A DNA stretch of 64,000 nt from the NCBI GenBank assembly GCA_010015805.1, contig ML978126.1, positions 868,001-932,000 on the forward strand. Direction: 5' to 3'. A model generated the notes under the pieces. It had not been told where the DNA came from. It made no database searches and saw only the letters and a program-made list of their open reading frames with translations. A program made the translations under genes and the position numbers. This document shows positions 1 through 64,000 of the stretch, one piece after another. Within the stretch, counting starts at the first letter, position 1. Each line of letters starts with the position of its first letter. Source of the DNA: Rhizodiscina lignyota (taxonomy: Eukaryota).

Positions 1-2028
1 AAGAGATGGATCCGTGACGTGGACGTATCCATTGGATATACGCTGTAGACTCTGGAAGACGTTGAGCAACTCTGGTCGAGCACACTTCTTGTAGTAAATT
101 CTGATGAGCGACTTCTCCAGATCGCCTCTGGTATTCGAAAGAAGGTGCTTCAGCTTGTCGACCGCCATTGTGCGTTCTCCATCCTTCAACTCTTCCACAG
201 CCGCGATTCGCTCTTCCAGCTTGCTTTGGTCCAGTAACGGCCGCCCAACCCACTTTCTCAGTAGTCGCTGTCCGAATTTGGTCTTTGTCCGATCCATAGT
301 CCAGAACAAGCTGCCCTTGGTTCTATGATCAGTCTGGTTTTGGTAAATCTCCAAACTCGTAAGCGTATTGCCGTTGAGCAGCATATGCGACCGAGCACTG
401 AACGGCTGGAAATTCTTCGTAAGGTCGAAGACATGCTCAAGACCATATTCTCTCATGTGTTCAATCATGGACGAGAGACAAATTGTGACGTGCCCAGACA
501 ACTTGTGTACTTTGTCCAAAATGTGAGCTTTTTGTTGCCCATTTTCTTCAAAATTGGTTATCTTCATCTTGTCGGCGTAGAATTTCGAGACGTTGCTGTA
601 TGATTCAGCAGCTATCGTTTTCGATTTTGCTATCCGCTCGACACGAGCCTGGTCACCAAAGACGTTGGATTTGCTGCCCGAAAGATGCTTGATGAGCTTC
701 TCAGTTGTCTTGGAGAGCTCGCCGACAATGAGAAACTCAGCAGGAGCAATGTGCAGAAGCCTAGTCTCGATATCAGACCTCATGAAACCATCTTCAAAGT
801 CGTCGTAGATGATATCTCCGGTTGCGGGCTGAACGGCAACAATGCCCACATGAACTTTCTCATCCGAACCGTATCCAAAGTTCGCATTCGATTCAGTGAG
901 ACAGAGCATGAAGCCTGTTGCAGGTGCAGCGTTCGCATTGCTGTCCCCTTGGAGGCCTTCCACATCATCAATGTAGGTTGCCTTGGTGTACACATTTGTA
1001 AGCTTCCTCACGAATGGGGCATTCCTATTATCCCCAACAGCCTTGAGTGCTGCAGTCTCCAACTGTCTCACTACACCAACTTTATGTCCAGCCTGTACCA
1101 GCCTCTTGACGTGCACATGTAGGCGATGCACTGGAATGCTGGCAGAAGCAAATCGATTCAGATGTGCTTCGGAAGGATGTTCATCGAATCGCATCTTGCC
1201 AGGTATACAGACAATACCCAACTCTTTTGCAGCAACCCTGGCATCTTCTCCAAAGAACTTGAATTTGTATCCAACCTCTACCACGAGTAATTTGTCCATG
1301 TGTGCAGTCTTTAGGTCAATCACCTGCTTCACCATGGGTGTGAGCTTGCTGGTCTTCGGCGCCTTCTTTCTGCCATTCTGTTTTGGTTGAGACTCTTTAT
1401 CTTCCTCAGCCACTTCGTCGCCTGCATCGTCTGTCTCCGAGTCGACGAGGGGGTCTCGTCGTTTCAATTCGGCAATACTGTCGGGACGACCGAGTTTCTT
1501 CACAAATTTCTCGTGTAGGCGTTGCTTCGCTTGTCTGGTTGCATCATCGTCTGGCTCTTGAGGTGTGACGTCTTCGGACACCGGCGAGCTAGAGAAGAGA
1601 TATTTTGATGTCCTCTCTGACGCCTTGACGTATGCTCCAGCTGACCCAGACTCTGTTCGTACAGGCTTTGCAGATGTAGTAAGATTTGGAGAATGCTGGG
1701 GTTGTTGTTTGGGCGGTCCGTCGTCGCATAGTCCATCCGATGTACCCTTTGCCTTCTTTCCACTCGGTTCTAAATTCTCCACATCACTACCATCATCGTC
1801 AAGAACTCTTTTGATGCCCCTTGAAGGCTTCCTCCTCGACTGTGCTGTATTCTGATTTGGCCTCTCGTATAGTGTGTCGTCATCGTCGCCATCTACCGCG
1901 CCATTCGCTTGACTTGCAGAGGTAAGGGACGTTGGCTTGGGAGCTGCAGCAGGTTTTGGGGTGAAGAAGCTAGAAATCGAGGATTGCTTCTTGCTCTGAG
2001 ACGACGGAGTCTGTGATAGAGGTGCCAT
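1..2028 (-). CDS. MSH3: DNA mismatch repair protein MutS homologue 3; 3' end runs off the window
   Basis: Not in the ORF track, consistent with no stop inside the window. Manual minus-strand translation from ATG 2028 gives [25 protein letters not shown] (PIP box QxxIxxFF). Further in it reads [13 protein letters not shown]...[32 protein letters not shown]...[60 protein letters not shown], the Msh3-type MutS domain I (GYK motif). Confidence 0.95.
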
Positions 2029-2090
2029 TGGGTCTATATTCAAGGTGGCTGAGAAGTTGGATTTGAGTTGAGAGAAGGGGAGCTCGAGAT

Positions 2091-2138
2091 CGCCGCGTCC
2101 CAAACGGCCGTCCCGACGCGGTCGCGTGAACACGTGAC
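2091..2138. promoter_or_regulatory. Cluster of CGCG (MCB-like) elements plus a CACGTG E-box upstream of MSH3
   Basis: The sequence cgccgcgtcc...gacgcggtcgcgtgaacacgtgac lies 60-110 bp upstream of the MSH3 ATG. MCB-like elements are typical of G1/S DNA-repair genes. Confidence 0.4.
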
Positions 2139-2370
2139 AGACCTAAATTAGCCATTCCAAAAGTCAAGGCGAAAAAAGTTTGAGATGAGGCAAGATGTGG
2201 ATGTTGCATGATATTTATTCTCATCAAAGATGTTAGGGTATAGTAGGTAGTATATATACAAAAATCGTCACTTTCTAAGCCGGTCTGGTATCATATCCTT
2301 AACCTAGCAGATTTCCAACCGAACCTTTCTCGATCAAATGGTATCGTACTGAAGGAAAATTGTTTTTGGA

Positions 2371-3859
2371 TCAAGCTCTTGGTGATCCGTTGGAAGAGCC
2401 ACTTGTGTCTAGCGCGCTTGTTATGAAATCAAAGCTGTCTTTGCTCTGACTCTCCGTTGGCGCCCGACCCAGATCTGAGTCTGTTCCCACATGTTGTTCC
2501 ATGCTGCCGATCTTCTTGTTGCGCTCCATGTTTTGCTTCGCCTCCTTCTCCGCGCTGCTTCTCAAGCTCGCGAAGTTGCCCAGGCGCTTAATCTTCAATC
2601 CAAACCTACCCACTCCACTTGCACTCATGCTCTGCTTCCGTCTTGCTCTACCACGATCGTCCAGCGTTTCGCCATCGTCGAGTAGACGTCCAGAAAGACT
2701 CATCCTCGGCTCACGGTTTGCTGTCCGGTCGGTCGGGGAGGCCTCGATATCTTCAAAGTGCTCGTCATCGTCATCGCGAATTCCAGCCTTCTCATTCGGG
2801 ATCATATTTAGATTGTTGGATTGCATCGCGTGCATGTCTCCGTCGAGTTTCAGGGCGCCAAGCCGTTGTAGCACGGCTTTGAAATCGTCCAGCATAATGT
2901 TATCGGTGAGACACTTAAACACCAACGCAAGCTTCCAGTAAGGGTTTATTCTATAGATTCAGTTAGCCATGTCTTTCGTCTGCAGCATTTCATCTAGGCA
3001 GCATGTGACTTACCCATCCGTCAGACTTAATCCGGGAATGACACTTGCCATAATATCCATGACGGTGAAAGAAATAGCGAGACAGATGGCAGCGAGAAGG
3101 ATCCCAAATCGAGGCGACTTCTTTACCAGCCTGAAGACGTTCAAGGAGTAACACTTTCTTATAACGTGGAAGAACGTCATACAGCTGAAAACCCACCATG
3201 GGTCTCGCATCAACGGTTCGTAGGGGCGAACTTTCTCATAAAGTTTGCTGATGTTGTTGAAGTATCTGAAATTGTTGAAGATTTCGAATATCAGAACCGG
3301 TATGGTCATCGCCAGAGTTGTAAGGTATATTCTCCTAACCCAGATACACACCAAGGGAGGAAATGATCCTTGGCCAGGTTTGTAGAATGGTCGAATCTTA
3401 AGCCAGGCGACTATGTTGTGGGTAAAGTAGGAGCAGTAAAGGAGAGTGGCCGTGGAAGAGAGGTACCAGCCATAGCCTTTGAAGCCCATGAAGCAGAATG
3501 TACCATGGGACATGGCCAGCAGTAACTGTTGAAACGCTCCGGTCAGCGCGACTGTCGCCTGTGCACAGCGAGCGATCCCAGGACAGGAACCAACTCCCTC
3601 ATTAACATACCTCAAGTAGAATGAGCTTATGTAAAAGAACGCCTCTTCGCATATTCGCGATTGTGATGACGCTCATAATGAGCAACGCTCCAAACATGCA
3701 ACCCTCGCCCCATCCTTCCACGATGAAGCCTTCGGTATTCGTATTGCGCCAGTCGCCAAAGTTGGGCGACGAATTCGACGTAGGATCGTGAGAAGCATCG
3801 CCATTTTGGCGTCGAAATATTGATCGAACAGGGTTGGTATGCAGGTCGATGGGCGCCAT
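2371..3859 (-). CDS. Conserved fungal multi-pass membrane protein of unknown function (3 exons: 3611-3859, 3014-3525, 2371-2950)
   Basis: Introns 3526-3610 (GTATGT..CAG) and 2951-3013 (GTAAGT..CTAAC..TAG) join three ORF pieces in frame. The product has several hydrophobic helices, the motifs LHKLILLE, YEPLMRDPWW and GINPYWKLALVFKCLTDNIMLDDFK, and a hydrophilic C-terminal tail. Confidence 0.8.
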
Positions 3860-5299
3860 TGCTAGAACAGCGGCTCGTGCGCTTTGCTGTAGTCGTGGAG
3901 GTAGCGCAGCATTGGCGAAGTGATACAGAACCGAAAGAAGAAACTCGTAAAGCGCAAAATCTGACGTTGATGATTTTGACGACGAAATCGGCCAAAGTCG
4001 GTCTATAAATTCGGGACCTGGTGGAGGAGGCTAGAGATCATGTCACGAGCGGTTCGGCTTGCCTTCTCCGTGCGTGGCCATGCTAGATGGGCCCACACGC
4101 GAAGTCGAGAACGTTGAAAAGATGCAGGAGAGAGTCAGTGGACGGCAATGGAAAGTCGAAAGAGAAGAGAAACTGAAGAAGAGAGAAGCAAGAGGAAATG
4201 CGCTGACGCAGGAGGAAAACCCCAACATCAAAGCCTTGCAAGTCCAAGCCGCCAGGGCTTCCTCCGCATTTGCCATTTGCTCACTTCCTCGCTGGCACAC
4301 AATCGACGAGCCGTACCACCGTAAGAAGTTTGCCTTGTGCGGCTGATTCTTGCCCTCCAGGGCCTCCACCGACACCCTGTCTACTCCGGCTTTGCTGGGC
4401 TGGTTAAGCTGCAGGAAGGTCGCATTCGCCAGAGCCAGCATGCAGCGGCTCCAGCTTTCACCCATGAGCCCCTTGGCGGAGGTGGCCCAACGAACGATGG
4501 ACACAGGACACCGTCGGTTCTGACTCGAGCGCGCGCGACTCGAGTGCGGAGTTGGGGAATGTTGGATCGACATCCTTGCACAAATGACGTGCGGCCTTGA
4601 GCGACGCCCTGCATAAGATCGGTGAAGAGCAAGGGTGAGGCGGGCGAAAGGTGAACGTTTTGTGGCTGATATCACGTGTCGGATCATCGGTGAGCCCGCC
4701 AGAGCAGAAAAGCTCTGGTCGATCGCCTCGGAGCAGATTAGTGTCCATCTTAAACGGAGTGTAGTGCTTACAGGAACGGCACAATTTACATAACCGCAAC
4801 CTTGATTCCTGTAAAGTCCACAAATACCTCTTCCGGGGAATTTGCGAACTCCGATGAAATGGAAGCACGTGAGTGGCAATTGCAGCAAGAATTCCGTTTC
4901 GTGCAACATGCCGTAGATTCGAAATACAAACTGGAGTGCATTGTGAAGCATTATTGAGGTAGAAAATGGACTTCAGACGTCTAAAGGGCTTGTTTGACCG
5001 GGATGTCCAGCTCAGGCAGAGCTGGAGACTAGCCATGGGAGTGTTTCGGATACATGAAGGCGAGTCTGCACTACAACTGAAAGCTCCTTCTTCAGCGCAA
5101 ATCGTGCCCAGCTCCTGTTTTCAGCAGCAGAAATTAATATCGTGCCAGACCGCTACTTTATTGGTGTCGTAATGCGGATTTTCTCTTGACATATCTTCAT
5201 CACATAATTTCATTAAGTCGGAGGAAACTTTTCTTCCCCTTAATCCGTAGTGTACGTGCGCATTGATTAGGGCAGAAGCCACCTCAGAGTTGTCCTTAA

Positions 5300-6260
5300 C
5301 ATTGAAATGGCATTCACTGGTGGCAGTGATGTGTATTCGTTCTACGCAATCTTGACGCTACAATTGACGCTCCGTTTCCAGTGGACCGATATGCCTCTAC
5401 AGAACACCATTGAACAGGCTGGCCATCAAAACATTTGAACCCCTGTTTCGGCTTCTCGCACTGACAAGGCTGCCTTTTCATAAAGTCAATGAAGCATCTT
5501 CTAACGATATCTTAGGGCATAAGGGATGTTCTCCACTATTCATCGTTAGCCTGAGAGATGTCGACACCATAATGACCGCGAAAGGCATTTTTATAAGGCC
5601 TTCGATACTCGACATAGGCGTTGGTACCGTAAAACACTGTCACGGTTCGGAAGTTCTCTGCTGAAGCGGATGACACTCGTGAGTCCATTCCGTCTTCCAC
5701 GGCCAGGACCAAGTGTTACTTAGCCGGCCGTAACCCCAGTTCTCAACGAGGCCAAAGGGTATGAGAATACCCTGCATGTGATGTGGTGATCTTATTTGGT
5801 GAATGTGGAAAGTGACAAGAGTCACTCCACTGGGCTTTCTCACCACAAATTCGAACGTTCCGGAAAAATGCTCATCGTATGTAATGCCACTCTGTAAGGT
5901 TAGGATCTCGGCAATGAAGAACCCGAGAGCTTTAAGAGCTATTGCGTATACGTCTCCCTGATGGGTTGGCCAAGAGCGAGGGAGTCTGAAGACCTCGTTC
6001 GTAATGAACCAATTGCACTCAGATCAACGTTGGTCGGATCGAACGCATATGTGACCTCTGGCGGAACCTCGGTCATCGAGTCCGCGCCTTCAATAAGAGA
6101 GTAGAAGGCAGCCACGTTGCCACCCTGCGGTTCAAGCGCAAGGGCGCGAGCAGCAAAGCAAAAGACAGTTTCTGTCATCTGTGAGAGGACGTAGTATTCA
6201 GTCCACTCTCCCGCAAGGCTCTCAGTGTACAGAAATTTCGAGGTTCTCTCTTTCTGCGCA
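5300..6260 (-). pseudogene. Possible decayed protein-coding relic of unknown family
   Basis: Protein-like segments can be joined across apparent frameshifts and in-frame stops: ...EWTEYYVLSQMTETVFCFAARALALEP..., GDVYAIALKALGFFIAEILTLQSG...ENWGYGRLSNTWSWPW and TVFYGTNAYVEYRRPYKNAFRGHYG. No domain was recognised. Confidence 0.25.
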
Positions 6261-7134
6261 ATAGCCTCCCTCCGAGAAGGTGAAGAGCTTCATGACGGCC
6301 CACATGAACCTTGGGGGCTAAGACAAGACCAAAAAAGTAGAGCAGAAAAGCGGACACACTAGATTTTAGAGGATATGAGATCGAAAGGCCTTGATCCTGC
6401 TCCAGAAAAGGCAAAACCTGAACATGGCCTGACAACAGAATGGCTGCTGGACAAGAGAGCGGTCTGCAGAGCCTGACAAATGGGAAGCGTGCGATTCCAC
6501 AGATGGGTAGATAGACGGTCCAGAATATGCACAAGGTATGAATACTCAACACAGGCTGGCTATCAGATACACCAGGTTGTCGACAGCGCAGAACTGACGG
6601 AGAGGACGTGGAACCTCGAGGAGCTTTTAAGCGAGGACGGGAGATCGTAAAAGGGAGAAAATTAACCAGAATCGGTACATGTGGATCGACAAAATCTATA
6701 AACAGCATTAGCGGTCTCACAACGAGTTTCTAGGAGTCCTTTTGGGCCAAAAGATGGCGTTGAGCGTGGATGGAAGGTCAAATGGAGGGGCATAGACTTT
6801 GCGATGGCATAAGGTGTGGTCGGGCAGAGCCCACGAAGCTGGGGCCTTACCCACCTAGGTTTAGGTACAATTCACCCGTAGCCTCCGTGTCCCCTGGGGG
6901 CGTTTTACTGCTTCAGATTTTAATATAGATATCAGTATCAATAGGTTTTGGTTTGGGTGCTATATAACATCAATGCATACTCAATGTCAGACTAGCAGGT
7001 GGATATTTGCTCGCTGTCAATTCAGTTACATTCGAAACCTCGTCGTCTGGTCGCTGTCTATTGATCTCGTTAAGCCTCTAAATTCCCTAGTCTATCAGCG
7101 CTCATGAATATTTACAGTACAGTACAGTTACATC

Positions 7135-10100
7135 CTATCGTAATCGTCCATCAAGTACACCGTCAGCCTCTAAGCCAGGCCTTATTGCCTCGTCTAACGT
7201 CGCGAACGTACTCACACTCGCCCTTCCTTCGGCGCCCCTTTCTCCGTGCCCTCTACTGCTACCAAGGCCTCCAGCACCTTCACCCCTCTCAAGTGCAGGT
7301 GTATCCGCGTCTTCGGCTCTCCCGAACACCTCCCCATCGCCACCAAACTCGTCTCTAAATTCCGATTTCCCTTTCCACCTCTCGAAGTCCATATCCGACT
7401 CACTAACGGTCTCAACTTCCATGCCTGGCACCAGCGCTGCTGTACTACCACTCTCACTCGCCGAACCGTCGCCGCCACCAGGTACTGCGAGCCGTCCATC
7501 CTGTTTCAATGGCGACATGTATATTGCACTTTCTGAATACGCAAGAACCGGCCTCGACGCAGCAAAATCAATGTCGTCAATTTCTTCATTCCCCTCGGTG
7601 ACCGATCCTTTCCGTTTTTGTGTCGTTGTTGACATACTGAGAACCTCGGCCAATAAGTGTTGACTCTTTGCGTGGACCATCGGAGTGATGAGCTCCTTGT
7701 ACAGCGCTGGATGGCCGAATTTGACGGCCAGCCGGCTTGACGTCTTTTCTCCGCTCGGAGTGCCTGGTGACAGTTCCAGATCCGATTCTGAAGCCAAACC
7801 CCGGGTAGCCATTCCGTCTGTTCCTGTGAGGGCCGGATTTGGGGAAATGTAGCCCATTTTGCTGTCGAAGTACTTTATCAAGTACCACTTGAAACCGGCC
7901 AACAGAAAAGGCAGTGGGATCATCGCGTAGAGCATTCCCCCATTGTGCACTGCGTTCTGAGAGCCCACGCCCTGCGCGCCCACCACTAATGCGATAACAG
8001 CATTTGACAGTAGGATAGCAAAGAGGAGGCGGTTCACAAGCATGCGCCAGAATGCTCCACCGGACTCGGTCTTCGTAAAGCATATGTATTGGAGCATATA
8101 CGTCTTGAACCAGACTTCGACGCCAAGGTAGAAGGCGGTGATTGGCAAAATGATTGGTTGAAGCGTAGCAAAACAAAGTCCGACTGTAGCAGCGAAGAGA
8201 AAGTTGTTGTAGTAGTCAGCGTACTCGAACTTCTGTGGGGCGGTTAATTCGATCAACTCTCGTGGTGTCGGATGCATGTAGCGTTTCTTAAAGGTGTTCA
8301 ACACCAATGGCCACAGCTGGCTGAGATCCGTCGCCGCAGAGAGGTTATGTTGCATCTGCCAAGTGAGCCAGTAGGTGGAAACGTTGCACAAGCCTATCAT
8401 GAGTTGAGTGAACGGGTGTCCTTCCTTGAGTGCGTCCCAGACACCCTTGTCCTTCGATCCTATAACTGCCGCAGCATAGCGCCATGCAGAGGCAAATATG
8501 GAGAAGATGACAAGATTATTGAACACGAAGAAGGCGTAAAGGCGGCTCGTCAAATGGCGTTCTCTACTGGTACGAGAAGCGTCTCCAGAATGAGTAAGCA
8601 GGCGGCGGAAGATAGCCGGCAAGGCGATGTAAAAGAGCGTTTGCACGGCAGGGGCAATAATACCCTGAGCGATACCCCAGCCAGTCGGGTGAGCTTCAAG
8701 GTTCTTCTGGAATGACGACCAGACAAGTCCGAGATGGGAGAAGTCGGAGAGAAAGACTGAAGTCAAGATGTTGGGTATCACGAAGACGGCCGTGAGCAAA
8801 GACATCCAGAGGCTGTCCCAGAACAAGCGATTGCGTCGAGTTGCGCGAGTCATCGGGAGGTTCTGCCAGAGTATATCGTGTGGCTTCGGCGCGAGGGCGA
8901 TAGAGACACCTTGTCGAGCCTTTTTGCTGCTGGACTTTTCGTTTACATAGGCCACAGCATGAGCTGTCTCGATAGAGTGAAACGATGCAAAGCCATACGA
9001 TTCAGGATCTCGCTTGTCGATTGATTCGCGTGCGTCGTAAATTTGAGCTTTCAATTCGCGAATACGGTGCGTGAGATAGTCGATAGCGTCGACTTTTCCA
9101 TTTGCATCTGTCTGGACGTCCTTGTCTTTCTTTGAAGGTTTACACAGTGGCCGCTTCTCAGGAAGATGGTTTGGATCTGCCAGATATTTTGCAAGATATT
9201 TTTCGAGCTTTCGGACAGCTTCGTCATGTTCCTCGATGAGTTCTGGAAGACCCCAACGCCTGACGTTGCGGCCAATTGCTGTACGGGGCAGCTGATCTGT
9301 CGCGTCGCTTGCTGACACGATTTCTGCAATCCCAGTGTCGGTTTGCGCACCAGCGGGAATGTGTCTAAGCTGCTAATAATTAGTTGCAAGCCTCGCCAGG
9401 CCTCCCCTCTTACATGAGCACGTACCAGCAGAGTCCTTGAATGCAAACTGGACGTGTAATCCCAGCTCCTGAAGTACGCCTGCCTCAGACGGAGAACAGC
9501 TCGGTAATTCCACCAAATGAAGAAGCAGATGACCGCCTCAAAGACATATGCGCAAGCTACAAACGCCCAAAACTTCTCGCCGAATATGTATTGCGGTGTA
9601 AGCTTCAACAGGGTGGCGATGTTGCTGTACTGTTTGTAGACTTGGTGGCCTCCAACCAGATTAATGGGAATGATGACCGCACAGCCAAAGATTGTAACAA
9701 CAATGAAGATGTTCCGAATCATTCGAAGGAAACGGAGGAACACCACGGCATCCAGGCCGATCTTATCGACAAGTTCAGGCTCTTTTACTGTTATGGCTCT
9801 GATCCAACCAAGTGGCTGCCTCTCCAGTCGCTGAGGTGCATGTTTTTCATCGGCAGATTTCGCTCGAGGGGCATAGATATGACCGAATCGAGGACGGAGG
9901 AAGCAGAAGACCACAAATAGACCTGCTGACACGGCAAAGGACCAGATGAGGGCGGCGTAGATCGAGTTTGCTTGGACCTAAGAATTGTCAGAAAGTCTGA
10001 GATTGGGAATTGCTCTGCACTCCGTAGCATTCCCGAGGGTGACAAAATAATTGAATCACATGAAACTTGAATGAGTGCAGCAGTGTTCAACGTTGGCAAG

Positions 10101-10373
10101 AGCATCTCTGAGTTATTGATGATCTACGCCTTGGAATGGTATTGAACAACCAATGCGTGACTTTAACACTCATGCTCTATATTAATTGAAGAGCATAAAC
10201 TTCAAACAAGCTCGGCGTGTTGCAACTGTGTATTGGAGGATATGGCTCAACCATTCTGTCACCCTCAAGGGCATCATGGTACGTACCTGCGTATTGAAGG
10301 GGTCCGCTATCAGATTAAGGAATTCGTCGGTACTTGAACTCCCGCCGCTCTGACGGGGATAAAGAAATGACAT
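7135..10373 (-). CDS. CSC1/OSCA/TMEM63-family (RSN1/PHM7-like) calcium-permeable stress-gated channel (exons 10287-10373, 9426-9977, 7135-9369)
   Basis: Motifs FCFLRPR..IYAPR, KIGLDAVVFLRFLRM, DAIDY, YGFASF, LAPKPHDILWQNL, PTPRELIELTAPQKFEYADYY and TESGGAFW. Introns 9978-10286 and 9370-9425 restore one reading frame. Confidence 0.93.
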
Positions 10374-10995
10374 GTCGAAAAGGGGCTACCGCTACTCGTT
10401 GAACGAGCGATGCGGAGCACGAATGGAACAAAGGTGTATGACAGAAGAAGATGGAAAAGAAGATGGAAGAACAGACACGAGCATTGAGCGGCTTATCTTG
10501 CTATGACGGGAGGGAACGCCAGCTTAACATCTGCAGCATGATGTACAATTGTGGGTACAGCGACTTTGGTGCGTACCTGCAGATCGACGCGATAAAACAC
10601 GCCCCACGCGTGCTCGGCGCGCCATCCCTGTCGCCGTTGGGGCGCCGAAATAGAATCTTCCCTGACTCCCGTCAACGCCCGTAATCCCCCTTTTACCGTC
10701 GAGGTGGAATGGGTCTGGATGGGGCGATTCAGAACGCGATAGGAAAATTATAACTCGGTGCATGGAGACATCAACCTTTGTTTCGCTCGACTGGGCCTCC
10801 CTCCGGAGTTTCAGTTGAGGACGATAAGTCGCACGTGCCACAATACCTCTAGATTTTGCTGTCACAAGCCATCTGAGCCGACTCCAGGTATATATAATTG
10901 AACCACAGTTCAACAACGTGGGAGGCCTTCGTCGATATACTCTGCTTTAACTACGATTTGACGCTCCAGAAGTTAAGAATGCCTACAAGATACAA

Positions 10996-13022
10996 TCACA
11001 GTTTACTGCCGCTCGCCAAGGCCTTGATAACCTCACTTGCAGCTCTCTGTCCCGAAGTGACAGCACCTTCTAAATAACCCTTCCACTCGTACGCAAGTTC
11101 GCCTCCTCCAAAATGCAGGTCTCCAAAAGGCTCCCTGAGCGCCGAGCCGTACTGGTTGAGCAACCCAGGCCCCATCGCCGAAGTTGGTGCCCCGCCGATG
11201 AAGTCCTCTTTCGTCCACTCCACGCAATTGACCTCTAGTACGTCTCTTGCCTTGGAGGCCAGCTGAGGTCCAACAAGAGTTGCAAGATGCTCAATAATCG
11301 CTTCCTCGCGAGCAAGCTCACTCAACGCATGCCATTCCGAGGCGCGACGACCGGCGATGAAAAGCGCCAGGCTGTACTGCCTCGTCGCCTCGTCGCTGGT
11401 TTCCCAGCTAAAGCAGATGGGTCCGAGCATCGAGGTGAATTTCCCGACTAGACCAGCGTGCCTCCACCATGGAGATGCGTAAGTGAGAACCATTTTTGCA
11501 TATATACCAGGCTTCGTGCGCGAGACAAGTGCTTTCTTTGCGCGAGGAAGGGGCGGAGAGAAGCGAATGTTGGCGTAAGTATTCGTAGGGATCGCGAGTA
11601 CTACCTTTTTCGCAATGAAAGTTTGTCCCGTTACGGTGGTGACGGTGGATTTTTGTCCGTATTGTGTGATGGATCCAACAGGACTATGGATGATGACACT
11701 CCCTGGTTCCATCGCAGCAGCAAGCGCAACAGCAATCGACGATGTTCCTGGAATAAAAATTTCATCAGAATACTGACACGAGGGAAGCAGTCACTCCCGC
11801 AGTACTCACCTTTCTTGAGCTTTAACGACTGGGCGCCATACTCTCCCTCCGTGACACAGCTAACCCAGCCACCACAGGACTTGATGTAGTCAAAGAAATA
11901 GTGGGCGCCGGTTTCATGTGGCTCTCGTCCGACGATTGCAGAAGTCAAGTGGCTGCACTGTGCTCGAATAGCAGCGTCGTCATATAGGCCCTTCTCTATC
12001 ATCCAATCCGCCACAGACACATCCTCATTCTGTGGGAAATCGTCCCACTTGCGGATATCGCGCTGCTCAGCGGCTTCTGCGATCGTTGCGTAGAGCTGTT
12101 GCACTTTTGCGGCCACGTCATCCGCTGAGGCCTGAATGGTCGTTAGCTGTGGAACGCTTCATTTTCCTATGGCAGCGGAAAAGTTGATGGTTACCTGGTC
12201 CTGGTGGCTGTCTGAACTCCTGACGGCCTGGCCATCAATGCATTGAAAGACCTCATCGCCGTCAGTATATTGCTCTGCAGTCTCCAAACCGAATTTCTCT
12301 GTCAGGGCATAGACGGCTGGCTGTGTCCATTTGTTTATCCACGTCGCTCCCATGTCTATAACTCCTGGCCCACTCTTTAGAGGTTGTGACCGACTTCGCC
12401 CGCCAATTCGATGCCTGGCTTCCAGTAGGACAGTTTTGATCCCTGCTTGCTGCAGTTCATAAGCTGCTGCGAGACCTGAGAAACCCCCACCAACCACAAT
12501 TGCATCCACTTCGACGGATGGGACAGGGCGAGCCACTGCTGAAGCACCTCCTGGCGGAAGATGCCCGTCTGCTTCTGTCCACGGCCTGGAAAGCCCACCA
12601 ACACTGGCTACAGCTTCAACCTCAATCTTGGCTGCTGGAAACGCTAGTTTGGCAACGGGAATGAGCGTAGTCAGAGGTCTATATGTGACACCATACTCCT
12701 CGGTGAGAAGTGCAATGACAGGTTTGACCAGATCTGCACCCGCGTCCAAGGTCCAGTCAACAGCATAGAAGCGAAGCTGTACGATATCACGTGGAGATGT
12801 ACCTGCAGCGCGAAGGACATCGACCACGTTTGCAATTGCTTGCTTCACCTGCCCGCCAAAGGTGTCGGGGAAGCTGCCGTCTTTGAATTGACCAAGTTGA
12901 CCTGATGTGAGGACTAAACGACCAGCACCGTTTATCGATACACCGTGGGAGTACCATCCTGGATCTGAAATTGATGTGCCATTGACGAACGAGGTATATG
13001 GATGGACGTCTCGAGGTGCCAT
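10996..13022 (-). CDS. Fusion protein: N-terminal Rid/YjgF (endoribonuclease L-PSP-like) domain + flavin-containing amine oxidase, with C-terminal PTS1 (SKL); exons 12195-13022, 11810-12131, 10996-11747
   Basis: Rid motifs WYSHGV..LVLTSGQLG..QVKQAIANV..L.AAG....DIVQLRFY..IEVEAVA. These are followed in the same exon by the FAD-binding VDAIVVGGGFSGLAAA..LLEARHRIGGR and DMGATWIN, and later by EPFGDLHFGGGE..WKGYLEGAVTSGQRAA. The protein ends ASGSKL. Introns 12132-12194 and 11748-11809 are canonical. Confidence 0.92.
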
Positions 13023-13263
13023 GACTAGAAATGTCTAAGTCTGGTTTGGGATGATGAAGATGGGAGAAGTAGTAGAGTTAGGACTCTCGCCCTCGTTCGA
13101 AGTGGAGAATCTATTATAGTTACAGCACTTCATTGTTTCTCGTCACGGATTCTACAAGTTTACGATCGGTGAAGACGTTCTCCGAGACGGAGAGACAGAA
13201 GGCTGCTCCAATTGATCTCGTACCCCTGCATAATCTAAGTGCAGCAGGGCGCGGCAATTGCCC

Positions 13264-13290
13264 TTATCTTGCCGCCAGATCTAGCCGCGC
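13264..13290. promoter_or_regulatory. Candidate Zn2Cys6 binding site ATCTAGCCGCGC (with an adjacent TTATCTTGCCGCC variant) in the oxidase/TF divergent promoter
   Basis: An 11/12 match to the ATCTAACCGCGC direct repeat at 16952 and 16976. It contains a CCG (CGG) triplet and sits about 260 bp upstream of ATG 13022. Confidence 0.45.
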
Positions 13291-13447
13291 ATGGCATCCT
13301 TTCTCCTCTTCTCTACGGAGGCGTACGGATTACCCCAGTCTGTGCTCGTGACATTTCTACTCCGCATCACATCTTCGCCTGGAGCGGGCGTTGTGGGGAT
13401 GCAACACTTCTCGCCTTACATTATTTGATGCCATCAGACGTGGGAAC

Positions 13448-15183
13448 ATGGCTAATGCAGCTCCTTTGGATCTGATGCTGGCGAACCGGTTTCCAAGACG
13501 ACACTCCCAGCTCGCGTACGATCTTGTCGATGGCCATGAGGAGTCACATCAGGGTCGACATCGCAGTTCTCGCGCCCTGCGACCCAATTACCCACGTGTA
13601 AGAACAGGATGTCTAACCTGCCGCATTCGCAAGAAGAAGTGCGACGAGATCAAGCCGCGGTGTGCAGGTTGTCGCCGGAACCAAGTTTACTGCGAATGGC
13701 CGTGTGCTACGAACGTCAAGCCCTCGAAAATGGATTCCCAAGAGTATCTCCCTGACTCTGAGGACCTGCATCTTCGATCTTCTTCACCAGTAATTTCACA
13801 CACCGCCGGAGTGACAGGATTGAGAATTTCTTGGGATTTACCACTACGTGAAGATCTGCCCCCGCTCTGCAAAGGCGAAGTAGGAAATTTCTGGTCTCTG
13901 TTCAACCCACGTGTTGGGACCTGGACTGGCTCAGACCGACCCTGCTCGCTGACACCAGCATCTCTTCTGCTATTCAGCCACTACCTGAGCGAGACTGGGG
14001 TCTTACTGGCTATGGTACCATTTCACAAAAATCCCTTTATTACGCACATTGTCCCAATGGCCTGCACGGACGACTTGTTAATGCACAGCGTGCTGGCATT
14101 AAGTGGAGCACACCTAGCGTTCAAACAAGATCTGGATGCGTCCATTCAGAGTGCTACTTTGCGCCACTATTCAGAAGTCATTCGGGGTCTGCGAACTGAG
14201 GTTGGCAGTCTTCACATGAAAGATGCTCGAGGCACTCTAAGACTGCTGCTCATTTCCATCATGGTGTGCCACTACGAGGTCAATGTTCTGATTCGACATC
14301 TTCAATGCTCAAGCTAATCAGCGCACAGGTCCTATCAGGAGACATGACTGGAACTACCTTTAAACACTTGCGTGCAAGCCGGGAACTTATTCTTCAGCTC
14401 CTTTCGCAGCCTGATGGACTTACGGCCGGCTTTCTCGCATTTGAAACTGATGCACTTGGTCTCTGCCTCGAGCTTTATGCTTACATAGTGATTATGAACT
14501 CACTCTCACCCTACGGCAGTGTGGCCACTCGGACCATGCCGTATGATACATTCGTCCTGTCGCTGGGGACGTTAAGCTCATATTCGACCTTTGGCACGAT
14601 GTTTGGTGGAATACACGGGCTCTTTGAGCTTATTCCACAAGTTGCGTTGTTAGCCTCTCAGAGGCTGGTGGAAGAAGAATCAGGAATGACCAAGCCAGAT
14701 CCAGAGACGGTTGCAATGCATGATTCTCTCGAAGCTCGTATTCGAAATTGGGATCTCTCCCCAGATCCATCAGAGGATACTACGGAGTGGGAAGAGCGAA
14801 GCACTGCGGGCGAAGTGCTCCGACATGCGTTATACATCTATCTCTCTACTGCGCTAGCCGGATCACTCATATCCGACCCTGATATCTTATCGTTCATCCA
14901 ATTCCATATCGATGCTATCCTCAACATGGCCGGTTCTCTGGCAGAGTCTCATTACGCATGTACCCTCATGTGGCCACTACTAATCGCTGGCTCATGCATG
15001 GTCAGAGAATCACAGCGTACTGAGCTTGTCACGAGGCTTCGGGCATCTAGATATCGCATGAAGCATGTGTTTTCGGCTTGCGACCTTCTGCAGAAGCTAT
15101 GGGAAAGCCATGATCCGCAAGCGTATGGGCCCTATGGACTCTACATGATGGAGAGACATGACTATTGCATACCAATTATCTAG
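13448..15183 (+). CDS. Zn2Cys6 transcription factor with a C-terminal fungal-specific (DUF3468/Fungal_trans_2-type) domain; exons 13448-14278, 14329-15183
   Basis: Binuclear cluster RVRTGCLTCRIRKKKCDEIKPRCAGCRRNQVYCEWP, plus NPF..HIVPMA..DDLLMHSVLALSGAHL and LMWPLLIAGSC. Intron 14279-14328 (GTCAAT..GCTAAT..CAG). The first in-frame ATG is at 13448; the ORF-track start at 13391 is TTG. Confidence 0.92.
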
Positions 15184-15241
15184 CAAGAAACCTATTTGTC
15201 TGGACAAAGACTTGGTTGAACTTAGATACACGCAGTTCCTG

Positions 15242-16726
15242 TCAAAGCCTATTCTTTCTCAGGGTCCGAATAACCTCTTGCGCTCCCCTCACTCCAGACC
15301 GAACGGCGCCTTCCATATAACCTTTCCATACCAGCGCAGTCTCGGTCCCCACGAAATGCAGCTTCTCAAAAGGCTCACGAATTACTTTGCCCGCATCGCT
15401 AGTCAACAAGCCTGGCATCATAACCGGCGACGGAGCGCCGAGCGCCCATGGATCCTTGGCCCACTCCTTTTCGATGATATTAATTGGGGCTGGAACCTCT
15501 ACGCCCTTCTCTCTTGCAGTTCTTCCGAAAACAGCATCGAATTGCTCTTCCACCTGTCTTCGGCGCTCAGCGGCAGACCATTTCGACCACTCTCTTCCAC
15601 TGTCGCCAACAATGAAGCAAGTGATGCTATACTGCTTATCAGCCTCGACGCAAGTGTCCCTCGTAAAGGATATCGGTCCCTTCGCGGACGTCATGAGCCC
15701 GCTCAGTCCGGCTTCACGCCACCAAGGCACCCCGAAAACGAAGATTGTCTTCGCGTAGTAGCCCAGCGCTGTATTCTCTGCAAGCGCCTGCTTGGCTACC
15801 GGCAGTGGCGGCTCAAAGATTACGGAAGGCAAATTGGACGTTGGAATAGAAAGAATGACTCTCTGTGCATGAAAGACCGGTCCAGAACCTTCCGTCTCGA
15901 CCTTACAGCCCTGGGATGCTTCTTGCGAAACCCGGGAGACGGCTGTTGAGAGTCGAAGGGAGCCATGGGGTAGCAGAGCTGCCAGCCGCACTGAGAATTG
16001 CTGGTTACCTGCTCACGTCATTAAGCAGGGTCTCGGGGTAAATAGACGAATAGGATGTGAGAAGCTCCTACCTTGGCGATTTCTTAAATATTGACCACCA
16101 TGCTTCAGATCTGACGACATGTTCTCCAGTCCTGTCCCACTTTGGATGTAATTCAACATGAACAAGACACTGACTTCATCCGCCTCGACTCCAAGGAGTG
16201 CAGCACTCAACGAACTCGCTGCTTGCGCCGCAACATCACCTCCGGCGTCCGCGGCGAACTTGCTGAAAGTGACCGAGTCTAACGACGCAGCGTTTGGACT
16301 CAAGTGTGGCTTTTCCAGGTGTCCTTCAGCGACTCGGTGATTTATACAATCAAAGAGGGCTCCCAATGCCTCCAAATCTTCTGGTGTCGATGGTTCTCGA
16401 GAACCATAAGGGTGTGTCACGACCTCTCCGCCCGGTCCCTGTGACAGGCTGAGACCTGAAGCTCTTTGCTTGACTAGATCGAACCCGAATTCGCGAGCTA
16501 ACTTGTACATCTCGCTTTGGTTGCTGTCGTTGATCCAGGCGGCACCCACATCGACTTTTCCGCCTCTGCCGGATGAGTCGAGGCTCAAGGTCTTGCCGCC
16601 AACTCTGTCTCTTGCTTCAAGTACGAGAACAGATAACCCTGCTCGATAGATGTCGACAGCTGCGCGTAGACCAGAGAGTCCGGCGCCGACGACGATAACA
16701 TCAACTGATGCGGAATTTGTCGCCAT
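15242..16726 (-). CDS. Flavin-containing amine oxidase (MAO family); exons 16072-16726, 15242-16008; ends in PTS1-like NRL
   Basis: Motifs VDVIVVGAGLSGLRAA..VLEARDRVGGKT, DVGAAWIND, GYYAKTIF..PWWR..GLSG and EPFEKLHFVGTETALVWKGYMEGAVRSGVRGA. Intron 16009-16071. Confidence 0.93.
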
Positions 16727-16951
16727 TGTGGTTTGTTAAACAACGATGGCTACTACCAAGGAGAATCAGGCCATCCGTAAACTTCAACCGCTACTGAGAA
16801 CCTCCGTCAAAGGCGCCATATATCTTGAATGGTCCATCCGCCATCAGTTCAAGGTCGAGCAAAGGCAACCGCGGTCGTGCTGCAATCGATTTTGGGTTTT
16901 GATCCGAGTTCAGACTTCAGCCCCACAGCGAGGTGGGTCTGGGCGGAATTT

Positions 16952-16987
16952 ATCTAACCGCGCCAAGCATCTGAAATCTAACCGCGC
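16952..16987. promoter_or_regulatory. Direct repeat ATCTAACCGCGC x2 (24-bp period) in the oxidase/permease divergent promoter
   Basis: Exact 12-mer at 16952-16963 and 16976-16987. The first copy overlaps a TTATCT (GATA) site. Confidence 0.5.
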
Positions 16988-17609
16988 TGTGCATTAGCGC
17001 CCGCCACAAAGTCTGGGGCCCCGCGCTCCTTCACAAAACTCTGCACGGTTGCACAGACAACAGTGTTACGCCCGAAGTGTTCTTGCCTCCTCGATCGCTA
17101 GTTTTGTGAGGCACAGTATCTTGACCATGCTGTTTATCTACCCGCTCGATGCGTTAGTCCTAGGGCGAAGCGCTTCAGTCGGCATGAGGCCTTCGATGTG
17201 CCCTGATATGCGTAATAGCATGCGGGCCGGTAGAGTTTGGCTTCTGTTCTTCAATTTAATTCGATGTTTCATGCTCAGACTTGAGTCCAGATGTTAGGAA
17301 ATCTACTTCGGAATTGTAGCTCATGTGATTTTCCTTTATCTCATCCATTGCCCAAATTTATGACACTGCATCCTTTGCTCCGATGTAGGTTTTGGATTTG
17401 ACGATCCACGATGAACTTGCCGCGGCCAGCCAGGTCACCACCTTCTCTTCTCGCGGCTCCAAACCCCCTAAGAACTCTTCTAATCGGCTAATATGAAGCC
17501 TTAACCCCCCCTCGACTCGATTATTGATTAGCTGCTCTTCCACCTGCCAGTGCTTTATTGTCTCTTCTTCTCCTTGTGCAATTTCACATTTCACAAATAA
17601 CAAGAAGCA

Positions 17610-19492
17610 ATGTTCCCCGTTCAAACGAATACCTCCGGTTCTGGGAGTAGGTTACGGATTTTCTTATCCTCCACGCAATCATTTCAACTGAAACCTGAAC
17701 CGTCAGACTTTCCCGAGAAAGCAGAGATCCCCTCACCAGTAACCCGGAGCATCGAAGAGGATAACAATGTTGAGCTCGGACTAGAAATTCCTGCAAATGG
17801 CCAAGGACAAATGAAGAAAGATCTGGGGGCTCTGACGCTTCTAGCCATTTGCTTCAACATCTGCAACAGTTGGCCGGGCCTCGCCGGCAGCGTTCAAATC
17901 GCTCTACTCCAAGGTGGTCCAGCAACACTTCTCTACGGCATGATCATCAGTGCCAGTCTTTACATCTCTATCGCTTTGACTATGGCGGAGCTCGCGAGTG
18001 TGTACCCGACTGCTGGAGGTCAATATCACTTCGTATCCATCCTTACGCCGAAATCTCTGAATCGTGGTTTATCCTACATCTGCGGTCTACTCACAAATTT
18101 TTCCTGGATTGCCATCGGAGCCTCCGTCCTGATGATCCCAAGCATGCAAATCACTGCTCTCGTGTCTCTTTACCGCCCGACATATGTCGTTAAGGCTTGG
18201 CACGAATTCTTAATCTACGAAGGATTTGGCCTCGTGATTCTCTTGTATAACCTTTTCGCAGTGAAGAAGCTCCCAAGAACTCACGACGTTGGATGTAAGT
18301 CATCTCTTCTCATACGACTCGCAAAAGATGGGACAGCGTACTAACAACTTGTGAATTCGACTTCAGTCGTATTGACCCTCACGCTGTTTGTCGCTACAAC
18401 CCTGACATTTGTCATTCGCTCCTCTCCCAAGGCAAACAACGACTTCGTTTGGGCGACCTTCACAAACTTCACCGGCTGGCCAGACGGTGTCTGCTTCCTC
18501 ACATCTCTTCTAACTACTTGCTTTATCTTCGCCGGCTTGGATGCATCGTTGCACATGGCGGAAGAAGCCCCGAATCCACGAGTGTCGGTTCCAAGAGCCA
18601 GTGTCACCGCGATTGGAATTGGTTTTGTAACAGCCTTTGCATATGGCATTGTACTGCTGTATAGCATCCCAGATTTCGAGTCGATTGTTGCGATCGAAGG
18701 GTGAGTCTCACCGTGTGTCGCGACGTTCCATGGACTAGCTGATCGGATCCCTTAGCTATTTGCCCCTCGAAATATCCCGCCAGGGAATGCGCTCCGACCT
18801 TGCAGCTGCTATCACCCAGGCGGCTGGTGTCGTCATGACATTCTTTGTGATGAACGCAGTGCTTGAGACTGCCTCTCGGATCACCTGGGCGCTAGCTCGC
18901 GACAATGCATTGATATTCCCCGGCACATTCAGCAGTATTCATAGCACTCTGGGCGTTCCTATTTGGTCGATAATACTAGACTGGGCAATCCTGTCTCTGC
19001 TGGGATTAGTCTTTCTTGCATCGACAACAGGTGAGTTGGCAAAACTGCCAAAGATGCACCGAAGCTTTCTGACTTCCACTGACAACTTGTTAAAATAGCG
19101 TTCAATGCTCTTCTCGGATCTTGCGTGGTGTTGCAGCAGCTCTCATTCCTTATGCCCACAGTTCTCCTCATGTACCAGAGAAGATCGGAAGTCTTCTTAC
19201 CACGGAACAGGGCTTTCCGTCTACCCAATTGGTTTGGATGGATTGTCAATGCTTGGGTCGTCGTTATGTCCGCGCTTCTTGTCATTTTCTTCTTGCTGCC
19301 GCCTTTTCTGCCCGTCACTGGGAGTAACATGAGTCGGTATCCCTCCTACAGCTTGAGGTGGACTTTCAACTGACAGAAGAGACAGATTACAACGTCGTCA
19401 TCTTGGGAATCGCTGCCATTCTGGGGATTGTGAACTGGTTCGCCCACGCTAAGAACCACTATCAAGGTCCGAGAATATTCTACCACGACTGA
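17610..19492 (+). CDS. APC-superfamily amino acid/amine permease, ACT family (GABA/choline permease-like); exons 17610-18294, 18367-18700, 18756-19030, 19099-19332, 19386-19492
   Basis: Motifs FNICNSW, GGPATLLYG, MAELASVYPTAGGQYHFV, F.NFTGWPDG, GLDASLHMAEE, ASRITWALARDNAL and GSNMNY..WF.HAKNHYQGP. Four canonical introns restore a single frame. Confidence 0.93.
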
Positions 19493-19836
19493 CGATAGTG
19501 CTCTTTGCACAAGTTGAGCCTCATCTGTAATGAGTGGGCTTATATTAATGGGTGCTAGTATGGAAGCCGGTAAGACTCGAGGCCCATGAACCAATTGTGT
19601 GAGCTGGATCAGTTGCAGGTCAAATATGATCAATATCAGAGCAAAATGTTCGTCAGAGCGTTGTCCTTCTCTTTCGCAATCTTTATGTCCGCTCCTCCAC
19701 GCGATCTCTAGCCATGCGCACGTCCTCTTTCGATATCGTGTCCGGCGCACTACGGAATAGTGCGCGACGTATGATGTCAGTAAAGTCTAGACCGAGATTA
19801 ATATCAGGACGAGAATGTCTCCTTTCTCTATGCATT

Positions 19837-22800
19837 CTATACGAACATACCTTTGTTCCTAGCATGACCAGCAAAGCCGCGCTCAACCTTACCAAGCTTC
19901 TGGGAAAAATCTATTTGACGAAGTTCTTCCCACATAATTTCATCAAGTTCTTGACCACACCTAAAAAGTCCTAGCTGTGAGTTGCACCACAGGTCCGGAA
20001 GAATGGATGACACCTCAGACCACCATTCGTCCCAAAACTCGTCCAGTGTGCCATCGAAAGCGCTGCGGCGCTGAGAGTATGCCATCATTATGAGCTGAAG
20101 TTGCTCAAGGTAATAACGATCTTCTTCTTGAATCTCAGCAACTTCTCCTTCCGTCGGACAAAGCAGAATTCCACGTTGGTCATTGAGGTCGCAACATGAA
20201 TGTTTCATGCCTAAACGCTCAAACATTTCAATGCGGCAAGCTTCTTCAAAAAAGACTTCCATCTCCGGGCCGTCATACCCACACTGTTTGCACCAACGAG
20301 TGAGGATTGCTCTTCTAAAGCTCCATCCTACTAGAAAATACCCAGGATCTGTACTTTTCAGGACCTTGTGAATTGGAAGACACCCGCTCGAGGAGCAAAA
20401 ACAGCTGCACCCATCACGTTGAAGTTTTCCGGTGGCTGAAGCAGCAGTGGCCAATGTAGCACCATAATATTCTTCTTCCTTGTTCCACATAGATGCCCAC
20501 GCTTTTCCCATGTAGAATAGAGCTGATGGAGCATAAGGCCTCGGAAAGGAGGCGGATGCGCCAATTTGCACAAGGCAAGATATTAAACGCCAGTCCCCAA
20601 ACTGCACGGATCCCAATAGAGAACATTCGCGAAGCAGCACCGTGCGGCCATCCGGTAACGGTATATCCACAGCTGACGGGGAGAACCCAACGCTCGAAAG
20701 TGCCCGCGCCATCGCCACAGAGTCTTTAGCAAGATGAAAGACCGTAGCTTGGGGCCCAGGGAAGAGGGCAGGAGGTACAGGAATACTTCTGTCCATCAGA
20801 GCCTCGTATACTGGGAGAGCCCAGATGTCGAGAATTGGCTCAGTATGGAGCCCTAAATTATCTTGATCTGCTTGCGTGAGGTTGTCTGCAGCCAGGTCCC
20901 GAAGTCGATGCCGCCGATTAGCAATAGCTGCTGCGAAGCAAGATGCGAATTGGTCTCCTATACTGTCGAAAAAGCTTGGATGAAAGCGAGAGAACATCGC
21001 GCAATCATGTTCAAGGAGAATCGTGAAAGAGTCTATATCTCTAGTTGTGTGGGCAAGACTGAGAGCAGAAAAGCCATTCGCGCCTGCTTCAATAAGAAGT
21101 TTCGTGCCTTCTGGCCAACCGAGCGCACAACACAGAGGAGTCGAGAAGCTATGAGCTAGTTCTGTTTGACCGGCATCCCAACCTTCGGAGAGCAGTCTCT
21201 TTACGTCGGACTTCGAGTTCCGGACGCACGCATTCTGAAGATAGCTCAGATTCCAACCTGAATGTGTCAGAAACGTTCGTCATGCTACATAACACAACTT
21301 ACATTCAAGAATCTCGAGAAAGGACCTTAACATTGAGCAATGATGCCCGACTCGGTCTAAATGGGTATCTCTAGATACTTCCATAACTATGCATTCGTTT
21401 TCGATTAGAGCTGACTCTATCCAGTGAGCATTACTCGGGTCGACCACCAAAGTCATACGACGGTAGTAAATCGCAAAATCAAGGGCTGTCCCGGGCCATC
21501 CAAATATAAACGGGGTGACAGCGTTCATGTCGACACCAGCATGGAGAAGCAATTTCACTGTATGCTGAAAACTACTGAGCATATCGGCGTTAGTATCAGC
21601 CTTACAAAACCAAGCGACTTTTACGAGTTCCTATGTCCAATTAGAGGGGGGCTTTTTGGCAAAATCAGTCACAATTCAACCACTCACATGAAGCAGAGTG
21701 CTTCCATTTTCATCTTTGCCTGTAGCGGATGCCATCCCTGTTTCAAAACATCTCACGAGGTCTTGAGCTAGATTGTTGAAGCGTTGCTTAAGCTCTCGTT
21801 TCTTTTCACTAGATGGTTCAATGAAGAATGGTTTATAAAATTCCCGGAAAATGGCAAATGCTGGTGAAGTTTCTCTGGAGACTGTGGCATAGTAGTTTAT
21901 TGGTCGTGCTAAGGAGAAGCCTCCTGCGCCAGAAGTGGCACCAAATGTCATTTCTAGCGTGCGGGAGAGGATTGGCAACAGGCACAGACGGATCCCATAT
22001 TCCCATGTGTGCATTGATGCTGTGCGGAATGGACAAGATGTATCGTGTTTCCATTTCCGAATAGTGGAGGACCAAAATGGCCATTTTGCCCAGTATTTTG
22101 ATTGCGTATGAGGAATACAGTTGCAAAATCGACTCCGTAATCCTAATTTTCGTCGGCCGGAGTTGGGGCTTGCTTCTGCGCACTGCTCCCATTGCTCTGC
22201 AAGGTAAGAGGGCTTTGAAAGCAGATGTAATCTTAGTCTTACGATCTCAGCTTGCATATCGGACGCAGCAAGAAGAAGCGCCGAATTACCCTGCTCCGAC
22301 AGCGTTGCTACGTTGTCAATCTTGGTAGCTATCGAAGATTGACCGGCTTCGAAAGTGGCGATCGAACTTCGCTCAAACTTCTGAAGGCTATCCACAAGCT
22401 TGATGTTTCCGTCTGTGATATGATCGTGGAGCTGATTAACTTCTTGCTTAGTGTCTGCGATCAGGGAATGGGTTCCGTCGAGCTTTGTCTCCAGCCGTGC
22501 ACTGTGCTGTTGAACACGGTCGTTGAATCCATCCCTCGTTGATGTGATTTCTGCCGTTATCCTAGTTAAGCCGGCTTCGGTCGAATTGCCAACGGATGAT
22601 ACGGCATGTTCAATGGATTGATGCCCAGCGGTTGTATTGGCGCCAACCATGTCCAGAGTTGTATTGGTGCAAGAGGTGAGCAGGATGTGGGTGGTGGTTT
22701 TGGTTTCGTGGATTCGCTCAAACAGACGGGATATTTCCTCCTCCTTCTTGACACTGATGACCTCCCGCCATCGCTTGCGCAGAAATGCATCGTTCGACTG

Positions 22801-23085
22801 AGTCTGTAAAGGCTCTAGTATAGACTTCAGCTCATCTAATAAATCTTTCATCTTGTTGCACTGTGCCTGCAAATCAGGAACATTGGAACCAGAGCCGGCG
22901 GGAATCCCAGCAATCTCAGTTTCGAGTCTTGCGAAAAGCCGCGAGGCATCTTCCAGATCAGCGACAGCAGCTTCGACTCTCTGTGGTGCGCGTTTGAGTT
23001 TAGAGAGATATTTTACAGCCTTGCAACAGCTGGCGAAGAGGTCCTGAGCTGCGGCGACACCTCCGAGAACCTCGAGACCAGACAT
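19837..23085 (-). CDS. Protein with N-terminal HeLo-like (fungal N-terminal domain of STAND proteins) domain and ankyrin-like repeats; exons 21688-23085, 21303-21630, 19837-21257
   Basis: The N-terminus MSGLEVLGGVAAAQDLF...LKRAPQRVEAAVADL is typical of this domain. Ankyrin-like segments are KDENGSTLLH, KLLLHAGVDMNA and TPLCCALGWPEGTKLLIEAGAN. The C-terminus has a CSCFCSSSGCLP / LGMKHSCC / EIQEED block. Introns 21631-21687 and 21258-21302 keep the frame open. Confidence 0.75.
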
Positions 23086-23336
23086 CGTGAAGTGAGAGTA
23101 ACAAGACTGCAGAGAGATATTATTCGGCTCAGTCTAGAGAGTATTGATTGATCACATAAGGAAGATGAAAGAGAAGGAAGAGAGATCTGAAGCATTACCT
23201 TTCAGAGAGAAGGCTGTGTCGCAATTCAGCCTTGCGGCTCTGCCGGGCTGCACATCGCTACGTTGAGACTGTTAATTGGGTGGCCCCTGCAAGTTGCAGT
23301 AGCGCACGCGATACATAAGGACGATACTTTCAGCCC

Positions 23337-24373
23337 TCATGGAACCAGGACAGCAAACTCCAGCATGCCAAAATCCGGTCCCATGACCACACACGACTTG
23401 GGCGCATCAATGCTTTCCCACGTCCTCCAGTTTGCCTCGACCGGAAGATCCATGCCTAACTCCTCGCTAGCCTGCTTCCATAGCCTTTTGATACTTTCGG
23501 CACTGTGCTTAACGGGGTTTTTGCCGGTATACTTGCCTGATGTGTATTTCTTAAAGTCTTCAATACCCTCTGCGACGTTACTTCCTACTAGATTTCCAGC
23601 TATCATGGCGCCAGAACTCTTTCTAGCATACTTGAGGAGCCTCTTGCAAGCCAATACGCCCCTTTCCCACTCGAACTGGTGAATGATAGCGCCGCAGAAG
23701 ACTACGTCAACGTTGCCATCGAACATCCTGGCAGCCTCACTGTCCTCGGAAAAGTCAAGAATGTCACCGTGACAAAATGTTGCGCTGAATCGATCCCGAT
23801 CGCGGAACAGTTCGTAGCCCAGATCCCAGAATGGCAGGAGGTCGGTTCCGTTCAAGGTAGAGCTCGGAATTCCTGCAAAGTGCAGCGCTCGAACATCGTA
23901 TGCGATATAAGCCCCGACATCCAGGAATGTTGCATCGGGCGTTTCTTTGAGATAACGATTTCCTTCCAGCGGAAGTGCCTTGTGATGAAGGGGACAATAA
24001 ATGCAAATACTCCGGTGCATGGATAAGCTCTGATATCCCAGAGCTTGTTCCGCTGAGAATGACTCGTTGGTCTAAAGATGTTTGGTGGAGCATCTATCCA
24101 CTTACGATCTCAACAATATGCTGTCCAAGTTGGTCCGGTGGGATTCCGCTGTAGGTCTCGAAAAAGTCACGTATCTATCGAGACTGTAAGCAGAGTATTC
24201 AAAGTTTACGACATTGGACATTCCGCCGAGAGCATTAGACTTGCCTCTGGAGTTATCACCTCCTCTACGCCTTCATCTTTCGTAAAGTAAGGTAGGTCTC
24301 GAGATTTAAGCTTCGTGTAGCCGGGGTCTAACTCTCCCGTGTCTATCTCTTCAATGTTCTTGAAACCAGACAT
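23337..24373 (-). pseudogene. AusD/Trt5-like SAM-dependent methyltransferase with an apparent frameshift near 23953-23956 (exons 24245-24373, 24106-24174, 23337-24052)
   Basis: The spliced frame gives ..ITPE|IRDFFETYSGIPPDQLGQHIVEI|RNKLWDIRAYPCTGVFAF..WKEIV. The conserved continuation YLKETPDATFLDVGA..GTDL..FWDLGYELFRDRDRF is in another frame: exon 3 starts at 24052 and the downstream ORF at 24020, a 32-nt offset. A sequencing error is possible. Confidence 0.7.
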
Positions 24374-25067
24374 AATTAATTAGGAGATGCCACATTCAAG
24401 TCAGTAACAATTGGGAATTTGGGAGCGTAGTGTCCCGCCAAGATAGAGAGCTTCTTGCTTCATATATCAAAGGCTGTCGAGCTGTAGTTTACGGATTTAT
24501 TAGAAGTCGGTGATCCGGAGTCATTGACTCCACACAGCTATTTACCTCATCTAGCTAGCCTAAAGCATTCATTCTAGGACTGAACGGCGTGATCACGATT
24601 GGTTAGCTCGTTCGTTAGGAGCACAGCTGTAATGGCCGTGGTCCCTCGGGCTGATATGCTGGCTCGGAAGAACAAGTATGACAGAAGCTGGAGGCCGGAG
24701 TGGAAAAAGGGGTGCAGTGCATTTCCTGGGATTTGCTGGCATCCTCTACTAATAATTCCCTTCTAATTGATATAGTATTAACAGACGTATCACAAATGAT
24801 TTTGGTGAAGTAAATGTATCACTATTTTGACATGTGAATGATGGTTGTTAAGGGAGGGTTATCAGGAGATGGGCGGTGACGTCGGCGCTAGAAATTTACT
24901 CCCAACATTTCGCGCAGCTCCATAAACGACACGTCGACCTCGACAATCGCGCCTTCTTTTGAGTGTGGAACAACTCGAAAGATGTCCAAACGTGAGATCT
25001 TGCAATTTATACCTTTTCAGTCACCATGACGCGCTCTCTACCATGATATTACGTTTCCACAGGCAGC

Positions 25068-28000
25068 ATGTCCTCTAGCACCAATCTCGACGTGCCTCCC
25101 GCTCCGCAACAGCTCGAAGAAAGCATCGTCCAAGATGAAGAGGATGAGAGCGGCCCGAACGCAGATGCTTTACGGCTGCTCTCACGGTCACCGCATCCTT
25201 ACGCCTTTCATCGCTCTAGTAGCGCAGAGTTTGATGCATCCGCAGCACCAGATCGCAATAACTCCCCGTCACAAACCGATTCGACTTCCGAAGCTCGACT
25301 TGCCCCGAAAGACTACCATAATAGCTATCTGAAACCCTCACTAAGTCGAGTTCGAACCAATGGAAGCTCTGCGACCCTCAAAACTCCCAGTGAAAGCGGC
25401 ACCGAGGCCGACGACGAAAGCTACGGTTATGGCTTCGTGCGCGCCCTTCCAGCGCCTCCACTGCGTCCGAACAAAGGCCTTCGCCGCTCTGTGGATCATA
25501 GTAGCTTTGATGGGGCGCGTAGGAGTAGCGAAGACATAAGAGCAGAAGCTAGTCCGTGGCTCACACCATCACAATTGCTGGACGAGGATGAGAGAGCGCG
25601 GCATGGCAGCGACTACTTCACAAGTTCAAGGGGTGTCAGGAAGAGAGGAACGGCTAAACCAAGGAAAGGCGCGGATACCACTAGTGCGGAAGAAGAAGCG
25701 AGAGTTGCAAGGGAGAGGATACGCAAGAAGAAGAGAGCAGAGCTCATACGGCGGTCAGTGGAGATGATGCTGCTGGGGATCATTGGTTCTGCGGTGATGG
25801 GACAACCAACTGTGAAGCCAGCAGTTATATTATGGCAACGAGGTACGCACATCCAGCACATGTTCTCATGGTCCTTTTTCTGAATGCCCATGCCTCAGAA
25901 CTCGCAAGTGGAACGGTGGTCTTGTGGGTACTGTTCGCTCTTTACCCTATTCGACTGCTCTGGTACAACTATCGAAGGGCCCATGGCAAAACAAAAAGCA
26001 TCTTCTCGTCAATACGAATACCGGTTGCTTTCGATCCCGCGCCCCTCTTCTATCCAACAACAATACCGGTGCTGGTGGCTGCGTCACTCATACCCTCTTC
26101 GACTAAATATCTCTTGCCAAATATTGTTCTGTCGCTGGCTGCACTTCCTCTGCAAGTTATACCTCTTGCATACGTCTCTGGCATCCGGAATATGTCCCAT
26201 TGGTTCATCAGTCTCGTGCCACTCATGATTTCTCAGAACACCGCAATTCCATCAAAATTAGCGGCGACAATGCCTTACAATCTCAAGGCTTCTCCTGATG
26301 ACTCTGTTTCTCCAGAAATCATCGCCTCTCTCTACGCTCTTCATCATGCGCTTCTTGGCCCCTTACAGTTCGTCACGAGTACGAGTTTGCTGCCATCGGA
26401 ATTGCACCTTCTATCAATTGCTCTCATAAACTTGTTGCTATTCTCCAAATCACCACAGGCGCTTATCCTTGATATACTACTGTGGTTTGGAGGAGTCACA
26501 CTTTTCGTCACATGTGGACATGTGATCAGATGGGGTATCGCACTGGCCCGAATTCCTAAGTGGAGGCTGAGACGAGCTGGAAGGATTGTTGGGATGGGAT
26601 CCTCTTTCATTTCAGCTTTGAATGATGCACTCATCGCCAAAAACAAGCATCTTAAAGATCACAGAGATTCCTACCATTCATCAGACACAGAACCCGAGGA
26701 CGATGTTGCACAACCAAGGAATGGCCTCTCCAAGCTTGACGCACTCAAGGCAGAGCTCTTGAGCGCACTGAAAACTAATCTCCTCTCAGGAGAAGAAGAA
26801 GGGGAGGTGAAATCAGCTGTTGAATCTTCAGGAATTGGAACAACGACTCTTGATCCGACTGCGGCGGCAAGCCTGAGAAAGCGGAGGAATACCCTCCCAA
26901 TCCTCAGTAGACAGAATTCGAAGGAAGAACCTCCGAGTAGGTCTAATCAAGTCCGCCGAAGGCGCAAGCGCTCGTCAATTGTGGAATATTTCCTCTCACT
27001 CACCCCAGAACAAGCTGCAGTTCGAAAGTGGTATTACGCTGGATACGTCTATGCGATGATCCTAGCGATTATTCTGGGACCGATTCGCTCTTTGGTTGCA
27101 TCCTATGCGCTCAACGGCTACGAACCTTTTGGATGGGCCATTAGCTACCTCTTCGGCAACGTACCCGCTCTTCGGTTTGCAACTGTGCAGCATGACCTTG
27201 AATCTTGGATACCACTGCCGCCACTGGGAGATGCATCTTCATCTACTCACATTCCGTTTCCGCGTGGAATTGTCGATATGCTGCTCACCAATCTTGGGCT
27301 CTCTCCGGGACCGGCGACAACCCGCTTGCTCCTTACCCTTTACTGTGGACTTGTCATGTCCGTTGGCATCATCACCGTTCTGCTTCTTTCGCCTTTTATA
27401 GAAGTAGACACAAGGCGCAAGGTCTTCCATTTCACTATGGTGGCTCTCTTGCTGCCGGCCATCGCGGTCGACCCTTGCTTCATTTCTCTTGCACTTGCCC
27501 TCGTCCTGGCCATCTTTCTCCTACTGGAGTTGCTCCGTGCAAGCCAACTTCCTCCGTTGAGCAAACCAATTGCGATCTTTTTAGCGCCATACGTCGATGG
27601 TCGCGATCTCAGAGGCCCAGTGGTCGTATCTCACATTTTTCTCCTTATCGGCTGTGCGATACCCCTATGGCTGTCTATGGCTGGCGTCGAACGAGCGCCT
27701 ACGAGTGACGAGGATGCGTGGAAGGGCTGGAGTACGCAAGAGCGAAACCTCAGCATGCTCTCTGGCGTCATTTGTGTCGGCCTCGGCGATGCTTTCGCAA
27801 GTCTCGTTGGTCGACGCTTCGGTCGGCACAAGTGGCCATGGGCAGGTGGCAAGAGTTTAGAAGGCAGCGCGGCCTTCGCTACCGCCGTCGTCGGTGGGCT
27901 TATCATCGGCAAAGGGCTGCTTAACCTGGTTCTGGAAGGCCGGTTGATCGTGAACGATGCCGGTGGAGCTGTTTTCACTATCACGAAAGCGGCAATTGCA

Positions 28001-28102
28001 GGCTCTGGCGCGAGCCTGATGGAGGCGGTCTTGACAGGTGGTAATGATAATGTGATTGTGCCGGTGGTACTGTGGTTGCTTGTCAGGGCTGTTGGGCTGT
28101 GA
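25068..28102 (+). CDS. SEC59: Dolichol kinase (exons 25068-25842, 25899-28102)
   Basis: Motifs EVDTRRKVFHF, VDGRDLRGPVVVSHIFLLIGCAIPLWL, GVICVGLGDAFASLVGRRFGRHKW..GKSLEGS and GGNDNVIVP. Intron 25843-25898. Confidence 0.9.
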
Positions 28103-28251
28103 TTTGATTGTTTTCGTTCTGCATAGCGCGGCGTCGGGCATAGAGGAGGGAATACAAGACGCCGGTCACGCTTCTCAATTTTGGTTCTCCACTTTGAGGT
28201 ACAGGCTCTGGATGAGCTTTCCGTCACAGTCATAGACCTAGCTAATCGCCA

Positions 28252-29691
28252 ATGGCAAGGATGTCTTTCACACCTAAATGTGTAACAGTGATTTGCCATT
28301 TCAGCCTATCACAAATCCACTTGCCCGTGTTTCATCAAACCTGTGTAGTCAACGAGCTAGACGGTCAGCAAGATACGGCAGTTATTCCCCCATCGACGGA
28401 GCCCTCCGAAGCATCTTTCGGGCGTCGGACGAGCCGGAAAGCGCACGCCGGAAACATCTGTCCTGTGAGGAGTGGGTAGCAGCAAAGGAGAAGTCATGCG
28501 AGCTGTTGTATAGGATTGATCTGTGCCAGTATGAACCCAATAAGAACGAGACCGACCTTGGGGACATTCTTGAGAGCCTTGGTAGGGCGTTAATAAAGAG
28601 AAGCGCTCATCCGAGGGAGTTGGATATGATGTACTGGCCTTGAATATTGCGTTTGATCATCCGGTCCGCATGCTCTTGTTAGAGGATGCAAAGCCGTTTC
28701 ATATCTATGGCATTGGCAAATTGCTCCCGCCTGGTGAGAAACCTGAGCTTCCGATAATTAAGGCATATTGTTGGCAGTCGGGCTTGTTGGACATTGAGGC
28801 AAATGAAATATTATTATTGGGCTGATTGCATTGCCCAAGCGTACATAATCCAGTCCAATGAAATATGCACCGAAGACGAATTCCAGCCCCTGCAAGGTAT
28901 ATAGCAAGTCGAAATGTACAGACACTACCACTAGAAATTTCAATATACTTTCTCTTACAGAACAAGTTCGACATTTTGCCGATAACAAAATGAGTGATTG
29001 CGCTACTTTGGGCACAACCAAATCCCTAAGGCCAGTCGTTGAAGAGACGGAGAGCCTGCCACCGTCGTTATTCCTGAAGGCTAGGATCCACGACTGGCTC
29101 CAAAACATCGAGTCAGATCTAGATGAGCATGGTTGGCCCATTGGAATTGTTGAACAAAAAGAGCAAGGCAGTTCCGCAAGCCAGGACGGAATGGCGGCAG
29201 AGCGAGTTGACATGACCGATGCGCTTCTCCGGTTGCAAGAATATCATTTGACTGACGATCGAAAGAAAACAGAGTGGGCTGCGTCAGGGGCAGGTCCTGA
29301 CGCGCTAAAGGCAAGTTCTCACACTAGAGCCTGGAGATTTTATAATCAGGCTCGATGCAACAGAATCCGCTCTGATATGAAGGTATAGATTTCAACTGAA
29401 GAATTCGGAAAGAGGTTGCTTACCAAGCTTGCTAGAGACATCCTAGCAGGCGACTTGGATGCTTTGGGTGTCAATGAACGGATGATTTATATAAATAGCC
29501 AACTAAATCTGGATGTTAAGATAGAGATGCCGGGTGGTGTTGCCGATCACCACGAGATAGATTCCGTCTCTGTTCCCACTCAGCCTCGGAATAGGACCTC
29601 ATTGCAGAAACCAACATCGAAGATAGTGAAAGAAGTAAAAAGAAAAGGGAAACAGCTCATAAACAGCATTGGTGAGCAAATCGGTCTCTGA
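28252..29691 (+). pseudogene. Probable decayed gene of unknown family
   Basis: A chain of co-oriented, abutting protein-like ORFs (28278-28643, 28640-28825, 28858-29388, 29416-29691). The last two share a frame and are split only by TAG 29386-29388. I found no splice signals that repair the chain. Confidence 0.35.
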
Positions 29692-30044
29692 CAATCTGTT
29701 CCGCGTAACCTATGGATGGTTCGTTCATCCTGTTCGTTACGACATCCTCAAACGGGCGGACTGCTTTCATCTGGCAAGTTCGGAAATGAACTGAACAGCC
29801 CGTCTTCCCTGGTAGCGACGGAAGACCGGGAGGACTGACTTGCGTTGTATATAGAAGAGAGAAAGAGAGGTGAAGTCGCGATGAAAACCTCTGTTTAGCC
29901 CCATTGGGTTGGTCTGTGCGGGAGCTGCATAGCTCGGAATTAGGTCTTGCTAGTCGCATGACAAGCTCCTTCCACATTCTCAATTGACAGTCTGACGACG
30001 GCCGCTGCCTCTCCTTCTTTCCCTCGTTGCTGTGCTGCCATTCG

Positions 30045-33000
30045 ATGCCTTGTCTACAGGCTCGTTTTCCTTCCTTGCTCAGTGGCAGCCTCACACGATC
30101 AATCACTGTTCCGCGGACCTCTCACTTTTCAAACCGTCAACTTCTGACCTCTACGAGCTTTTCGAGGCTTTCCAAGCGTAGTTGCGGCATCTCCACAACT
30201 TCTGGTCTTCGACTATACAGCTCTCTGACCCTCTATCAAAGTCAGAAACGTTCTGGGGACGTCGTCAACCGTCACGCGAATCGCTCGAATTCTTGTCAAT
30301 ACAAACGGACAGGCGTTAGATATTGCTCTCATCGGCGCAATATGTGTAGATACAATGCAGAGGTTGAGGCCACGTCAATAGACGTGGCGAAGGGTAGAGA
30401 AGTGCTGCCCAAGAACGTGAAGCCTCTTCACTATCATCTCACTCTCGAGCCCAACTTCGAAACCTTCGAATATGAGGGTAAAGTAACGATAGAGTAAGAT
30501 CCTACATGCATGCTCTGCATTGCAGATGTACTACAACAGTGTACAGTTGAGTTGCTGATATTGGTTAGCCTGGACGTCGTCGAAGACACCACCTCGATAT
30601 CTCTCAATACCATCGATCTCAAAATCCACTCCACCACAATCTCCTCTGGCTCGAAAGTCATCACATCGTCGCCCGAATTGACCCACAATGAAGATAAGCA
30701 AACGACCACGGTTTTCTTCAAGGACACTCTGCCGGCTGGAAGCAAGGCAACTGTCACACAGAAGTTCACCGGGATACTGAACGAAAACATGGCGGGATTC
30801 TACAGGTCCTCGTTCAAGGATAAGAATGGAAAGACTGGATACATGGCAACAACTCAGATGGAGCCTACAGATGCAAGGCGAGCATTTCCATGCTTCGATG
30901 AGCCCGCATTGAAGGCGAAATTCACTATTACACTGATAGCAGACAAGCATCTGACTTGTCTAAGCAACATGGATGTCGCATCAGAGAAAGAGGTGGATTC
31001 GGCCATGAGCAGCGGCAAGAAGAAGGCTGTTACTTTCAATGAGACACCGCTCATGTCAACATATCTCTTGGCTTTTATTGTCGGCGAACTCAACTATATC
31101 GAGACAAAAGCGTTTCGCGTGCCAATTCGTGTGTATGCACCGCCCGCCAGCGACATCGAGCATGGCCGGTTCTCCTTGGACCTTGCAGCACGGACGCTTG
31201 ATTTCTACGAGAAGAAGTTTGCAAGCGACTTTCCCCTACCGAAAATGGACATGGTGGCCATTCCCGACTTTAGCGCTGGAGCTATGGAGAACTGGGGTCT
31301 GGTTACGTATCGTGTCGTTGACCTACTATTTGACCAGCAGAAGAGTGGTGCTTCGACAAAGCAGCGTGTCGCGGAAGTTGTACAGCACGAACTTGCCCAT
31401 CAATGGTTCGGCAATCTGGTCACTATGGATTTCTGGGACGGTCTGTGGCTGAATGAAGGCTTTGCAACGTGGATGTCTTGGTACTCCTGCAATGAGTTCT
31501 ATCCTGAATGGAAGGTCTGGGAAGGCTATGTCACAGACAACTTGCAAAGTGCTTTAAGTTTGGATTCTCTGAGAAGCAGTCATCCAATCGAAGTACCCGT
31601 CAAGCGCGCCGACGAGATCAACCAAATATTTGATGCCATCTCCTATTCCAAGGGATCATGTGTACTGCGCATGATCTCAAAATATCTTGGCGAAGAGACA
31701 TTCATGGAGGGTATCCGACGATATCTCAAGAAGCACGCGTATGGCAACACCCAAACAGGTGACCTCTGGGCTGCTCTGAGCGACGCTAGCGGCAAAAATG
31801 TTGACAAAGTCATGGACATCTGGACGAAGAACGTCGGCTTCCCAGTTGTGACTGTCACCGAAGACGACAAGGCTGGCTCGATCCACGTCAAGCAAAATCG
31901 CTTCTTGCGAACAGCGGATGTCAAGCCCGAAGAAGACAAAGTGCTGTATCCTGTGTTCCTTGGCTTGAGGACGAAGGATGGCGTTGCCGAAGAATTGACG
32001 TTGAACGACCGCGAAAGCAGTTACAAGGTTAAAGACCTCGACTTCTTCAAGCTGAATGCAGACCATTCTGGTATCTATCGCACATCATACAGCCCTCGTC
32101 GCTTGCAGAAGCTCGGCGAAGCAGCCAAGCAGGGCCTTCTAAGTGTCGAAGATCGCGCAGGAATGATAGCAGATGCCGGTACACTCGCAGCTGCTGGCTA
32201 TCAGAAAACTTCTGGCATTCTCTCACTACTTCAGGGTTTCAATACCGAATCCGAATACGTTGTGTGGGATGAAATGTTGACCAGAATCGCGGCGCTTAAG
32301 GCTGCGTGGATTTTCGAGGACCAGAAGGTCAAAGACGCGGTCAAGAAGTACCAACTCGAGCTCGTCGGCCAGAAGTCACATCAGCTTGGATGGGAGTTCA
32401 AAGAATCGGACGGCCATATTGAGCAACAGTTTAAGAGCTTGCTGTTCGGTAACGCGGGTCTAGCGGGCGACGAGACGATTGTCAAGGCCGCGTCCGACAT
32501 GTTCGCCAAGTTCAAGAACGGTGATAAGAGCGCAATTCATCCGAATATTCGAGGAAGTGTATATGCCATCGTGTTAACAAATGGTGGCGAGGAAGAGGTC
32601 AGTCCGATCGACCAGAAAATGGCCTGTGATATCAGTCCCTGCATGCTAACGCGAATCAGTACAATACTATTCTGAATGAGTACCGCTCGGCTTCAACCTC
32701 TGATGAGCGCAACACTGCCCTCCGATCCCTTGGCCGTGCGCGCGCTCCCGAGCTCATCAAGCGCACACTATCCCTCCCGCTCTCCCAAGAGGTCAAAGGG
32801 CAGGATATCTACCTTCCACTCGGTGGCCTCCGCACCCATCCCGGTGGCATTACTGGACTTTGGGACTGGCTGACGGAGAATTGGGCCTCGCTGGAGAAGA
32901 AACTGCCACCTGGTCTGACTATGTTGGGTACCGTGGTTAGTCTTTGCACAAGCAGCTTTACGCAAGAAAAGCAAGCAGAGATGGTGAAGACTTTCTTTGA

Positions 33001-33139
33001 GAAAGAGGTTAAAAGTACGAAAGGTTTCGATCAGTCTTTGGCGCAGAGCCAAGATGCGATCAAAGCCAAGTCGCAGTGGGTAGGACGCGATAGGGAGGAC
33101 GTAGAGAGCTGGTTGAAGGAGAAGGGGTACCTGAACTGA
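30045..33139 (+). CDS. APE2: M1-family zinc aminopeptidase (Ape2/puromycin-sensitive aminopeptidase-like); exons 30045-30493, 30569-32597, 32660-33139; second start ATG at 30342
   Basis: Motifs GREVLPKNVKPLHY, ATTQMEPTDARRAFPCFDEP, GAMENWGL, HELAHQWFGNLVTMDFWDGLWLNEGFA (HEXXH-18-E) and FDAISYSKG. Introns 30494-30568 and 32598-32659. Confidence 0.95.
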
Positions 33140-34170
33140 TTCGAATTTCGATCGGGTAAGCTGAAGCCATACTCCATAGAGACGTATACACTGTAAAGTA
33201 TAGACGCAGCATAAGTCAGATAGAAAACATGACTTCACAACAATTGTATAATGCTTTGACTACACCTTCAATCAGTCATGGGCTACGCTTGGCTCCTCGG
33301 CTCCTTGACCTTAAAGGATATACCGCAACAGACGCTTGCATTGGAACCTTCATTAAAGACCTATCGCCGTCTCCCATTCTTTTTCCCATTCTGGTTAATG
33401 AAACTCGGCCTGTCAACAGTGCGAAGCACATCTCGTGCCCAAAATGCAGTTCGAGCGATGCTGACAAACAACAAAAACGGTCAGATTAGGAAGCCATAGG
33501 TGGCCGACCATCTCAACGCCCGCCGACTTCATTCCGTTTCCGTTTCCGTCGTACGCCAATAATGCACGCCAAACTGGATGACAAACGCTGTGTTCACTTA
33601 ATTTAAATAATATCATGGTCGGTGTGTCGGGAAGAACGGTAGAATATCGCTTAAGTGCCCTTTTGCGGATGGGGTTTGCGGCTATTGGAGTCTTCACATA
33701 ATCGTCTAGGACGCCGGTCGATTAACTAGCAGCAGACTATGGAGTGCGTACAAACTGGTCTCTCGCCAGCAAAGGGAGGTCCAGCAGATCGGCCAATTAA
33801 GGGGCTCAAGATCACCCACGGCTTGGTGGCACTAACCCAGACCTTGGTTGGCTCGTTCGTTCATGAGGAACTGACCCTTTCGTGGCGTAGTCACTACCGA
33901 ATGGAATGCCTGTCATCGTTGATCTGTTGTCAATGTAAGTGACGACTATGAACCGCAAGAAATGAGCCAAGGCAAATTCAGGGACTACGATTCCTATTCG
34001 ATTTCTCAGCTCGGCCTTCGCAAGTATATGTCAGGGTTGGAACGCCATTGGAAATTGTTAATCACTTCGATTCGCACAAATAAATAGCGATTAAGTCAAG
34101 TATATTAAGTTTTGAGCAGCGAGCACCTCTCAGCCTTACACTTACATTCACAGCCGTCTCGTAATCATTA

Positions 34171-35235
34171 ATGATGAAGTCTTCACAGTCTCTTCTACTC
34201 TTCATCTTTTCCTTATTCTTCGGTACAGTGTGGAGTGTATGCTCTCACGAAGAAGAAGTCACCGAGAAATTTGACACTCTACCAGCAGCTGTCAACGCCC
34301 CGACTATCCCCCCTGAAGGCTATCTTGTGGAGGATTTTGGATCAGGCACTTATATTGTCACAGAAGGGAGTTATCAAGCGCTGTTCCTCGTCTCCACCGA
34401 AGGTGTCATTCTGATTGACGCTCCACCAACTATCGGTCATAAGATTGGTTATGCCATTGGCAACATAACGGACAAGCCGATCACCCATGTGATATACAGC
34501 CACTCGCACTCCGATCACATCGGATCCGCCTCGCTCTTCACCGGCGGCAATCGTCATGGACCGAAAGTCGAGATCATTGCGCACGAAGATACCGCGCTCA
34601 ATATCAATCAAGCACCTGACCCACAACGACCTCTCCCAACCAAAACCTTCAAGCAATATGAGATTATTCACATCGGCAACCAGACGCTTGAACTCTCATA
34701 CAAGGGCGAGAACCACGTTCGCGGCAACATCTTCATCTACATTCAAGCACCGAAAGTCCTCATGCTGGTGGACGTCATATTCCCTGGCTGGGCCCCGTTC
34801 TCAGGGCTGGCAGAGTCAACCAACATCCCCGGCTGGATCCAAGCGCACGATCAGGTGCTGAGCTACGACTTTGATCATTACGTCGGCGGACATCTTGGCC
34901 GCAGCGGGACTCGTGAAGACGTGCTCAGACAGCAAGAGTATGTCCGCGACCTATTCAACACCTGCAACGCCACAATCGCTTTGACAGGCACGGACAACCC
35001 CTTAATTGGAGCGGGACTTGTGCTGGGTACCGTATCGAAGAATAACCCTGGCAATTCTTGGGCTCAGTTTAAGGTTTACCTGGACGTCGCAGCGGAGTAT
35101 TGTGCCAACAAGACCAACGAGAAGTGGGACAGCATATTGGGCGGCACGGACGTCTTTGGCTTTGAGAATGCAATGGCAATGCTTGAGCATCTCAGACTCG
35201 ACTATAATATATTGGGACCATTTGGGACATCTTGA
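34171..35235 (+). CDS. Secreted metallo-beta-lactamase-fold hydrolase, intronless
   Basis: N-terminal signal peptide (LLLFIFSLFFGTVWS), then GVILIDAPP, the HxHxDH motif YSHSHSDHIG, ENHVRGN, LVDVIFPG and VGGHLGR. Confidence 0.88.
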   Translation: MMKSSQSLLLFIFSLFFGTVWSVCSHEEEVTEKFDTLPAAVNAPTIPPEGYLVEDFGSGTYIVTEGSYQALFLVSTEGVILIDAPPTIGHKIGYAIGNITDKPITHVIYSHSHSDHIGSASLFTGGNRHGPKVEIIAHEDTALNINQAPDPQRPLPTKTFKQYEIIHIGNQTLELSYKGENHVRGNIFIYIQAPKVLMLVDVIFPGWAPFSGLAESTNIPGWIQAHDQVLSYDFDHYVGGHLGRSGTREDVLRQQEYVRDLFNTCNATIALTGTDNPLIGAGLVLGTVSKNNPGNSWAQFKVYLDVAAEYCANKTNEKWDSILGGTDVFGFENAMAMLEHLRLDYNILGPFGTS

Positions 35236-35836
35236 GTGGGCTGCGTGTCGAGCATGAATGGGAGTTGGGAGACTGGAGCGTTGACCCAGAGTGGAGATCG
35301 CTAGTGTGGGCGGCTGGTTTAACATTCGAAAGCTTGTAAATTTGTCAGCAGGTATTCACCTGAAGTCAAAGTAGCATCCACTTAATTTAAAACATAATGA
35401 TCAGAGTTATTGAGGCCCTATGTGAGAAGGCTCTAGCCATGCTCTGTGAGTGAGTCTCCAGCTTCTCTGAGAACGGTGTAATTGATACCAAGCTGAGATC
35501 TGATGCTTTCACGGATGCTGGTCATCGAAGCGTTGCAAGCCTTGGTGAGAATGATGTAGTCAATTTCGATGTCTTTCAAAACAGTGGGAAGGTACGTACA
35601 AGCGCATACCCACTTAAGGCACCATTTATAGCTGCGTGCTAAGGTGGTAAACAACCTGGTCCAACCTTGATGAATTTTGAATGAGGGTATGAAAACAGTG
35701 TTGCTCTTCAGCCCTGTCGAGAGCATGGGTGAAAGTATAGCTCAGTACGCTTAAGTCTGAATTTGTGGAGATCGTATCACTTTAATGAGCATGATCTGCT
35801 AAATCGAAGAGACAATGTGATGTCAGGTTCAAAGAT

Positions 35837-38800
35837 CTACATCACAATGCAGCCCAGGCCAAACATTGCTCTTTCCACAGCAGTTCTGACTTCAAACCAA
35901 TCCGCCCGTCTCTCCGCAAACTCTAGCACCTCTTCTGCTCTGAAAATGCCATAGTATTTGTCCTGATCTGCGATAATCGAAGCCAACTCTTTAGGATAAT
36001 GCTTTGCATCTATCAGATAAATCTGCGCCAGTTCCCGAAGTGCGGCGAAATACGGGGTCAACGCTTTGTTCTTGAGGGTGACGATGTAGGAGTAGTAGTG
36101 GGTCGTGTCACTGACAGAAGCATATTAGCATTGCAGAGGCCAGAATGAAGCCGGAATGTGGGCCGAGTAGAAAGCAACGTACCTAATGAGCTTAATAGAT
36201 CCATCAACACTGACCCTCTGCCGCTTCAGATGCTTACACAGCGCCTGAAACAACCGAACACCGACCTCCTGGTTGAACACTTCGAGCATATTCTTATCCG
36301 TACTGCCGACAAGCATACTCGTATGGCTGCTCACGATATCTACGACTTTCTTCGCGGTCTCTGTCGGCCCCATGTCAAAGTCAACGGCACCCCCCTGTTT
36401 CCCATTCGCCGTAGGCGCTGCACCAGGATTAAATGTTGCTGCACCTGGAGGTTGGGTGGTTGCGCAGATAAACTCGACTTCGTCGATCAGAACGTCAATG
36501 CCCTTGTTTAGGCCAGCAGCAACACGCTCGTCCAGCATCTGCTCGAAGCGCTTCTTCTCGTTAACCGCCGGGCTGAGAAAGTCATCTCGATCAACCAGCT
36601 TCGCAGCTGCGAGTTCTTGGAGGAAGAAGACGTCAATCATTTGCTGAATCAGATCGCCAACGTTCACCAGTTCGAGGAACGTCACAAGCGGCTCCACTCC
36701 TTTACCGCCCTGGTCACGGCTGTGCTCTGCGACAGTCCGAGGATCGTAATCGGAGAGATGATTGACAGCCTTGTCGAAACCAGTCTTGATATGTCGCGTG
36801 CCGAGTATCTGTAGCAGCGCTACGAAAATAGCTTCGCACTGTTCACGTGCCTCCTCTCCCGATTGACCGCCCATCTTGACGAGCAGAGCTGCGCGTTCGA
36901 GCGAGGATTTAGCAGCGTGAGTTAGATTGAGCGCGATTTCGATGCTGAAGAGACCTGCTAAACCTGCAAGGCGGGTCGACATGATTGCTGCCTTTGCCGC
37001 AAGCTCATTCGTCGGCGCTTCAGATCCTGGCTTTGGCGATATGCGGCCCGCACCAGGAACCGGGGTCGATGATCTTGATGGAGGCTCGAGTGTATCGCTG
37101 TTTGAAATTGCGGTCGTAGGTGTGATCACGCTTGAATGGGTCTTGCTGGTGGCGAATGAAAAGGGCGATGATATGGGAATAGTAGGCAGCACATTGACGG
37201 GCATCATGACGACTTTCTTAAAACTGCTGAGGAAATCATTCTTCACGGCTTGCCGGTTGACATTGGACATGTAGAAGGACTCGTTGCTCGCCTCTTCGTC
37301 TTTCAGCCGCTTCTCCCATGCGTCAACTTCGGCATTGCTCTTGCTCTTAAAGAAGTCAATTTCCTCGTTCAGATACAGATCGGCGTGCGGCTCGAAGCAA
37401 CGCGTTACCACTTGCTTGACCTGCTCGGGGAAATCTGGCTTTGAAGCTTTCGCCGGTTGTAAGCTGTTTGCAAACTGCAGGCCCTGCTCCAACAGGCTAG
37501 CAACAGCTTTGAGATATGATTCAATGTTCTTGCCGTGTGCTTCGTCGAGTACAGTGGTAATGTATTCGGAGATAATATCTTCACCAACACGCTCAACGAA
37601 CGGGAGGAGCACGTCCACTGTTGGCGGGAAAACTCGGTCGATAACTGCGGCTTGCTCGTTCAATGACATCGACAGACTGCGGAAGAACTCATATGATGGA
37701 CCAGGTGAGATACCTCCTATCGGAGCATCTCGTATGCAGTCCAGTGGATTACCAAGTCTGTCTTTGTGCACCATCAGAGTGTGGTTCTGAATGTAGATAT
37801 CGATCCCACCAGCACCCCCGTTGAGCGTGACAAGCACATGTGCATATCTCCGCATCCGGCCATCGTAGTCTTGCGCTTCATACCCCTGCTCGAATTCCCT
37901 GAGAACCGCGTTCTCAAAAATGCTAGTCATGGACTCCAGACGCTCTTCTCTCGTATACCACCCATCTGCATAGTCGCTCTTTGCAAATATTTCCAGCTGT
38001 GCCAGCATTTGCGCCTGCTGCTCTGGATCTCTGTATGTTTGAAATAACACAGGATCCGTGTGGCTTGTCGACCTCGCCATATCAAAGTAGAAAGGCGCAA
38101 GCGCTCCGTAAACCTTCCCATACTCTTGTCTCGCAGCGCCACGCAGCGACCTGACCTTCGACAGAACCTTCAATGCCACCATGGGATCCCGATACGCAGG
38201 TTGTGGTGCACTCGGCGTCCCATTTGTGCCCATCGTAATGTTCTCGAATCCACTGCTTAGACTCTCCTTCCTCGCTCGTGCAAGCTTAACCTGCCTCTCC
38301 TTCTCAACGCTCGCCCTCTGCCGTTCTCTCTCCTCCTCAAAGCCCGCATCAAAAAGTGTCGTAATCCCACCTCCTCTTCCAGACACACCGCTCGCACTAC
38401 TGAGACTCGCAACCACACTGCCATTGGCAGCAGCAGCAGCAGCAGCAGGCGGTCCTGGTCCTCTCCCCATGCGTCTCATCATCTCCTCAGCCCGCTTCCT
38501 CGCCTCCGCCTCATCCCACACCCCCATACTCTGCAGCCTCTTCACCCACCGACTGTCATCGTACACCATCTCGCGCATACGCTTGCTCGTGCACGCGAAC
38601 CGCATCAGCTCCTGCATGGGCAAGTAGTCCAGCACCAGCTCGATGAGCTCGGCGGGTAGCACGGGCTTGCCATTTGCAGCAACAGAGGGCGTTATGATCT
38701 GTGTGGCTTTGAGGGACGCGAGGACGGCGGAATGGCGAGGGTTTGCGGCGACGCTTTGCGGTCTGCTGGCAGATCGTGAGGAGGAATTGGGGGTGCTGGA

Positions 38801-38845
38801 TCGGGGACCGCCGGGGCCTACAGAGGCCCGTTTGAAATTTGACAT
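35837..38845 (-). CDS. RCY1: F-box + Sec10-like domain protein, recyclin Rcy1/Pof6 (exons 36183-38845, 35837-36110)
   Basis: F-box LPAELIELVLDYLPMQELMRFACTSKRMREMVYDDSRW, a Sec10-like helical region (KKRFEQMLDERVAAGLNKGIDVL), and C-terminal YGIFRAEEVLEFAERRADW..VERAMFGLGCIVM ending in a CAAX-like motif. Intron 36111-36182. The probable start is ATG 38845; an in-frame upstream ATG lies at 38983. Confidence 0.9.
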
Positions 38846-39340
38846 GTTGAGGGAAGCAAGGGAGTAATTGTTCAGGGTGCTAGATGCATTCTTTGTGGGT
38901 TGGTGAGCCGCACCCGCGGCGATTAATTCGAGAGGCGAGAGGATTGGGCGACGTGGATGTGAAGAAACGCGAAGTGGATGCATGTGGGTCCGCCACGGCG
39001 GGTCTGGGGTAAGGGCTTACTCTATGCTCTGATGCGAGATGATGTTTGTTTGTAAACAAATGTTTTTGAACATGAATTTTTATTTCTCAAGCGTGAAAAG
39101 GGTTTCTAGAATCACTGTCACACTGGATTTATTTGGGTTACGAATTCACGTTCAGCTACTTCATCAAACTTCACGCGGATAGTACGAAGACCACGTTCAT
39201 ATATGCAGCGCTTCGTATTACTCATCGCTAGGATATTTACGGATTATATATTCAGATCAGTCGTCAGGATATGAAGCAAATGGAGCTGCAACGTCCATTG
39301 GTCTCATGGTACCACTTCCACACACTCTCTATATTGTTTC

Positions 39341-39994
39341 CTACAGCATCGCCAACACTCCCACCATAGCAGCACCCAAGCCCACACCAATGGTAGCCGC
39401 CGCACCAGTAGATTGCGACGCTGCGCTCGCTGAAGTCGAGGATTCGCTGCTCGATGCTGATGCCGCGCTTGCACTTGTACTAGCAGAACTCGAGCTTGAG
39501 CCGGTCGTGGAAGAGTGAGTCGCGCTCGAAGAGCCACTCTTCGAGGTTCCTGTGCTGCTTGCACTAGACGTGCAAGATGCACTTGTAGGGAGGTTGACTT
39601 TGAAGGGCTTGCAGATGTTGTCGGCGAACTGGATCGTTTCTGCGCGCACAACCGTTAGTGACTGGAAACGGTCTGTGAAGATTGCAAGGGAAGCACGCAC
39701 TGTCTATATCAGCCTGCTGACACGTCTTGGAGACACAGCAGGCCAGGCCAGAGATGAGGGTAGAGTTGTGGCAGATGCAGCTTGCGTCGATACTGCCGCA
39801 GCCAGATTGAGCGATGCTGTTACCCACGCATGCTTTCTGGTGTTGGGTTAGTTAATTCACTCTTCTGGACCAGGTCCTTTACAAAATTTCATGCGAGAAG
39901 TACATACTGAACAGTCAGGCAAGCTCGATGTGTCGACTTGAGCCAGCGCAACTGCGACAAAGCTCGCCACCGCGGTCAAGAGATAGAATCGCAT
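39341..39994 (-). CDS. GPI-anchored CFEM-domain cell-surface protein (3 exons)
   Basis: Signal peptide MRFYLLTAVASFVAVALA, CFEM cysteine pattern LPDCS-KACV..GCGSIDASCIC..LACCVSKTC..IC, a Ser/Thr-rich stalk, and a hydrophobic GPI signal GAAATIGVGLGAAMVGVLAML. Confidence 0.92.
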
Positions 39995-40323
39995 GGTGTC
40001 GATCCGCGGTTGTAATTTAGTTGAGGAGTTTGGCAAGCAGTGGCTGTTACAACCGGTTCACGATGAGAGAGGAAGAGGAGCCCAATTGAGGTTGAATGAG
40101 AGTGAGGAAAGGAAAGAGAAGGTGCAGAGCATCGCGGAATGCTTCAGATAGATGGTTGTGCCTGCTTCAATACCTTCCTTTAGTACCGCGGAGTGGTGCA
40201 GGGCCAATGGGAGGTCTAGATGCAAAAAGCGGGGCCTCGCAGCCGCCCACTTTTAGCGCCGATTCGGACCAGACGACTCGTGGACTGTTCCTGAGCAATG
40301 CCAGTGGTGCAAAGAGATTGGGA

Positions 40324-40363
40324 AGTGCTATGAGGCTCAAACGAGTGCTATGAGGCTCAAGCG
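40324..40363. repeat. 20-bp tandem duplication AGTGCTATGAGGCTCAA[A/G]CG x2
   Basis: Units 40324-40343 and 40344-40363 differ at one base. The repeat lies upstream of the CFEM gene. Confidence 0.85.
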
Positions 40364-41262
40364 ATTGTCATTGCACAGACAAGTCGAACAGGACATGCGG
40401 AATTGCCGAATCCATTTTCAACTTCCTTAGGCTTCATGGGACTTTTGGCCCCCAATTCCATGCTTCATTACTCGTCCTGCCTCCCAGCCTTGTCCCGTCC
40501 GTTCGGGAGCAAATCATACATTGTGGACGAGTTCGGGGTGCATGTTGGAGCAATAACTACGGAGTATAGATCTCGTATTCTGCATTCGAGTGGCACTCTG
40601 GTTGGTCTTCTACGACGACACAAGGCTGAAGTTCGGTAGGGTTACCTAAAGCAGATTAAGTGAATTCCATTTATTCCTCGAGTCACCGGGCAGTTAGCTA
40701 ATGACCAATATAGAACGCTTACGTGGACGTAGTAGCGATGACTGTTCTAAGATGTCGTCTGGTGTCGGGTGGGTAGTAGATTTCCAGGAAACTTCTTCTA
40801 GAGCCTCATTCTATATTCCCGAAGCTAACAATCAGCCATAAAAGCTACTTCTATACCTGCGGCTAAATCGCACGAATTAGGGAATGTGTGGACGGTGTGC
40901 ATTATTAGTGATGCACCAGGGAAAACCCGGCGCCAATGAGAGATCTACAATCCTCAGCCCGACGACCCCATGCGAGTTGCGGACAGCGCGGAGCAGTATT
41001 GCATTTCTAGCTTTCCTTCCTTCATGCTAGGGCAAATCCCGTATCGTTAACATTTGATACGGTGCAACCAAAAGCCGCCGCCTTTTCCGTCATTTTCATG
41101 GCGTAAAGCGATTGGTTTTGCGCAAGGCTGGATCCTTCCAACCTGTGCAATGTATTTGAATCACAGCGACCCAAGTCTGCCCATGTTACGACTCTCCCAC
41201 ATTGGATTCAGTTCTTTATACATGAAATCACTCTTGCGATATTGAAAGACGATTCTTTCCTG

Positions 41263-43523
41263 ATGGAGCGAGAAAGAAACCTAATGGGTCGCTATGGGCG
41301 GCTTGATAGTTCGGACGCCCAAGAAGCTGCAACTCAAGCCTCAAACGAGAGCTACACTCACATACGTGATGCTCCCCTTACTCCAGCCCAGGACGACGAA
41401 GGAGTATCGGACGGTCCAAGACCAACAGATCAGAGCCATCAGCTTGCTCCCGAAGAGTCTTTACTCGGTTCCCGCACCAGCCTCGAGATGCAAAAACAAG
41501 ACGAAAAGAATTCGACCTTTCCACCAGATCCGATTCCAAGCATATTCAGTTGGCATGGCTGGCTGCTTGAATGCGGTAGCCTTTTTATCGCCTTCGCATC
41601 TCTTGCCGGACTCAGCGGCCTTCTTGCCTATTATGATGAGAAGGTCGAACCGAAATTCTCTTTGGATGTCACTCTCAACACACTGGTTTCTATCGTGTCA
41701 ACCGTTTTTGCCTTTAGTCTAGAGGCCCCAGTAGCGACGATGCTCGGCCAGATGGCCTGGACCTTGTTGAAGCGGAGGACACGTTCACTAGAAGAGGTCT
41801 GCGTTTATGATGATGCGAGTCGGGGCCCCACTGGCAGTATTAGGCTGCTAATTCGAACCAAATTCTTGTGAGTAATATGTTTCCATTCACTCAGCACTAC
41901 AGCACCAGTCACTCTGCGTATTTCGAAGAAGACAGCTGATTCTCTTAAAGGCATGTCTCCGCGATCGGTGCCGTCGTCACTTTACTGACATTGTTCCTTG
42001 ACCCATTCTTCCAACAAACACTGAAATATGACTACCGGCCAATCATTGACGATAGTATGCACAGCGAAGCGCTTGCAGCATATCAGTATAACGGAAGTGC
42101 CAATTCAGATCTGTGGAATATGATATCGCCAGATTCGGGATGTAAGCAATTCATCTTGAGAAATAATGATATATATGTACTTACTCATGCTGCAGTTGGT
42201 GCTATCCCATATAATCTAAGAGCAGCCATCTATGATGGCCTGACGTCCTCCAACCAGCTGTCGCTTCCTTATCCATACTCCAATTGTCCCACAGGCAACT
42301 GCACATGGGATCCATTTGGGACTCTTGCGGTGAATGTGAATTGCTCGAATATCACGTCAAGCGTCAAAATCGATTGCTCCAATGAAAATACAGCGAATCA
42401 AGCTTGCACTTTCAAAGGCAACGACGACTATCTTATGGCCACGATGCTCAATGGCTCAACACCTACAACATGGATGGTGCTGGGCTCGGCAATGTGCGTG
42501 CAAGGAAACATGAACGCACTCTGTGGAACTGCCAGTGCGCCCTTGGGCATGGTACATTGGGTAAGAGTGACTGGAGTCTCTGGAGATATATTGGGCGACT
42601 CGCTCCAACCGAACACAGGCTTCGAAGCATCTCGATGTCTATTTTACACCGCGGTCAATGAAATCCAGCCCGTGGTCCAGAACGGCACATATTCCGAGCA
42701 ATTTATTCAAGAATACCACTTGGCGGAGAACTCAAGCCTCAGTTACTTCAACAACGACGATAAATTTTCGAACTCGAGCGACATCCCAAAAGGATACAAC
42801 AAGCCGCTTTACCATGTCCACAATCCTTACGACACAAGTGATATCATTTTTAAACCACCTTTCGCAGGAGGGTCTCCGAACCTTCACGACAACTTCTCGA
42901 TCGATGGGACCGCATTCTGGGACCTGGTCAGTCCTTTCGACGGAAGGGAAGGACTGAGTATGATTGGGGGAACTCTCAACACTGATCTACCCGACCCGAA
43001 TGACCTTTTCCGATCCTCCGGCGCAAGTATTACTCTTATGCTCTGGGAGAGTCCTGATATAACCGTTACCATGAAAAACGTCGCTCACTATATGACGAAT
43101 GCGCTGCGAAACAACGACACTCTGCTTTTGCAAAACGAATCGCACAATTCGACAATTCTCGCACCAGACCAGGTCGTCAGCGGTCGCGTTAATACAATGG
43201 CACCATTTGTCGTCGTTCGCTGGGCCTGGCTTACTCTTCCGCTAGTCTCACTATTACTTGCTGGCGTCTTCATTGCCTCCGGCATCCTGATGACATACCG
43301 AAGCAGAGTCGGTCTGTGGAAGTCGAACCCGCTGACCCTCTTTTTCCAAGCTCGGCCAAAGCCGACGGAGGATTCTGAGAGTCTTCTTGGTACACGAACG
43401 TTTGGTTCCGCAGATGCTATGGAAGACGAAGCCCACCAGTATGAAGCTCGGGTTTTGCCGGGTGACGGTCTAGGCATTCAAATATGGCGAAGAGAGGCGG
43501 CTACATCTTCTCAGGCAACGTGA
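41263..43523 (+). CDS. DUF3176-family membrane protein (exons 41263-41867, 41951-42141, 42196-43523)
   Basis: Motifs WLLE..SL, VTLNTLVSIVSTV, MLGQMAW, YDDASRGPTGS, LDPFFQQ, CPTGNCTWDPFGTLAV..C and FVVVRWAWLTLP..WKSNPL. Introns 41868-41950 and 42142-42195. Confidence 0.85.
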
Positions 43524-43985
43524 TAATAGTCGGCGCGTAGAAGGCCATATGGTCGGGAAATTCTTCCTCGTGCTCCTTGCTCTCGTTTGGCAGCTGGGCT
43601 GCGTTGCTTCTAATCATGATGGATCTGATTGCGGCTTCTCCATTTTCAATTCATACTGAGGGCGCTTATGGCGCAGGCCGAGACTGAGCAAACATTTCGG
43701 CGTCAGAACGTAACAACAGGAAGGCGACACGGTGCAAAGAGCCCGAAAATTCTGAGCTGCGAACTCGGGGAGTGGCCCCCGTTCGATGTCGAAGGCAAAG
43801 AGATAGCAGCGTACGACTTCACGAAAACGCTGCTCCTATAACCTGGGTCGAATGTTTGCACAAACTGAGCATAATTTATCCTCTTTTGGCGGCTTCCCGT
43901 CACACTGTGAAACGTCTATCAAACTTGCTAGAGCAGTATTGAAATCCTATCAAACCACCACTCAGCCTCTCAGTCTCCGGAGATA

Positions 43986-44455
43986 CAGGCGGAGTCGAGT
44001 ACGGAGTCCTCCCCCTTTCGCGAGATACGACCTTTAGAATACGCTCGGGCCCTATTTTACAGCTAATTAGCTAGTAGTACTCGGACCTTCGCTATTTACC
44101 TTATTATAAAAGATTTAAACCTTACTACTACTAAATATTCTAAATATTTTGAACTTAGTATTAAGGTTTTAGAACTTTATGTACTTATTTTCTACTATAC
44201 TACTATTAATACGTTATATAATATTTTAAACTATAGTTAGTTGCTTTAAAAATACGTAGATTTTTAAAGATTTTTAGATTCTTCAGCCTTCTATAGCCGT
44301 ACATAGATTAATATCGTAAGTTATTCAATAATTAGCTAACTAAACCGATAGCGTTACATACTAACCTTAGAAATTAATACGCGGCGTAAATTTGACCCAG
44401 AACGCGGAGACCTGGTCAAGCGAAATAGGGAGGACTCCGTACTCGACTCCGCCTG
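43986..44455. mobile_element. 470-bp non-autonomous Tc1/mariner(pogo)-type DNA transposon (MITE) with RIP-like AT-rich core
   Basis: Perfect 28-bp terminal inverted repeats CAGGCGGAGTCGAGTACGGAGTCCTCCC (43986-44013 and 44428-44455), extendable to 36 bp with 2 mismatches. TA target-site duplication at 43984-43985 and 44456-44457. The interior is strongly AT- and TpA-rich, unlike the flanks. Confidence 0.92.
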
Positions 44456-45810
44456 TAGCTCACCCAACCTGAATATAGGCGGAAAGTACCGTTTCTGACC
44501 TTGAAATGGCAAACCAATAAAATCAATGTGTGTCACCACAGGCACTGCACTCAGAATTCGCAGACGGCGGAATCGTCGCATATTTAGTTTCGCTTCAGCC
44601 TCACAGTTGATCTTTGGTGCGGCCGGGCCGTGGCTAGGGCGCCGCTTTTCAATTGGAATACATGTAGTGTCAGCCCGAGCAGCTGATATAACCACCTCAT
44701 CATACATGTAGTCGAGGATGCGACAAGATATCGTTCCGCACTGGTTACTACGTAGCTGTCAGCTCATATCTGACCACAGTGGGCGAATACCTGCTAAGAC
44801 ATTTCTACCAGGCGTCTTACCATGTGACATCTTCATCGAGCGCACCCCGAGCGAGATTCCCACAGCCTGGGCAGGGGTTTTCGAAGCCGAAGGAGCGTTT
44901 GAATACCATACTCATTGCCACTCTCTGCCCTGGGAAGAAGCTAGTCTCCCAGTCATCGGAGAGATCGATGTCCCTTCTGGTACCCATGTCTTGAATAACA
45001 AAGTCGCCTCGTTCGATCATTTCAGCGCCGACACCGGTAGACTTAAAGTTGACTTTCAAGACCGCTGTTAGAGCCTCGGCAGACCTGACAAATTCGAGAT
45101 GGAAGGGACTGTGCCTCCCAAGCGCATCGATCATATACACCGGCTCCTGGTTGCCTCCAACTTGGCGCGGTATAGAGCGGATATACTGTTGAATGTCGTA
45201 TATGGCACTGAATACCTGTAGATTTAGACTAATGATCTTACCGCTAGCCTCGAGCAAGCGTCTCCCTTGATCAATATTCTCTGACAACTTGCTCAGGCAA
45301 TCGTTCGAGAATTGAACGATGAGCCCGGCAAGGGTCTTCTGCTGTTGATTCCGCCTTTTCTCGCGAATGGTCGCCGCATTTATCTGGACTGCAGACAGCA
45401 GAAACTCGATCGAGCTTATGTGTCCCTGGATTTGAGCCCTGAAGCTCTCCAAGTCCTCCTTTTTGCATGTCACCCATTTTATTTTCGCCCAGCTATCCTT
45501 TATCCTGGATCCCGAACCGCCCTTCCTCAGACGCGGCTGGTATTTCTGTATGGTTCTCCAGAAGTCGTCAATCGTTCTTTGACACTGCGCAGCAGCTTGT
45601 TGTAGTGCTAGTAATTCCGCATGTTGCGATTCTTCGAGTTCGAGTCGCTGAACGCGGAGCAGTGCGTCCTGCAGAGTCTCGAGTTGGTTGAGAAGGCTGC
45701 GGAAGACTGCTCCGGAATTTGAGGATTCTCGGAGGGCGTCGACAAACTGTTTTAACTAGGTCAATCGCGGCGATGAAATCGCCGACAGAGAAGCCAAAGC
45801 CAACGGACAT
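44354..45810 (-). pseudogene. HeLo-like N-terminal domain + ubiquitin-like domain gene, disrupted by a +1 frameshift (45744-45746) and by the MITE at its 3' end
   Basis: MSVGFGFSVGDFIAAIDLVKTV, then one extra T, then VDALRESSNSGAVFRSLLNQLETLQDALLRVQRLE..QCQRTIDDFW..IKDSWAKIKWVTCKKED, continuous with ORF 44817-45473 (EPVYMIDALGRHSPFHLEF..FFPGQRVAMSMVF..CPGC). Intron 44748-44820 joins ORF 44354-44707, which runs into the right TIR. Confidence 0.8.
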
Positions 45811-46463
45811 CGCGTCAACTACTCGCCACCATAAGGACGGATACAAAGGAATTTGTGCTCAAGTAGGAGAGAATTAGAAATGCGCGAGGCTGAGATTCCC
45901 CTCGTTGTTGGCGACGCTGCACCTGCATGGGTGAAATGACGAATGGGGACTTCGATTCAAGCACCTGCAGAAGAACAGAGCAACATGCGCAGAAGACAAT
46001 CTCTGGAAGACAAACTTATGAAACTACTCAAACCAAACAACAGGGCATCACTTCTGACTATGAGAATATCAACAACACTTGGAATAACGCTGGATAGACT
46101 TTCGATACTTGAAATATCGGCTCCGTATATACAATCGGATGTACTCTAGCTTTTTACGATTGGACCTACACTTGTGACGTGCACCGTGAAAGGATAGGTA
46201 GGAACTGACAATTTGAAGCTGTGGCATGTGGTCGTCAACCTTCTGTTGGAATATCATGGTCTCGTCTCAAACAAGCGACGACGAATCTGATCTTTTCAAG
46301 CGAGGGTGCGGGTCGAGACTCTCCGCCAATCACGTGTGTGGTGTGAGATGGAGGTCAAGGTCCGAGGGCTTTAAACATATTTTTCATCGAAAGCTTCAGG
46401 AGTCAATTACTACAGACTTTCCAAGTATCAACTTTCAATTGACTCTCCGAATTCAAATCCACC

Positions 46464-46907
46464 ATGCCAGACGACAAGAACAACCGCAAGCTCGACTCCG
46501 CCAGCAAGGCGATGTTTGAGGAGGGCATCAAGGCCCGCCGCGAGGTCCTCGGCGATGCTCACGTCGACCGCTCGCTCCGCAATGCCACCGAATTCAGTCT
46601 GCCGATTCAACAGCTCGCCACCGAAGTAGGCTGGGGAGTCATCTGGACGCGTCCTGGGATTTCTCGCAAGACTCGATCGTACATGAACATTGGAATGCTG
46701 TGTGCGCTGGGGAAGAGTCACGAGCTGGGCGTGCACGTGAGAGGTGCAGTTCGGAACGGACTCACTGAGGAGGAGATCCAGGAGGCGCTGCTGCATGCGA
46801 CTGTCTATTCGGGCTTTCCGGCCGGCTTGGAAGCGTTTAGGGTTGCAGGGCAGGTGTTGGAGGAGATGAAGAAGAGTGGTGAGCTGCGGCCCAAGGCAAA
46901 GCTGTGA
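46464..46907 (+). CDS. Carboxymuconolactone decarboxylase (CMD/AhpD)-family protein, intronless, with PTS1 AKL
   Basis: Motifs GIKARREVLGDAHVDR, WGVIWTRPGISRKTRS and HELGVHVRGAVRNGLTEEEIQEALLHATVYSGFPAG. The protein ends PKAKL. Kozak context ccaccATG. Confidence 0.92.
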   Translation: MPDDKNNRKLDSASKAMFEEGIKARREVLGDAHVDRSLRNATEFSLPIQQLATEVGWGVIWTRPGISRKTRSYMNIGMLCALGKSHELGVHVRGAVRNGLTEEEIQEALLHATVYSGFPAGLEAFRVAGQVLEEMKKSGELRPKAKL

Positions 46908-48684
46908 GGGATATCCGCAAATGGTGGGGGTTCGAGGGATTGGGGACTCAGATCGAGATAGTGGGAGTCATTTTCATGGAGATTACAAAGAAGGGTGCCA
47001 AATGAACAACCACGCCGGTGGTGAATCAATGACAATTGCTATCTTTGCGGCATTTTGTCGGCATTCAGCTTTCCATCTCTTCTTGCTCCGGGGACATACG
47101 ATAGAGATCTGTGCAAGGATCGCTGCTGCAAGCAACCAACGCCACAACGCAATGACCACGATTCCTGACCGGCCTTCCCAATTGATTCATGATTGTTCTG
47201 ACTTGATTAATCTACGTAATTCACCACTTTTTACACCCATTCCCCAACGCAAACGAGCGCTCCCCCAACAGGCAGATGAGAGAAGATAGAGGCGCCTCCC
47301 TTGGCTGTCTGCAGTGCTGCACCGCCTCGCGCCTTATTTCCACAGCTCGAGCACAAATGGTGCTGCCTCAGGAATGCGCCTATCAGGCAAAGGAGACCGT
47401 GAGTCACATCGAAAGTGACTTGGGCATCTCTGTTCGAGGCCTTTGGGCACTCAACTCCACTTCCGTCCGGTCAGCAGTTGTATTTCGAATTGTCCACCGA
47501 GGACCCTGTATCTGTTGTTGCTTCGTAAGTCATTACGTGGAGTGCACGCCAGGGTCTTTCAGCTGGTGAACTGTCGCTCGACATGGGCGCTTAGAGCCTC
47601 ATTCCTCGGCTTCGGACATCTCACCCAGGCAGCACGAGCAGAGAAGCAAAACGGAGAGATTTCGAACTTCACCGCACCTCTCAGAGTGCGCGACTGCGGG
47701 ATTAAAGTAAGGGTGGGTTACGACCGAGAGCGGCCGCCAGCCCGCTCGTGATTTTTAGAGGTGAGGCGGTGCACTGCTCGACGCAGCCTCATATTTCGAT
47801 AGTGTGAAACGGAACACCTTCCAATTCGACCTGCCACAACAGTACAACCACGATCCCCCAGCACTCCTCAAAGGGCTGCAGACGGCCAGGAACGCGGTCA
47901 TAACGTCCCTGTCACGCTGTAATTCCGGCAGAAAGCAATCGTGCTTGCTAGAATGGTACCTGGGCTTGTGCAAGGCAGAGCTGCCACTAATGCAGGACAG
48001 GTTAGACGAGGCTGTGCGTTTTCAGCTTCCACCACCAATCAGCGAAAATTCCACCACATTTCCTATCGTGAATGGCTTGGTCAAATCGGTGTGGTACTAT
48101 GTCCTGCAGCAGTGGCTGTGACGTCTTTGCTCCCTGTGCGGCCGTTTCAAAGCCAGCAGCCGGCGCGGACGCTTCTGCGTTAGGGCGTCTTTGATACGTC
48201 CAAATCTGACGCCACATCTCATCCAGTTGCCTTGCCAGCAATTTTCCCTCATCGCAAATGCTGAGCATGCCAACGCGCTAATAGTTACGGCCTTTTGGCT
48301 TGCGGCGCATGCTGGAGATTGTCTATCCATCCCGAGTCCCCCGGTGAGCTTGATGGGCGAGACCGAGGACCGAAAGGTCAGGGTTTGGGGGCCTCTTTTT
48401 GGACCTTTTTGTCGTGTGTGTCATAAGTCCAAGGCAGCGAGGCGCTGCAATTGGTTTCTTAAAGGCGTTGCCTGATTGTCCCCTGCTCGCCCTCTCTCCG
48501 CCCTAGTCTGTCATGAGGCCGCTCAGGATTCAAATAGTATTGTACTTCGCCTGCTTTGTGCCTTCTTCAATCAACAGACCAAGCCTTCGAACAGTCTTAA
48601 AAGCCTCGCAAGCCACTTTGCACTACCTGACTCCTTTTATTCCTACATCTGAGACACAAGACCAAGCAGACATCAATCCAAACA

Positions 48685-48876
48685 ATGTCGGTTACGAAAT
48701 CAAACTCCTTCTTCACGATTGTGTTGAACGACACGAAGCCAAACAACTTCAACGACGAACGGAAAGCGGCCACACTGATATACATCAAAGGAACGCGGCC
48801 AGCACCAATGAAAGGGGGGCCATCAAAAGCAGGAGTTGACGATGATGATGATGACCAGAAGACCGGAGGAAATTAG
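48685..48876 (+). CDS. Putative 63-aa small protein of unknown function
   Basis: Strong start context caaacaATGT, a C/A-rich leader and fungal-style codon use (AAC, TTC, TAC). It lies alone in a ~3.4-kb gap between recognisable genes. Confidence 0.45.
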   Translation: MSVTKSNSFFTIVLNDTKPNNFNDERKAATLIYIKGTRPAPMKGGPSKAGVDDDDDDQKTGGN

Positions 48877-50317
48877 ATGAAGAGAAAATGTTCGTCGTCG
48901 AGATGATGAGCGTTGGAGAATGGTGTTGATGGTTACCTCATAGGGCAATGACTCGCTCGCAGCTCGGAGATCCCAGCAGCGACATTCATTCCGAGTCACC
49001 AAAAAAATATCCCGGACACCAAACGACGAGACGACCAAAAATTCAACGACCAAAAAAATTCGATTCTTTTCGTTGACGATGCTGCCACTCTGACAGAACG
49101 CAGAGTGGCTCATCGCCGACTCCAGCAACACATTTTGGATAGACGGCATCCTGTCACCGGTCAACCGCACTGTCTCTGCCTCAAGGCAGCAAGCGCACGG
49201 CCTTGCTTTCCCTACAACATTGCATAGCGAGGCGTTCACGGTCTGCACTTCTCTCATCCAGTGGCAGGCAGGCCTTGCATCGCTTCTCATGTTTGGGATG
49301 TACGGAGTACTTGGGTCATCATAGAGTAGAAGGATTGGGTTGTCTTTCGCCCCGGCTCGTCTCGCGGCGCAGCGACGGTTATGGCATTGGGTACTGCTGG
49401 CGTTGGTGGAGCATTGGACTTTGATTGCATGATTGAAGGAGGAACGAAGACTGTACGATCAGATTGTCAGACATAGAACAAGGGCAGAATGATATGATTA
49501 TGAGAGATGAAGAAGACGACAAGGAGGAGAAGTCAACGTTCCAAGATTGAAACTCGGGTTTTAGGTAGAAATGCATTGGGATAGGAGGTAGGATTCGCAT
49601 CCAATGAAAACGGCTGAATGCCAGCGCACTCCTCTCCACAAAAATGACTCGCACGTGGACATTTTAGGTCTCCTTAGTCCCCATCTCGCGCCTCCGCGCC
49701 GTCTCACTCACCTACCTCTTCCCTCGTCCGAAGCCGTCGACACAATTTTCACGATCCCCACATGCCTCCATCAATCCTTTCTCTTGCACGTGTAGCGATC
49801 GCCGACCCCTTCGATGCTAATGTGGCCTTTGCGGCCCGCAACCGCTCGATGACTTGCGCCCAGGGCTCCGCTCCCAGGACACCCGCAGGCTATTACGAAA
49901 TGAATTGCCGGATGGAGCATCGCGCTCCTACATCGCAACGAATCTTGCACCTAAGCTGTCCAGGACGCTGTCAGTGTTGGCAGGAGGGGAATGTTTCATG
50001 TCATCTCGCGTGTAACTGCGTCAGTGAGGTGGAAATTCCAAGCAATGGCGCGAGGCGAGCTGGTCACGTTGGAGTAGTGGCTCCTGGCGATTGAAGCCCG
50101 CGGAGTTGAAGACGTGATACAAGTACCTGGGTAGGCGATCGTCGTGTTCAGCTTTCGTTTTTCTTGTATATGCGAGTCTCGCGTCATTCCTAGAGTAATT
50201 GTCGTTGTTCTGCGCTCCCTTTGTTCTCGTATACTCAACCTCCTTCTCATCTCACTATCAACCTTCAAGACGGATCAGACACCTTTATTACCAAAGCACG
50301 GGAGGACATCAGGCACT

Positions 50318-50877
50318 ATGGGAAGCGGAGGTGACAGCGCCGTCACCCACACTGGTCGTGGAGGTGCTGGTAAGCAATTGACTCTAGTTGGCATTCCATC
50401 TGACCATGATTGTCTTTGTTGCGCTTCCACGAACCTCCCCAGACCATCGAAATTTGGGACGGCGCAAATCACATTTGCGCTAATCGCTGTCCTAAGACTT
50501 TCCATAAATTTACGCGCTTCGAAATTGACGATTGTCTCATAGGAAACATAAAACCCAAGTCTCCCTCGATCAAGCCCATCGACCTCTCCACTCCCACCCT
50601 CAAGCAATCAACCTACACAACGGGCCGTGGTGGAACTGGCAACATGGCGCGTAACGACCCGGATCATCCAGAGATTGCCCGCGCGGCGCAAGACGTCGAG
50701 GCACCTCGTGCGACAGGAAAGACTAGCACCGAAGCCAACTTCCATGTTGGCAGAGGCGGCGCGGCGAATGTGGTGAGGAGCAGTGAGGACAGCGGCGCGA
50801 CCCAGAGGAGTGGAAGCAAGGAGAGGGCAGCACATCTGGTGGATAAAGGGAAGGAGATGCTTGGTCTGAAGAAATAG
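50318..50877 (+). CDS. DUF3602 / Par32-like small protein with GRGGAGN repeats (exons 50318-50369, 50543-50877)
   Basis: The spliced product contains HTGRGGAGNI, YTTGRGGTGNM and HVGRGGAANV. Intron 50370-50542 (GTAAGC..TTGAC..TAG). Confidence 0.85.
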
Positions 50878-51817
50878 AGGTCGTCTACCTCCGCGCAGAA
50901 CAGAATGTCTCGATTAAGCTTGGAGTCGGAGTTTGGACACGGGCAGATGGGAGTGCCAAACGTTTCGGCCCTGAGCATTTCGGTTCTCGTCACTGTTTTT
51001 GGTGACAAAAGCAGCTCCCCTGTCGTCGCCCTTAAGCTGGACGATTTTTCCGTCTCGTTTCTGTTTTGGAATCGGTAATAGCAACGAATTTGACACTTGA
51101 ATCTATCGAAAGCTCGGCAATTCCGATGATCCCAAAATACATCTGTCAAAGCTCATCGGACAATTTCAGCAGCGGGGAGTGCGGTGCTGCGTACCCTGCA
51201 TTTGTTCAATGCTTGACTCGCTCCCACGCAAGACGTCACTTCAAACAGAGTGCTGAGAGGCTTGCCAAATGCATGTCATCCATTATCATGAAACTCCAGC
51301 CGAAACTACACGCTTGAATCAGTTTTGAATCGATAGTGGCACCGCCCCAGCCACATTCTCTCATCTCCACTTTCTGCTCCAGCCCCGTGCTCGCGCCCAT
51401 GCACGTCAGCTGCGCTGCCAGAAAACTTGCGCGCAAGTCCATGGAACCTGCTCAGCCTCGTCTGCAATTTGAACCACCCACCCTCTTGATCTTGCGGACG
51501 CTCCCGAGGTCTCGGCCGCAGTTGCACTCCTGGCAAGTTCAAAAGCTTCCTTCCGTCTCTTCTTTCCTGCTGTGCCTCTTCTCTTGTCCTCAGGCTTCAA
51601 CTCTCTTCCGTTTTCGAGTGGCCAAGCACCCCACAGTTTTTGGATCTGCTCTTCCTGCAGACCCTTCCCCTCCGCCTAGCTCCAAAGATCGTCAGGTCCC
51701 GTTTCGTCCACTCACCTTTGCTGCTCGCGGCGCACGACAGAAGGATCTATCCTCTCCCGCAGCGGACAAACAATCCCAGGAACCTATTTTTAAGACGTCA
51801 AGCAAACATCGCACAAC

Positions 51818-52345
51818 ATGTGCCTCTTCAGCGTCCGTCGCGAGGAAGACTACGAACCGGTGCGCATTCGCGAGCGCCGTACACACGTTGTCCACCGAGA
51901 CCGCGCTCCTTCAATCAGAGCGTCGCGCGTCTCAGTCCAATCGACACACAGGGAGAGGGACTCCGCATACAGAGTCCCTGCACCAACCGCTCTCGCTATT
52001 CCAGCTCCGCAGCCAGTCCCAGTCTTCATCAAGCCCCCGACTCCTCCACCAGCTGCCCAAGCGACAGAAGCGCACTACGTGACAGTCTCTCCACGGAGCA
52101 GCTCCGAGGATAGCTACTACAGGAGAGAAGTGAGAGTCGAGAGGGACTATAGCCCTGCGAGGAGCCATCACAGCCATAGGAGTCGGAGCAGAGATAATCG
52201 TGGCAAAGATGATCGGTACGAGTATCAATATGTAGATGCGCCGCCCAGAAGTAGGAGCAGGCACCGCAGCAGGAGCCGATACGAGGATGATTATGACATT
52301 GAGTATACGAGGACGAGGGAGAGGGATAGGAGATATTATGATTGA
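51818..52345 (+). CDS. 175-aa Arg/Ser/Tyr-rich low-complexity protein of unknown function
   Basis: Good start context (acaacATG) and a pyrimidine-rich upstream region. The composition is coherent (RSRSR and RRYYD tracts, Pro-rich linker). Confidence 0.65.
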   Translation: MCLFSVRREEDYEPVRIRERRTHVVHRDRAPSIRASRVSVQSTHRERDSAYRVPAPTALAIPAPQPVPVFIKPPTPPPAAQATEAHYVTVSPRSSSEDSYYRREVRVERDYSPARSHHSHRSRSRDNRGKDDRYEYQYVDAPPRSRSRHRSRSRYEDDYDIEYTRTRERDRRYYD

Positions 52346-52867
52346 GTGGCTTGTCTTTCGACAAGGCTGAGAAGAGTTCGATTCTCATATTCGGAGGAAC
52401 ATTCATGAAATCTTTGTGTATGCTTCCGGATATGGATGGCTACTTATGACATGATTTACGACATGCTTTTCACGGATATAGGCGAGGTAATGATTTATTT
52501 TGGCTTCACGATGAGAAGTTGGTATTATTCTCGCGCTCATAGATACGTTTGGGAATAGTATTGCAAAACTTTATGCAATTACACAGATTCCACGTTCCGA
52601 GCTCTGCACCTTGAGCAAATAAAAATATAGTTTTGCTTGGCTGCCTCAGGCATTAAGTGAATTGTTGTCAGTATACGTCACACATCGTGATGATGCGCAC
52701 GAGACATTTTCACGCGCAAACATGAAAATCACATTCCAACCACCAACAACGAAAAGCTTCAGCATGCGACCAACCACCTGCACACATCACAAATAACCTC
52801 CAATCCCGTCGTCTCTTCCGGCTCGCGTGTTCCGATCCGCTCGCGGGATCGAGAATGGGCTGAGACC

Positions 52868-55800
52868 ATGTCCATCCGCCTCTTAATCCGCGACTGGCCC
52901 AGTCGCTCGATCGCGCTCGCGACCTCCTCGCACGCCCTCATATTCCGCAGCAGCGGTTCGACCACTGCAGAACCTGCAGCGCATAACTTCAATGCCTCGT
53001 CGACCTCTCTGCCCGGCAACGGCCCCTCCGCGTACAAGATCGCCGTCGAGTTCGCACCTCTCGACAAGGTGGAACTGGAGGATTACCGAAGCTTAAGCAG
53101 TCTGAGCGTATATGGGACACTTGGGCTGATCACTCTTCAAGGAGAAGTGTTTCTATGCGTCGTAAGTGCGGCGGCTAAGACTGCGGCGGTGAGGCCTGGA
53201 GAGACAGTGCAGAGGATAATTGCTGTCGAGTTCCACTGTCTAAGTAGCTCGAACTATGATCACATTCTTAACGATGAGATAAATCCATATCCTACAGATA
53301 CGCTTGGAGACGATGGTTTCGAGTACGGGTCGGGCCAGGGCAAGAATCAGGGCGTGGTGGAACATCCTGCGATGGCGCTGAAGAAGCTGTTGAGCAGCGG
53401 GACGTTCTATTACAGCGCGGACTTTGATCTCACGAAGAGAATACAAGACCGAATGGCAGATGAGCATACGATTGCACTAGACAGTCTGGAGGGAGGCTTC
53501 CTATGGAACTCGTACATGATCCAGCCTCTCGTGGACTTTCGCTCGCGGCTGTCACAGCGAGAAAAAAGTGCACTGGACGCTTCGAAAATCCTCACATCTG
53601 CGATCAGAGGCTTTGCCTACACCATCAATATACCTGCCTCGTCTTCGCCTGCGCGGACTACCACTACTGGCCTTGCTTCGGCACTTACTCTTATCTCCCG
53701 CCTGTCGTGCAGAAGAGCTGGTACAAGGTTCAATAGCCGTGGTATTGACGACGACGGCAATGTCGCCAATTTCGTAGAGACGGAAACGATCTTCTGGTCT
53801 CCTTCCGGCATATGCTTCTCGTATGTTCAAGTACGCGGCAGCGTGCCAATCTTTTGGGAACAAGCAACTGGCTTGCTGCCAGGACAGCAGAAAATCACAG
53901 TCACACGCAGTGCGGAGGCGACGCAGCCGGCATTCGACAAGCACTTTGAAGGGCTGGAAGTCAGCTACGGGGCAGTTCACGTTGTCAATCTCCTTAGCCA
54001 CGAGAAGCCGGGAGAAATAGACCTTGCGGAGCGATACCACTATCACATCAGGCACAGCGTACTCAACAGGCCCGAACGAGATGAGAAAGGCGACGTGGTT
54101 GAAACTAGGCACCAGATGCTCATGGAGACTGAATACGATTTCCATGCCGAAACGAAAGGACCAACTGGATACGAGGCGGCAAATGGCATCAGACGCTATA
54201 TTCAGGATTCGGCGGATGGCTTTGCATATTTCCTATGTGAGGACGTAGAGGATCATCCCAGCTCCGGAGACAAGAAAGGTACCTATCTGATTAGAAGGCC
54301 CGTCCCAATTCTGCATCAGGAAGGTGTTTTCCGCACAAACTGTCTTGATTGCCTCGACCGCACCAATCTTGTCCAAACTATCGTTAGTCAGATGGCACTT
54401 GAGGAATTCCTCGGCCATCGCTCGGAACGTGGATCTCCAGATTTCTGGATGCGGCACTCAAGTCTATGGGCGGACAATGGCGATACTCTGAGCAAGATCT
54501 ATGCAGGCACCGGCGCTCTGAAGAGCTCTTTTACGAGAAGTGGGAAGATGAGTCTTGCGGGTGCTCTTGCAGACGTGAGGAAGAGCGCTACAAGGGCTTA
54601 CATTAACAATTTTGCGGATAAAGGGAGACAGAATACCATCGATATGCTTCTTGTGGGTGTTTTACTCAAAGCGAAGTGTGATAGAAATCTAACACAAACA
54701 GGGGAGATTAATCGAACAAAAACCGGTCCACCTTTTCGATCCAATCAATGACTACGTTCAGATGGAGCTCAACCGCCGAGCTGGAGAGTACTCATCCACA
54801 TCCAACATCAACATCCTAGTTGCTACATTCAACCTTAATGGCAAAGCCGAAGGGTTGTCAGCAGATCTTTCTCCTTGGTTATGTCCGAAGCTTCCATCTT
54901 TGGCTCAAAAGACACCGGAAATTGTTGCCGTTGGGTTCCAGGAGATCGTTGAACTCAGTCCACAGCAGATCATGTCCACTGACCCAGCACCGCGACAAGC
55001 GTGGGAGCATGCAGTGGTGCAGACGCTGAACGAAAATGCGAAGCAAATGGGTGAAGAGGAGTATGTTCTGTTGAGAGGAGGCCAGCTCGTAGGCGCAAGC
55101 TTGAGCGTCTTTGTGAAGGCTGGTGCTCTCCCCGGCATTAAGAACGTGGAAGGAGCTGTCAAGAAAACGGGCTTGTCGGGAATGGCAGGTAATAAGGGAG
55201 CGGTAGCCATTCGTATGGAATACCGAAATACTTCGATTTGCCTGGTTACAGCGCATTTGGCTGCCGGATTCGCGAACTACGAGGAACGGAACCGAGATTA
55301 TAAGACCATTAGCCACGGTCTACGGTTCCAAAGAAACAGATCTATTGAGGACCACGACACCGTGATCTGGCTCGGGGACTTCAATTACCGGATCGGCCTC
55401 AGCGATGATAAGGTGCGTCGGCTGATTGAGGTTGGTGATCTCGAGACGCTGTACAAAAATGACCAGCTCAACTTGCAAATGGTCTACGGTCTGACGTTTC
55501 CGTACTACTCGGAGGCCCGAATCACTTTCGACCCAACTTACAAGTACGACCTTGGAACAGACAATTACGACTCGAGCGACAAGCAACGCATTCCAGCATG
55601 GTGTGATCGCGTGCTGAGAAAGGGCGATAATCTGCGGCAGATTGCTTATGATGCTGCGCCATTGAAGTTTTCTGATCATAGACCTGTGTTTGCATCGTTT
55701 GAATGCACAATTAGCATCATAGACGAGAAGAGGAGAGAGAAGATGAATGCAGAAATTTACAAGATGAGGAAAGCGAGCCTTGGCGCTAGGAGCCGGATTG

Positions 55801-56894
55801 GTTCTTTGGTGTCTGATGGATTAGAAGATGAGGATGAGGATGAGGAAGAACTCCTTGGCTACGATCCCATCGAACCCGGCCTCCCACCCGCAAGCTCTGA
55901 TAAAAGAAAGTGGTGGCTGGATAATGGATATCCGGCAAGGTCAACGGTGGTGCCTCCGAAGAACGGTATGGCGCCGAATCCGCATCGTCCTGCTAACCCT
56001 TTCACGCCCAGCTCAGAACCAGACTGGGTGCACGTTGAGCGAGATCTTGGTGCTCCACGGCTACCACCTCGGACAAACACAAGCAGCAGCGTTTCATCAA
56101 CTGCGCCGTCTTCAAACGGCACGGTCGGACCACCTCGACAAATAGCAAGACGGAGGGTGCCTCCGCCTATGGACCCTTCAAAATCATTCACTCCTCCGCC
56201 GGACATTGGAAGACGTCCAATGTCGCAAATTGACAGCATTTCAGACGTGAGGCGATCTCAGCTCGACCGTTCAGACTCACGCGCATCGGTCCAATCCTTA
56301 CCACTACGCCCATCTCTCCCGCCCAAACCATCCACAAACAACGGTATAGTCCCACCTCCCACACCAGGCCGCAAGCCTTCTCAGAAAGGAGCACCTGCAA
56401 TCCCAAGGAAACCCCCCATGCTCAGCGCCCAAAGCACCGGCAACGCATCGCTCTTCTCACCAGCCGATGACGAAAGGAGATTGTCGTACGTTACTGCTGC
56501 AGAGAGTCTAACCCCGAGCATCTCGCGAGAATCTCGCCCAGATTCCCCGGCACAAACACCACAGCCTCCGCCGCCGAGACGAGGCGGAACGCCTCTCGCG
56601 GCTACAACGACGGCTTCTCCGCCGGGACCGCATAAGTTGCAGAAGACGCAAACTGCGTCGACGTTGTCGTCGGCTTCGACGGCTACGTTGGCGCCGGGTC
56701 CGGCACCGGGGAAGCTGAGGAAGACGCCGAGTCCGTCGAGACAAGGAAGGGGGAACGAGGCGGGTGTCATTCCGGCACTGCCCCCGAGGAGGGGAACGGG
56801 AGGTCCTGGAGCTGTGGGCAATGTGATGGATTTGGATGATGAAGGGGATAGAGAAGGGCTGAGGGATTGGGAGGTGCTACGGCCGGGACAGTGA
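52868..56894 (+). CDS. Synaptojanin-like polyphosphoinositide phosphatase (Sac1 domain + inositol 5-phosphatase + Pro-rich tail; Inp52/Inp53/Syj1-like); exons 52868-54652, 54702-56894
   Basis: Sac1 motifs RRAGTRFNSRGIDDDGNVANFVETE and RTNCLDCLDRTN. 5-phosphatase motifs WLGDFNYRI and PAWCDRVL..SDHRPV. Intron 54653-54701. Confidence 0.95.
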
Positions 56895-57511
56895 GCTGGA
56901 ACTGGGCTTTGTATGTTAGCGAAATGAAAGGCTTGGTTTGATTGGAAGACTTCATCACGTTGCTCCTAGAGCTGTCAGTGATACCCTGGTGTCGAAAACA
57001 TGATCTCGTCAGAACTCACGGCCTACGATTCGCATATATCCCATGCAGGTGGAGAGATTTTGTGTCGGAAATTTGAATAATCTTTTCCCGGGCTGACTTG
57101 CCAAAGGTTTCATCATCATGGTGTTTAGTTGCTGATCAACAGCGCCCAAGACTAATGAACAGTAGCAATAGAGCGCAATGAAGCACAATCACTTGCAGAG
57201 ATTTTCAGAGCAAAAAGGGGTTCGCCCTGCACATGCTACTAACACAGGCCCATGGAACCGTGGAAGTTTGTTTGTTGATCTCGGGAAAATACTGCATCTT
57301 CTACGTTTTATGTTGTGAGCATCCGCACCGCAGCGGTACATGTTACAGAAATTCAAGCACAAAGGGGGTCCTCGAGAACTCGAAATTTGAACTGGATACA
57401 GTTTTGACAGTACAGAAATCTCTTCAGACGGATATATTGTCACACTGTGCCTCCTAGTCACTCCGAAGACCCATGGGTGCAGCCTGTCACTCAATGTTGT
57501 TCTAATTAGCA

Positions 57512-58792
57512 TTACCATGAAGATATCAGTTCGTTACTAGGCTCGCTCTTCTCATCCACCACCTTTCTCGCACCCTCCGCCCCGACGACTGGTAATCTCT
57601 TCACTCCCTTGTCGCTAAAGCTTTTCGGAACTGCTTTCGGATCCAACAGGCCCACCTGGACGAGCACGCTCGCCTGGTCCCAGTAGATGTGCTCGTGATA
57701 CAGCTTGCCGCCTCTGATGCAGACTACACTCACGAGCGCAACCTCCACTGATTTGCCTGTCGGAGGAATATCAGGCAGCATCCACGGCACTTCTTGCGTG
57801 TGGTCGAAGGAGAATAGCATCTCGTCAACGACACGATCCGTGCCGATTGTACGTGAGAGCAGACGCACATTGGTAGATGGCGGGTTGTTGGGGATAAAGA
57901 ATTCGTCGTAGAAGCGGTGCAAGTCGTCTTGTCCGATGCCGCCGGTCATCGTCGGGACGTGGTTGACGTACGGTCGCTCGATCATCGTGGCCATCGTCAT
58001 GTCCGCGTCTTTCGCCTTGAACTCAACTGCATGACGTCAATATAAAGTCTTAACGGAGCAAGTGGCGCTCCAATGCGGTTGCATACGCTCGAGGTGATTC
58101 TCCCACACCTTCTCTAGCTCCACTTCCACCTGGAAGCCCTTCCTCACGGCCGCTAAACTCCTGGTCCACGCTAATCGTTCCGCGACTTTGTCGTACTCTT
58201 CAAGGTCGTGCTCCGCAAAGCCCGGCTCCACCTCTAGATACGTGTAGCTCGGATAAGAAAGGGTCGTTAACAACCCTCCCGTTCCTTTGCCGGGGCTCAC
58301 TTTCTTCGTGACCGTCCGCCGCTTTCCCTGGATCCCCAGCATCTCCTTGTTGCGGGTCACACCGACCTCGTCGCCTGCCAGGTGCACAACGACGTGCATG
58401 TGCACTGGAAATGGCCGATGGGGGTCCGTGACCGCGGAGGGATAGTAGGCCACCAGCGCGCAGATCCTTGGCATATTGTGCCGAAACGTCTCCATGCAAA
58501 CGGTCGCAGCATCTCCAAAGGCGACGATGGCAAAGTGCTCTCCCAAACTCATGTTCTTGTCCAAGCTCTTCAGCGTACTGACGTACTGCTGGCCCCCTTG
58601 GCCGTAAGGGAGAAAGGTCACGACGAAGCCTTCTTCGCGCCAGTGCCGGAGCGTGACCTGGTCGAACTCCTCTTCCGTGTCGACTTCGGCGGTGATGTAG
58701 ACGTGACATGTCTTCGGGTCGTTGAACTTTGAAAGGAAGCCTCCTGTGCCGGCGGGTATGTTGAGCGGGACCTTGACCTCGACGGTTGCCAT
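57512..58792 (-). CDS. Dienelactone-hydrolase-like + SnoaL/NTF2-like two-domain protein (exons 58087-58792, 57512-58026)
   Basis: Motifs ALVAYYP, SYTY....PGFAEHDLEEYDKVAERLAWTRSL, then TMATMIERPYVNHVPTMTGGIG, SRTIGTDRVVDEM, PWMLP.IPPTGK and HEHIYWDQASVLVQVGLLDP. Intron 58027-58086. An alternative in-frame ATG lies at 58819. Confidence 0.88.
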
Positions 58793-59579
58793 TGTGCCCG
58801 CTGTTCGTTTCTTGCGCATATGAAATCGGGAACTCAGGCAGGAGCTTAGGATATTGAATGGAGTGCAGGCATTCCACTCACAAGGTCACTGCGCAACTCG
58901 CAAACCTGCCGGGCTAAGAGAACCGATTGTCGGCATCCCACGTCATTGCGAACGAGGGGCAGGGATAGCTGATAAGATCGCGGGGAACCCTCTGGGTCCG
59001 CGTGGCCACTAAGGCGACCGTGCTATGGGTACGTGGCCACCTGGAGATGGGCACGTTAGCACCTGTGCACCAGGGTGGGGGTATCCGGCCTATTCTCGGC
59101 GAGATCGAGCTGTCAAACGAGTGGCAGTCTTGATTGGAAAGGCACGCTCCCACGCCTTTGGCCCTCACTCGAACTCTATTCTGACTTCATGTCTTTGGAT
59201 CCTCCGTTTGCGACCTGGCATCAATGCAAACAACAGCCAGTCCTCTTAATCTAAGTTTTGCGGCCTCGTTGTACATCCCTTAGCGTTCTATGATAACTTT
59301 TTTTGAGGCACGCGACCTGTTTCCTATTTCATCTGCTGAGGCGTTCGCGATAATCCCGGTTCATGGGATTATTTCCATCTTCGTCAGTCATGAATGTGGA
59401 CGATTACTTCGTCATTCTTATGATTTAGTGAAATAAGTGCACATTTGGCATTTGAATGCGTGACTCCGGATTTCTTGCATGTTCACCATCTCATGCTTTT
59501 CAGAAATGAAACCAGGTGCTTGGTATCTTGATAAATTAACTATGTACGCGAACTTCTAAAATCGTCGCCAAGAAAATCG

Positions 59580-61658
59580 TCATTTACGCTTAAACAATCC
59601 TCTGAACTTTCCTCTTATTGATATCACCTGTCCCTCCCGCTGTGCAGTCGTGCGACCCTCAGCAAGCTCCTCCAGTCCCTTGCTCGGGATCTCATAGCCC
59701 TTTCCAGTCCTCGCGTTCTGGACGTCTGGTATCCACGCCCACGAGAAGATGCTTCCAAAGGCCATGATCGCAGCGAAGATGATCAGGATGTATCCAAGGC
59801 CATTTGAATTCGGATCGGAGATCTTCCTCCCGTTTATGGAGATTGCAGGGAGAATGGCTTGGACGATGATGGAACCCAGTTTTCCGGAGGCAGCTGAGAT
59901 ACCGTGACAAGTACAGCGATAACGTGTTGGGAAAATCTCTGCAGGAAGGATGAAAGTGAGCGAGTTTGGGCCTGCAATTGGATCATTAGCGCTCGCGGAC
60001 AGCAGCGGAATGAGGAAAATACTAACCGAGATTGAAGAAGAATTGGCACAGAGCGTACAAAAAGATGGTGAGGATAAAGGTCGACTTCTGGAACGTGCCG
60101 AGGAAGCTGCCTCCGGTAGCCGCGAGGATGATGGCCATGATGATGAACGACCAAGAGAGGCCTTTCTTGCGAGGGAAATAGTTGATGACCTTGATCAGGA
60201 TCATGCTACCAAGAACAGAGCCAATGGATACTGTGATCAGTTGGTGCACAGCGTTGTCGTGCAGAACGTCGTAAATTGTGGCATTCGGCTTCGATGCATC
60301 AGCTTGCCACGCCAGAATGGTAGAGTTGTTGTGTGTCGTGATCGGCTTTGATTGCCAGAGCTTGGCAAGAGTGCGAGGGTTGTTGATTCCGAGTCTAGCA
60401 AGCCGTTAGTAGGTGCAGAGGATGACGAGGACGGTTACTGACCCATAAAAAGCAAAGTCCAATAGAAACCATGTTATGGAAGTCCCAGCTAGATACCTCC
60501 AGTTGCCCTCAACCAGAAAGTATTGCCTCAGATCCTTTACGGAGAAAGGCACTGGGAGCGCCTCGTCCGGGGGATCCTCAATTGCGCTAGTGGCGTCGCT
60601 GCCAGGTATTGAGAAACCATCCACTTCCTCCATCTCATCACCCTCGCCGAGTTCAATATCGCTGACGAGGCCGTAGTGTCCACGCGTCTCCTCCAAGGCA
60701 CGTTTACTCTCGTTAGCCACATCCAGTGTGAAGCGTCCACTCTCGGGAATAGTCAAGCGGAAGAGGATTGCCACCAAAGCCGGAATGGCTCCGACACCAG
60801 CAACCCAGCGCCACGCGCTATCAATGGTTCGTCTTGTTAGCTCATCGTCGTTTGCAGTGTCGAAATGGGTGGAGTGCCTGAAGCCTTCAAGCACACCAAA
60901 GCCGACGAGCGTAGCCACAAGTTGCCCAAGACTCTGCATAATGAACACGCTCGCAAGCATCCTGGCTCTACATCCCACAGCAGCCCACTCTGATGTAATA
61001 ATGGCTGATAGAGGGTATTCCGCTCCGATACCTTTTGTATACGTTAGATGAGTTGCAGAATTCGTCGTAACTAGAGAATAACTCACCTAATCCCATGAAA
61101 AACCGCCATGGAAGAAGCCAGCCAAGGATTGACATACTCCTATTAGCACCCTCAGAGCTCTGCGCCACGCCAATGGTACTGAAGATGACGATGATCAGCT
61201 CGAGACCATAGAGTCGCCGGCGTCCAAATCGATCCGCGAGGAAGCCGAATAGAATCTGTCCCACAAAGGAGCCAAGGAGGGTGACGACATTGATCCAGGT
61301 CTCATGGCCGATACTCGTGTCGTCTCTCCAATATACGAAGCTCAAGGCCGGTAAAATCTGGTTTGTGGCGAAGAGATTGTAACTGTCTGTGAAGAAGCCG
61401 CTGGATTTCGGGTTAGGGAGGCCTACTCAACTCTTCCAGGGGGAGAACTTGCCTCGCAGCGACAGCCCATACCGTCCAGTCGAAACCATATCGATCTATG
61501 TCATTGATGATCTGAGTTCGCCTTTGCGATCGTTTCTGCGAAATACTGTCAGCTTACGCTCGCCACTTTTGGCGATGCGGCATTACCTGTAGATGCCTGG
61601 CCGCATGTAGCGGATTGTGCTGCCAAAGCGCCGTCTGCTGCCCGTCGGGGGGCGCCAT
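59580..61658 (-). CDS. MFS phosphate:H+ symporter, Pho84-like (exons 61587-61658, 61453-61535, 61087-61400, 60443-61031, 60027-60394, 59580-59971)
   Basis: Motifs [68 protein letters not shown] and [36 protein letters not shown]. Five introns, one of them GC-AG. Confidence 0.93.
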
Positions 61659-61984
61659 TGCGAAAAGGCAACTTCAGCTCAGTTAAGATGTGCTGATGAT
61701 TGCGTATAGTTCGGACTCATCAGCAGATGCAGTCCTTAAAATCATTTTGAGCCACAAGGCTGCCGCGGCAATATAGAGCACGAGGTTTGAAGGACGCCCA
61801 GAAGCCACACCACCTCACCCAGGCCAGCAGCTCAAGTATCGCCAGACCCTGACGCCCTGTCGGTGGGATCTGGTTACACAGCCTGGCCCGTGCGGACGCC
61901 AATACGACTCAGTTACCCAATTTCTCAAACTCGACGTCGTGAGGCAGACAACGGCGCTCGCCTACGGGAGGAGCATTATCAAGA

Positions 61985-61990
61985 CACGTG
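61985..61990. promoter_or_regulatory. CACGTG E-box, candidate Pho4/Nuc-1-type site upstream of the phosphate transporter
   Basis: A single CACGTG about 330 bp upstream of ATG 61658. It is a short motif and may occur by chance. Confidence 0.25.
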
Positions 61991-62534
61991 CGACAATGGT
62001 TGCGAGGCTGGACGTGTTGATCATTTCAATTTATAAAGCGTTGCCCTGAGGAGCTTGACCGAGGAGGCGAAGCAAGCCAAGACGAGAGATGGACGTTGTG
62101 ACTTGGAACGCCAAACGCGTGGGGCCACAGGGCGAAGTAGGTAGCGAGGACGGGTCCCACCAATGTTTTGCCTGTCGCCGGCGCCCACCCGACCCGCCAG
62201 TCGGCGCAGCCAGCAAGCGCGTGCATGAGGCTTTACCTCCGCCAGCGGCTACAAGCATTCGCCCGGCAGATGTGCCCCTTGACTAACTCGTCGTTCTGTG
62301 GGCACACGTACGGCCACATGCGCGCAGCCTCTGGCCTTGGGGATTTCGTAAAACCAGCTCATCAGAGCTTCCTGTTGCCATCTTCTACCAACATCTCCAG
62401 CCTCTCTCCCCCAAGCGTGGGCGTGGCCCTTTGCGGCACACTTGAATGCGCCCACACAACCCCGCATCGGCACCAACATCGACAATTTCGTTTTTGCCCA
62501 ACGCTCGGCCCTTCCGGGGCCAGAGCACTGCTAA

Positions 62535-64000
62535 ATGTCCTTTGGCGTTGGATATGGCGACGTCGTGACTGCGTTTCGACAGGGCAAGCAGGTGTGGGAC
62601 AGCTTCTACGACGACTTTGAAAATGCGCCAAAGCAGGTTCGCGAGCTGTTGGAGATTGCGACTTCGGTGCGCGAGTCTGTCGTCTCGTGGGCAGAGTTGG
62701 TGAAGGGCTGGGGTCAAGAGCTGCCGGGACTGGAGTCGATCAAGAAAAAGCTGGATGAGGCAGACGATTTTGTGAAGAAGTACAGCGAACTTGTCCCGGA
62801 GCAGCCGGGCATCTTCTCCATAGATGCGAAGCACCGCGCAAAGCGCTTCTTCAAGACGTGGAGACATGCATTCGATGAAAGAGCGCGGCATATCAAGGAA
62901 GGCCTGCAGTTGCAGTTGCAGATGCTTCACGATAAGGTCTTTCTCATCGCATTGTATGTGTGCGAGCCACGGCAGATAAGACGTTTACTTACATTCCACC
63001 CAGCCAAAATGCCCAAAATCGAGTTCCCGGTAGCACCTATGGCTACCCGAGCCGTGATGATGTTCTGAATGACGCGTCACTGCTTCTCCAGAGAGCACGT
63101 GAAGAGCGTAAGAGAATCGAATTTCAGGCAAACCGCTTACGGATCGAGCCAAACCACACGCACAGCGACAACCTGATCCTCCAAGCGGAAGAGATTCTTC
63201 GAGGCCGACTCAGACTTCCGCAAATCGAGGATTCCCGGCCGTTGCCGATTGACCAAGGTGGTCCAGGCCTTCTACCGGCCAACTTTCTTCAAGGAATCGT
63301 CCTCAATCACGACAACACTCTCCATGCACCGCTTCGAAGAGGAACGGTGGAGCCCCAGGTATGGACGATGCCTTCGAGTCCTATCGAGTCACCGTCCGCT
63401 CACCCGTCGGTTCAACCGTCTGCTCAGCCTTCGGCTTTGCCTTCGCCATACATACCGGCAAGTGAAGTATCGACTCCGGTGACAAGAACACCCAGCATCG
63501 CATCGACTATGCGGACGACGACGACAATGACTCCCAGCACCATGGTCACAACGCCACTACCACCAGCGCCAAGCATCAAAGCACAAGACTCGGATGCTAT
63601 TCCTCCGTGGCTTGGCGAACCATCACTACCTACCCATCGCGCAACATTTGCCCCTAAAGATTCAAGCAAGCGTTTCAAGCTGGACACCTACCGCTTCATA
63701 GCAATCCCAAACTCGTCGCGGGGTCGATATCTGGAATGGAGGGGAGAAAACCCTGCTCATGCTCTACGACACGTTATTCCGACGCACACCCACGATACAT
63801 TCCCATACACGAAACATAGCACCTTCAAAGAACCGCGGCGTGTGACCTTCGGGTCGCCGCATATGTGCACTGTGACTGACAACGGCAAACGCATTATGCA
63901 CAAGAAGTATGATGTAGAATACCGTTTTACGCAGGACGAGTTCCTTAAAGTGTTCCAGAGCGATGTCCGGGATAAGGACTTGATTGGAACGTTTGAGGCG
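62535..64000 (+). CDS. Protein with N-terminal HeLo-like domain, Ser/Pro/Thr-rich linker and further globular region; truncated by the window end (exons 62535-62953, 63004->64000)
   Basis: MSFGVGYGDVVTAFRQGKQVWDSF..ENAPKQVRELL matches the MSFGxxxGD-type N-terminus. Intron 62954-63003 (GTATGT..CTTAC..CAG) leads into a frame open to base 64000 (..VEYRFTQDEFLKVFQSDVRDKDLIGTFEA). Confidence 0.75.

Follow-up and report, generated by a model that had tools for sequence, protein, structure and literature searches.

A fungal Rid domain with threonine in place of the catalytic arginine, fused to an amine oxidase of the monoamine oxidase type: a hint at what Arg-less Rid domains may do

In the filamentous ascomycete Rhizodiscina lignyota, a single gene almost certainly encodes a two-domain protein in which a Rid fold carrying threonine at the position of the catalytic Arg105 of RidA is joined by a linker to a flavin amine oxidase of the monoamine oxidase (MAO) type. 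The gene was found in a stretch of 64,000 nt (contig ML978126.1 of assembly GCA_010015805.1, positions 868,001 to 932,000, forward strand; hereafter the window); as judged from homologous sequences, the fusion is ancient and conserved in filamentous ascomycetes, and it hints, without proving it, that Arg-less Rid domains handle carboxylate-free imines released by amine oxidases.

RidA, Rid2, and Rid3 are described as hydrolyzing the imines made by FAD-dependent amino-acid oxidases, and Rid genes as clustering with those of amine oxidases (PMC4433059, PMC5619798); Arg105 binds the carboxylate and is essential for RidA activity (PMC4433059). Four of the eight Rid subfamilies are without this arginine and, according to PMC4433059, have no function assigned; according to the same paper, Rid7 of S. 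enterica, the sole Arg-less Rid tested, did not hydrolyze imino acids. Whether Rid proteins act on the imines of monoamine oxidases is posed as an open question in PMC5979572.

The features of the gene and its surroundings are collected in Table 1. Both domains share one open frame (13022..12195), and a sequence-only reading of this DNA had placed the limits of this exon correctly; its claim that the fusion is no artefact of the gene model is borne out, as both domains occur together in 35 of 100 homologue clusters, across Pezizomycotina. The region singled out in that reading (12400–13022) spans the Rid domain together with linker and FAD motif, and the peptide quoted there (Y-R-P-L-T-T-L-I-P-V-A-K-L-A-F-P..IEVEA) is present, with RPLT at 12669–12680. 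The spliced product of 633 codons corresponds to a database protein (P0002) named “putative mao-A [Rhizodiscina lignyota]”, with 100% identity over exon 1. A set of DNA contigs, probably the source assembly, spans the window without joints. Since M1 and M224 are the sole methionines of exon 1, and the latter lies past the GxGxxG motif, no ATG is placed so as to yield a Rid-less product whose FAD fold is complete.

Table 1. Features of the fusion gene and its neighbors (positions within the window)
Feature	Position	Strand	Basis or detail
Whole gene, Rid–amine oxidase fusion, 633 aa + stop	10996..13022	-	read from sequence
Exons of the fusion gene	13022-12195, 12131-11810, 11747-10999	-	828 + 322 + 749 nt = 1899 nt = 633 codons
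Exon 1: 276 codons, uninterrupted; Rid domain, linker, FAD-binding start of oxidase	12195..13022	-	
Rid domain (YjgF/YER057c/UK114, PF01042), aa 9-141	12600..12998	-	Pfam, AF2 model, VIA-align
Tyr24 codon, equivalent of RidA Tyr17	12951..12953	-	alignment
Trp90 codon, aligned with RidA Leu81; in predicted trimer interface	12753..12755	-	alignment and trimer model
Arg115 codon (Arg of ‘YRP’), aligned with RidA Phe102	12678..12680	-	alignment
Thr118 codon, position of RidA Arg105	12669..12671	-	alignment
Glu134 codon, equivalent of RidA Glu120	12621..12623	-	alignment
Linker, aa 142-169, ~28 residues, poorly conserved except RPW motif	12516..12599	-	pLDDT and pairwise identity
GGGFSG dinucleotide-binding motif of flavin amine oxidase, aa 178-183	12474..12491	-	
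Exons 2 and 3 with intron 11748-11809: remainder of MAO-type oxidase domain	10999..12131	-	PF01593, PDB matches
C-terminal Ser-Lys-Leu, directly before stop codon	10999..11007	-	
Zn2Cys6 transcription factor, divergent from fusion gene	13448..15183	+	PF00172, PF11951
Second flavin amine oxidase, without Rid domain	15242..16735	-	28-41% identity to oxidase part of fusion
APC-family permease, choline/polyamine-transporter-like	17601..19098	+	PF13520

The N-terminal domain is recognized by Pfam as PF01042 (Ribonuc_L-PSP; aa 22-140, 57.2 bits, with the cutoff at 27.3, E 2.1e-15), and the match of exon 1 to PF01593 (Amino_oxidase) begins at aa 181. Its AF2 model (pLDDT 93) has the chorismate-mutase-like beta-alpha-beta-alpha-beta-beta fold and superimposes on E. 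coli YjgF (1qu9) over 125 of 127 residues with an rmsd of 1.1 Å (VIA-align, Z 20.9), 194 chains in all being found at Z >= 8. Both phmmer alignments with three solved RidA proteins (1qu9, 2uyj, and 3vcz) and a MAFFT alignment that includes RidA of E. coli, the sequence of which was taken from NC_000913, set F102-P-A-R105-S of RidA against R115-P116-L117-T118-T119. The Arg105 column, assigned from these alignments together with the interface list of a predicted trimer (see below), thus holds Thr118, and the earlier claim that the canonical arginine is absent stands. Among 32 aligned fusions the column is T in 29, S in two, and V in one; Glu134 is invariant, Tyr24 is Y in 27, and G41 (31/32), T119 (29/32), and Arg35 (31/32) are likewise kept. 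Trp90, invariant in the same 32, is found in 41 of 56 fusion rows of a wider set vs. nine of 77 rows from stand-alone relatives; T39, T118, and P122 are also commoner in the fusions. At position 115, 23 of the 32 have R, six have K, and the others Q, H, or T. The arginine of ‘YRP’, which the sequence-only reading had named as the residue that might turn out to be Arg105, lies three residues upstream of that column; as a shifted Arg105 it was rejected, for it aligns with Phe102 of RidA, precedes the strand, and does not figure among the residues named at the interface in the trimer model. Mean pairwise identity is 49% for the Rid domain, 27% for the linker, which is predicted to be disordered (pLDDT <50 at aa 149-167), and 57% for the oxidase; by this comparison the Rid domain is under constraint.

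The domain does not belong to the RidA subfamily proper: it scores 29.6 bits with TIGR00004, far below the cutoff of 106.25, and the arginine expected there is missing. Among its nearest relatives the residue in the Arg105 column varies (S, T, A, C, Q, M), with W in one of 176 non-gap rows. Among solved structures, a profile of this clade matches the Arg-less 5v4f best (3.5e-33, 117.6 bits; next entry 98 bits), which we take to be the Yersinia pestis protein Y3550 of the ‘Rid5/6’ type. Rid5 and Rid6 are marked by a variable residue at Arg105; the match to 5v4f and the spread of residues in that column may point indirectly to this type. In a Rid-domain tree (FastTree, 135 columns), poorly resolved as it is, the fusion domains fall in a clade apart from E. 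coli RidA. Rid4 and Rid7 are reported to carry Trp in place of Arg105 (PMC4433059), as E. coli YjgH does in our MAFFT alignment, and an assignment to the Rid4/7 type was rejected for that reason, the residue here being Thr118; serine at this site is given for ~10% of RidA proteins (Niehaus et al.). The earlier description as ‘Rid4-7-like’ was therefore right in that the domain is Arg-less and too broad otherwise, as the clade here has Thr or Ser.

The 35 annotated clusters with both domains come from four fungal classes, and among 25 of the longer representative proteins, a good many being ORF fragments, 22 run from Rid into oxidase without a break. A quick IQ-TREE phylogeny of 61 oxidase domains (68 rows less seven, namely P0023, P0032, P0038, P0047, P0048, and P0111, with an oxidase domain of <400 aa, and P0099) has Rid-bearing proteins on every basal fungal branch and two Rid-less groups (11 and four rows) nested among them, a pattern that fits one gain and two losses of the Rid domain. 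Rid-less forms retain the linker ‘SRPWTxADGHL’ that otherwise follows the Rid domain, and a signal-like hydrophobic stretch opens many of them. The literature searched, to which subscription journals mostly did not belong, yielded no paper on the fusion.

For the oxidase part, PF01593 gives 77 bits in exon 1 and 123 bits (2.1e-35) in exon 3, the cutoff being 19.8; of the motif GGGFSG, G178, G180, F181, S182, and G183 are invariant among the aligned fusions. The phmmer matches in the PDB include 8p84 (1.9e-56), 4i58, 1gos, and 2yg7, and E-values range from 1e-45 to 1e-56 against MAO, cyclohexylamine oxidase, and putrescine oxidase vs. 1e-14 to 1e-15 against L-amino-acid oxidases. Foldseek likewise returns 8p84, an MAO of Thermoanaerobacterales, with a target-normalized TM score of 0.94 at 31% identity; this bacterial enzyme has also been solved with putrescine, and a literature search on ‘8P84’ returned no match. 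By sequence and fold, then, the oxidase is of the MAO/putrescine-oxidase type and not of the amino-acid oxidase type, so that its imine should be without alpha-carboxylate, as the sequence-only reading had proposed.

Peroxisomal targeting signals of type 1 (PTS1) follow the C-terminal pattern [SAC]-[KRH]-[LM], and the -SKL that ends the fusion protein is a canonical one, from which a peroxisomal location is predicted. MAO-N of Aspergillus niger is a peroxisomal enzyme. Among the tails of 32 fusions the strict tripeptide is present in eight and a relaxed, PTS1-like one in 23, vs. none of 17 Rid-less forms; presence of the Rid domain thus appears to track an intracellular location. Mammalian UK114 is described as peroxisomal in part (PMC5979572).

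In modeling, the Rid domain is predicted to form a trimer, in agreement with what had been claimed from the sequence: the ipSAE is 0.86, compared with 0.00 for the best control, three runs share at least 95% of the contacts, and the partner pLDDT is at least 81. Of 30 proteins with structures solved as same-chain pairs, 21 reached the ipSAE mark used, and none of 23 solved as single chains did; the count among eukaryotes was 17 of 29, but one of seven where no older solved relative exists, and the pass may reflect likeness to Rid trimers already solved. In the model, residues 117-124 of one copy contact residues 38-41, 134, and 136 of the next; Thr118 sits in the cleft between subunits and touches S40 and G41 of the neighboring copy. 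Thr118 and Thr119 are accordingly predicted to face Ser40, Gly41, and Glu134 of the next chain, at the location of the RidA active site.

Orthologues of the permease in Table 1 adjoin the fusion in at least six genomes (Fonsecaea multimorphosa, F. erecta, Cladophialophora psammophila, Exophiala aquamarina, Fusarium nematophilum, and Zasmidium cellare), where the locus tags of the two genes follow each other directly; in six further species the two are on contigs of equal size. The type of permease is a hint at the substrate of the oxidase. For stand-alone bacterial relatives the picture is different. At 34 loci, which were found with a single protein (P0182) and are biased to relatives of this one query, mostly from Alphaproteobacteria, no MAO-type ORF was detected within up to 6 kb (fungal oxidase HMM, E <= 1e-5). 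Pfam found no amine oxidase among 40 hand-chosen of 101 flanking ORFs listed from 12 of these loci, but a heterogeneous set with TctC, AtzH-like, SDR, amidohydrolase, and Rieske families. Two plasmid contexts that were examined (tblastn, 197 records), Shinella HZN7 pShin-01 and a Pseudosulfitobacter plasmid, held no oxidase either. The link to an oxidase thus belongs to the fungal fusion in particular and does not extend to its clade at large, and the notion that the fusion might serve as a ‘Rosetta stone’ did not carry over to the closest bacterial stand-alone relatives sampled.

How the parts might work together can be sketched as follows. The choline/polyamine-type permease next door would import an amine, the adjoining Zn2Cys6 factor would control the genes, and the oxidase would turn the amine into an imine without alpha-carboxylate. 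This imine, its enamine, or a cyclized form would be bound by the tethered Rid trimer in a pocket of Thr118, Trp90, and Glu134 instead of Arg, and its hydrolysis to aldehyde and ammonia would be accelerated, which would keep reactive imine away from the peroxisome matrix and release nitrogen; the trimer would also gather three oxidase units. Hydrolysis of a carboxylate-free imine by the fused domain is plausible. A catalytic role of some kind is favored tentatively, with a prospect somewhat short of even; the narrower proposal, that the domain is a true hydrolase of imines without alpha-carboxylate (aldimines, or cyclic imines as from mono- and diamines) with Thr118, Trp90, and Glu134 making up the site in place of Arg105, is possible but rather doubtful.

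Simple aldimines hydrolyze fast unaided, which makes the need for a catalyst questionable. Further points were counted against a catalytic role: Arg35 and R/K115 could in principle provide a carboxylate-binding charge, the secreted Rid-less descendants evidently function without the domain, the second oxidase encoded in this cluster is Rid-less, and there are the S. enterica Rid7 result and the 34 bacterial loci devoid of a nearby MAO-type ORF.

It is conceivable, if on the whole unlikely, that the Rid domain is a noncatalytic module for assembly or stability, the trimer building a multi-oxidase particle or aiding folding or the peroxisomal import of a folded oligomer, and that loss of the arginine reflects lost catalysis. 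The trimer predicted far above controls and the flexible linker of the model would suit such a module, as would the disappearance of Arg105, the single residue for which RidA has a demonstrated need (PMC4433059), and the secreted type of the Rid-less descendants, which would need no such assembly. However, the cleft, with E134, G41, T118, T119, and the fusion-specific W90, is more conserved than a pure scaffold requires, and the equivalents of Glu120 and Tyr17 are kept. A slim chance is left to a domain that binds a small molecule or acts elsewhere than on the oxidase product, be it as a regulatory ligand site, in protection from aldehyde or H2O2, or like a chaperone; small molecules of various kinds are bound by proteins of the Rid fold, RidA of E. 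coli carries the annotation ‘enamine/imine deaminase, redox-regulated chaperone’, and the want of an assigned function for Arg-less Rids (PMC4433059) leaves room for it, but the domain has been strictly and covalently paired with a single clade of oxidases for a long evolutionary time, and this points to a tie with the chemistry of that enzyme.

Slimmer still is the chance that the domain is a carboxylate-dependent imino-acid/enamine deaminase as before, in which R115 or R35 replaces Arg105 and the substrate of the oxidase has a carboxylate, e.g., an omega-amino acid. The conservation of both positions and an adjoining permease of the amino-acid/polyamine family would be in keeping with this, whereas the alignment of R115 with Phe102 ahead of the strand, its absence from the named interface residues, its change to other residues in some fusions, and an oxidase much nearer to MAO and putrescine oxidases than to amino-acid oxidases are not; further, relatives with a true Arg105 also have R or K at -3 in three of four rows (P0195 twice, P0244), which makes this residue look like a separate clade feature and not like a relocation. 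An annotation artefact, or a Rid part left unexpressed by a downstream start of transcription or translation, is hardly credible in view of the single open exon for both domains, the lack of an ATG between Rid domain and FAD motif, the junctions and annotated clusters described above, and the conservation of the Rid domain.

Should the fused domain indeed be a hydrolase of carboxylate-free imines, an Arg-less Rid clade would for the first time have a chemistry assigned. Eukaryotes would then possess working Rid proteins other than RidA, and oxidases of the MAO type would need imine clearance inside peroxisomes. The question of Arg-less Rid function and that of Rid action on MAO imines are brought together in one defined protein, for which the natural Rid-less relatives are ready controls for the role of the domain, and the matter bears on the use of amines as a nitrogen source by fungi.

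Compared with known systems, the Rid domain shares with RidA, YjgF, TdcF, and UK114 the fold, the predicted trimer with its interface cleft, and the equivalents of Tyr17 and Glu120; unlike them it has Thr118 for Arg105, stays below the TIGR00004 cutoff, belongs to a separate clade, and is fused to an oxidase. 5v4f likewise has no arginine at the Arg105 position and retains the glutamate, but has Asn at that site and Phe as the Tyr17 equivalent, where Thr and Tyr are found here. Rid1–7 are described as prokaryotic in PMC5619798, whereas the clade here is fungal and fused, which bears on the statement that proteins of this type are confined to prokaryotes. The oxidase has its family and fold in common with MAO-N, human MAO A and B, putrescine and cyclohexylamine oxidases, and 8p84. 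All of these are without a Rid domain at the N terminus, and MAO-N is remotely related to the oxidase described here (E 1e-25, partial alignment only).

Pairs of a flavin oxidase and a Rid partner for its imine product are known from Chlamydomonas, where LAO1 works with LAO2/RIDA (PMC10805672), and from bacterial lao-cccA-ridA, DauA-Rid2/3, and amine oxidase-Rid clusters (PMC5053998, PMC5619798, PMC4433059); there, the partners are separate polypeptides, the arginine is present, and alpha-imino acids are concerned, while here a single chain without the arginine carries an oxidase of the MAO type. A further parallel is Rid6 of the nicotine cluster of Agrobacterium tumefaciens S33, which is Arg-less and encoded beside amine-oxidizing flavoenzymes; it is bacterial and a separate gene, and is likened to the fungal clade by description. 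According to PMC7688666, this Rid6 is predicted to remove an imine or enamine without alpha-carboxylate, so that the idea of an Arg-less Rid clearing such compounds is already published, as a prediction for that protein.

The fusion gene, coded on the minus strand, encodes a protein whose two-domain anatomy is certain. In Pfam, residues 22-140 match Ribonuc_L-PSP (PF01042, the Rid/YjgF family; E 2.1e-15; 57.2 bits, gathering score 27.3), and Amino_oxidase (PF01593) begins at residue 181, directly past GGGFSG at 178-183. The spliced model sums to 1899 nt, or 633 codons, ends in -SKL, and matches the organism's own protein P0002 ("putative mao-A [Rhizodiscina lignyota]") with 100% identity across exon 1. 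The only methionines of this exon are M1 and M224, the latter located past the FAD motif, so that no ATG could start the protein without Rid and still leave the dinucleotide fold intact. The open exon, the Pfam matches, P0002 and the missing internal start thus bear out the sequence-only reading that Rid domain and FAD motif share one exon, limits included.

Features of the fusion gene, its surroundings and two bacterial Rid loci
Feature	Positions	Strand	Remarks
MutS-family gene	1-2142	-	runs off window start; ordinary neighbour
RSN1/PHM7-type calcium-dependent channel gene	7135-9977	-	ordinary neighbour
Fusion gene, exon 1	13022-12195	-	open frame, 276 codons; ATG at 13020-13022
Fusion gene, exon 2	12131-11810	-	splice sites read from sequence
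Fusion gene, exon 3	11747-10999	-	splice sites read from sequence
Zn2Cys6 factor	13448-15183		divergent from fusion gene
Second amine oxidase	15242-16735		without Rid; 28-41% identical to the fusion's oxidase part
APC permease	17601-19098		beyond second amine oxidase
Open frames of 480, 485 and 805 aa	19837-23133; 25685-28102	-; +	no Pfam match at E <= 1e-4
Bacterial locus L010	6399-7244		TctC/Rid/AtzH-like context
Bacterial locus L008	6407-6796		TctC/Rid/AtzH-like context

The canonical arginine is indeed absent. With phmmer, P-A/T-R105-S of E. coli YjgF (1qu9), TdcF (2uyj) and Vibrio RidA (3vcz) lies opposite P116-L117-T118-T119 in all three cases, while Tyr24 and Glu134 align with Tyr17 and Glu120; the register is the same when RidA and YjgH of E. 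coli (sequences from the K-12 record) are aligned with MAFFT, YjgH having Trp in the Arg105 column. The Arg of "YRP", R115, falls opposite Phe102 of RidA. In an alignment of 32 of the 35 fusion clusters (the shorter P0023, P0030 and P0032 being omitted), the Arg105 column holds T 29 times, S twice and V once, 23 rows have R at position 115, 6 have K and the other three have Q, H and T, and E134 is invariant. That R115 is a shifted Arg105 is rejected on its alignment to Phe102 and on the wider relatives, where R or K stands at -3 in three of the four rows that do have Arg in the Arg105 column; the upstream basic residue is a feature of the clade.

Nor is the domain a canonical RidA, as it scores 29.6 bits with TIGR00004, the NCBIfam RidA model, against a cutoff of 106.25. 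According to Niehaus et al. (PMC4433059), Rid4 and Rid7 carry Trp at the Arg105 site, Rid5 and Rid6 are variable there, and about 10% of RidA proteins have Ser. Of the proposed likeness to Rid4-7 the missing Arg stands, but Rid4 and Rid7 are excluded because the residue is Thr rather than Trp. Residues 1-146, searched with HMMER against 1.84 billion representatives, gave 1533 matches at E <= 0.001 (71 at E <= 1e-10); among the 194 domain rows of the best 150 of these plus P0002, the Arg105 column holds S in 73, T in 31, A in 22 and a gap in 18, with Arg in just 4 of 176 non-gap rows. For a profile built from 70 of those sequences, the top solved protein by far is 5v4f (3.5e-33, 117.6 bits; next entry 98 bits, E. 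coli YjgF 89.6). This protein, presumably Y3550 of Yersinia pestis, has Asn at the Arg105 site and Phe replacing Tyr17. Y3550 is termed "Rid5-6" in PMC7221256. FastTree gave a poorly resolved tree for 198 Rid domains, in which a clade of 39 fusion domains has support 99, a clade that takes in all 55 of them plus 31 single-domain rows has support 97, and E. coli RidA is placed far outside.

The search also returned tandem bacterial proteins of 2, 3 or 6 Rid domains (P0107, P0108, P0117 and other multi-stretch matches), mostly with Ser in the Arg105 column; such proteins, among them the threefold "RidA family protein" from Lysinibacter sp. HNR, would link Arg-less Rid units covalently into trimers. 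P0187 joins an alpha/beta-hydrolase (PF00561) to a C-terminal Rid domain that belongs to the same clade and has Ile in the Arg105 column.

Both PF01042 and PF01593 are present in 35 of the 100 exon-1 relatives listed from a collection of 5.8 billion proteins (553-665 aa), the listed carriers spanning Dothideomycetes, Eurotiomycetes, Sordariomycetes and Leotiomycetes. The combination recurs in 22 of 25 longer representative matches scanned, many being ORF fragments that run across the junction; the remaining three are two tandem Rid proteins and one alpha/beta-hydrolase-Rid fusion. Every fusion with a name is fungal, with a second paralogue present in some genomes. Conservation of the Rid domain across fusions is good: its mean pairwise identity is 49%, compared with 57% in the oxidase and 27% in the linker. 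In a quick IQ-TREE analysis with 61 oxidase domains (of 68 rows, six with an oxidase domain below 400 aa were dropped, as was P0099), all basal fungal branches carry Rid, and nested within lie two groups without it (11 and 4 rows), a pattern that fits one gain and two losses. The Rid-less proteins retain the post-Rid motif SRPWTxADGHL; many open, as judged by eye, with a hydrophobic, signal-like stretch replacing the Rid domain, and a PTS1-like C-terminal tripeptide is missing from all 17; of 32 fusions, 8 (strict) or 23 (relaxed) have one. Together these features suggest that a peroxisomal, Rid-bearing form turned twice into a secreted, Rid-less one. Among fungal homologues lacking Rid, the closest are P0039-P0055 (Verticillium, Colletotrichum, Stachybotrys, Gaeumannomyces and others).

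The surroundings of the fusion (Zn2Cys6 factor, second amine oxidase and choline/polyamine-type APC permease, 13448-19098) look like a small conserved amine-uptake and amine-oxidation module. Relatives of the permease carry the names choline transport protein or amino acid/polyamine transporter; permease and fusion have consecutive locus tags at least in Fonsecaea multimorphosa, F. erecta, Cladophialophora psammophila, Exophiala aquamarina, Fusarium nematophilum and Zasmidium cellare, and lie on contigs of equal length in six more species. In some Penicillium and Aspergillus gene models (P0296, P0306, P0314, P0316, P0317) a Fungal_trans_2 domain is merged with the permease.

Around stand-alone bacterial Rid relatives, neighbours are heterogeneous; no MAO-type ORF was found within up to 6 kb at any of 34 loci, and no oxidase was seen in two plasmid contexts. 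The amine-oxidase association thus belongs to the fungal fusion and not to the Arg-less clade as a whole; this weakens the suggestion that the fusion is a Rosetta-stone clue to Arg-less Rids generally. At several alphaproteobacterial loci the stand-alone Rid relative recurrently has TctC-family receptor genes on one side and an AtzH-like gene on the other.

The full-length AlphaFold2 model (mean pLDDT 84.2, pTM 0.75) falls below pLDDT 50 at residues 149-167, which points to two folded domains on a flexible tether. The oxidase part is closest to MAO-type enzymes: it matches the Thermoanaerobacterales MAO 8p84 with a target-normalised TM of 0.94 at 31% identity, an enzyme additionally solved with putrescine, as well as human MAO A/B, putrescine oxidase and cyclohexylamine oxidase; L-amino-acid oxidases reach merely 1e-14 to 1e-15. 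The isolated Rid model (pLDDT 93) superposes 125 residues on E. coli YjgF (Z 20.9, rmsd 1.1 A). Three copies of residues 1-146 are predicted to bind one another (ipSAE 0.86 in 3/3 runs; best of three controls 0.00), with at least 95% of contacts in common and partner pLDDT of at least 81. The predicted interface brings residues 117-124 of one copy against 38-41, 134 and 136 of its neighbour and includes W90, R115 being absent from the named residues. In calibration, 21 of 30 proteins solved as pairs of one chain reached the mark, and none of 23 solved as single chains did; among eukaryotes it was reached by 17 of 29, but by just 1 of 7 lacking an older solved relative. The idea that the domain oligomerises the enzyme thus gains a predicted trimer, but since Rid trimers are already solved, the prediction may reflect likeness to these and is not proof that this copy trimerises.

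The most likely role, put forward tentatively, is that a tethered Rid trimer would clear the oxidase's carboxylate-free imine inside peroxisomes; the main rival is a purely architectural role of the Rid domain. The fusion gives experiments a clean point of entry to what Arg-less Rid proteins do. No paper on a fungal Rid-amine oxidase fusion was found in the literature covered, which is incomplete. In the papers that bear on the role, imino acids from FAD oxidases are hydrolysed by RidA, Rid2 and Rid3 but not by Rid7, and bacterial Rid genes cluster with FAD amine oxidases (PMC4433059, PMC5619798); UK114 is present in peroxisomes, and its action on MAO imines "will need to be established" (PMC5979572). 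LAO1 of Chlamydomonas partners LAO2/RIDA (PMC10805672), a lao-cccA-ridA cluster exists (PMC5053998), and for a Rid6 gene found in a nicotine cluster the predicted task is to clear an imine/enamine (PMC7688666). The fusion, already visible in public annotation, fits this known partnership of Rid proteins and oxidases.

Follow-up and report, generated by a model that had tools for sequence, protein, structure and literature searches.

A four-gene cluster of Rhizodiscina lignyota with two flavin amine oxidases that probably strips nitrogen from branched amines

Gene content and layout of the cluster

We analyzed a 64,000-nucleotide stretch of contig ML978126.1 of Rhizodiscina lignyota, hereafter the window, to which all positions refer. 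Positions 10996 to 19492 are bounded exactly by the stop codons of oxidase 1 and of a permease and hold four real and intact genes in two divergent pairs, separated by intergenic gaps of 425, 58 and 883 bases. The spliced models are free of internal stops, and GT..AG borders are found at all eight introns. Oxidase 1 (10996..13022, minus strand; exons 13022-12195, 12131-11810 and 11747-10996) is a 633-residue fusion of a Rid (YjgF/YER057c/UK114) domain and a flavin amine oxidase, with SKL at its C-terminus; alignments to the YjgF and TdcF structures place the Rid domain at residues 1-143 (12594..13022, minus strand). An in-frame stop at 12161-12159 lies within a 63-base intron, and a pseudogene reading was rejected on that ground. 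The model is letter-identical to database protein P0001. Across a common promoter region of 425 bp (13023..13447), oxidase 1 faces a Zn2Cys6/Fungal_trans_2 transcription factor of 561 residues, the regulator (13448..15183, plus strand; predicted start codon, intron 14279-14328). The second pair consists of oxidase 2, a stand-alone flavin amine oxidase of 473-474 residues ending in NRL (15242..16726, minus strand; intron 16071-16009 with a tandem acceptor), and a 544-residue permease of the APC superfamily, probably of its amino acid/choline (GABA permease) type (17610..19492, plus strand; exons 17610-18294, 18367-18700, 18756-19030, 19099-19332 and 19386-19492), with a promoter region of 883 bp in common (16727..17609). 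Database protein P0056 equals oxidase 2 plus one extra Ala, the source of which is the tandem splice acceptor.

A Pfam scan of the 12 exons assigned Ribonuc_L-PSP and Amino_oxidase to oxidase 1, Zn_clus and Fungal_trans_2 to the regulator, Amino_oxidase to oxidase 2 and AA_permease_2 to the permease, and the six cysteines of the Zn2Cys6 motif are visible in the regulator's translation. Coordinates, intact spliced models and domains all agree with the two divergent pairs and four-gene composition given in a preliminary description of this DNA, which had also remarked that the cluster lacks an aldehyde dehydrogenase. The neighboring genes on either side bear no relation to it, and a scan of 54 flanking ORFs (of 167 listed) turned up no aldehyde dehydrogenase, esterase, ABC transporter, flavin monooxygenase or MFS efflux pump.

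Active-site pockets of the oxidases and the Rid domain

Oxidase 1 and oxidase 2 are 35% identical and fall into separate clades, with a support of 1.0 for the oxidase 1 clade, which rules out a recent tandem duplication; judged from their sequences, the two are ancient paralogues. One label in this tree, 'solo' on P0020, is wrong, as Pfam finds a Rid domain in that protein. Both oxidases score over the Pfam cut-off for PF01593 and carry the FAD-binding motif. In common with human MAO-B and bacterial putrescine oxidase they have the fold, the flavin N5 lysine (MAO-B Lys296, aligned to Lys468 of oxidase 1 and Lys306 of oxidase 2) and the equivalent of MAO-B Tyr435 (Tyr608 and Tyr450, respectively, by alignment). 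In the AlphaFold model of oxidase 1 (mean pLDDT 88), two domains are well folded and the linker between them, residues 154-167, is disordered. The best Foldseek matches of this model are monoamine, putrescine and cyclohexylamine oxidases. Overall, the top match in the PDB, 8p84/9h5p, is a bacterial monoamine oxidase with a Tyr cage, for which a structure with putrescine also exists.

The cage itself differs from that of MAO-B. The position of Cys397 is Ala in both oxidases, so that FAD would be bound non-covalently; Tyr398 is replaced by Pro571 in oxidase 1 and Pro412 in oxidase 2 (P0056 numbering); and both chains stop after the oxidase domain, without the membrane helix of the MAO-A/B type. 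The rearranged cage is of the type found in cyclohexylamine oxidase (CHAO) of Brevibacterium oxydans (4i58/4i59), which has the flavin amine oxidase fold, the lack of a membrane tail and the Pro in common with the cluster enzymes. Alignment to 4i58 (CHAO numbering from PMC3608611) places the compensating Tyr321 at Tyr466 of oxidase 1 and Tyr304 of oxidase 2 (P0056 numbering) and finds equivalents of Tyr215, Phe351, Phe368 and Tyr459 in both. As to differences, identity to CHAO is 27% by structure alignment, CHAO Phe88 is replaced by a Trp, and CHAO is bacterial and has neither a Rid domain nor a peroxisomal signal. CHAO acts specifically on alicyclic and sec-alkyl amines, yields cyclohexanone, and has an open cage described as unique to it (PMC3608611).

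On the strength of this CHAO-type pocket, both oxidases appear to favor alpha-branched monoamines, with a ketone as the likely product, which would explain the absent aldehyde dehydrogenase. In putrescine oxidase, Glu324 is the anchor for the second amine. This residue aligns to Phe496 of oxidase 1 and Phe334 of oxidase 2, and Phe is found there in 138 of 174 relatives. Pocket and missing Glu324 together argue against polyamines, which the preliminary description had allowed as substrates. The Pro/Tyr cage occurs in 136 of the 174 relatives and is thus a family-wide trait that names a chemistry, not the substrate of this cluster. The link from cage to sec-amines depends on one characterized bacterial enzyme.

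The same residues bear on another reading, in which a self-contained module would convert an unbranched monoamine, diamine or polyamine to an aldehyde, cleared by general aldehyde dehydrogenases elsewhere. Such unlinked dehydrogenases are common in fungi, permeases of the amino acid/choline transporter (ACT) type carry GABA and choline, and the top sequence and fold matches of the oxidases are monoamine and putrescine oxidases, all of which would suit this reading. However, neither the Glu324 equivalent nor the Tyr398 cage residue is present in either oxidase, and a transaminase bearing the cluster's promoter motif (see below) belongs to a class acting on ketone/(R)-amine pairs. We regard an unbranched substrate as unlikely.

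The Rid domain of oxidase 1 scores 57 bits against PF01042 (cut-off 27.3) and keeps RidA Tyr17 and Glu120 as Tyr24 and Glu134, indicative of membership in the Rid superfamily; against TIGR00004 it reaches 29.7 bits versus a cut-off of 106. At the position of RidA Arg105, alignments to the YjgF and TdcF structures show Thr118. Across the Rid-oxidase fusions examined, the Arg is found in 0/42, the Glu in 42/42 and the Tyr in 34/42, and since this catalytic Arg is missing, the domain falls outside the RidA/Rid1-3 imine deaminases. In the ESM Atlas it falls only with generic Rid clusters. RidA/Rid1-3 have in common with it the Rid fold, Tyr17 and Glu120, as well as the association with FAD amine oxidases, given that their genes cluster with bacterial amine oxidase genes (PMC4433059); there, however, the partners are adjacent and bacterial, whereas oxidase 1 is fused, fungal and without Arg105, like Rid4-7. 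For Rid4-7, tests on imino acids revealed no imine hydrolase activity, and by 2015 no activity was known for Rid proteins that lack Arg105 (PMC4433059).

Conservation of the cluster and its promoter motif

Oxidase 1, the regulator and oxidase 2 are linked by consecutive accessions in Eremomyces, and pairs of the three are so linked in Thozetella, Talaromyces and Trichoderma. Core linkage by accession order is therefore present in four of eight comparable genomes and was not found in the other four. This recurrence marks the oxidase-regulator-oxidase core, as far as gene order can tell, as more than chance. Co-localization elsewhere, an expectation raised by the preliminary description, is seen for the core; for the permease, no link was found in any of these genomes (best 6 of 150 relatives looked up). 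Only two clusters of regulator homologues were found, 47% and 39% identical. In metagenome DNA, where most loci are high in G+C and bacterial-looking, we found a regulator or permease relative in 0/79 loci, a Rid neighbor in 0/79 (fungal-domain profile) and an (R)-amine transaminase relative in 0/79, a weak tblastn flag on locus L062 being unconfirmed; prokaryote genomes gave 11 pattern matches, 0 of them confirmed.

Both divergent promoters carry a 12-base CCG motif, with three of its seven copies in the genome: the candidate regulator site ATCTAGCCGCGC at 13279..13290 (plus strand), with a degenerate copy 13 bases upstream, and two candidate copies of ATCTAACCGCGC, at 16952..16963 and, 24 bases after the first, at 16976..16987 (both plus strand). 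The cluster promoters served to define the motif, and its length was picked after the sites were seen. A binomial figure for 3/7 copies in the promoters is circular and is not used here. Any such 12-mer was common to the promoters in 5 of 2000 shuffles, and one with CCG/CGG in 0 of 2000; for an 11-base version the counts were 45 and 14 of 1000, respectively. GATA (nitrogen repression) sites number one and three in the two promoters, about chance level by estimate. Conserved adjacency together with one motif in both promoters supports the proposal made at the outset, a module that is dedicated to uptake and oxidation and brings a regulator of its own.

An unlinked gene for an (R)-amine transaminase, with both (R)-ATA motifs and an AKL C-terminus, has a fourth copy of the 12-mer 273 bases upstream. 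Both the pocket-based substrate idea and the motif definition preceded sight of this gene. The rough chance of a copy there is 1e-4 for either R-ATA gene; if 50 amine-related genes are assumed, it is 3e-3 for any one of them. The remaining three of the four outside 12-mer copies sit at unrelated genes, and among 12 outside 11-mer copies the transaminase alone is suggestive. The second R-ATA gene has no motif copy within 2 mismatches, and when the motif is relaxed, it occurs less often than its control (56 versus 117). Given the fourth copy, the module may not be self-contained; that label, used in the preliminary description, also sits poorly with the lack of a gene for the carbonyl product in the cluster.

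TIGR00907 (TC 2.A.3.4) is the best NCBIfam model for 4/4 permease exons scanned, each scored by itself and each below the whole-protein cut-off, and NCBI gives one relative the name 'choline transport'. The family is large in this genome (of 101 candidates 20 were scored, giving 27 matches), and the permease's membership in the cluster stands on this genome alone. It could be that the unit comprises only oxidase 1, the regulator and oxidase 2, with the permease a chance neighbor and the motif serving the oxidases alone or being coincidental. Family size and the missing cross-genome link would be consistent with this, as would the position of both ATCTAACCGCGC copies, for which the distance is 226-250 bases to oxidase 2 and some 630 to the permease. 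Yet the permease appears to belong to an amine-carrying type and has a divergent promoter in common with oxidase 2, and the genes beyond the cluster are unrelated on both sides; we consider a chance neighbor quite improbable. Clusters of enzyme, permease and Zn2Cys6 regulator are routine in fungi, for example the A. nidulans proline and nicotinate clusters. The present one resembles such nutrient-utilization clusters in composition, divergent pairing and patchy conservation, and differs in its enzymes and in having no gene for the carbon skeleton.

A proposed pathway for branched amines

From the observed gene structures, domains, pocket residues, core adjacency and motif positions, we infer with moderate confidence an inducible module taking nitrogen from alpha-branched amines, under one Zn2Cys6 activator for the four genes. 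The permease would import primary amines of sec-alkyl, alicyclic or amino-alcohol type, and the two FAD oxidases, with non-covalent flavin, would convert them to ketimine and H2O2. Hydrolysis of the ketimine would release ammonia and a ketone, so that no aldehyde dehydrogenase is needed. Oxidase 1, the SKL of which is a canonical peroxisomal signal, would act in the peroxisome, while in oxidase 2 the pocket, and probably also the substrate range or compartment, is different. Via ATCTARCCGCGC in both divergent promoters, the Zn2Cys6 protein would switch on all four genes, and it might do so for the unlinked, presumably peroxisomal (R)-amine transaminase too. Of the preliminary interpretation, the dedicated module survives and the polyamine finds no support; it had overlooked that the Rid domain lacks the catalytic Arg and that the pocket is of the CHAO type.

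With the same chemistry the purpose could be different, namely detoxification of competitors' amino-polyol or sphingoid-like toxins of the fumonisin type, with nitrogen gain secondary, as for the amine oxidases of Exophiala spinifera and Aspergillus niger (AnFAO). These are fungal FAD amine oxidases that deaminate fumonisin-type molecules to a ketone, as proposed for the cluster; for AnFAO, the conversion of amine to ketone is given in PMC9415688. The first ~130 residues of AnFAO carry by eye two marker residues of oxidase 2's side of the family, and ~45 of 81 positions match oxidase 2 versus ~29 for oxidase 1 (hand count), placing this N-terminus nearer oxidase 2. The E. spinifera enzyme reportedly begins with a Rid-like N-terminal extension, and a choline-type permease is reported for its pathway in patents. 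We nevertheless hold this purpose to be doubtful: the esterase, ABC or MFS efflux pump and monooxygenase are missing from the scanned flanking ORFs, an importer suits feeding more than defense, the oxidase family is spread over many lineages, and the tested AnFAO motif is in none of the relatives examined. Two separate-clade oxidases with a regulator further set the cluster apart. The open-licence literature searched holds no description of the cluster or of a fungal Rid-oxidase fusion; the fusion may be described in the original paper on AnFAO (2020) or in the patents on E. spinifera, all of which lie outside that scope.

Every part of the branched-amine module comes from a known family, and the cluster by itself is of modest interest. 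It is, however, a real module, conserved in part, that probably removes the nitrogen of branched amines with ketones as the remainder, and it may hint at what two types of enzyme do in nature. Biocatalysis is the setting in which fungal (R)-amine transaminases and fumonisin-type oxidases are studied; to our knowledge their natural substrates are unknown, and the literature searched holds no statement on these either way. In all 42 fusions examined, the Rid domain without the Arg is joined to an enzyme that would make its substrate, an imine without carboxylate. More speculatively, and with a low probability in our own estimate, the cluster might belong to an undescribed fungal alpha-branched-amine regulon, in which one Zn2Cys6 factor controls two CHAO-type oxidases and the unlinked peroxisomal (R)-selective amine transaminase, so that both enantiomers are deaminated. 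The Rid domain, having dropped the carboxylate-gripping Arg and kept the water-placing Tyr and Glu, would then be a new hydrolase for carboxylate-free ketimines. The oxidases are candidate biocatalysts for amine resolution or mycotoxin removal, and the common promoter element would tie them and the transaminase to one inducible pathway and let its inducer be found. If true, such a regulon would provide a natural role for fungal (R)-amine transaminases and the first activity for arginine-less Rid proteins.

Gene models and the oxidase active sites

The stretch is fungal DNA with spliceosomal introns. Between positions 10996 and 19492 it holds four spliced gene models, all free of internal stops: oxidase 1 (13022-10996, minus strand; 633 aa; Pfam Rid and amine oxidase), the regulator (13448-15183, plus; 561 aa; Zn2Cys6 and Fungal_trans_2), oxidase 2 (16726-15242, minus; 473 aa; amine oxidase) and the permease (17610-19492, plus; 544 aa; amino-acid permease, with the GABA/choline type as best NCBIfam model for 4 of 4 exons scored, each below the whole-protein cut-off). 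Oxidase 1 is letter-identical to the NCBI protein named 'putative mao-A [Rhizodiscina lignyota]'. Spliced models and Pfam/NCBIfam assignments thus agree with the preliminary description, which had proposed a cluster of two oxidases, a Zn2Cys6 regulator and a permease. Its claim that no aldehyde dehydrogenase is present was also borne out, as none was found among the 54 of 167 window ORFs scanned, nor was any esterase, ABC pump or monooxygenase. Oxidase 2 has a tandem splice acceptor at 16009-16012, where the upstream AG used in the database model adds one Ala. The left flank encodes an unrelated RSN1/OSCA-type channel. On the right (19837-23133, minus), likewise unrelated, lie two long ORFs with no confident Pfam match; by eye, they encode ankyrin-like repeats behind a coiled N-terminal region and probably belong to a single intron-containing fungal gene.

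Both oxidases keep the flavin lysine and the equivalent of MAO-B Tyr435, and carry Ala at the FAD-linking Cys397 and Pro at the cage residue Tyr398 (MAO-B numbering). The cyclohexylamine oxidase of Brevibacterium oxydans (CHAO) has the same Pro, with Tyr321 from elsewhere in the chain restoring the hydroxyl; its authors call the resulting open cage unique to CHAO and report that the enzyme's specificity is for alicyclic and sec-alkyl amines (PMC3608611). The Tyr321 equivalent is Tyr466 in oxidase 1 and Tyr304 in oxidase 2, and Val in MAO-B; equivalents of CHAO Tyr215, Phe351, Phe368 and Tyr459 are present in both oxidases, with Phe88 replaced by Trp. Since 136 of 174 fungal relatives share the Pro/Tyr pair, the cage is, judged by alignment, a family trait and not specific to the cluster oxidases, whose overall similarity to CHAO is no greater than to MAO-B. 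Defining residues rule out membership in MAO-A/B, putrescine oxidase or RidA. At one fixed pocket position, Trp498 is found in 31/31 oxidase 1 relatives versus Arg in 12/14 oxidase 2 relatives, and such differences between the clades suggest that the two oxidases differ in substrate range.

The Aspergillus niger fumonisin-type amine oxidase AnFAO, a characterised fungal relative, converts an amine to a ketone (PMC9415688). We infer that the cluster oxidases act on alpha-branched primary amines to give ketones, which would explain the missing aldehyde dehydrogenase. In the proposed mechanism, the permease would import the amine, the oxidases would convert it to a ketimine plus H2O2 (for oxidase 1, in the peroxisome), the ketimine would be hydrolysed to ammonia and ketone, and the genes would be induced through a shared promoter motif. 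The cluster would work like a fungal nutrient-utilisation cluster with CHAO/AnFAO-like chemistry, and we give the mechanism as a whole an even chance; it overlaps in part with its rivals. A caveat to the ketone reading is that the top PDB match is an enzyme with the Tyr cage, for which a crystal structure with putrescine also exists. Oxidation of ordinary amines or polyamines to aldehydes is unlikely, Phe being aligned with putrescine oxidase Glu324. Defence against amino-polyol toxins is less probable still.

Linkage in other genomes

At 35% identity and in separate clades of an 86-sequence tree, the oxidases are old paralogues, and a tandem copy origin is ruled out. Linkage in other fungi was judged by consecutive NCBI accessions. 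In Eremomyces bilateralis, oxidase 1, regulator and oxidase 2 (KAF1812579, 578 and 577; 70%, 47% and 66% identity) follow the R. lignyota core order (KAF2098754 and 756), and the two oxidases are neighbours in Thozetella (KAH8900745/744) and Talaromyces stipitatus (EED21861/860). These three are selected cases; in a prospective test in Trichoderma viride, the regulator relative ACHAO4_009627 adjoined oxidase 1 at ACHAO4_009626. The linked genera fall in three fungal classes. By accession order, the relatives of oxidases 1 and 2 are non-adjacent in Ilyonectria robusta, Ilyonectria sp., Fusarium commune and Fusarium nematophilum. Co-localisation elsewhere, implied by the four-gene module first described, therefore held for core genes (4/8 comparable genomes); for the permease, no link in another genome was found among the best six non-fragmentary of 150 relatives, five of the six lacking an accession. 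We consider it about as improbable as a role against toxins that only the oxidases and the regulator form the unit, with the permease there by chance.

The presence of a regulator next door says little by itself, because a Zn2Cys6 gene is also found close to another oxidase gene of this genome: at G000:C10:256000-265000 (L015, L016), one more stand-alone oxidase of the family has an epoxide hydrolase and a Zn2Cys6/Fungal_trans_2 gene in its vicinity. Fusarium graminearum FGSG_05272 (P0067 cluster), 59% identical to oxidase 2, is named in no paper of the open-licence literature searched.

The Rid domain and C-terminal signals

The Rid domain as a built-in imine-hydrolysing RidA fails the defining Arg105 test, with Thr118 aligned there. 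Among the 42 fusions, comprising every homologue found with PF01042, this position holds no Arg, but 34 Thr, 6 Ser, 1 Val and 1 Met; Glu120 is kept in 42/42 and Tyr17 in 34/42. In the RidA literature, Arg105 is described as the ligand of the substrate carboxylate and as indispensable for activity on imino acids; Rid4-7 proteins, which lack it, had no known activity, and mutation of Tyr17 or Glu120 had little effect in RidA (PMC4433059), which weakens the idea that these two residues could suffice. Because the amine oxidase product has no carboxylate, the Arg could have been lost adaptively and not through decay; it is at least as likely that the domain binds a ligand or serves in trimerisation. 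It is predicted to be well folded, and both sides of the tree include fusions.

A second fusion in this genome, at G000:C7:1446200-1448200 (L013, L014), also lacks the Arg and ends in AKL; its catalytic domain is nearer oxidase 2 than oxidase 1, and it adjoins a probable Zn2Cys6 gene (by eye) and an aldo-keto reductase. Across the stored homologues (P0001-P0175), peroxisomal C-terminal signals accompany the fusion: canonical in 13/42 fused versus 11/132 unfused proteins, and 32/42 versus 17/132 under a relaxed pattern set post hoc, the relatives not being independent in either count. Short Rid-less oxidase 1 relatives have lost the canonical signal (0/19 versus 8/35).

A promoter motif shared with a putative transaminase gene

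Both divergent intergenic regions contain ATCTARCCGCGC, the first with one copy (13279) and the second with two (16952, 16976). Zn2Cys6 sites typically carry CCG triplets, and this element is a candidate regulator site. In dinucleotide shuffles, any 12-mer with the same sharing pattern arose in 5/2000 and one with CCG/CGG in 0/2000, rising at 11 bases to 45/1000 and 14/1000, respectively, the motif length having been picked after the sites were seen. An inverted repeat in the oxidase 1/regulator promoter, TCTCCG-N3-CGGAGA (13179-13193), is possibly another Zn2Cys6 site.

Genome-wide, the motif has seven copies (reversed control, two). One of the four outside copies, an exact match, precedes by 273 bases a gene for a putative (R)-selective amine transaminase (G000:C1:1365414-1366400, L097:1241-2227, minus strand), whose product matches fungal enzymes of this type (A. 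terreus 4ce5, E 2e-168), satisfies both published (R)-ATA motifs and ends in AKL. By chance, a copy would be placed like this with a rough probability of 1e-4 when the genome's two (R)-ATA genes are considered, and of 3e-3 when 50 amine-related genes are assumed. The genes at the remaining three outside copies are unrelated. About 1.7 kb past the 3' end of the transaminase gene there is an aspartate-dehydrogenase-like gene.

The second (R)-amine transaminase (70% identical; G000:C10:1099000-1111000, L113, L114) has no motif copy and has its own Fungal_trans_2 gene nearby. The locus also includes a DAO-family FAD oxidoreductase, a dimethylformamidase-like gene and a transporter of the UNC-93 type, and is probably a further gene cluster for amine or amide catabolism.

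The open-licence literature searched yielded no description of the cluster or of the Rid-oxidase fusion. The fusion is already recognisable in automatic protein names (P0148, a stored homologue), and is reportedly described in the AnFAO and E. spinifera literature. What gives the present analysis its value is the Rid domain without its arginine, together with the link to the transaminase; each is directly testable.
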